Assembly: GCF_025148785.1 (NCBI RefSeq)
Contig: NZ_CP102271.1
Span: forward strand, 77,434 to 109,433
Source of the DNA: Catenibacterium mitsuokai
GTDB taxonomy: Bacteria > Bacillota_I > Bacilli_A > Erysipelotrichales > Coprobacillaceae
Reading direction: 5' to 3'
DNA length: 32,000 nucleotides
Both the position numbers and the translations under genes were made by a program. This document shows positions 1 to 32,000 of the stretch, one piece after another (the stretch's first letter is position 1; every line of letters starts with the position of its first letter). The notes under the pieces are model-generated. The model was given only the letters and a program-made list of their open reading frames with translations. It searched no databases and was not told the DNA's origin.

Positions 1-1
1 T

Positions 2-754
2 AAGTCAGATTCTAAAACTATTACAGTCGGTGCAACAACTTCACCACATGCTATTATCTTAAAGCATGTCCAGCCAGAATTTGAAAAAGCAGGATATACA
101 TTAAAGATTAAGGAATTCTCAGATTATCCTAATATCAACCCATCTACTTCAGATGGTTCATTAGATGCAAACTTCTTCCAGCATCAGCCATACTTAACTT
201 CTTACAACAAGGATAAAGGTTATAAGAAGGGTGATGATGGATATCTAGTATCCGTTGGTGCAATCCACTTTGAACCTTTAGGATTATATTCAACTAAATA
301 TAAAGCAGTATCTGATATTAAAGATGGTGCTAAGATTGCAATTCCTAATGATGCAACAAATGAAGCAAGAGCTTTATTATTACTTGCAGATAATGGTGTT
401 CTTACATTAAAGAAAGATGCAGGTGTAACTGCAACTAAGAAGGATGTTGTATCTTACAACAAAAAAGTTGAATTAGTAGAAGTAGATGCTGCACAGGTAG
501 CTTCTAAATTACCTGATGTTGATTTCGGTATTATTAATGGTAACTATGCTTTAGATGCAAAAGTAACTGATAAGATCATCACTTCTGAAGATTCAAATTC
601 TGAAGCAGCAAAGACTTACCAGAATATCATCGCTGTAAAAGAATCAAACAAAAACAATAAAGCAATTAAGAAACTTGTTGAAATCTTAAAGAGCGATAGC
701 ACTAAGAAATGGATTGAAAAGAAATTCGGAGTATCTGTAAAACCTGCAGAATAA
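2..754 (+). CDS. MetQ/NlpA-family substrate-binding lipoprotein, 3' part (start outside window)
   Basis: Open frame from base 2: KSDSKTITVGATTSPHAIILE...PTSDGSLDANFFQHQPYLTSYN...DFGIINGNYALDAK...; typical NlpA/MetQ sequence; stop at 752-754. Confidence 0.9.
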   Translation, partial: KSDSKTITVGATTSPHAIILKHVQPEFEKAGYTLKIKEFSDYPNINPSTSDGSLDANFFQHQPYLTSYNKDKGYKKGDDGYLVSVGAIHFEPLGLYSTKYKAVSDIKDGAKIAIPNDATNEARALLLLADNGVLTLKKDAGVTATKKDVVSYNKKVELVEVDAAQVASKLPDVDFGIINGNYALDAKVTDKIITSEDSNSEAAKTYQNIIAVKESNKNNKAIKKLVEILKSDSTKKWIEKKFGVSVKPAE

Positions 755-762
755 TGAATTGA

Positions 763-787
763 GGCGGTCAATTGACCGCTTTTTATT
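763..787 (+). terminator. Rho-independent terminator
   Basis: GCGGTCAATTGACCGC hairpin followed by TTTTTATTT. Confidence 0.8.
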
Positions 788-838
788 TATCTAGAAGAGT
801 ATTTCTTATATAATAGTTCTATAAGGAGGTCAATCTTT

Positions 839-1366
839 ATGGAATTTGATCAGTTATTAAAAGAAAGATATTCTGTTAGAAAGTTTTCTAATCAGAAGGT
901 AGAAAAAGAAAAAATAGATAAAATATTAGAAGCTGCAAGAATAGCACCTACAGCTGTAAACTATCAGCCACAAAGAATACTTGTAGTAGAAGATCCAGAT
1001 AATCTTGCAAAACTAAAGGAATGTACTAGATATCATTTCCATGCGCCTCTCGCAATGATCTTATGTTATGACAAGACTGTATCATGGAAAGATATGCATA
1101 ATAGAGAATGTGGTGAAGTAGATGTGTCTATTATGGCTACATATATGATGCTTAAACTCTTTGATTTAGGATTAGGGTCTACTTATGTAGGTTCTTTTGA
1201 TTATAAGGAGTTAATCAAACAGTTTAATATTCCTGAAAATTATGTACCAGTGATGATCTTACCTATTGGTTATCCAAGAGAGGATTGTGTACCTGGACCA
1301 ATGCATGATAAGAGAAAACCACTCAATGAGATTGTCTCGTATGAGGAATATACACAGGGGGAATAA
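839..1366 (+). CDS. Nitroreductase family protein
   Basis: MEFDQLLKERYSVRKFSNQKVEKEKIDKILEAARIAPTAVNYQPQRILVV; AAGGAGG upstream. Confidence 0.9.
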   Translation: MEFDQLLKERYSVRKFSNQKVEKEKIDKILEAARIAPTAVNYQPQRILVVEDPDNLAKLKECTRYHFHAPLAMILCYDKTVSWKDMHNRECGEVDVSIMATYMMLKLFDLGLGSTYVGSFDYKELIKQFNIPENYVPVMILPIGYPREDCVPGPMHDKRKPLNEIVSYEEYTQGE

Positions 1367-1368
1367 TA

Positions 1369-1830
1369 ATGGAGTTATTAATAAAACAATTAGAAGAACT
1401 TATTTCACCAAATGAATGGTTTGTGACTAACTTGTCTAATGCAAGTGCGTTACTCGTGGATGCGATTGATGATTTAAGCTGGGTAGGATTTTATATGATG
1501 AGAGCAGGGGAACTTGTCTTAGGTCCTTTCCAGGGTAAAGTGGCATGTACACATATTAAAGTAGGTAAAGGGGCCTGCGGTGTATGTGTACAGGGAGATC
1601 AGACAATTCTTATTGAAGATGTGACGACATTCCCTGGCTATATTGCCTGTGATGCAGAAGCAAAGTCTGAAATTGTAGTCCCTTTACATGATGAAGAAGG
1701 TAAAGTGATTGCGGTATTGGATGTTGATTCGAATAGTTTAGGTCGTTTTGGAGACAAGGAACAGGAGTTATTTGAGGCTCTTGGAAAAGTATTGGAGAAA
1801 TCATTATGGAGCGAAAAAGCAGACGTTTAA
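1369..1830 (+). CDS. GAF-domain protein, free methionine-(R)-sulfoxide reductase type
   Basis: WVGFYMMRAGELVLGPFQGKVACTHIKVGKGACGVCVQGDQTILIEDV...GYIACDAEAKSEIVVPL, a hallmark fRMsr pattern with the expected cysteines. Confidence 0.85.
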   Translation: MELLIKQLEELISPNEWFVTNLSNASALLVDAIDDLSWVGFYMMRAGELVLGPFQGKVACTHIKVGKGACGVCVQGDQTILIEDVTTFPGYIACDAEAKSEIVVPLHDEEGKVIAVLDVDSNSLGRFGDKEQELFEALGKVLEKSLWSEKADV

Positions 1831-2324
1831 GTTATATTCTCAGACATTGTCCAGAAAGTATTGATCTTGAACTAGATGATCATGGATATGGTGATGTTAA
1901 TAAGATATTAGAAGCGTTAAATATCACAATAGAAGACTTAGATATGATTGTGAGAGAAGATGAGAAACAGCGCTATTCATATAATGGAGATCATACAAGA
2001 ATACGTGCAAATCAAGGACATTCTATTCCTGTGAATGTGGATTTAAAAGAAGTACAACCACATGATATTCTTTATCATGGAACAGCGACTCGTTTTGTAC
2101 CTTCTATTCTAGAAGAAGGTATATTAAGTCAGACACGTATATATGTTCACTTATCTCAAGATATAGAAACCGCAATGACGGTTGGTTCAAGACACGGGGA
2201 ACCATATGTCTTTACTATTGATACTAAACAGATGTATGAAGATGGATACAAGTTCTATCTTTCAGAAAACAATATCTATCTTACAAAGATTATACCTGCA
2301 AAATACTTGAAGGCTTCCACTTAA
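1806..2324 (+). CDS. kptA: RNA 2'-phosphotransferase (Tpt1/KptA family)
   Basis: RRLSYILRHCPESIDLELDDHGYGDV..., TRIRANQGHSIPVNVDL, LYHGTATRFVPSILEEGI; overlaps the upstream gene by 25 nt. Confidence 0.88.
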   Translation: MERKSRRLSYILRHCPESIDLELDDHGYGDVNKILEALNITIEDLDMIVREDEKQRYSYNGDHTRIRANQGHSIPVNVDLKEVQPHDILYHGTATRFVPSILEEGILSQTRIYVHLSQDIETAMTVGSRHGEPYVFTIDTKQMYEDGYKFYLSENNIYLTKIIPAKYLKAST

Positions 2325-2336
2325 GGAAGCTTTTTT
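2312..2336 (+). terminator. Rho-independent terminator after kptA
   Basis: GCTTCC-ACTTAA-GGAAGC then TTTTTT. Confidence 0.75.
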
Positions 2337-2375
2337 GTGCTATACTTGTTGAGAGAATATGAAGGAGGGGGTTTT

Positions 2376-4721
2376 ATGACTCTAGATGAGTTAAAGATTG
2401 GTGAAAGTGCTACAGTGACTTATGTAGGGGGCTCTGGGTCATTAAGACAACATTTCCTAGATATGGGTTTAATACCAGGTTCTGTTGTAACATTGGAAAA
2501 ATTCGCCCCAATGGGTGATCCAATGGAATTACGTATTCATGGCTATGAGCTAACATTACGTTTAGATGATGCAAAAAAGATTGGAATAGATATGACAACT
2601 AAAGGTGTAGAGAATCATACACCTATTCCACCTATTCAACACCATATTCATCCAGGACTCGGTGAAGGTGGTAAATATCATGATAAAGAGACTGAAAATC
2701 CTTTATCAGAAGGAACACAGATTACCTTTGCGTTAGCAGGTAACCAGAACTGTGGTAAAACGACATTATTTAATCAATTAACAGGTTCTAATCAACATGT
2801 AGGGAACTTCCCTGGTGTGACTGTTGATAGAAAGAGTGGGTCTATTAAAGGACATCCAGAAACACTTGTAACTGATTTACCAGGTATTTATTCTTTATCT
2901 CCTTATACAAGTGAAGAATTAGTATCTAGACAGTATATCTTAGATGAAAAACCTAAAGGAATCATCAACATCGTAGATGCAACAAATATAGAAAGAAACC
3001 TATATCTCACTATGCAGTTAATGGAACTAGATGTACCAATGGTTCTAGCACTGAATATGATGGATGAAGTAAGAGGTAATGGTGGTTATGTTCATCTAAA
3101 TAAGATGGAAGAACTATTGGGTATCCCAGTTGTTCCTATTTCTGCTGCTAAGAATGAAGGTATTGATGAACTAGTGAATCATGCCATCCATGTAGCGAAA
3201 TATCAAGAAGCACCTTTAAGACAGGACTTTTGTGATGAAAATGATGAAGGTGGAGCAGTGCATAGATGCTTACATGCCATCATGCATTTAATTGAAGACC
3301 ATGCAAAGCGAGCTGGTATTCCATTACGTTTTGCGGCTAATAAATTAGTAGAAGGTGATGCAAGAGTAGAAGCAGCCTTAGACCTTGATACAAATGAAAA
3401 AGAAATGATTGAACATATCATTTCACAGATGGAAGAAGAAAGAGGATTAGACCGTACTGCTGCTATTGCGGATATGCGTTTTACCTTTATTAATAAATTA
3501 GTTAAAGAAACAGTGGTTAAACCACATGAAAGTAAAGAAAGAGAAAGCAGCCGTAAGATTGATGAAGTCTTAACAGGTAAATACACTGGTCTTCCTGCTT
3601 TTATCATTATTATGGGACTCGTATTCTTTTTAACATTTAATGTACTTGGTGCCTGGGGACAGTCACTTATGGAAATAGGCGTTGATGCTTTGACTCAAGT
3701 TGTAGATAAAGGACTCACTGCTTGGGATATTAACCCAGTCCTTCATTCATTAGTCATTGATGGTGTATTCCAGGGTGTTGGTTCTATTATTAGTTTCTTA
3801 CCTATTATTGTTATTTTATTCTTCTTCTTATCATTATTAGAAGATACAGGATATATGGCTCGTGTCGCTTTTGTAAGTGATAAACTACTCAGAAAAATCG
3901 GTTTATCAGGAAGAAGTATTGTGCCAATGTTGATTGGATTTGGATGTTCTGTACCAAGTGTTATGGCCAGCCGTACACTCCCTTCAGAACGTGACCGTAA
4001 GATGACAATCATGTTGACACCATTTATGAGCTGTACTGCAAAGCTTCCAATCTATGCATTCTTTGCAGCTGCATTCTTCCCAAAACAGGCTGGACTGGTC
4101 ATGGTTGGATTATATATCTTTGGTATTGTGATGGGTATTATTACAGCCCTCATTTCTAAGCGTTTCTTATTCAAAGGTGAAGCTGTTCCATTTGTGATGG
4201 AACTCCCTAACTATCGTATGCCTAGCGCAAAAACTACTTTCCAGTTATTATGGGAAAAAGCCAAGGATTTCTTACAAAGAGCCTTTGGTATTATCTTTAT
4301 CGCTTCTATTGTCATTTGGTTCTTACAGAGCTTTAATTTAAGATTAGATTTAGTCTCTAATTCACAGGATAGTATTCTTGCAATGGTGGCAGGATTTATT
4401 GCGCCAATCTTCAAACCTTTAGGTTTTGGTGATTGGAGAATTTCTACATCACTTATTGCAGGATTTATGGCAAAAGAAAGTGTTGTTTCTACACTCTCAG
4501 TATTATTTAAAGGAACAGAATCTTTAATGACAATACTTACACCTCTCGGTGCATTATCACTCTTAATATTCTGTTTATTATATACACCTTGCGTGGCAGC
4601 TATCGCTTCTATTAGAAGAGAACTAGGCGCTACATGGGCTGTGAAGATAGTTATCTTCCAGTGTGTTATTGCCTGGATTTGTGCCTTTATCGTACATACT
4701 ATTGGATTACTCTTCATATAA
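2376..4721 (+). CDS. feoB: Ferrous iron transport protein B with N-terminal FeoA domain (FeoA-FeoB fusion)
   Basis: FeoA-like MTLDELKIGESATVTYVGGSGSLRQHFLDMGLIPGSVVTLEKFAPMGDPMELRIHGYELTLR, then GNQNCGKTTLFNQLTG, FPGVTVD, DLPGIYSLSPYTSEE. ORF-track start (2337) is 13 codons too early; GGAGGGGG precedes ATG 2376. Confidence 0.93.
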   Translation: MTLDELKIGESATVTYVGGSGSLRQHFLDMGLIPGSVVTLEKFAPMGDPMELRIHGYELTLRLDDAKKIGIDMTTKGVENHTPIPPIQHHIHPGLGEGGKYHDKETENPLSEGTQITFALAGNQNCGKTTLFNQLTGSNQHVGNFPGVTVDRKSGSIKGHPETLVTDLPGIYSLSPYTSEELVSRQYILDEKPKGIINIVDATNIERNLYLTMQLMELDVPMVLALNMMDEVRGNGGYVHLNKMEELLGIPVVPISAAKNEGIDELVNHAIHVAKYQEAPLRQDFCDENDEGGAVHRCLHAIMHLIEDHAKRAGIPLRFAANKLVEGDARVEAALDLDTNEKEMIEHIISQMEEERGLDRTAAIADMRFTFINKLVKETVVKPHESKERESSRKIDEVLTGKYTGLPAFIIIMGLVFFLTFNVLGAWGQSLMEIGVDALTQVVDKGLTAWDINPVLHSLVIDGVFQGVGSIISFLPIIVILFFFLSLLEDTGYMARVAFVSDKLLRKIGLSGRSIVPMLIGFGCSVPSVMASRTLPSERDRKMTIMLTPFMSCTAKLPIYAFFAAAFFPKQAGLVMVGLYIFGIVMGIITALISKRFLFKGEAVPFVMELPNYRMPSAKTTFQLLWEKAKDFLQRAFGIIFIASIVIWFLQSFNLRLDLVSNSQDSILAMVAGFIAPIFKPLGFGDWRISTSLIAGFMAKESVVSTLSVLFKGTESLMTILTPLGALSLLIFCLLYTPCVAAIASIRRELGATWAVKIVIFQCVIAWICAFIVHTIGLLFI

Positions 4722-4802
4722 TTATTTTTTTAAAAATAGTTGTAATGTTTGATACATTTATTGTGATTAATTATAATAAAAGTATTGAAGGAGGTGTTCG
4801 TC

Positions 4803-5243
4803 ATGAGATTATCTAAAATCATACTTTATTCAGATGCGAAAGGACGTGGAGTAAAACCGGATGCTTGCGTAGAAGTCAGTCAGCGTTTAACAATCATGCG
4901 TGATGGACACATCTGGTTTACTGGATATGATTATGGAGATGGATTTAACTCTAGAAGAATCATTAGACGTAAAAGAGTGAATATAGGTCAGGAAAAAGCA
5001 GAAACACTCTTAGAGCTATTAAGAGAATTCTTTCTTGAAACATCTAATCATCCATCCTCTACAAATCGTGACTGGTGGCGTATTCAGTTAATTGATGAAG
5101 ATGGACATGAATACAACTATAATGTATCTGTCGTAGGAGATGTTATTCTTAAAGAAATTGATATGACACAATATATGAGGAATATTATTCCTATAGATGA
5201 TATGTACTTGTTTGGGAAAAAGGATTCACATAATTTGACATAA
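4803..5243 (+). CDS. Conserved-looking protein of unknown function
   Basis: MRLSKIILYSDAKGRGVKPDACVEVSQRL...; GGAGGTG SD 6-12 nt upstream of ATG 4803; ORF-track TTG at 4785 lies upstream of the SD. Confidence 0.6.
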   Translation: MRLSKIILYSDAKGRGVKPDACVEVSQRLTIMRDGHIWFTGYDYGDGFNSRRIIRRKRVNIGQEKAETLLELLREFFLETSNHPSSTNRDWWRIQLIDEDGHEYNYNVSVVGDVILKEIDMTQYMRNIIPIDDMYLFGKKDSHNLT

Positions 5244-5346
5244 TCGAATTATAATCTTAACACAATCATTAAGTATTATATATATCGTAGTCAAACAATC
5301 CCTTCCCTTCGTTAGGCTACAAAGTACAAGTGTAAATACAAGAAAG

Positions 5347-5378
5347 AAGATAAGTGTTCCCCATGCTTATCTTTTTTC
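5347..5378 (+). terminator. Rho-independent terminator
   Basis: AGATAAG...CTTATCT followed by TTTTTT. Confidence 0.7.
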
Positions 5379-5440
5379 TTTATCATATAGTTTGTGTTTA
5401 CTAACTAGTTTATGTAGTATGAATGACAGGAGGTATTTAT

Positions 5441-6187
5441 ATGGTTTTAATTATACCCTTTATTGGAACAACATTAGGTGCAGCTTGTGTGTTCTTTATG
5501 AAAAAAGAATTAAGTATGAATATACAAAAAGCACTCACTGGATTTGCAGCAGGTGTAATGGTTGCTGCCTCTATTTGGAGTTTAATTATTCCTTCACTTG
5601 AGCAGGCATCTACCTTTATTCCTACCCTTATTGGATTTTGGTTAGGTATTCTATTCTTATTATTACTTGATCATTTGATTCCTCATATGCATTTAGATCA
5701 TAGTCAGGAAGGACCGCGTAGTCACTTATCTCAAACAATCAAGCTTGTACTTGCAGTCACGATTCATAACATTCCTGAAGGAATGGCAGTCGGTATTGTT
5801 TATGCTTCTAACTTATCAGGAAATCCTACAATTACGGCTATGGGTGCACTCGCATTATCACTAGGTATCGCAATACAGAATTTTCCTGAAGGTGCTATTG
5901 TATCCATGCCTTTAAGAAGTACAGGGGCGTCTCGATTGAAGTCTTTTATGTATGGCACATTATCAGGTATTGTAGAACCCATAGGAGGTCTTATTACAAT
6001 CTTACTTGCACGTTATATTATCTCAGTGATGCCTTATCTACTTAGTTTTGCGGCAGGCGCAATGATGTATGTGGTAGTAGAAGAATTAATTCCTGAGATG
6101 AGTCAGGGAGAACATTCACACCTAGGTGTCTTGTTTTTTTCAGTAGGTTTTACTTTGATGATGGTTCTAGATGTGGCATTAGGTTAA
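5441..6187 (+). CDS. ZIP-family metal transporter
   Basis: MVLIIPFIGTTLGAACVFFMK..., AVTIHNIPEGMAVGI, IAIQNFPEGAIVSMPL; AGGAGG before ATG 5441 (ORF-track start 5423 is upstream of the SD). Confidence 0.9.
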   Translation: MVLIIPFIGTTLGAACVFFMKKELSMNIQKALTGFAAGVMVAASIWSLIIPSLEQASTFIPTLIGFWLGILFLLLLDHLIPHMHLDHSQEGPRSHLSQTIKLVLAVTIHNIPEGMAVGIVYASNLSGNPTITAMGALALSLGIAIQNFPEGAIVSMPLRSTGASRLKSFMYGTLSGIVEPIGGLITILLARYIISVMPYLLSFAAGAMMYVVVEELIPEMSQGEHSHLGVLFFSVGFTLMMVLDVALG

Positions 6188-6251
6188 TTCGTAGTATTCA
6201 TCTTTACTATTATTTGAATTAAGCATAAGATAGAGATAAGAGGTGAAATAA

Positions 6252-7199
6252 ATGCGAAAGATACTCATAGTTTTATTGATGTCTTTGTTTTTTATAAGCC
6301 CAGTTTATGCAGATAATCATGTAGTCAATGTAAGTTATGATGGTGAAGTAACAACGGCTTCTGGAACAGCACCATCACTTCCACTCAAGGCAAGGATTAC
6401 TTTCTATGATGGGAGTGAGAAGGATTATAATATCGACTGGAATACATATGATGAAAGCTTATATAAGACAAGAAATGCAAGTCAATTTACTGTCACAGGT
6501 TCTATTTCAGACTTGCAGCTTACTACAAATTGTATAGTGAATGTAGAAGCGGCTAAAATAACGCATATCGATGAATTGTCTAATAAAACAGTGATTATAG
6601 GAAGTGCACTTTCTTTACCTGCAACAGCTTCTGTGACTTGGTCTAATGGAGATCACACAAATGAAGTGATTAAATGGGATAACTATGATGGGAATGCATT
6701 GAAGTATGTGCATACTTTTTCATTAAAGGGCTATGTGTATAACAGTACAATTATACAGACGGTTCATGTGAAGGATGCATCTGTTACAAGTGTGAGTGTT
6801 CCTGCAGTTGTTTCTACTACAGCGGGTGTAGAAGCAGAATTACCACAATATGCGACAGTCAGATATTCCAATAAAACAAGTAAGAAAGTAAAAATCATCT
6901 GGGATAATCAAGTTTTTAATGAACCAGGTAAATATACAGTTTATGGAAAACTATCTCATTCTACACATAAGGTATCTATTCGTGTAGAAGTGAAGAAAAA
7001 TGAAGATAATACACAAACACCAGAACAGAAACAACCTGTAAAAAAGACAAAGACAGAGAAAAAGAAGAAGGTTCAAAAAGAAGAGAAATCATCGTTTTCT
7101 TATGTGATGGCATTAGCTGTATTTATGGCTTTTGTGTTTGGGTTTATTACATTAATTTCTTTTATTAAAAGAAAGATTAGAATTCAAGAGAATCGTTAA
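6252..7199 (+). CDS. Secreted/membrane-anchored protein with tandem Ig-like domains
   Basis: N-terminal signal peptide MRKILIVLLMSLFFISPVYA; repeats with ITFYDGSEKDYNIDWNTYD / VTWSNGDHTNEVIKWDNYD / VRYSNKTSKKVKIIWDNQVFNEPGKYTVYGKL; Lys-rich linker, C-terminal TM and basic tail. Confidence 0.7.
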   Translation: MRKILIVLLMSLFFISPVYADNHVVNVSYDGEVTTASGTAPSLPLKARITFYDGSEKDYNIDWNTYDESLYKTRNASQFTVTGSISDLQLTTNCIVNVEAAKITHIDELSNKTVIIGSALSLPATASVTWSNGDHTNEVIKWDNYDGNALKYVHTFSLKGYVYNSTIIQTVHVKDASVTSVSVPAVVSTTAGVEAELPQYATVRYSNKTSKKVKIIWDNQVFNEPGKYTVYGKLSHSTHKVSIRVEVKKNEDNTQTPEQKQPVKKTKTEKKKKVQKEEKSSFSYVMALAVFMAFVFGFITLISFIKRKIRIQENR

Positions 7200-7220
7200 G
7201 GATTCTCTTTCTATTTTTAT
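7186..7220 (+). terminator. Rho-independent terminator
   Basis: AAGAGAATC-GTTAAG-GATTCTCTT followed by a T-rich run. Confidence 0.7.
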
Positions 7221-7252
7221 TTACATAGTAAGCGCTTGCTGGAGGGTAGGAT

Positions 7253-8158
7253 ATGAATGAAATAAGGGGTGTTAGAAAAAAGAATGTGATGAAGATTATT
7301 CAATCATTAGTGAAACAAGGTGGTTGTACTAAGAATGAATTAGTATTTTATACAGGTTTATCTTTGTCTACGATTGATAGTCTTTTAGAAGAAATGTTGA
7401 AAAGTAATCGAGTGATTAAGGCAGGCTATAGAGAATCAACAGGTGGAAGACCAAGCATGTCTTATAAGGTGAATGGAGAATTTTCACAGACTTTATGTAT
7501 TTATGCATATAAGCATGATAAGACAATAACAGTTATAGGACGTCTTTATAATCTTTATAGTGAGATGATGGAAGAAAAGAGAAGGGATATACCTAAGTTA
7601 GATTGTGATGTATTGTGTTCTTTTATAGATGAGATGTTGAATGAACAGGTGCATACAATATGCCTTTCTTTACCTGATTGTGATATAGATATAAATCATC
7701 GTTATAAACAACGAGTATTCGTAAAGAATGATGTGTATATGGGAGTTATAGGCGCTTATATTAAGCATATGCAGTATGATTCTATAGTCTTATTAGATTC
7801 AAAAGTCAATTCACGTTTAGGAATAGTGGTACATGGACATCTTGTAGAAGGAAAGAGTTCTATTGCTGGACAGATTCGTTATATGCCTTTGATAGAAAAT
7901 AAGAATAGACGTTCTATGAAAGGCAGAAGCCAATCACTTGTCATAGAACTACAGAATATTATTGGTATGTTGAATCCTGAAGCCATTGTGATATGTGCTC
8001 AAGGTATTGATCAACATTATGTAGAAGAAGAATTATTAAAGATCTTTAAAATGAATGATATGCCACACTTGATATATATTGATGATTTTATTGATGAGGT
8101 CATGTTAGGTATGGAGAGTATAAGTAAAGACAGTTTATTTGACAATCTATCAAGATAA
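7253..8158 (+). CDS. ROK-like transcriptional regulator (N-terminal winged helix)
   Basis: IIQSLVKQGGCTKNELVFYTGLSLSTIDSLLEEMLKSNRVIKAGYRESTGGRPSMSYKVN; ROK-like C-terminal part (LNPEAIVICAQGI). Confidence 0.7.
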   Translation: MNEIRGVRKKNVMKIIQSLVKQGGCTKNELVFYTGLSLSTIDSLLEEMLKSNRVIKAGYRESTGGRPSMSYKVNGEFSQTLCIYAYKHDKTITVIGRLYNLYSEMMEEKRRDIPKLDCDVLCSFIDEMLNEQVHTICLSLPDCDIDINHRYKQRVFVKNDVYMGVIGAYIKHMQYDSIVLLDSKVNSRLGIVVHGHLVEGKSSIAGQIRYMPLIENKNRRSMKGRSQSLVIELQNIIGMLNPEAIVICAQGIDQHYVEEELLKIFKMNDMPHLIYIDDFIDEVMLGMESISKDSLFDNLSR

Positions 8159-8186
8159 AGTATGATGGTAGAAAGGGGTGAAATAG

Positions 8187-8969
8187 ATGTCACAAACAGT
8201 ATTGATTACAGGTGCTTCTAATGGAATAGGGAAAGCTTGTGCACGTGTGTTTGCGAGAAAAGGTTATGATCTTGTACTTGTAGCACGTCATAGAGAAAAA
8301 CTAGAAGCAGTAAAAGCAGAATTATCAGAATATGATGTAAATATTAAAGTGGTTGCGATGGATCTTACAGGAGAAGATGCTGCTGTGGATTTATATAATA
8401 ACTTAGTTCTTGATGATATAAGTATTGATATTCTAGTAAATAATGCAGGTTTTGGAGATCATGGTGCATTCCATGATTCATCGTGGGAAAAACAGAAAAA
8501 GATGGTTTTATTGAATATAATGGCTTTAATGCAGATGACTTATGTATTTGGTCAGTCAATGAAATTGAGAAAGAAAGGCCGTATATTGAATGTGGCTTCT
8601 ATTGCAGGACTTTGTGCAGGACCTTATATGTCTACCTATTATGCAACGAAAGCTTTTGTATTGTCTTTTAGTGAATCCATTGCGTATGAGTTAAAGGATT
8701 ATAATGTAGAAGTATCATGTTTATGTCCTGGTCCTACTAAAACAGGATTTATGGATGTAGCTAACTTAGGTCAGTCTCCGATGTTTAAATTATTTAAACC
8801 ACAGTCTGCAGAAGCAGTGGCTGAAATAGGTATTCAAGGATTGTTTGATAATCATTTGGTTCAGTTTACTGGTTTATCAGGACACTTATTAAATCTTGCC
8901 GCAAGACTCTTACCACGTTCATTTTTGAGTTCATGTACAGGATTTGTGAATGGAAAGAGAAAAGTATGA
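8187..8969 (+). CDS. Short-chain dehydrogenase/reductase
   Basis: TGASNGIGKACARVFARKGYDLVLVAR, NNAGFG, YYATKAFVLSFSE. Confidence 0.9.
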   Translation: MSQTVLITGASNGIGKACARVFARKGYDLVLVARHREKLEAVKAELSEYDVNIKVVAMDLTGEDAAVDLYNNLVLDDISIDILVNNAGFGDHGAFHDSSWEKQKKMVLLNIMALMQMTYVFGQSMKLRKKGRILNVASIAGLCAGPYMSTYYATKAFVLSFSESIAYELKDYNVEVSCLCPGPTKTGFMDVANLGQSPMFKLFKPQSAEAVAEIGIQGLFDNHLVQFTGLSGHLLNLAARLLPRSFLSSCTGFVNGKRKV

Positions 8970-9442
8970 TTGAACATCCATTAGAACCAATCATAGATGA
9001 ACAATGTGAAGTATTGATACTAGGGAGTTTCCCTTCAGTTAAATCAAGGGAAATTTCTTTCTATTATGGACATCCTCAAAATAGATTCTGGAAGATTATT
9101 GGTACGATCACACAAACAGACTATGAAACAATAGAAGATAAGAAAAAGATGTTACTGGAACATCATATTGCGATATGGGATATTATCCACTCATGTACGA
9201 TTATTGGAAGCAGTGATGCCTCTATTAAGGATGTAGTACCCAATGATATTAAGACATTAATACAAGGTACAAATATCAAAAGAATATATTGTAATGGAGG
9301 CACATCATTAAAACTTTATAAGAAATATCAGGAAAAAGAAACAGGAATCAAAGCGATACTTCTACCTTCCTCTTCTCCTGCCAATGCCCGTTATCGATTA
9401 TGTGATTTAGTTGATATATGGAAGAAGAAATTGACTTTATAA
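8966..9442 (+). CDS. DNA-deoxyinosine glycosylase / uracil-DNA glycosylase-superfamily protein
   Basis: ILGSFPSVKSREISFYYGHPQNRFWKIIG...HIAIWDIIHSCTIIGSSDASIKD...LLPSSSPANAR; ATG 8966 overlaps the SDR stop. Confidence 0.8.
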   Translation: MIEHPLEPIIDEQCEVLILGSFPSVKSREISFYYGHPQNRFWKIIGTITQTDYETIEDKKKMLLEHHIAIWDIIHSCTIIGSSDASIKDVVPNDIKTLIQGTNIKRIYCNGGTSLKLYKKYQEKETGIKAILLPSSSPANARYRLCDLVDIWKKKLTL

Positions 9443-9486
9443 AATCCTTTATGTATGATTAATCATGTTAATCAAGGAGGATAAAT

Positions 9487-9981
9487 ATGGAATCAATCGC
9501 ATTATGGTTTGCAGGAACATTAGGTAAATATATTTCACCTAAGATTGCAGTATTTATAGTTTCTTTAGTTCCTATTCTTGAATGTCGTGGAGGATTAATT
9601 GCATCTGCATTATTAAAAGTAGATATTCGTTATGCAGTTCCTATATGTATTCTAGGAAATATCTTACCAATTCCATTTATTTTGTTATTTATTAAACGTA
9701 TATTTAAATGGCTTAAGAAGTTTAACTTCTCTAGACCATTAATTGAAAAACTAGAAAACCGTGCTATGAATAAGAGTAAGGGTATGAGTAATGGTGAATT
9801 CTTAGGACTCTTATTATTTGTAGGAATCCCATTACCAGGTACTGGTGCATGGACAGGTTCTTTAGTGGCTGCATTACTTGATATGGACTTCAAGAAGGCT
9901 ATTACAGCTATCTTCTTAGGTATCTTACTTGCGACACTTATTGTTGGTTCATTATCATATGGCTTATTAGCTGCATTCTAA
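9487..9981 (+). CDS. Small multidrug export / COG2426-like membrane protein
   Basis: PIFIVSLVPILECRGGLIASALL-like motif, VGIPLPGTGAWTGSLVAALLDM; AGGAGG upstream. Confidence 0.75.
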   Translation: MESIALWFAGTLGKYISPKIAVFIVSLVPILECRGGLIASALLKVDIRYAVPICILGNILPIPFILLFIKRIFKWLKKFNFSRPLIEKLENRAMNKSKGMSNGEFLGLLLFVGIPLPGTGAWTGSLVAALLDMDFKKAITAIFLGILLATLIVGSLSYGLLAAF

Positions 9982-10008
9982 AAGAGAGACTAATCATCTC
10001 TCTTTTTA
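9982..10008 (+). terminator. Rho-independent terminator
   Basis: AAGAGAGA...TCTCTCTT then TTTAT. Confidence 0.7.
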
Positions 10009-10077
10009 TATTTCTGCACTTTCACTAATCCTTTTTTACAACCTAAACATAATTCATTTTCAAATAACCTTCTATGA

Positions 10078-10105
10078 TTGACAAGCGATATGAATTTGGT
10101 AGAAT
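10078..10105 (+). promoter_or_regulatory. Sigma-A promoter for the riboswitch/ATPase transcript
   Basis: TTGACA (10078-10083), 16-nt spacer, TAGAAT (10100-10105). Confidence 0.6.
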
Positions 10106-10113
10106 GAAATTAA

Positions 10114-10208
10114 TTAAAGGGGAGTAGCTCTTACAGAACCGTTCGTCAACACGTTATGTTCAACATAACCGGATTGTTTTGGTCATTTATGATCAGCGAG
10201 ACCTTTAA
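10114..10208 (+). promoter_or_regulatory. yybP-ykoY (manganese-responsive) riboswitch aptamer
   Basis: TTAAAGGGGAGTAGCT...CGTCAACAC...GGTCATTTATGATCAGCGAGACCTTTAA; signature GGGGAGUAGC and AGCGAGACCUUU; P1 pairing 10114-10120 with 10202-10208. Confidence 0.88.
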
Positions 10209-10232
10209 TAAAACGATTGTTTTTATTAAAGG
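10202..10232 (+). promoter_or_regulatory. Putative riboswitch expression platform (SD-sequestering hairpin)
   Basis: CCTTTAATAAAA (10202-10213) is perfectly complementary to TTTTATTAAAGG (10221-10232); the 3' arm overlaps the SD AAAGGAGG and the 5' arm overlaps P1. Confidence 0.75.
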
Positions 10233-10242
10233 AGGAATACAA

Positions 10243-12822
10243 ATGTATAAAAAAACAATTGAAGAAGTAGTAAACTCTTTAGATACAAATATTGAAAAGG
10301 GACTAACTTCTTCTGAAGCAAAGAAGAGACAAGGCATATATGGTACCAATGAACTAGAAAAGCCACAGAAAAGGTCTCTTCTTTTACGTTTTCTAGATCA
10401 ATTCAAGGATGCAATGATTATTATTTTAATTATTGCAGCAGTGATATCTATTGTTGTAGAACCAGGAGACTGGATTGATTCTCTAATTATTGTAATAGTT
10501 GTTATGATGAATGCGATTCTTGGTGTTGTATTAGAGAGTCATGCAGAAAAGAGTCTTGAATCATTACAGGAATTATCTGCACCACAATCAAAGGTATTAA
10601 GAGATGGTGTGAAACAGACTATAGCCTCTAAGGAATTAGTGCCTGGTGATATTATTATTCTTGAAACAGGGGATATGATTCCTAGTGATGCACGTTTAAT
10701 TGAAGCTTATAACTTAAAGGTGGATGAATCAGCCTTAACAGGTGAATCTGTTCCTGTAGAAAAGACAACTGATCCTATTAGTCAGGATGTTGTGATTGGC
10801 GACCAGACAAATATGGTCTTCTCTTCTACAGTAGTCACTTATGGTCGTGGTAAAGCAATAGTGACATCTACTGGTATGAAGAATGAAGTAGGTAAGATTG
10901 CTGGCATGTTGAATGCGAGTGAAAAGGAATTAACACCTTTACAGGTTAAATTAAATGAAATTGGTAAAACAATTGGATTACTTTGTATTGTAATCTGTGT
11001 GATTGTATTTATTCTTGAATCTATTAGCGGTATTAGCTGGTTAGAATCATTTAAGACAGCTGTTGCCTTAGCTGTTGCAGCTGTACCAGAAGGACTTGCA
11101 GCTACTGTTACTATTGTCTTAGCTGTCAGCGTGACTAAGATGGTTAAACAGCATGCCATTATTCGTAAATTACCTGCAGTAGAAACATTGGGTAGTACTT
11201 CTATTGTATGTTCTGATAAGACAGGTACATTAACACAAAATAAGATGACTATCTTAAAGACTTACTTAGATGGTGACGAAGTAAAAGATTTAGAAGAAGC
11301 AGATTCTAAGACTATTGATATGTTGAATGCATTTACTCTATGTTCTGATGCTTCTATTGATGATGGCAAGGTACTAGGTGATCCTACTGAAGTCGCACTC
11401 GTAGAAGCAAGTAAGAAGATGAACTTTGAAAAGAAAGCACTCATGGAAAAGTGTCCACGTGTAGGAGAATTAGCTTTTGATTCTGATCGTAAGATGATGA
11501 GTGTTATTGTGAAGGATGGAGATCGTTATGTGTCTATTACTAAAGGTGGACCTGATGTGATCTTAAATAGATGTCGTGATGTAGATAGTGACCAGGCTAT
11601 GACTGCCAATGATGAAATGGCTAAAGATGCATTAAGAGTTTTAGCTGTGGCAGTGAAGATATATGATACAATGCCTACTCACATTACAGTAGAAGAAATA
11701 GAAAATGATATGGACTTTATTGGGTTTGTAGGTATGATTGACCCAGCTCGTCCAGAAGCCAAAGAAGCCATTAGAGTTGCTAAGCATGCAGGTGTGCGTA
11801 CGATTATGATCACTGGTGACCATAAGACAACAGCCACTGCCATTGCGAAGGATTTAGGTATTTTAAGTGAGGGACAGGAAGTTATTTCTGGTGAAGAATT
11901 ATCTCAGATGTCTCAGGAAGAACTAGAAAAGAATGTAGAAAAATATAGTGTTTATGCACGTGTGGCTCCTGAACATAAAGTAAATATCGTCAAAGCATGG
12001 AAATCAAAGAATAAGATTGTCGCTATGACAGGGGATGGTGTCAATGATGCACCAGCCTTAAAGACTGCAGATATTGGCTGCGCTATGGGTATTACAGGTA
12101 CAGATGTAGCGAAGAATGCTGCTACTATGATCCTAACAGATGACAACTTTGCGACTATTATTCAGTCTATTAAACAGGGTCGTGGTATTTTTGATAATAT
12201 CCAGAAGGATGTACAGTTCTTATTATCAAGTAATATTGGTGAAGTACTTGCAATCTTCTTGGCTTCTATTATTGCGTTAATTAACCCTTCATGGGGATTT
12301 GGTGTTCCACTATTACCTATTCATTTATTATGGATTAACCTAATCACAGATGCTTTACCAGCCTTTGCGATTGGTTTAGAACCCGTTGAAGATGATATCA
12401 TGGATAGAAAACCAAGAGAAAAGGATGAAGGTTTCTTTGCGAATGGCTTAATGGTGAAAGTCATCTGGCAGGGTGTTATGGTAGGTTTACTTACTTTAGT
12501 TTCTTATTCAATTGGTCAGTATTTCAGTAATCATGAATATGCGATGACTATGGCATTTATCACAATGTCAGGCGCTGAATTATGTCATGCTTTTAACGTG
12601 AAGAGTCATCATTCAGTATTTAATAAGCAGGTATTCAACAATAAATATTTATGGGGTGCAACAGCTTTAGGTCTTGTATTACAGTTAGCCATCATCTTTA
12701 CACCTCTTTCTCATTTATTTAGTTTAGTGCCTCTTGATCCATCTCATTTCGCGATTGCAGCATTACTTGCATTCTCAGTTATCCCAATCGTAGAAATCTC
12801 TAAACGTTTCGATAAACGTTAA
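10243..12822 (+). CDS. P2-type cation ATPase (Ca2+/Mn2+ exporter-like)
   Basis: CSDKTGTLTQNKMT, GDPTEVALVEA, MITGDHKTTATAIAKDLGI, MTGDGVNDAPALKTADIG, AVAAVPEGLAA; start corrected from 10156 because that ATG lies inside the riboswitch. Confidence 0.93.
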   Translation: MYKKTIEEVVNSLDTNIEKGLTSSEAKKRQGIYGTNELEKPQKRSLLLRFLDQFKDAMIIILIIAAVISIVVEPGDWIDSLIIVIVVMMNAILGVVLESHAEKSLESLQELSAPQSKVLRDGVKQTIASKELVPGDIIILETGDMIPSDARLIEAYNLKVDESALTGESVPVEKTTDPISQDVVIGDQTNMVFSSTVVTYGRGKAIVTSTGMKNEVGKIAGMLNASEKELTPLQVKLNEIGKTIGLLCIVICVIVFILESISGISWLESFKTAVALAVAAVPEGLAATVTIVLAVSVTKMVKQHAIIRKLPAVETLGSTSIVCSDKTGTLTQNKMTILKTYLDGDEVKDLEEADSKTIDMLNAFTLCSDASIDDGKVLGDPTEVALVEASKKMNFEKKALMEKCPRVGELAFDSDRKMMSVIVKDGDRYVSITKGGPDVILNRCRDVDSDQAMTANDEMAKDALRVLAVAVKIYDTMPTHITVEEIENDMDFIGFVGMIDPARPEAKEAIRVAKHAGVRTIMITGDHKTTATAIAKDLGILSEGQEVISGEELSQMSQEELEKNVEKYSVYARVAPEHKVNIVKAWKSKNKIVAMTGDGVNDAPALKTADIGCAMGITGTDVAKNAATMILTDDNFATIIQSIKQGRGIFDNIQKDVQFLLSSNIGEVLAIFLASIIALINPSWGFGVPLLPIHLLWINLITDALPAFAIGLEPVEDDIMDRKPREKDEGFFANGLMVKVIWQGVMVGLLTLVSYSIGQYFSNHEYAMTMAFITMSGAELCHAFNVKSHHSVFNKQVFNNKYLWGATALGLVLQLAIIFTPLSHLFSLVPLDPSHFAIAALLAFSVIPIVEISKRFDKR

Positions 12823-12848
12823 CACCTGCATTGCAGGTGTTTTTTTTA
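12823..12848 (+). terminator. Rho-independent terminator after the ATPase
   Basis: CACCTGCATTGCAGGTG followed by TTTTTTT. Confidence 0.85.
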
Positions 12849-12857
12849 CTATTTCTA

Positions 12858-12886
12858 TTGCATTTATCTAATGAGAGTAGTATTAT
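12858..12886 (+). promoter_or_regulatory. Putative sigma-A promoter with no ORF downstream on this strand
   Basis: TTGCAT (12858-12863), 17-nt spacer, TATTAT (12881-12886). Confidence 0.5.
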
Positions 12887-12890
12887 TTAG

Positions 12891-12904
12891 TTAGTAAAGG
12901 CTAA
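12891..12904 (+). promoter_or_regulatory. DtxR-family-like operator (site 0)
   Basis: TTAGTAAAGGCTAA, of TTAG-N6-CTAA form, at the predicted transcription start; 13/14 identical to the site at 13482-13495. Confidence 0.5.
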
Positions 12905-13002
12905 CCTCCTTTACTAAACACAACATATCCTTTCATATTCTCAGTTCCTTAAAACAGAGGACATAAAAAAATCACAGGACGGCACACACCTGTGATTTTT
13001 TT
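12893..13002 (+). ncRNA. Candidate metal-regulated small RNA
   Basis: Promoter 12858-12886, intrinsic terminator 12965-13002, no ATG-started ORF, 5' hairpin around CCTCCTTTACTAA (anti-SD-like). Confidence 0.4.
12965..13002. terminator. Bidirectional Rho-independent terminator
   Basis: AAAAAAATCACAGG-ACGGCACACA-CCTGTGATTTTTTT. Confidence 0.85.
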
Positions 13003-13004
13003 AT

Positions 13005-13376
13005 TTAGATCTTATTTTTAAAATAAGCTTTTAATGCTTCAAAAGTTTCTGGTGAAATATAATGTTCGATACGACATGCATCCTGTGAAGCAGTAGACTC
13101 ACTGACTCCAATATGAACTAGGATATTTCTTAATTCAGTATGTCTTTCAAATATCATATTCGCAATCTTAGCACCAGCTTCTGTTAATGTGATGGCACCA
13201 TCTTCATCCATGTTGATGAGTTCCTTCTCTTTTAATCTTTTCATCTGTTGTGAAATAGTAGGTTTAGAGAAATTCATTTCACGGGCGATATCAATGGAAC
13301 GCACATGTCCTTTCTTTTTCTGAATAACTAATATAGTTTCTAAGTACATCTCTGTTGATTCACTCATTTTATTCAC
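13005..13376 (-). CDS. DtxR/MntR-family metal-dependent transcriptional regulator
   Basis: MSESTEMYLETILVIQKKKGHVRSIDIAREMNFSKPTISQQMKRLKEKELINMDEDGAITLTEAGAKIANMIFERHTEL...EHYIS; GAGGTGA SD. Confidence 0.88.
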   Translation of the reverse strand: MNKMSESTEMYLETILVIQKKKGHVRSIDIAREMNFSKPTISQQMKRLKEKELINMDEDGAITLTEAGAKIANMIFERHTELRNILVHIGVSESTASQDACRIEHYISPETFEALKAYFKNKI

Positions 13377-13420
13377 CTCATTTTCATCATTATAGCATAA
13401 AAATTCAAATAATGAAAAAG

Positions 13421-13434
13421 TTAGGCTTTACTAA
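13421..13434 (+). promoter_or_regulatory. DtxR-family-like operator (site 1)
   Basis: TTAGGCTTTACTAA; lies upstream of the feo -35 and between the two divergent genes. Confidence 0.6.
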
Positions 13435-13442
13435 TATTTTTG

Positions 13443-13471
13443 TTGACATATAAAAATAGTAAGGCTATACT
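13443..13471 (+). promoter_or_regulatory. Sigma-A promoter of the feo operon
   Basis: TTGACA (13443-13448), 17-nt spacer, TATACT (13466-13471). Confidence 0.75.
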
Positions 13472-13473
13472 AA
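13460..13473 (+). promoter_or_regulatory. DtxR-family-like operator (site 2) overlapping the -10
   Basis: TAAGGCTATACTAA; 12/14 identical to site 1. Confidence 0.55.
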
Positions 13474-13481
13474 CAATGAAG

Positions 13482-13495
13482 TTAGAAAAGGCTAA
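13482..13495 (+). promoter_or_regulatory. DtxR-family-like operator (site 3)
   Basis: TTAGAAAAGGCTAA. Confidence 0.5.
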
Positions 13496-13509
13496 TTAGT
13501 TTAGTCTAA
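13496..13509 (+). promoter_or_regulatory. DtxR-family-like operator (site 4), abutting site 3
   Basis: TTAGTTTAGTCTAA. Confidence 0.45.
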
Positions 13510-13530
13510 TCATCTGAGGAGGCGGAGTAT

Positions 13531-13740
13531 ATGCCAATTAGTATGGCAAATCCTGGAGATACAGTCATTATTAGACGTATTACAGGAACTGATAAAGTAA
13601 AGAATCATCTAGCAGAACTTGGTTTTGTGGTAGATGGTGAAGTGACTATTATCAGTAAAGTGGATAACGGAATTATTTGTAATGTGAAAGGTAGTAGGAT
13701 TGCGCTTTCTGAACAGATGGCGAATCGTATATTGTTTTAA
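13531..13740 (+). CDS. feoA: FeoA-domain protein
   Basis: PGDTVIIRRITGTDKVKNHLAELGFVVDGEVTIISKVDNGIICNVKGSRIALSEQMANRI. Confidence 0.85.
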   Translation: MPISMANPGDTVIIRRITGTDKVKNHLAELGFVVDGEVTIISKVDNGIICNVKGSRIALSEQMANRILF

Positions 13741-13752
13741 GGGAGGAGTATC

Positions 13753-13974
13753 ATGAACTTAAAAGAAGTAAAAGTGGGCGAAACAGTAACTATTAAAAAA
13801 GTAACTGGTACAGGTCCAGTAAAAAGAAGAATTATGGATATGGGTTTAACTAAAGGACAGAATGTTTATGTAAGAAAAGTTGCACCTTTAGGAGATCCAG
13901 TAGAAATTACAGTACGTGGTTATGAATTATCTTTGCGTAAAGCAGATGCGCAGATGATTGAAGTGGAGGAATAG
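13753..13974 (+). CDS. feoA: FeoA-domain protein (second copy)
   Basis: MNLKEVKVGETVTIKKVTGTGPVKRRIMDMGLTKGQNVYVRKVAPLGDPVEITVRGYELSLRKADA. Confidence 0.9.
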   Translation: MNLKEVKVGETVTIKKVTGTGPVKRRIMDMGLTKGQNVYVRKVAPLGDPVEITVRGYELSLRKADAQMIEVEE

Positions 13975-13976
13975 TT

Positions 13977-16100
13977 ATGAAGATAGCGTTAGCGGGTAAC
14001 CCTAACTCTGGTAAAACAACGTTATTCAATGCACTGACTGGTAGTACTCAGTATGTTGGTAACTGGCCAGGGGTTACAGTTGAAAAGAAAGATGGGAAAC
14101 TAAAAGGTCATAAAGATGTGACTATCCAGGATTTACCTGGTATTTATTCATTATCTCCTTATACACTTGAAGAAGTTGTTACAAGAAGATATTTGATTAA
14201 TGAAACACCTGATGCAATCATTAATATCATTGATGGAACTAACCTAGAAAGAAACCTATATTTAACAACTCAGTTAGCTGAATTAGGTATTCCTATGGTT
14301 TTAGCTGTCAACATGTATGATATCATTGAAAAGAAGGGTGATAAGATTGACTTAGATCAGTTAGGTCAGTTATTTGGTTGTAAAGCAATGACTTTATCAG
14401 CATTAAAGGATAAAGGTACTCAGGAAGTGGCTGAAGAAGCAATTAAACTTGCACATAACCATAAGGTATCAGAACATCCTCATGTATTTGAGGGTTCTGT
14501 AGAACATGCTTTAGCACATATTGAAGAATCAATTGAAAACAAAGTAGATGCATCTAAGTTAAGATGGTTTGCGGTTAAGGTATTTGAAAGAGATGAAAAG
14601 GTATTGGCTGAACTTAAATTAGATCAGGCAGTATTAAATGAAATCGAAGGTCATATTGCGGATTGTGAAAATGAAATGGATGATGATTCAGAATCTATTA
14701 TCACAAACCAGAGATATACTTTTATTAAGAATTCTATTAATAAGGTTCTTACAAAGAAGAATCCACATCAGACATTATCTACATCAGATAAGATTGATAA
14801 GATTGTCACTAACAGATTCTTAGCTTTACCAATCTTTGTATTAATTATGTGGTTTGTTTATTACATCTCAGTATCTACAGTAGGTGACTGGATGACTAGC
14901 TGGGTGAATGATGTATTATTTACTGAAATCATTCCACCTGCAGTAGAAACTTTCCTTAAATCAATTGGTTGTGCAGCTCCATTAATCAGCTTAATCAATG
15001 ATGGTATTATTGCTGGTGTTGGTACAGTATTAGGTTTCGTACCACAGATGGCACTTATCTTCTTATTCTTAGCTATTCTTGAAGATTCAGGATATATGGC
15101 AAGAATTGCATTCATTATGGATAGACTATTACGTAAATTCGGTTTATCTGGTAAATCATTTATCCCTATCTTAATTGGTACAGGATGTGGTGTTCCAGCC
15201 GTTATGGGTACACGTACTATTGAAAATGAATCAGATAGAAGAATGACTATTATGTTATGTACATTTATTCCTTGTGGTGCGAAGACTGTTATTATTGGTA
15301 TGATCACTTCAGCATTCTTCCCAGGCAACATTTGGATTGCGCCAGCAATGTATTTCTTAGGTATTTTAGTTATTATCTTATCAGGTATCGCATTAAAGAA
15401 GACTCGTTTCTTTGCAGGTGATCCAGCACCATTCGTAATGGAATTACCAGCATACCATATTCCTACATTAAGAGGTGTATTCATCCATGTTTGGGAACGT
15501 GCAAAAGCATTCATGATTAAAGCAGGTACTATTATCTTTAGTATTTGTATCATAGTATGGTTATTATCTACATTTAACTTCTCATTCCAGATGGTTGAAG
15601 TTGAAAACTCAATGTTAGCATCTATTGGTCATGTATTTGCAACTTTATTCGCACCAGTAGGTATTGAAAACTGGAAAGGTTCAGTAGCTGTTATTTCAGC
15701 ATTAGCTGCTAAGGAACAGGCTATTTCTACTATCTCTATCTTAAATCACATGGGTGATGCAGATTCAGGTGCGAAGGCAATTCATGCTATGGTGAATACT
15801 TTCTCTGCAATGGGTGGTTTCTCATTCATGATCTTGAACTTATTCGATCCACCATGCATTGCCGCTATTGGTACAATCATGAGAGAAATGGGTTCTAAGT
15901 TCTGGGGATGGTTCGCCGTATTATATCAGATGGTATTAGGTTATGTATTAGCTATGATCACTTATCAGTTGGGTTCATGGTTATTCTATGGTGCAACATT
16001 CGGATTAGGTCAGATTCTATCAATCGTATGTATTTTAGTAATGATCTACTTCATTGTAAGACCAGCACCTAAACCAGAATTAAAGACACAGAGAGCTTAA
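13977..16100 (+). CDS. feoB: Ferrous iron transport protein B
   Basis: GNPNSGKTTLFNALTGSTQYVGNWPGVTVEKKDG, DLPGIYSLSPYTLEE, C-terminal FeoB permease gates (IGTGCGVPAVMGTRTIE, CTFIPCGAK). Confidence 0.96.
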   Translation: MKIALAGNPNSGKTTLFNALTGSTQYVGNWPGVTVEKKDGKLKGHKDVTIQDLPGIYSLSPYTLEEVVTRRYLINETPDAIINIIDGTNLERNLYLTTQLAELGIPMVLAVNMYDIIEKKGDKIDLDQLGQLFGCKAMTLSALKDKGTQEVAEEAIKLAHNHKVSEHPHVFEGSVEHALAHIEESIENKVDASKLRWFAVKVFERDEKVLAELKLDQAVLNEIEGHIADCENEMDDDSESIITNQRYTFIKNSINKVLTKKNPHQTLSTSDKIDKIVTNRFLALPIFVLIMWFVYYISVSTVGDWMTSWVNDVLFTEIIPPAVETFLKSIGCAAPLISLINDGIIAGVGTVLGFVPQMALIFLFLAILEDSGYMARIAFIMDRLLRKFGLSGKSFIPILIGTGCGVPAVMGTRTIENESDRRMTIMLCTFIPCGAKTVIIGMITSAFFPGNIWIAPAMYFLGILVIILSGIALKKTRFFAGDPAPFVMELPAYHIPTLRGVFIHVWERAKAFMIKAGTIIFSICIIVWLLSTFNFSFQMVEVENSMLASIGHVFATLFAPVGIENWKGSVAVISALAAKEQAISTISILNHMGDADSGAKAIHAMVNTFSAMGGFSFMILNLFDPPCIAAIGTIMREMGSKFWGWFAVLYQMVLGYVLAMITYQLGSWLFYGATFGLGQILSIVCILVMIYFIVRPAPKPELKTQRA

Positions 16101-16106
16101 TCAATT

Positions 16107-16454
16107 ATGGGTAACATCATAGTTGCGGCTATTATTGTTGTGTTGCTCATTATAGGTGTTCTTCACTACAAGAAGACATTACAGTCAGGATGTTGTGGTG
16201 AACACGATCAAATAAAGAAAATAGGTACGGGGGATAAGGATAAAAATCTTTATCCCTATCGTACTACTCTTCATATTGACGATATGTTCTGCAAGAACTG
16301 TGCAGCAACAATAGAAAACGCATTTAATCAACATAAAGAATATCTAGCATCAGTAAACATGAATAAGAAAGAAATCACTATTCTTTCTATGAATCAACCT
16401 GATCTAGAAATATATAAACAGATGATCATCAAACTTGGTTATACTCCAAGATAA
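16107..16454 (+). CDS. Small membrane-anchored protein with heavy-metal-associated (HMA)-like domain
   Basis: N-terminal TM, GCC motif, then YPYRTTLHIDDMFCKNCAATIENAFNQHKEYLASVNMNKKEITILS. Confidence 0.7.
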   Translation: MGNIIVAAIIVVLLIIGVLHYKKTLQSGCCGEHDQIKKIGTGDKDKNLYPYRTTLHIDDMFCKNCAATIENAFNQHKEYLASVNMNKKEITILSMNQPDLEIYKQMIIKLGYTPR

Positions 16455-16483
16455 ATGTATAATAGAAGCAAGGAGGAGATAGT

Positions 16484-16675
16484 ATGGGTACAATTATAGT
16501 AAGTATTTTATTAGTTATCTGGATTTGTCTTGTCCTTAGAACTATATATAAAAATAAGAAAAAAGGCATAGGTGTATGTGGACATAATTGTAATACATGT
16601 GGCACAAATGATCTATGTCATGCTGATCTCTATAAAATGTATCGTGAAGAGATGCGTAAAGAAGGGCACGCTTAG
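16484..16675 (+). CDS. FeoB-associated Cys-rich membrane protein-like
   Basis: N-terminal TM followed by GIGVCGHNCNTCGTNDLCHADLYKMY; last gene of the feo operon. Confidence 0.65.
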   Translation: MGTIIVSILLVIWICLVLRTIYKNKKKGIGVCGHNCNTCGTNDLCHADLYKMYREEMRKEGHA

Positions 16676-16692
16676 TGTTCTTCTTTTTTTTA
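16661..16692 (+). terminator. Rho-independent terminator of the feo operon
   Basis: GAAGGGCAC-GCTTA-GTGTTCTTC (two G-U pairs) then TTTTTTT. Confidence 0.7.
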
Positions 16693-16777
16693 GTTTGAGC
16701 ATATTCATTGAATTATATCTCAAAAGGACTATAGTATAAGTAGTAATAATTACTATATACTAAAGGAGGATCATAAT

Positions 16778-16894
16778 ATGAAATGGGTATGTAAAGTATG
16801 TGGATATGTGTATGAAGGTGATGAATTACCTGAAGATTATGTATGTCCAGTATGTGGTGTAGGACCAGAAGAATTTGAAAAAGTAGAAGAATAA
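16778..16894 (+). CDS. Rubredoxin (38 aa), absent from the supplied ORF track
   Basis: ATG with TAAAGGAGG SD; [38 protein letters not shown], with two CxxC motifs. Confidence 0.92.
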
Positions 16895-16990
16895 TATAAT
16901 CATTTTTCAAAGCAAAAAAGGCTGTAACGTTTAAGGTTTAAAATGGACCCTGTAAAAAGGACACGATAAAAAAGGATATTTATTTCGTGA

Positions 16991-17014
16991 CCCTGTTTTA
17001 CAGGGTTTTTATTT
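16991..17014 (+). terminator. Inward-reading terminator near the left end of the IS3 element
   Basis: CCCTG-TTTTA-CAGGG-TTTTTATTTT. Confidence 0.65.
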
Positions 17015-17050
17015 TGCATAGTATAATGATTATAGAATGGTGGTGTTATT

Positions 17051-17479
17051 ATGGGAGTAAACTATTTTAGTGATGAACAAGTAAAGGAACTCGAAAAGAA
17101 TCCATATGTAAAGAAAGTATCTATCAAAAGCATAACCTATTCAGAAAAATTCAAAGAACTCTTCTGGATTGATTTACAGAAAGGCATGATGCCTGGAAAC
17201 ATATTTAGAAAGTATGGATTTGATCCTCATATGTTAGGATCTAGTCGAACTCCCAAGTTCACAGATCGTGTAAGGAAAGAAGCAGCAAGGGAAGAAGGAT
17301 TCAAGGATACCAGAGGCACAAAATCCGGAAGACCTTCTACAAAGAATCTTACCATTGAGGAACAGCTAGAAAGGCTTAAGCAGAAAAATAAAATTCTCCA
17401 GCAGGAGAACGATTTTTTAAAAAGAGTGAGATTTATCAACAGAAAGCAAATATTAAAACTGCAGAAGGGCAAACAATAA
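17051..17479 (+). CDS. IS3-family OrfA (HTH/leucine-zipper protein)
   Basis: YSEKFKELFWIDLQKGMMPGNIFRKYGFDP...LTIEEQLERLKQKNKILQQENDFLKR. Confidence 0.85.
   Translation: MGVNYFSDEQVKELEKNPYVKKVSIKSITYSEKFKELFWIDLQKGMMPGNIFRKYGFDPHMLGSSRTPKFTDRVRKEAAREEGFKDTRGTKSGRPSTKNLTIEEQLERLKQKNKILQQENDFLKRVRFINRKQILKLQKGKQ
17416..17422 (+). promoter_or_regulatory. Candidate -1 frameshift heptamer T_TTA_AAA
   Basis: In-phase with OrfA codons TTT TTA AAA; the -1 frame is open from here into OrfB (KKSEIYQQKANIKTAEGQTIREKYKMIDRT). Confidence 0.5.
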
Positions 17480-17493
17480 GAGAAAAATATAAA

Positions 17494-18528
17494 ATGATAG
17501 ATAGAACTCTTGAATCACCTAGTAATAATCTGAGTGTCTCAGCATTATGTGATACTGCAGGTGTTTCAAGAAGTGGGTTCTATTCATGGAAGAAACGAAA
17601 AGGTTCCATAAGCGAAAAAGAAGAACAAGACCGTAAGGATTTTGAACTGATTTTAGAAGCATACAGGTTCAAAGGATATGACAAGGGCAGACGTGGTATT
17701 CATATGCGTCTTCTTCACATGGGCATTGTGATGAACCATAAAAAGATTTCAAGACTGATGAAGAAATACGGACTATTCTGTCCAATAAGAAAAGCCAATC
17801 CTGCAAGAAGAATGGCTAAGGCAATGAAAACATCAAATTATGCAGATAATATTCTAAACAGACACTTCGAGGAATATGGTCCTGGATATGTGCTTGAAAC
17901 AGATATTACTTATCTATTCTACGGTCACAAAAGATCTAAAGCCTATCTATCGGTGATAAAGGATGGATTTACAAAGCAGATTCTTGCATATGTATTATCA
18001 CCGTCTTTAGAAGTAGACTTTGTCCTGGAGACAATCAATCAGCTTTACAGTAAACATAAGCATAATATTCACACTGATGCTTTGATACACAGTGATCAGG
18101 GTGTGCATTATACAAGTGTCAAGTTTATTGACTTACTCAAGAGCCTGGAAATCAGACAGTCAATGTCAAGAAGAGGAAACTGCTGGGACAACGCTCCCCA
18201 GGAATCCTTCTTCGGACATATGAAAGATGAGATAGGTAGATATACAGAGAATGCCTGCTCATATGAAGAACTAAAGGAAATAATAGATTCCTATATGGTT
18301 TATTACAACAATGATCGTTATCAGTACAATCTGGCCAAACTTTCACCAAATGAATATTTTGAATATTATATAACTGGTGAATACCCACTAATTCATGTCG
18401 CAAAGGAGCCTGATGAATATAAGGAAAAATTCAGACAGATAAGAAATAATCTTGATAGAAACTCAACGCTCGAGAAATTAGTAGCTATCCTTCAAAGAAT
18501 AACTCATTTCAAACAGTCCATCAGGTAG
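17494..18528 (+). CDS. IS3-family OrfB transposase (DDE integrase core)
   Basis: VLETDITYLFYGHKRSKAYLSVIKDGFTKQILAYVLS..., LIHSDQGVHYTSVKFIDLL, SMSRRGNCWDNAPQESFFGHMKDE. Confidence 0.95.
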   Translation: MIDRTLESPSNNLSVSALCDTAGVSRSGFYSWKKRKGSISEKEEQDRKDFELILEAYRFKGYDKGRRGIHMRLLHMGIVMNHKKISRLMKKYGLFCPIRKANPARRMAKAMKTSNYADNILNRHFEEYGPGYVLETDITYLFYGHKRSKAYLSVIKDGFTKQILAYVLSPSLEVDFVLETINQLYSKHKHNIHTDALIHSDQGVHYTSVKFIDLLKSLEIRQSMSRRGNCWDNAPQESFFGHMKDEIGRYTENACSYEELKEIIDSYMVYYNNDRYQYNLAKLSPNEYFEYYITGEYPLIHVAKEPDEYKEKFRQIRNNLDRNSTLEKLVAILQRITHFKQSIR

Positions 18529-18849
18529 TCTGCGTAAATGACTTCTGATTATATCTATATCATTATTACTTAATGATGCAAAGCCAAAATCATCCATCTT
18601 AGTGAATATAACAGTGCCATTAAAATAACCGTCAGCATCATCTGGAAATGATCTGTAAACAATAGTATGACCAGTATCATATACACTTAAATCCTTTACA
18701 AGAAGATAGACTGATGGATCATCATCAAATATATAATCTCGGTAGTCAAATACACCAAGTTCATTTCTTATGACTTCCTTCATTCTATCTGTTTCCAATA
18801 CACATAAAACTCCATCTTTAATAATTACATATTTACATAGTTTACACAT
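18478..18849 (-). CDS. Passenger ORF of unknown function within the IS3 element, opposite strand
   Basis: 123-aa MCKLCKYVIIKDGVLCVLETDRMKEVIRNELG...; strong AGGAGG SD 9 nt before ATG; inside the inverted repeats. Confidence 0.6.
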   Translation of the reverse strand: MCKLCKYVIIKDGVLCVLETDRMKEVIRNELGVFDYRDYIFDDDPSVYLLVKDLSVYDTGHTIVYRSFPDDADGYFNGTVIFTKMDDFGFASLSNNDIDIIRSHLRRLPDGLFEMSYSLKDSY

Positions 18850-19091
18850 AAAAATATCCTCCTGGTTAATTACACCTAGAGGATATCTTTATTTCTAATC
18901 ATTTTTAAGCGCCTTTTTATTTAATGTCCTTGACTCGGGGTCCACATTATCTATCTATTCGTTACAGCCTTTTAATCTGGCAGGGAATACTCCTAGTTTT
19001 TTAATCATTATGTAAGTGTTGTGTATTTTGATTAGGTTTGATTTATTTAGTTGTTTGATATGATATAGTAGTGTGGAATGGAGAGGTGAAT

Positions 19092-19520
19092 ATGAAGAAA
19101 ATATTAATTTTATTAGTGACAATGATGTTATGTGCCTGCTCACCTGCAGAACCTATGTCACTCAAAGACAGCTATGGACAATACAAACAAGAGAAAATCG
19201 TATATGCGAATAAGAAGGATTACATAAAGAAGAAGGATGCTTATAATGCGTATCTTGTTTATGAAATCAATAAAGATGCATGTACATTTGAAAGTGATTT
19301 AAAGTATCAGAATATCCAGTATAAGAAGGTTGAACTATCAAAAGATGAGAAAGAAAAAGTTCCTGAAGCACTTATCAAATACAACCTTTATGAAGGTGAA
19401 AAACAGTTAGGTATTGCGGTTTACTTAGGTGAAGAAACTGTTTATATTTCTAGCTATGATCAATATGATGGTAAACCTGTATATATTGCGAAAATGAAAA
19501 AAATCACAAAGAAGAGCTAA
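19092..19520 (+). CDS. Small lipoprotein
   Basis: MKKILILLVTMMLCACSPAEP lipobox; ORF-track start (19071) is 7 codons upstream. Confidence 0.65.
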   Translation: MKKILILLVTMMLCACSPAEPMSLKDSYGQYKQEKIVYANKKDYIKKKDAYNAYLVYEINKDACTFESDLKYQNIQYKKVELSKDEKEKVPEALIKYNLYEGEKQLGIAVYLGEETVYISSYDQYDGKPVYIAKMKKITKKS

Positions 19521-19573
19521 AATTTACGAAAAACAGAAAATAAATAATTTTGTTTATATTTAAAGAAAAATTA

Positions 19574-19602
19574 TTGACAAAGTAAAAAAGTGATTGTATT
19601 AT
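19574..19602 (+). promoter_or_regulatory. Sigma-A promoter for the T-box/arg operon
   Basis: TTGACA (19574-19579), 17-nt spacer, TATTAT (19597-19602). Confidence 0.75.
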
Positions 19603-19626
19603 AGACCCAAGTTAAATAAACAAATC

Positions 19627-19846
19627 GATGAACGAGAAGAGTATCTTACAATCACCTACAGCGAGATGACATAGAGTGGAAGGTCATCAGGAAGATATAA
19701 GAGAAACGCACTCGGGAGAGTCTGTTGGAATTGAGTATAACAGAACGTGAATCTGCGTTAATGAAGAGGTGGTTTGTATGATACAAGCAACTAGAGTGGT
19801 ACCGCGTTTATATACGTCTCTGGATTAATCCAGAGGCGTTTTTTGT
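19627..19846 (+). promoter_or_regulatory. T-box leader, likely Arg-specific (candidate specifier CGC at 19707-19709)
   Basis: GATGAACGAGAAGAGTA start, GAAACGCACTCGGGAG specifier region, T-box AGAGTGGTACCGCG (19793-19806), terminator GTCTCTGGATTAATCCAGAGGCGTTTTTT; precedes argG. Confidence 0.92.
19814..19846 (+). terminator. T-box attenuator terminator
   Basis: ACGTCTCTGGATTAATCCAGAGGCGTTTTTTG. Confidence 0.85.
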
Positions 19847-19866
19847 TTATTAAAGGGGTGTTTGAT

Positions 19867-19890
19867 ATGAAGGAACGACGATCTAGTTAA
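19867..19890 (+). CDS. Putative 7-aa arginine-containing leader peptide MKERRSS
   Basis: AAAGGGGTG SD 6 nt before ATG AAG GAA CGA CGA TCT AGT TAA; lies between the T-box terminator and argG. Confidence 0.4.
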   Translation: MKERRSS

Positions 19891-19939
19891 GTAGTGGGGC
19901 ATTAAAATAAAACATCAAACATTAAAGGAGAAGAAAATT

Positions 19940-21163
19940 ATGGAAAAGAAAACATTTAAGAAAGTTGTATTAGCTTATAGTGGAGGATTAGATACTTCAA
20001 TTATTATTTCTTGGTTAAAGGAAAATTATGGCTGTGAAGTTATTGCAGTTGCTGCTGATGTGGGACAGGGTGCTGGAGAACTTGATGGTCTTGATGAAAA
20101 GGCTGCAAAGACAGGTGCTTCTAAATATATTTGTGTAGATTGTAAACCTGAATTTGTTAAGGATTTCTGTTTTGAAGCAGTTAAAGCCAATGCATTATAT
20201 GAAGGTAAATATATGTTAGGTACTTCTCTTGCAAGACCAATTATTGCGAAGAAGTTAGTAGATATCGCTTTAGAAGAAGGTGCAGATGCAATCTGTCATG
20301 GATGTACTGGTAAAGGTAATGACCAGGTAAGATTTGAATTAGCTATTAAAGCATTTGCACCAGATATGCCTATTATCGCTCCTTGGAGAGAATGGGATAT
20401 TAAATCAAGAGAAGAAGAAATCGAATATGCGGAAGCAAGAAAGATTCCTCTAAAGATCAACAGAGAAACAAACTACTCTAAAGATAAGAACTTATGGCAT
20501 TTATCTCATGAAGGTTTAGATCTTGAAGATCCAGCTAATGAACCTAAGTATGATGAAATCCTAGAAATGGGTGTTTCACCAGAAAAGGCACCAGATGTTC
20601 CAACATATATCACTTTAACTTTTGAAAAGGGTGAAGCTGTAGCATTAAATGGTGAAAAGCTTGAACCAGTAGAAATGTTAGCTAAGTTAAATGAAATCGG
20701 TGGTGCAAACGGTGTTGGTATCGCCGATATGGTTGAAAACAGACTTGTTGGTATGAAATCAAGAGGTGTATATGAAACACCAGGTGGAACTATTTTATAT
20801 GCAGCACATCAGAACCTAGAAGAAATTACTGTAGATAAAGAAACACAGCACTTCAAACAGCAGGTAAGCTTAAAGCTTGCAGATAATATCTATAACGGTC
20901 AGTGGTATACACCTCTTACTGAAGCATTACTTGCATTTGTAGATAAGACTCAGGAAAACGTAAATGGTGATGTTAAACTTAAATTATATAAGGGTAATAT
21001 CGTAGGTGCTGGTGTAACATCTCCAGATACATTACATGATTTACAGACAGCATCATTTGATGAAGATGATGATTATGATCAGTATGATGCTAAAGGATTC
21101 ATCACATTATACGGTTTACCAATCAAGGTAAAAGCTAAGTTAGATCAGAAGAAAAAGAAATAG
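19940..21163 (+). CDS. argG: Argininosuccinate synthase
   Basis: [36 protein letters not shown]; [10 protein letters not shown]. Confidence 0.97.
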
Positions 21164-21174
21164 GAGTTTAAGAT

Positions 21175-22557
21175 ATGGTATTGTGGAAAGGTAGATTTTC
21201 TAAAGAATTAAATCATGAAGTCAATGCATTCAATTCATCTCTTTCATTCGATCATCGTATGTATAAGCAGGATATCAGAGGATCTCTTGCTCATGCAAAG
21301 ATGTTATGTAAACAAAGTATTATTGAAGAGAAAGATTATGAAGAGATTGTAGAAGGTTTAAATGCAATTTTAAAAGAGATTGAAGAGGGTACACTTCTCT
21401 TTGATCCTGAAGCTGAAGATATTCATATGTTTGTGGAAAGTGAACTCACAAAACGTTATCCAGTGGCTGGTAAAAAACTACATACAGGACGTTCTAGAAA
21501 TGATCAGGTTGCATTAGATCTTCGTTTATATGCACATGATGAAATTCTAGAAATCAAGAAGATGTTAGTGAACCTGATTCATACATTAACAGATTTAGCT
21601 GAACATAACCTTGATACAATCATGCCAGGATATACACACTTACAAAGAGCACAGCCTATTACTTTTGCCCATCATTTAATGGCTTATGCATCAATGTTTT
21701 TAAGAGATATTGATCGTTTAGAAGATGTTGATAAGAGACTTTATGTATCGCCTCTAGGAAGTGGTGCACTTGCAACAACAACTTATCCATTAGATAGACC
21801 ATTTGTGGCAGAAGAATTAGGTATGTATGATATTATGTATAACTCTTTGGACGGTGTGAGTGATCGTGATTATGCGATTGAGTTATCAAGTGCCTTAGCC
21901 ACAATCATGATGCATTTATCAAGATTCTCAGAAGAAGTGATTCTATGGTGTTCATGGGAATTCAAATTCATTGATCTTGATGATGCCTATGCAACAGGTT
22001 CTTCTATTATGCCTCAGAAGAAGAATCCAGATATTGCAGAATTAGTAAGAGGTAAGAGTGCAAGAGTCATTGGTGATGTGAATACATTACTTACAATGAT
22101 GAAGGGACTCCCTCTTGCTTACAATAAAGACATGCAGGAAGATAAAGAAGCTTTATTTGATGCAATTGATGAAGTCAAGCTTTGTCTTCCAGTCTTTACA
22201 GATATGATGGCAACTATTACTGTTCATAAAGATAAGATGAGAGATGCTGCTGCAAGAGGATTTATTAATGCAACAGATTGTGCAGATTATCTCACTAAGA
22301 AGGGTATGCCATTTAGAGATGCTTATAAGATTACTGGGGAACTTGTAAGATACTGTATTGAACATGGAGAAACATTAGAAACACTTTCTCTAGATGTTTA
22401 TACAGGTTATACAGATATGTTTGGTGAAGATGTTTATCAGGCTATTTCATTAGAAACATGTCTTAACAACAGAGCAGTTGTTGGTGGACCTTCTCCTAAA
22501 ATTGAGATGGAGAATATTCATAGAATCAATCAGAAAGTGAGTGGATATTGTGATTAA
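21175..22557 (+). CDS. argH: Argininosuccinate lyase
   Basis: LWKGRFSKELNHEVNAFNSSLSFD, GRSRNDQVALDLRLY, GSSIMPQKKNPDIAELVRGK. Confidence 0.97.
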   Translation: MVLWKGRFSKELNHEVNAFNSSLSFDHRMYKQDIRGSLAHAKMLCKQSIIEEKDYEEIVEGLNAILKEIEEGTLLFDPEAEDIHMFVESELTKRYPVAGKKLHTGRSRNDQVALDLRLYAHDEILEIKKMLVNLIHTLTDLAEHNLDTIMPGYTHLQRAQPITFAHHLMAYASMFLRDIDRLEDVDKRLYVSPLGSGALATTTYPLDRPFVAEELGMYDIMYNSLDGVSDRDYAIELSSALATIMMHLSRFSEEVILWCSWEFKFIDLDDAYATGSSIMPQKKNPDIAELVRGKSARVIGDVNTLLTMMKGLPLAYNKDMQEDKEALFDAIDEVKLCLPVFTDMMATITVHKDKMRDAAARGFINATDCADYLTKKGMPFRDAYKITGELVRYCIEHGETLETLSLDVYTGYTDMFGEDVYQAISLETCLNNRAVVGGPSPKIEMENIHRINQKVSGYCD

Positions 22558-23578
22558 AGCAGGTATTATTGGTGCAAGTGGTTATGCAGGATGTGAACTA
22601 TTAAGAATCTTATTAATGCATCCTGAAGCAGAAGTAACAGCTATTTCTTCACATAGTTATACTGGTAAGAAGATTTATGATCTTTATCCTAACTTCTATC
22701 AGGTATGTGATTTAGAGTTTATTGAAGATACAGAAGTCATTGAGAAAGCAGATATTATTTTTGCATCTCTTCCTCATGGCTTATCTGAAAAGTATGCCAA
22801 GACATGTGTAGAAAAGGGTAAGAAGTTTATTGATTTAGGGGCTGACTTCAGACTTGATAAAGAAGAAGATTATCAAAAATGGTATGGTTTAGATTATAAC
22901 CTACCAGAACTTCATAAGAATCAGGTGTATGGTTTACCTGAAGTCAATAGAGATAAGATCAAGGATGCCACTATTATTGGAAATCCTGGTTGTTATCCTA
23001 CAACTATTACATTAGGTCTTTATCCATTATTAAAGAATAAACTTAATGTATCACAAAAGATCATTATTGATTCAGCATCAGGTACAACAGGTGCTGGTAA
23101 GAACTTAAGCGATGGTATGCATTTCCCAAGATGTAATGAATCGTTCCATCCTTATAAAGTAGGTGTCCATAGACATACACCAGAAATTGAACAGGAATTA
23201 AGTAAGATGAATGAAAAAGATGTACATATCACATTTGTCCCTCATTTACTTCCTGTAGATCGTGGTATTGTTTCTACTATTTATGTTCCTGTAGATAAGT
23301 CTTTAGAAGAAATCTATGAAACATATGTAGAAGCATATAAGGATGAACAGTTTGTGAGAGTATTACCTCTTGGACAGGTCGCAGACTTAAAGTTTGTGAA
23401 AGCATCTAACTATTGTGATATTTCATTACATATGGATGAACGTGATCATACATTAATTGTAGTGTCTACAATTGATAATATGGTGAAAGGTTCTGCTGGT
23501 CAGGCAGTACAGAATATGAATATTATGTATGGATTCGATGAGAATACAGGTTTAAATCTTGTCGCTCCATCATTCTAA
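22541..23578 (+). CDS. argC: N-acetyl-gamma-glutamyl-phosphate reductase
   Basis: IKAGIIGASGYAGCELLRILLMHPEAEV, GNPGCYPTT, HRHTPEIEQ; GTG start at 22541 or 22550. Confidence 0.96.
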   Translation: MDIVIKAGIIGASGYAGCELLRILLMHPEAEVTAISSHSYTGKKIYDLYPNFYQVCDLEFIEDTEVIEKADIIFASLPHGLSEKYAKTCVEKGKKFIDLGADFRLDKEEDYQKWYGLDYNLPELHKNQVYGLPEVNRDKIKDATIIGNPGCYPTTITLGLYPLLKNKLNVSQKIIIDSASGTTGAGKNLSDGMHFPRCNESFHPYKVGVHRHTPEIEQELSKMNEKDVHITFVPHLLPVDRGIVSTIYVPVDKSLEEIYETYVEAYKDEQFVRVLPLGQVADLKFVKASNYCDISLHMDERDHTLIVVSTIDNMVKGSAGQAVQNMNIMYGFDENTGLNLVAPSF

Positions 23579-23588
23579 GGAGGAAATC

Positions 23589-24803
23589 ATGAAAGATATA
23601 CTTGGTGGTGTATGTGCACCAATAGGATTTAGCGCAAATGGTATTCATGCAGGAATGAGAAAGAATAAATCTAAGAAGGATTTATCTCTCATTGTGAGTG
23701 AGGAGTTATGTACAGCAGCTGCAACATATACACAAAATAAAGTAAAAGGTGCGCCTTTGACAGTTACAAAGCAGCATTTAAAGAATGGTCGTGCAAGAGC
23801 AATTATCTGTAACTCAGGTAATGCGAATACATGTAATTCAAATGGTATTGAGCTTGCGAATGAAGTATGTGCTTTAACTGCAAAGGAATTAGGTTTAAAG
23901 GAAGATGATATTATTGTCGCTTCTACTGGTGTTATTGGTCAGCCTATGTCTATTGATCCTTTTAAAGATCATATGAAAGAACTTGTAAAGGGATTAAATG
24001 TAGATGGGTCTCATGATGCATGTTATGGAATCATGACAACTGATACACAGCCTAAAGAATACGCAGTAGAATTTAAATTAGGGAATGCAAAGTGTCATAT
24101 TGGGGCTATCGCAAAGGGCTCTGGTATGATTCATCCAAATATGGCAACAATGCTTGCCTTTGTAACAAGTGATGTAGCTATTTCTAAAGAATGTCTAGAA
24201 GCAATGGTACATGAAGTTGTAGATGATACATTTAATATGGTCAGTGTTGATGGGGATACATCTACTAATGATATGTTATGTGTATTATCAAATGGTATGG
24301 CACAGAATAATAAGATTGTCTTGAAGGATCAGTCTTATAATATTATGAAGGATGCGCTATATCATATCTGTGAACAATTATCTCGTGGTATTGCGAAAGA
24401 TGGTGAAGGAGCAACTAAGCTTCTTACATGTAATGTCAAGAATGCGAAGACATTACAGGATGCCAAGATTGTTGCAAAGAGTGTCATCACTTCTACTTTA
24501 TTTAAAGCAGCGATGTTTGGTAGAGATGCGAATTGGGGTCGTATCTTATGTGCTATTGGTTATTCTGATGCTGATTTAGACATCAATAAAGTATCCGTGA
24601 CATTGGCTTCATCTGCAGGAGATATTCATGTTTGTGAGAAGGGCATGGGTGTTATCTTTGATGAAGAGAAAGCATTAAAGGTCTTATCTGAAGATGAGAT
24701 TGATATTAATATTGACTTGAATGATGGTATGTGGGATGCAACAGCATGGGGCTGTGATCTTACTTATGATTATGTGAAGATTAATGGGGAATATAGAACA
24801 TAA
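23589..24803 (+). CDS. argJ: Bifunctional glutamate N-acetyltransferase/amino-acid acetyltransferase
   Basis: MKDILGGVCAPIGFSANGIHAGMR..., AKGSGMIHPNMATMLAFVTSDVAI, VDGDTSTNDM; AAGGAGG before ATG 23589. Confidence 0.95.
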   Translation: MKDILGGVCAPIGFSANGIHAGMRKNKSKKDLSLIVSEELCTAAATYTQNKVKGAPLTVTKQHLKNGRARAIICNSGNANTCNSNGIELANEVCALTAKELGLKEDDIIVASTGVIGQPMSIDPFKDHMKELVKGLNVDGSHDACYGIMTTDTQPKEYAVEFKLGNAKCHIGAIAKGSGMIHPNMATMLAFVTSDVAISKECLEAMVHEVVDDTFNMVSVDGDTSTNDMLCVLSNGMAQNNKIVLKDQSYNIMKDALYHICEQLSRGIAKDGEGATKLLTCNVKNAKTLQDAKIVAKSVITSTLFKAAMFGRDANWGRILCAIGYSDADLDINKVSVTLASSAGDIHVCEKGMGVIFDEEKALKVLSEDEIDINIDLNDGMWDATAWGCDLTYDYVKINGEYRT

Positions 24804-25657
24804 TGGAAGAAAGAGAAATATATCGAGCAAAAATCTTATCTGAAGCTGTTCCTTATTTACAGGAATACAATGGTAAGACAGTAGTAGTAAAATATGGTGG
24901 AAATGCGATGATCAATGAAGAATTGATGAACAATGTCATTTCTGATATATGTCTAATGACTTTAGTTGGTATTAATGTGGTATTGGTTCATGGTGGGGGC
25001 CCTGAAATCAATAAGGCATTAAAACGTTCTGGTATAGAATCAAAGTTTATTAATGGGTTACGTTATACTGATGAAGAAACAATTGATATTGTACAAGAAG
25101 TATTGGCCGGTAAAGTCAATAAAAATCTTGTAAAGCTGATTATGAATGGGGGAGGCCGTGCAGTAGGTCTTTGTGGTATTGATAATAAGTTATTAGAGGC
25201 GAAGAAGATTAAAGACGAATTAGGTTATGTAGGCACTGTTACACAGGTGAACAATGAAATCATTAAGGATGCAATCAAGAGTGGTTATATTCCAGTTATT
25301 GCATCTATCGCAATGGATGATGAAGGTAATAGTTATAATGTGAATGCAGATTATGCAGCAGCAGCTATTGCGGATAGTCTAGAAGCAGAAAACTTGATTG
25401 TAGTTAGTGATATTCCTGGTTTATTAAGAGATCCTCATGATGAAAAGACATTGATTCCAGAGGTATCTATCCAGGATGTAGAAAACTTAAAAGCAGAAGG
25501 TATTATTGCAGGAGGTATGATTCCTAAAGTGGATTGTATTACTCATGCATTAAAAGGCAATATGTCAAAAGCAGTCATTATTGATGGTCGTATTCCACAT
25601 TCTATTCTTATTGAAATATTATCTAAGGATGGTAGTGGTACACTATTCACAAGATAA
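24803..25657 (+). CDS. argB: Acetylglutamate kinase
   Basis: VVKYGGNAMINEELMNNVISDICLM, VLVHGGGPEINKAL, GIIAGGMIPKVDCITHALKG. Confidence 0.97.
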   Translation: MEEREIYRAKILSEAVPYLQEYNGKTVVVKYGGNAMINEELMNNVISDICLMTLVGINVVLVHGGGPEINKALKRSGIESKFINGLRYTDEETIDIVQEVLAGKVNKNLVKLIMNGGGRAVGLCGIDNKLLEAKKIKDELGYVGTVTQVNNEIIKDAIKSGYIPVIASIAMDDEGNSYNVNADYAAAAIADSLEAENLIVVSDIPGLLRDPHDEKTLIPEVSIQDVENLKAEGIIAGGMIPKVDCITHALKGNMSKAVIIDGRIPHSILIEILSKDGSGTLFTR

Positions 25658-25683
25658 CAGAGTTACATCTGTTATCTTTTTTT
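25652..25683 (+). terminator. Rho-independent terminator of the arg operon
   Basis: AGATAACAGA-GTTACA-TCTGTTATCT followed by T run. Confidence 0.85.
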
Positions 25684-25687
25684 TACC

Positions 25688-25695
25688 TCTAAAAT
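25688..25695 (+). repeat. Left target-site duplication of the ISL3 element
   Basis: TCTAAAAT, same as 27341-27348. Confidence 0.8.
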
Positions 25696-27340
25696 GAACC
25701 TTTAATTTTTAAGGGGGGTCAATAAAAAACTCGCTTTAAATATTTGGGGGTTTCCACTTGTAAAGGGCAGTCAGAAATGACTGCCCTTTAGTGCGCTCAT
25801 ATTACTTCTATTTAAATGTTTTATTAGTTCTTTTTCTTATAAGATCCTCTCTTTTTTCCTTCTCTTTTGATTGTTTCATCAATAGCGTAAGAGGAAGGAT
25901 TAGAGGATTTATTAAGAGAGTACATTAGTCTATTTCTCATTCTTGCAAAGTTCTGATATCCACATGCATTTGAAAGTATCTTATCTATTCTGGAGTTGAT
26001 TCCTTCTACTGGTCCATTAGATATTCTTCGACCATATACTAAATTAAATGATGCGCATATTTCATCGAACCAGTTTATAAGCGTTCCAGATAATGATATG
26101 TAGCCAGTAATTCCTGATGATGCATATTCTTGAATTATTCTTGAAAGCCATTCTCTGCAGTTGCCAGATGTTGCATAATGATTAAAGGCTATATACTGTT
26201 CCTTTAGATTATATGCTTCTGTTAGTTCATCATCTATGCCCAGGATTATTTCAAGCAGTTGATGATAGTCTATATATCTTTTAAGCTTTTTGTTGTATCT
26301 TGCCTTGTTGAACGGAATATCATTGTAGTTTTTCAATATAAGGAAGTGAAACTTTTTGAGAAGATAATATTCAGTACTGTCTTTTTGGTATCTTTTGCCT
26401 ACTTTAATTCTGATATCATCTAATATTTTGTTGATATTTTTTATGACATGAAATGAATCGCATAACAATACTGCCCCAGGAAAGTATTGATTTCTTACAA
26501 ATCTGTACGTCTCATACATATCAATAGAGATATATTTGACTTTAGCGAGTTCTTTTTTATCGATTATCTGAGTATAACTTGACCATGCCTTCTTGGTTCT
26601 TCCATCAATGATATCTACAATTTCCATGGTCTTAAAATTAAGAATAACACACATATATTTGTTTTGTCCTTTATGTCTCCAGTGCTTCTCATCAATGCAT
26701 ATAATCTCAGGTAAAGGTTGTCTACGTATCTGGCCATACTTATCGAATATTTCAACGACTTTAGTAGGACTTGTGTTAAAAAATCTAGCAACCAGTGAAA
26801 AAGTAGTTGTAGGTTCTTTAAGTTTATTCATGATTTCCAGTTCTGATGTTTGAGATAATCTACTATGACTTTTTTCTGTAAATGGATTTCCTTCTGTCAC
26901 TACCTTATTACATTGGGGACATACTAATCTTCTCTTTTTAAGTATTAGAGAAGTGTTCTTGCCTCTTATCATGTTATGCATGACTTTACATTTTCTATAG
27001 TCCTTAATATTCATTCTGCTGCCGCATTCTGGACAGGAGATAATGGTTCTCTTAAGCGTGATACAATAAATCACTTCTTTTTTATTAATTTCAATCGTAT
27101 GAGACTGTACAAAGGATTCATAATCCCCTAAAATAATTTTTAGATCATTATTCAATTTGTGATCTCCTTTCGCTTTGATTTAATATGAGCAAATTAATGA
27201 TACAGCGAAAGGTTTTTAATTACACAAAAATACCTAAAAAAGTGGGAGCCTTAGGTGACCCCCACAGATTTAAAGGTGCTGTTTCCAAGACCCCCAAATA
27301 TTTAGAGCGATGGTCTGACCCCCACAAAAATTAAAGACCC
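25696..27340 (-). mobile_element. ISL3-family insertion sequence
   Basis: Ends GAACCTTTAATTTTTAAGGGGGGTCA / GGGTCTTTAATTTTTGTGGGGGTCA (rc); subterminal CGCTnTAAATATTTGGGGG on both ends; flanked by 8-bp duplication TCTAAAAT (25688-25695 and 27341-27348). Confidence 0.88.
25824..27155 (-). CDS. ISL3-family transposase
   Basis: CPECGSRMNIKDYRKCKVMHNMI...RLVCPQCNKVV, ICIDEKHWRHKGQNKYMCVILNFKTMEIVDIIDGR, SIDMYETYRFVRNQYFPGAVLLCDSFHVIKNINK, GPVEGINSRIDKI. Confidence 0.95.
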   Translation of the reverse strand: MNNDLKIILGDYESFVQSHTIEINKKEVIYCITLKRTIISCPECGSRMNIKDYRKCKVMHNMIRGKNTSLILKKRRLVCPQCNKVVTEGNPFTEKSHSRLSQTSELEIMNKLKEPTTTFSLVARFFNTSPTKVVEIFDKYGQIRRQPLPEIICIDEKHWRHKGQNKYMCVILNFKTMEIVDIIDGRTKKAWSSYTQIIDKKELAKVKYISIDMYETYRFVRNQYFPGAVLLCDSFHVIKNINKILDDIRIKVGKRYQKDSTEYYLLKKFHFLILKNYNDIPFNKARYNKKLKRYIDYHQLLEIILGIDDELTEAYNLKEQYIAFNHYATSGNCREWLSRIIQEYASSGITGYISLSGTLINWFDEICASFNLVYGRRISNGPVEGINSRIDKILSNACGYQNFARMRNRLMYSLNKSSNPSSYAIDETIKREGKKRGSYKKKN

Positions 27341-27348
27341 TCTAAAAT
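27341..27348 (+). repeat. Right target-site duplication of the ISL3 element
   Basis: TCTAAAAT. Confidence 0.8.
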
Positions 27349-27381
27349 AGTATATTATTAAAGATAAGGAAGGGTAAGACG

Positions 27382-28293
27382 ATGAAAAGATTATTATGCT
27401 TATTATTATGTAGTATATTGTTTGTGGCATGCGGTACTACAAAAGAGACAAAAAAGAAAGACACGGCAGTGGTAGAGAAGCAAAAGAAAAAGAAAGAGGA
27501 AAATAAGAAGTTAGAGGAACAAAAGAAAAAGGAAGAAGAAGCTAAGAAACTAGAAGAACAGAAGAAGTTAGAAGAACAGAAAAAACTAGAGGAACAGAAG
27601 AAAGCTGAGGAAGCTAAAAGACAGGAAGAATTAAAAAGACAACAGGCATCTGTTGCGACAAATAATAATGTGGTAGCCATTGATGCAGGACATCAAGCAA
27701 GAGGTAATTCACAATTGGAACCGATTGGTCCTGGTGCTTCAACACAAAAGGCTAAGGTTGCAGGAGGAGCAACAGGTACTGCGACACGTATTCCTGAATA
27801 CCAGACAACGCTTAATGTTAGCTTAAAACTAAGAAATGTATTACAGTCTAGAGGGTATAAGGTTGTTATGATCCGTACAACCAATAATGTGAATATCTCT
27901 AATAGAGAAAGAGCTGAAATGGCTAATAACGCAGGAGCAGGTGCTTTTATTAGATTACATTGTGATGGTATTGGTAATAGCGGTGTGACTGGTGCAAGTG
28001 TACAGGAACCAGCTAATGGAAATCCTTATATGAGTGCAGGTAATGTGTCTGCTTCACAATCTTTAGGAAGAACAGTACTTAATCACTATTGCAGTACTAC
28101 AGGTATTAGAAATAGAGGAATGGCTGCACGTAATGACTTAAGTGGAATCAACTGGTGTAAGACACCTGTATGCTTACTTGAAATGGGATTCATTTCTAAT
28201 GGTGATGAAGACAGAAAGTTAAACAACAGTGATTTCCAACAGAGAATTGCGGAAGGTATTGCGAATGGTATTGATGCATATTTTGGTCGATAA
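27382..28293 (+). CDS. Lipoprotein N-acetylmuramoyl-L-alanine amidase (Amidase_3-like)
   Basis: Lipobox LFVACG; KKLEEQ-type charged repeats; VVAIDAGHQ...EPIGPG, IPEYQTTLNVSLKLRNVLQSRGYKVVMIRTTNN, FIRLHCDG, EMGFISN. Confidence 0.88.
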   Translation: MKRLLCLLLCSILFVACGTTKETKKKDTAVVEKQKKKKEENKKLEEQKKKEEEAKKLEEQKKLEEQKKLEEQKKAEEAKRQEELKRQQASVATNNNVVAIDAGHQARGNSQLEPIGPGASTQKAKVAGGATGTATRIPEYQTTLNVSLKLRNVLQSRGYKVVMIRTTNNVNISNRERAEMANNAGAGAFIRLHCDGIGNSGVTGASVQEPANGNPYMSAGNVSASQSLGRTVLNHYCSTTGIRNRGMAARNDLSGINWCKTPVCLLEMGFISNGDEDRKLNNSDFQQRIAEGIANGIDAYFGR

Positions 28294-28336
28294 TAATTGC
28301 ATTTATGCCTATTAACTGTTTATAATGTCTCTTGAT

Positions 28337-28361
28337 AAGGTTATCCTTAGAGGATAACCTT
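28337..28361 (+). terminator. Strong hairpin between amidase and ttcA-like genes, possible weak terminator
   Basis: AAGGTTATCCT-TAG-AGGATAACCTT, 11-bp perfect stem; followed by GAATTTTAG rather than a full T run. Confidence 0.45.
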
Positions 28362-28411
28362 GAATTTTAGAGTATATTCCTATGCATTTAGTAGGAACTA
28401 GAGGTGAAACA

Positions 28412-29251
28412 ATGGATAACATTAAAGCGATAGAACGTAGTATTATTACAAACTTTAGAAAACCTTTATGGCGTAGATTTATTAAGGGTATTCAGGATTA
28501 TGAATTGATTGAACCTGGTGATAAGATTGCGGTATGTATTTCAGGTGGAAAGGATTCAATGCTTCTTGCAAAGTTATTACAGGAATTACAGAGACATGGT
28601 AAGTTTCATTTTGATTTAGAGTTCATCTGTATGGATCCAGGCTATAATCCTGCCAATAGAAAACTGATTGAAGAGAATGCAGAAAAGCTAGGTATTCCTA
28701 TTCAGTTCTATGAGTCAGATATATTCAATGTCGTACATGGAATAGAAAAGAATCCATGTTATTTATGTGCAAGAATGCGCAGAGGGTTCTTATATAATAG
28801 AGCACAGGAATTAGGATGTAATAAGATTGCGTTAGGACATCATTATTCTGATGTCATAGAAACAATATTAATGGGTATGATGTATGGGGCTCAGATCCAG
28901 ACTATGATGCCTAAACTTCATAGTAAGAACTTTAAAGGTATGGAATTAATTCGCCCTATGTATTTGATTCATGAAGAAGATATTATTGCCTGGGCTGAGA
29001 AGTTTAATTTAAAGTTCTTACAGTGTGCATGTCGTTTTACAGAAGAATCTGAAGCGCGTGGAGAAATTGAACATACATCTAAACGTGCAGAAACTAAGAT
29101 GTTGATTAAGAAACTAAGAGAAATCAATCCTAAAGTAGAACAGAATATCTTTAAGAGTGTAGAGAATGTCAATCTTAAAACAATTATTGCCTATACTGAC
29201 TGGGATGAATCAAAGAAGAGTTTCTTAGATTTCTATAAGGAGCAGGACTAA
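28412..29251 (+). CDS. TtcA-like tRNA 2-thiolation / PP-loop ATPase
   Basis: KIAVCISGGKDSMLLAKLLQEL PP-loop; PCYLCARMRRGFLYNRAQELGCNKIALGHHYSDVIETILMGM; GAGGTG before ATG 28412. Confidence 0.85.
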   Translation: MDNIKAIERSIITNFRKPLWRRFIKGIQDYELIEPGDKIAVCISGGKDSMLLAKLLQELQRHGKFHFDLEFICMDPGYNPANRKLIEENAEKLGIPIQFYESDIFNVVHGIEKNPCYLCARMRRGFLYNRAQELGCNKIALGHHYSDVIETILMGMMYGAQIQTMMPKLHSKNFKGMELIRPMYLIHEEDIIAWAEKFNLKFLQCACRFTEESEARGEIEHTSKRAETKMLIKKLREINPKVEQNIFKSVENVNLKTIIAYTDWDESKKSFLDFYKEQD

Positions 29252-29934
29252 TGGATGATCAGTTTACAAGATTAAGATGGGTGGCAGGTAATGAGTCTAT
29301 TGATATCATGAAGACTAAACATGTTGCAGTGTTTGGTTGTGGTGGTGTTGGAGGCTATGTCATTGAAGGGTTGGTTCGCTCTGGTATAGGAACAATTGAT
29401 GTATTTGATCATGATACAGTGGATATCACAAATCTCAATAGACAGATAATTGCCTTACATTCTACAGTAGGTAAGAAAAAAGTAGATATTATTAAAGAAC
29501 GTATGTTAGATATTAATCCAAATTTAAATATAAATACGTTTGATACATTTTATTTACCAGAGAATGCTGATACAATAGATTTATCTCAATATGATTATGT
29601 AATTGATGCAATTGATACAGTAACTGCAAAGATAGAATTGATTAAGAGATGTACAGAATTGAATGTACCTATTATTTCTTCTATGGGTACAGGAAATAAA
29701 CTTGATCCTTCTCACTTACAGATTACTGATATCTATAAGACAAAGATTGATCCTCTTGCGAAAGTCATGAGAAGAGAATTAAAAGCAAGAAGAATTAAAA
29801 AGTGTTTAGTTGCTTATTCAGATGAGATTCCTGCAAAGACAGGACAGAGAACACCAGGTAGTAGTGTATTTGTGCCAGCGAGTGCAGGATTAATGATTGC
29901 AGGATATGTGTTTCAATCATTGATAGGAGGATAA
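29251..29934 (+). CDS. tcdA: tRNA threonylcarbamoyladenosine dehydratase-like (E1-like ThiF fold)
   Basis: FTRLRWVAGNESIDIMKTKHVAVFGCGGVGGYVIEGLVRSGIGTIDVFDHDTVDITNLNRQI...GTGNKLDPS. Confidence 0.85.
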   Translation: MDDQFTRLRWVAGNESIDIMKTKHVAVFGCGGVGGYVIEGLVRSGIGTIDVFDHDTVDITNLNRQIIALHSTVGKKKVDIIKERMLDINPNLNINTFDTFYLPENADTIDLSQYDYVIDAIDTVTAKIELIKRCTELNVPIISSMGTGNKLDPSHLQITDIYKTKIDPLAKVMRRELKARRIKKCLVAYSDEIPAKTGQRTPGSSVFVPASAGLMIAGYVFQSLIGG

Positions 29935-29938
29935 TAGT

Positions 29939-30487
29939 ATGGCTAAAGTTGCAGTTTTAATGGCAGATGGTTTTGAAGAAGTAGAAGCCTTAGGTGTAGT
30001 AGATATCTTAAGACGTGCAGAGGTGGATGTAGACACTGTTTCTATTAAAGAGGAGCAGGTTGTCATTTCTTCTAGAAACATTCCTGTACGTGCCGATAAG
30101 ACACTTACAGACATGGATTATTATGATATGATTGTGATTCCTGGAGGAGCAGGTGCATGGACCTTAAGAGATGATGATCGTATTATTTCACTCATTAAGA
30201 AATATGATCATGAAGAAAGATATATTGCCGCTATATGTGCAGGACCTATGGCTTTAGGTAAAGCAGGTGTAATCACTAATAAGAAAGTCACTTCTTATCC
30301 AGGAGAAGAAATTGAAAGCTATTTAAAAGCAGGTAAATATGTTGAAGAAGAAGTGGTTGTAGATGGTCATATTATTACAAGTAGAGGACCAGCCACAGCA
30401 TTTGCGTTTGCTTATAAGCTTTTAGATGTATTAGGTATTGATTCATCAAGCCTTAAGCATGGAATGTTATATGATTTATACAGATAG
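29939..30487 (+). CDS. DJ-1/PfpI family protein
   Basis: KVAVLMADGFEEVEALGVVDILRRAEVDV, VIPGGAGAWTLRDD, YIAAICAGPMALGKAGV. Confidence 0.9.
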   Translation: MAKVAVLMADGFEEVEALGVVDILRRAEVDVDTVSIKEEQVVISSRNIPVRADKTLTDMDYYDMIVIPGGAGAWTLRDDDRIISLIKKYDHEERYIAAICAGPMALGKAGVITNKKVTSYPGEEIESYLKAGKYVEEEVVVDGHIITSRGPATAFAFAYKLLDVLGIDSSSLKHGMLYDLYR

Positions 30488-30507
30488 CCTTTGTGCTATC
30501 TTTTTTT
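30483..30507 (+). terminator. Rho-independent terminator
   Basis: GATAGC-CTTTGT-GCTATC then TTTTTTT. Confidence 0.75.
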
Positions 30508-30512
30508 AATGC

Positions 30513-30540
30513 GAAAAAAAACGATCCCGAAGGATCGTAG
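30513..30540 (-). terminator. Terminator of the tRNA-Glu gene
   Basis: Minus strand: CTACGATCCTTCGGGATCGTTTTTTT. Confidence 0.75.
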
Positions 30541-30549
30541 TATTTAATA

Positions 30550-30625
30550 TGGTGACCGGTACGGGATTCGAACCCGTGAATGCATGCGTGAAAGGCATGT
30601 GAGTTAACCGTTTCTCCAACCGGCC
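30550..30625 (-). tRNA. tRNA-Glu (anticodon UUC), CCA encoded
   Basis: Minus strand GGCCGGTTGGAGAAACGGTTAACTCACATGCCTTTCACGCATGCATTCACGGGTTCGAATCCCGTACCGGTCACCA: full cloverleaf, loop CUUUCAC. Confidence 0.95.
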
Positions 30626-30673
30626 AGCGGAATTGAGTATATCATAGGAGAAACGAATACGTCAATAGTTATT

Positions 30674-31072
30674 TTAATATTTTGATAAGGAAAATGCTGA
30701 AATTTTTTTGTCTTTAAAAGTAAATTTAATTTGTATATTCTTCTCTTTATATTTATAGGTTATTGTACCTTTTCCGTTATTGTAATGGTCAGAAGTAGGA
30801 GAAGAATAAGTATGCTTTACTCTAGAATAATCAGTTCCAACAGTAATATTATTCTTAAGTTTATACTTCTTAGTAAAGAGAGTGATTGTTTGGATTTTTC
30901 CATCCTTTTCTGAATATTGAATATTAGAATCAAATAAAGCATCTGACATCTTTGATGCACTCACACCAGGATAGAGCTCTTTATTTTTATAAATGATTGT
31001 ATAGTCTTTTATATCAGTTTGAGCACTACATGCACATAATAAGAGACATAGTAATAATAGTATCTTCTTCAT
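30674..31072 (-). CDS. Small lipoprotein of unknown function
   Basis: MKKILLLLCLLLCACSAQTD lipobox; AGGAGG upstream. Confidence 0.7.
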   Translation of the reverse strand: MKKILLLLCLLLCACSAQTDIKDYTIIYKNKELYPGVSASKMSDALFDSNIQYSEKDGKIQTITLFTKKYKLKNNITVGTDYSRVKHTYSSPTSDHYNNGKGTITYKYKEKNIQIKFTFKDKKISAFSLSKY

Positions 31073-31170
31073 ATGTATACCTCCTTGTCTTTATATTAGA
31101 ACTTTAATAAGAAATTGCAAGAGAAGTTTGACAGGGAGTAACTACTGTTTAGCAGAGTAAAGAAATGTCA

Positions 31171-31195
31171 AAGAAAAAAGACTTCATTTGAAGTC
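31171..31195 (-). terminator. Rho-independent terminator of the permease-like gene
   Basis: Minus strand: AAAGACTTCAAATGAAGTCTTTTTTTC. Confidence 0.75.
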
Positions 31196-31196
31196 T

Positions 31197-32000
31197 TTAA
31201 CGGATGTGGTGTTTTGATATCATCTTTTGGATGAATATAGGTATAATGCATTCTATTACAAATGAAGAAGCATAGAATGATACGATATGAATTTTTGTGA
31301 TAGGCATGATTAATGGGATAATCATCATCTTTATTGTAAAAATCATAATTACTTCTAGAAGAATCCATACAAATGTACCTAATATTAATGCGTTTTTCAA
31401 GTATGTGCGATAGAAGCTGTGATCTATTCTCTTAACTGTTAATCCCATGTTATAGAGATAATCTCTTGTCTGTTTTTCTTCTCTTAAAATGAGATACTTA
31501 AGGTAAAAATAGAAACCATACAATAATATAAAGACAACTGCAATGAATTCTATCAATACTTTCTGATTGTTATTGATAAGAGAATTGATTGCATCATTAT
31601 CTACAAATGCACCCTCTACTTTAAAACCTAATCTTTCTAATTCATTCTTTACTTGATTGATATTCTTAAGACTATCTACTCTTAATGTATAAGCATCTGG
31701 ACGCCATGGTGTTTTCATGATGATATCATCTACATCATTCATAGTATAATTTTCAGGAAGAACATTTTCAATTTTTACATAACCTTTTTCACTATGAGGA
31801 TCCTCTATATTATAAATAACAACACTTTCTTTGGCTTTAAAAGCTTCCATATATGGTGTAATACAGTCTCTAGGAATGTAAACATACGCATCTCCTGTGC
31901 CAACACTATTTGTGCTTATAGCTGTTCCTGATTTTAAAATTCCTCGTACAGGCAGGGTCATATAAACAAGTTTTACACAAGGTGTGTTGATATCGATCCA
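31197..32000 (-). CDS. Membrane protein, FtsX/ABC-permease-like C-terminal part (start outside window)
   Basis: Frame remains open to the window edge (WIDINTPCVKLVYMTLPVRG...); three or more TM segments at the C-terminus; periplasmic-like domain before them. Confidence 0.55.
   Translation of the reverse strand, partial: WIDINTPCVKLVYMTLPVRGILKSGTAISTNSVGTGDAYVYIPRDCITPYMEAFKAKESVVIYNIEDPHSEKGYVKIENVLPENYTMNDVDDIIMKTPWRPDAYTLRVDSLKNINQVKNELERLGFKVEGAFVDNDAINSLINNNQKVLIEFIAVVFILLYGFYFYLKYLILREEKQTRDYLYNMGLTVKRIDHSFYRTYLKNALILGTFVWILLEVIMIFTIKMMIIPLIMPITKIHIVSFYASSFVIECIIPIFIQKMISKHHIR

Follow-up and report, generated by a model that had tools for sequence, protein, structure and literature searches.

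In model bacteria, iron-responsive small RNAs (sRNAs) play a central part in metal economy. FsrA needs FbpABC for its action, and RyhB and PrrF need Hfq. In the part of the published account of IsrR that deals with these RNAs, FsrA of Bacillus subtilis and RyhB and PrrF of Proteobacteria are described as repressed by iron and as blocking the translation of iron-protein mRNAs, with FsrA binding the Shine-Dalgarno (SD) sequence by a C-rich motif (PMC9410917). IsrR of Staphylococcus has Fur boxes at its promoter and its start and carries unpaired C-rich regions (PMC9410917). The closest match in regulatory logic to the locus described here is MrsI (ncRv11846) of Mycobacterium tuberculosis and M. 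smegmatis, in which a site for IdeR, a DtxR-family iron repressor, lies near the start of an sRNA of ~100 nt; this RNA has a short conserved functional region and an intrinsic terminator, and its targets are mRNAs of non-essential iron proteins, with which it pairs in their 5′ regions (PMC6016810).

The locus lies in a 32-kb stretch of Catenibacterium mitsuokai DNA (the window), where the gap between a P-type ATPase gene and the gene for a DtxR-type regulator holds a transcription unit of ~110 nt that is free of open reading frames (ORFs; Table 1). Catenibacterium is an abundant human gut commensal; we know of no iron-responsive sRNA described for the Erysipelotrichales, which are common gut anaerobes, and, to our knowledge, control of an sRNA by a DtxR-type protein rather than by Fur has so far been documented for actinobacterial MrsI. 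Comparison with related genomes gives good confidence that the unit is real, selected and non-coding and that it stands under the local repressor. The full mechanism, in which an iron-starvation-induced RNA would act in trans by pairing with SD sequences or start codons, is assigned a probability of roughly 0.55. The analysis establishes the sequence features, the pattern in which they are conserved, the predicted structures and the clustering of the operators; that the unit is transcribed, that the regulator represses it, that a metal is the signal and that the RNA pairs in trans are inferred from these.

MrsI belongs to Actinobacteria, whereas the present unit belongs to the Bacillota (Erysipelotrichales), and the two share no similarity in sequence or in Rfam. 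MrsI uses a 6-nt hairpin loop as its seed, whereas the candidate seed in Catenibacterium is a 26-nt unpaired stretch, and, unlike that of MrsI, the Catenibacterium RNA gene is arranged tail-to-tail with the gene for its own repressor over a common terminator. The likeness to IsrR includes a genus-wide sRNA with repressor boxes, several hairpins plus a terminator, little covariation and an AT-rich genome, as well as unpaired pyrimidine-rich regions aimed at SD sequences (PMC9410917); IsrR, however, is Fur-controlled, 174 nt long and equipped with three C-rich regions, whereas the Catenibacterium RNA carries the CU-rich motif UCCUUUC, and there is no homology between them. FsrA, RyhB and PrrF are also Fur-controlled, whereas control in Catenibacterium would fall to a DtxR-type protein. 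When searched against Rfam 15 at the gathering score, positions 12780-13060 gave no match to any family, RsaE/RoxS included, and the whole window gave only a T-box and a tRNA, both elsewhere; at E<=10 the region gave weak, terminator-driven matches far under the thresholds and no match to RyhB, PrrF or FsrA. A literature search found nothing on Catenibacterium sRNAs. The likeness to the iron-repressed RNAs RyhB and FsrA, first drawn in a reading of the window made from its sequence only, is reasonable as an analogy.

Table 1. Coordinates, in the window, of the predicted sRNA gene, its parts, its neighbors and its candidate target sites.
Feature	Position	Strand	Details
P-type ATPase intrinsic terminator	12821..12848	+	9-bp G+C-rich stem, T8 run
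−35 hexamer TTGCAT	12858..12863	+	TTGCAT, TTGAAA or TTGCAA in 21/21 promoter variants
−10 hexamer TATTAT	12881..12886	+	TATTAT, TACTAT or TATCAT; TAnnAT throughout
Operator TTAGTAAAGGCTAA (TTAG-N6-CTAA)	12891..12904	.	~−2 to +12 of predicted start A12893
Predicted sRNA gene	12893..13002	+	no start codon; 106-110 nt across lineages
Predicted hairpin 1 (AGUAAAGG / CCUUUACU)	12893..12915	+	loop CUAAC plus variable part
Invariant unpaired stretch ACACAACAUAUCCUUUCAUAUUCUCA	12918..12943	+	candidate seed; UCCUUUC at 12928-12934
Predicted hairpin 2 (UCCUU / GAGGA)	12946..12961	+	pairing retained in rewritten variants
Bidirectional intrinsic terminator	12965..13002	both	A7-UCACAGG, 10-nt loop, CCUGUGA-U7; 14-bp stem
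DtxR/IdeR-type repressor gene	13005..13367	−	120 aa; PF01325 + PF02742; convergent with sRNA gene
Operators at divergent regulator/feoA-feoA-feoB promoters	13421..13509	.	13421-34, 13460-73 (degenerate), 13482-95, 13496-509
feo promoter TTGACA-17-TATACT	13443-13471		
Candidate target site 1 AAUAUGAAAUGGGUAUGU	16775..16792	+	spans rubredoxin start codon; gene 16778-16894
Candidate target site 2 GAGAAUAUGAAGG	2353..2365	+	overlaps ribosome-binding site of FeoA-FeoB fusion gene 2376-4721

The sequence-only reading had proposed a complete ORF-free unit with a promoter of its own, an operator at its start site and a strong terminator, and each of these elements is found where it was placed and is backed by relatives of C. 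mitsuokai. Relatives were collected in two ways. A search with the regulator protein recovered five species-level Catenibacterium genomes (96-100% identity), including C. mitsuokai DSM 15897, homologues in Sharpea (62%) and Kandleria (69%), many more distant DtxR-family loci, and further contigs with regulator homologues at 93% (L081), 86% (L075-77) and 70% (L078-80) identity. The unit is present in 5/5 of the species-level genomes and in L075-77 and L081, all of which were retrieved through the regulator and hence independently of the RNA element. A scan of metagenomes by the exact 20-mer CATATCCTTTCATATTCTCA returned 38 contigs, of which 33 carry the element and 5 match by chance, and the invariance of this 20-mer in ~30 metagenome loci is a product of that manner of retrieval. 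Altogether 41 loci carry the unit, in 20 distinct RNA versions, which a covariance model scores at 107-139 bits, and in 21 distinct promoter versions.

The unpaired core ACACAACAUAUCCUUUCAUAUUCUCA is identical in every one of the independently retrieved genomes (the five genomes, L075-77 and L081). Its identity to five other genomes is 0.96, and in the same five genomes the flanking genes show 0.81-0.84 at third codon positions and 0.96-0.99 at first and second positions, so that core and terminator alike match the conservation of first and second positions. The conservation of promoter, operator and hairpin at the same locus in relatives, which the sequence-only reading had named as a check, is borne out in these relatives. 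Outside the genus the picture is negative. In Sharpea and Kandleria the unit is not found beside the regulator gene, and a covariance-model search that covered ~4 kb on each side of the regulator in 69 sources from outside the Catenibacterium group, among them Sharpea, Kandleria and rumen Erysipelotrichaceae as well as numerous DtxR loci from other phyla, detected no homologue; a scan of these regulator loci of other genera for orphan TTAG-N6-CTAA sites yielded only intragenic chance matches. In the lineage with a 70% identical regulator (L078-80), both the ATPase gene and the unit are missing at the locus, and the regulator gene is followed directly by an Sm_multidrug_ex gene, which in the window lies upstream of the ATPase gene. 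Among the loci examined, the unit is thus probably restricted to Catenibacterium and its nearest relatives. On one contig (L082) the RNA gene lies beside the regulator gene, and the ~130 nt upstream of it, which extend to the contig end, are unlike the end of the ATPase gene.

The unit is not the 3′ untranslated region of the ATPase mRNA, because the ATPase gene, which ends at 12822, has a strong intrinsic terminator of its own, as the claim of a stand-alone unit had supposed. Among species this terminator retains its stem while its loop is free to vary, and the identity of the region to five other genomes is 0.86.

Coding potential was considered on both strands. It had been noted that no ATG occurs in the predicted RNA, which is correct for 12893-13002, and GTG and TTG are likewise absent except in the terminator stem. 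A partly similar case is mntS (rybA) of E. coli, which was first taken for an sRNA and is a manganese-responsive gene that is repressed by MntR, a member of the DtxR family, and encodes a 42-aa protein; the Catenibacterium unit, in contrast, has no usable frame, and its regulator has Fe-type Met/Cys ligands. Neither strand of the unit showed a conserved frame equipped with both start codon and ribosome-binding site (RBS), as expected for a small-protein gene such as mntS. Two minus-strand ORFs, MSSVLRN and MKGYVV..., were rejected, being either not conserved or frame-shifted and situated downstream of a terminator; the frame and end of MKGYVV... change among close relatives through indels of 1-2 nt in the hairpin loop. 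It is highly improbable that the unit is the decaying promoter or leader of a former operator-controlled gene, or that it is a gene for a tiny protein. The absence of both ATPase and unit from relatives with the 70% regulator does indicate that the locus has been rearranged, and the short MKGYVV ORF has an AAGGA box upstream; a remnant, however, would not be expected to be conserved across species well above the level of third codon positions, and a tiny protein would have to do without a start codon on the plus strand or, on the minus strand, with a frame and length that vary through small indels at a position beyond the terminator of the regulator gene.

The promoter illustrates why the argument is comparative. 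Its −35 hexamer matches the TTGACA consensus at only 3/6 positions and is thus weak, and promoter-like matches occur at chance level in the AT-rich DNA of the window; a single sequence proves little, and the case was therefore built on comparison with relatives. A generic promoter scan did not call the promoter of the unit (8/12 matches), which neither supports nor refutes it. The predicted TTGCAT-N17-TATTAT promoter is present, and both its hexamers and its spacing are conserved in relatives: the hexamers are exactly 17 bp apart in 20/21 promoter variants even though the spacer has been rewritten in several lineages, and the one variant that departs from this spacing comes from a contig that contains further indel errors. 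Compared with five other genomes, the −35 hexamer shows an identity of 0.93, the spacer 0.65 and the −10 hexamer 0.97. Hexamers kept over a drifting spacer are the footprint expected of a working promoter, and the start of transcription is predicted near A12893.

The operator is positioned at a constant 4 nt downstream of the −10 hexamer, and a repressor bound there would block initiation. An operator of the same form as those of the feo operon, centered on the predicted start, had been proposed; it is present and conserved, and the motif is clustered. TTAG-N6-CTAA occurs at 4 sites in the 32-kb window (12891, 13421, 13482 and 13496) as against 0.97 expected, all of them within 12891-13509, around the regulator gene; a tighter form, TTAGWAAAGSCTAA, has 3 exact matches in the window, each of them beside the regulator gene. 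The −10 element of the feo promoter is overlapped by a fifth site, which is degenerate. Between species the feo operators keep their outer TTAG and CTAA invariant while the inner six bases vary, and TTAG-N6-CTAA marks feo promoters in Catenibacterium, Sharpea, Kandleria and rumen Erysipelotrichaceae. The DtxR consensus palindrome is TTAGGTTAGCCTAACCTAA (PMC7762939); the form found here corresponds to positions 1-14 (also 6-19) of this consensus, and the full 19-bp palindrome is absent.

The neighboring regulator, which had been taken for a DtxR-type protein, is of the DtxR/IdeR type with an Fe-type ligand set. It contains the DtxR DNA-binding and dimerization domains (Pfam PF01325 and PF02742) and lacks the ancillary metal site and the SH3-like domain. 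Aligned to DtxR, its residues M7, C98, E101 and H102 fall at the positions of M10, C102, E105 and H106, and MntR proteins carry Asp/Glu where this regulator and DtxR have Fe-type ligands. Given the published role of the Met/Cys/Glu/His ligands, the regulator is more likely to be a sensor of Fe2+ than of Mn2+.

An operator need not control an RNA, and the site at 12891-12904 might act at the DNA level only, as an auxiliary operator beside an ordinary bidirectional terminator, without any functional RNA; by looping, or as an additional local repressor site, it would help to repress the promoters of the regulator gene and of feo at a distance of 530 bp. This is very unlikely. The operator motif is certainly real and clustered, the inverted repeat of hairpin 1 includes it, and the regulator gene needs a terminator in any case; yet an auxiliary operator leaves unexplained the conserved hexamers at a fixed 17 bp with a drifting spacer between them, the invariant 26 nt between operator and terminator, and a second hairpin that has been rebuilt with its pairing retained. 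Nor is the second arm of hairpin 1 itself a TTAG-N6-CTAA site, and the G·U pairs of the hairpins would be mismatches in DNA.

The predicted structure of the RNA speaks to the same question. Folded on its own, the RNA of the window reaches −29.4 kcal/mol (z = −6.7 against shuffles), with a 5′ hairpin, ~26 unpaired nt, a second hairpin and the terminator; the 5′ hairpin between AGUAAAGG and CCUUUACU that had been read from the sequence is thus also predicted by folding. The window version and four divergent versions, folded independently, give the same three-hairpin shape (−25 to −33 kcal/mol, z −5.9 to −7.2). The substitutions observed among loci are consistent with this shape. In hairpin 1, L003, L075 and L076 have C-G in place of U-A at pair 3, and pair 8, read directly from the sequences, is G-C, G·U (L082, L092) or A-U (L093). 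In hairpin 2 a U·G pair is replaced by U-A, and in L075, L076 and L082 the 3′ arm and loop are rewritten and the arm is longer (UUUCCUU/AAGGAAA), and it still pairs. The plus strand is, on this comparison, the RNA strand, because on the opposite strand its G·U pairs would turn into A·C mismatches. In a model-guided alignment of 19 sequences, which was substituted for a MAFFT alignment that had misplaced the 3′ arm of hairpin 1, standard pairs make up 99.4% of pair cells, as against only 47-61% in a control in which the 3′ partners were slid by 1-3 columns; model-guided alignment leans toward the structure, and the single-sequence folds were therefore added as independent evidence. Covariation is scarce but consistent, with one clearly compensatory pair in helix 1 and one more readable from the sequences. 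Covariation contributes only −0.31 kcal/mol to the consensus fold, and sequence divergence is too low for statistical proof of structure.

The strong terminator with which the ~110-nt unit had been said to end was found as described, with arms AAAAAAATCACAGG and CCTGTGATTTTTTT separated by N10. It starts 2 nt past the stop codon of the regulator gene and is common to this gene and the convergent sRNA gene; it serves both strands because it is flanked by an A-run and, at the opposite end, by a T-run. A terminator scan missed it, only because of its 10-nt loop. Its identity to five other genomes is 0.975, loop included, and the loop ACGGCACACA is near-invariant, whereas the loop of the ATPase terminator varies freely in the same genomes; a nearly fixed loop is beyond what termination alone demands.

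This layout raises the possibility that the RNA regulates its own repressor in cis, whereby transcription from the iron-derepressed promoter, pairing of the 3′ ends by way of the complementary 10-nt loops or occasional antisense read-through would lower the level of regulator mRNA and sharpen derepression. The genes converge on one terminator, which gives them 3′ ends that are complementary over ~40 nt, and this terminator follows closely on the regulator stop codon; the loop of this terminator hardly changes while that of the ATPase terminator does, and in L082 the RNA gene still adjoins the regulator despite a different upstream sequence. Action in cis is nevertheless unlikely as the whole explanation, since it accounts for neither the invariant 26-nt unpaired stretch nor hairpin 2, both of which lie outside the overlap, the complementary segments are each locked in a hairpin of their own, and read-through of a terminator with a 14-bp stem plus U7 should be rare. 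It is compatible with a trans-acting RNA and could operate beside it rather than replace it.

Under the preferred reading, a trans-acting RNA, the seed has to be sought in the conserved part of the molecule. The sequence-only reading had assigned an anti-SD function to the segment CCUCCUUUACUAA. The SD sequence TAAAGGAGG does exist, as the RBS at 16761 for rubredoxin and at 10227 for what is probably the true start of the ATPase, but the segment does not hold up as a functional, conserved part. It was rejected on the ground that the CCUCC loop occurs in only 6/41 loci, the end of the hairpin 1 loop being CCC in the commonest version and CCCC, CUCC, CUA, CUG or CU elsewhere; most of CCUCCUUUACUAA is, moreover, locked in the stem of hairpin 1 (3′ arm). 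The pyrimidine-rich motifs that are conserved are UCCUUUC, which is unpaired, and UUCCUU in the 5′ arm of hairpin 2, and the candidate seed is the conserved unpaired CU-rich stretch 12918-12943, downstream of the segment originally noted.

When the invariant core was compared with both strands of the window (64 kb), its best non-self duplex was with the start of the rubredoxin gene (−21.7 kcal/mol). In every Catenibacterium locus the energy of this duplex lies between −19.6 and −23.8 kcal/mol; it amounts to −15.5 in Kandleria and L078, both of which lack the sRNA. The RBS of the FeoA-FeoB fusion gene ranks third in the whole-window scan, with 13 contiguous pairs and −19.7 kcal/mol; the pairing is retained in L097 and L120-122, which is uninformative because the whole region is near-identical across them. 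Among 33 start regions, 32/500 shuffled cores reach 13 contiguous pairs and 94/500 reach the energy, so that the match is not significant by this measure, and in a foreign control, which like the whole-window scan favors the targets more, 0/122 start regions from other low-GC loci reach −19.7. By our own calculation, the chance that the top two ranks among 34 start regions both come from the seven iron-related ones is ~0.04. Target prediction in the window, which had been proposed as a check on pairing with the SD sites of rubredoxin and the ATPase, retains rubredoxin as a lead, via its start codon rather than its SD site, and loses the ATPase; the ATPase start was rejected as a target since it pairs well only with the non-conserved CCUCC variant. 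The rubredoxin and FeoAB start regions are suggestive but not statistically secure as targets of the sRNA.

The statistical weakness of these target predictions leaves some room for an iron-controlled RNA that binds a protein, as a sponge or as a partner of a chaperone, instead of pairing with mRNAs. The primary sequence is invariant, covariation is slight and the terminator loop is fixed without apparent reason; similarly, the stems of IsrR, which are conserved yet covary little, have been taken to hint at a protein partner that is still unknown (PMC9410917). Such a role is nonetheless quite unlikely here: no repeated protein-binding motif, for example multiple GGA loops, is visible, the conserved stretch is unpaired and CU-rich like those of SD-pairing sRNAs of low-GC Gram-positive bacteria, and the best complements of the core in the window are the start regions of two iron-related genes.

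The proposed mechanism of the trans-acting RNA would run as follows. RNA synthesis would start near A12893 from a σ70-type promoter and stop at ~13002 in the shared bidirectional terminator. The Fe2+-loaded DtxR/IdeR-type repressor would shut off the RNA gene and the feoA-feoA-feoB operon together, because the same operator motif is found at both, and when iron is scarce both would be released. The unpaired CU-rich stretch may then pair with the translation-initiation regions of other mRNAs and lower their translation, which is the weakest step. Rubredoxin is a possible iron-sparing target, and a second possible target is the operator-less FeoA-FeoB fusion transporter. Shutting down a second iron importer during iron starvation has no obvious logic.

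A more far-reaching combination can be sketched, in which the unit would be the first DtxR-family-repressed riboregulator in the Bacillota, convergent with the gene for its own repressor. On iron starvation it would silence rubredoxin, let the repressor-controlled FeoA-FeoA-FeoB system take over iron import from the operator-less FeoA-FeoB fusion, and exert feedback on the mRNA of the repressor by pairing of the 3′ ends, for which the invariant 10-nt terminator loops, being mutually complementary, might serve. That all of these parts hold together is a long shot.

The Catenibacterium unit probably represents a new, genus-restricted family of RNAs of the DtxR-family-repressed kind, analogous to MrsI, IsrR and FsrA. 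The logic of DtxR in the place of Fur is not new in principle, as MrsI provides a precedent (PMC6016810). What is distinctive, as far as the sequences indicate, is the proposed control by a short DtxR-type protein in a member of the Bacillota and the tail-to-tail layout over a common terminator. The advance is an incremental one, since it adds a family to a known kind and brings no new principle, and the locus illustrates how RNA genes missing from the annotation can be spotted by "orphan" operators of a local regulator. If the module of repressor, operator, sRNA and Feo transporter is true, it would offer a testable entry into iron rationing by gut anaerobes.

The 10-nt loop of the intrinsic terminator shared by the RNA unit and the convergent regulator gene (ACGGCACACA, 12979–12988) is almost invariant between species, whereas in the ATPase terminator next to it the loop varies freely; no match complementary to ACGGCACACA was found elsewhere in the window. 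In three loci of the lineage whose regulator is 70% identical (L078, L079, and L080), an Sm_multidrug_ex gene comes 24 bp beyond the regulator gene (junction at L078 4373–4395), and neither the ATPase gene nor the RNA unit is present; the two were therefore gained or lost as a single block. The listed start of the ATPase ORF, 10156, has no ribosome-binding site; within 10156–10245, TAAAGGAGG at 10227 is followed by an ATG at 10243, which is the likelier start and would give a product of ~860 aa. The ATPase is called at about this length in related contigs.

Rubredoxin (16778–16894) forms a separate unit downstream of the feo operon terminator (16660–16692). Its predicted transcription start is overlapped by a 7-1-7 palindrome, TAGTAAT-A-ATTACTA, which is kept in all Catenibacterium loci and is altered symmetrically, to TAGGAAT-C-ATTCCTA, in Kandleria and L078; it resembles a PerR/Fur-family box. 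The window is syntenic with other Catenibacterium genomes up to ~16938, where this breaks off (region 16938–18528): the next gene after rubredoxin in L075, from the lineage with an 86% identical regulator, encodes rubrerythrin, the place of which is taken in the window by an IS element. Within the feo operon, the 115-aa gene is conserved in position across all related operons, and the sole domain match of its product, to HMA (heavy-metal-associated), is sub-threshold.

Coordinates of further features in the window
Feature	Position	Strand	Details
FeoA-FeoB fusion gene	2338–4721		promoter element and gene; second ferrous-iron transporter
115-aa gene	16107–16454		between feoB and FeoB-associated Cys-rich protein gene
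Rubredoxin promoter region	16709–16756		−35 TTGAAT, −10 TATAGT
IS element	17051–18528		HTH_Tnp_2 and rve transposase genes
T-box leader	19619–19824		130.9 bits; upstream of operon starting at 19940
tRNA gene	30553–30625	minus	

The FeoA-FeoB fusion gene is preceded by an extended −10 element (TGCTATACT, 2338–2346), and the TTAG-N6-CTAA operator motif is absent from its region (2338–4721). The closest relatives of the fusion protein outside Catenibacterium are Lachnospiraceae proteins (~76% identity), which suggests that this second transporter was acquired horizontally.
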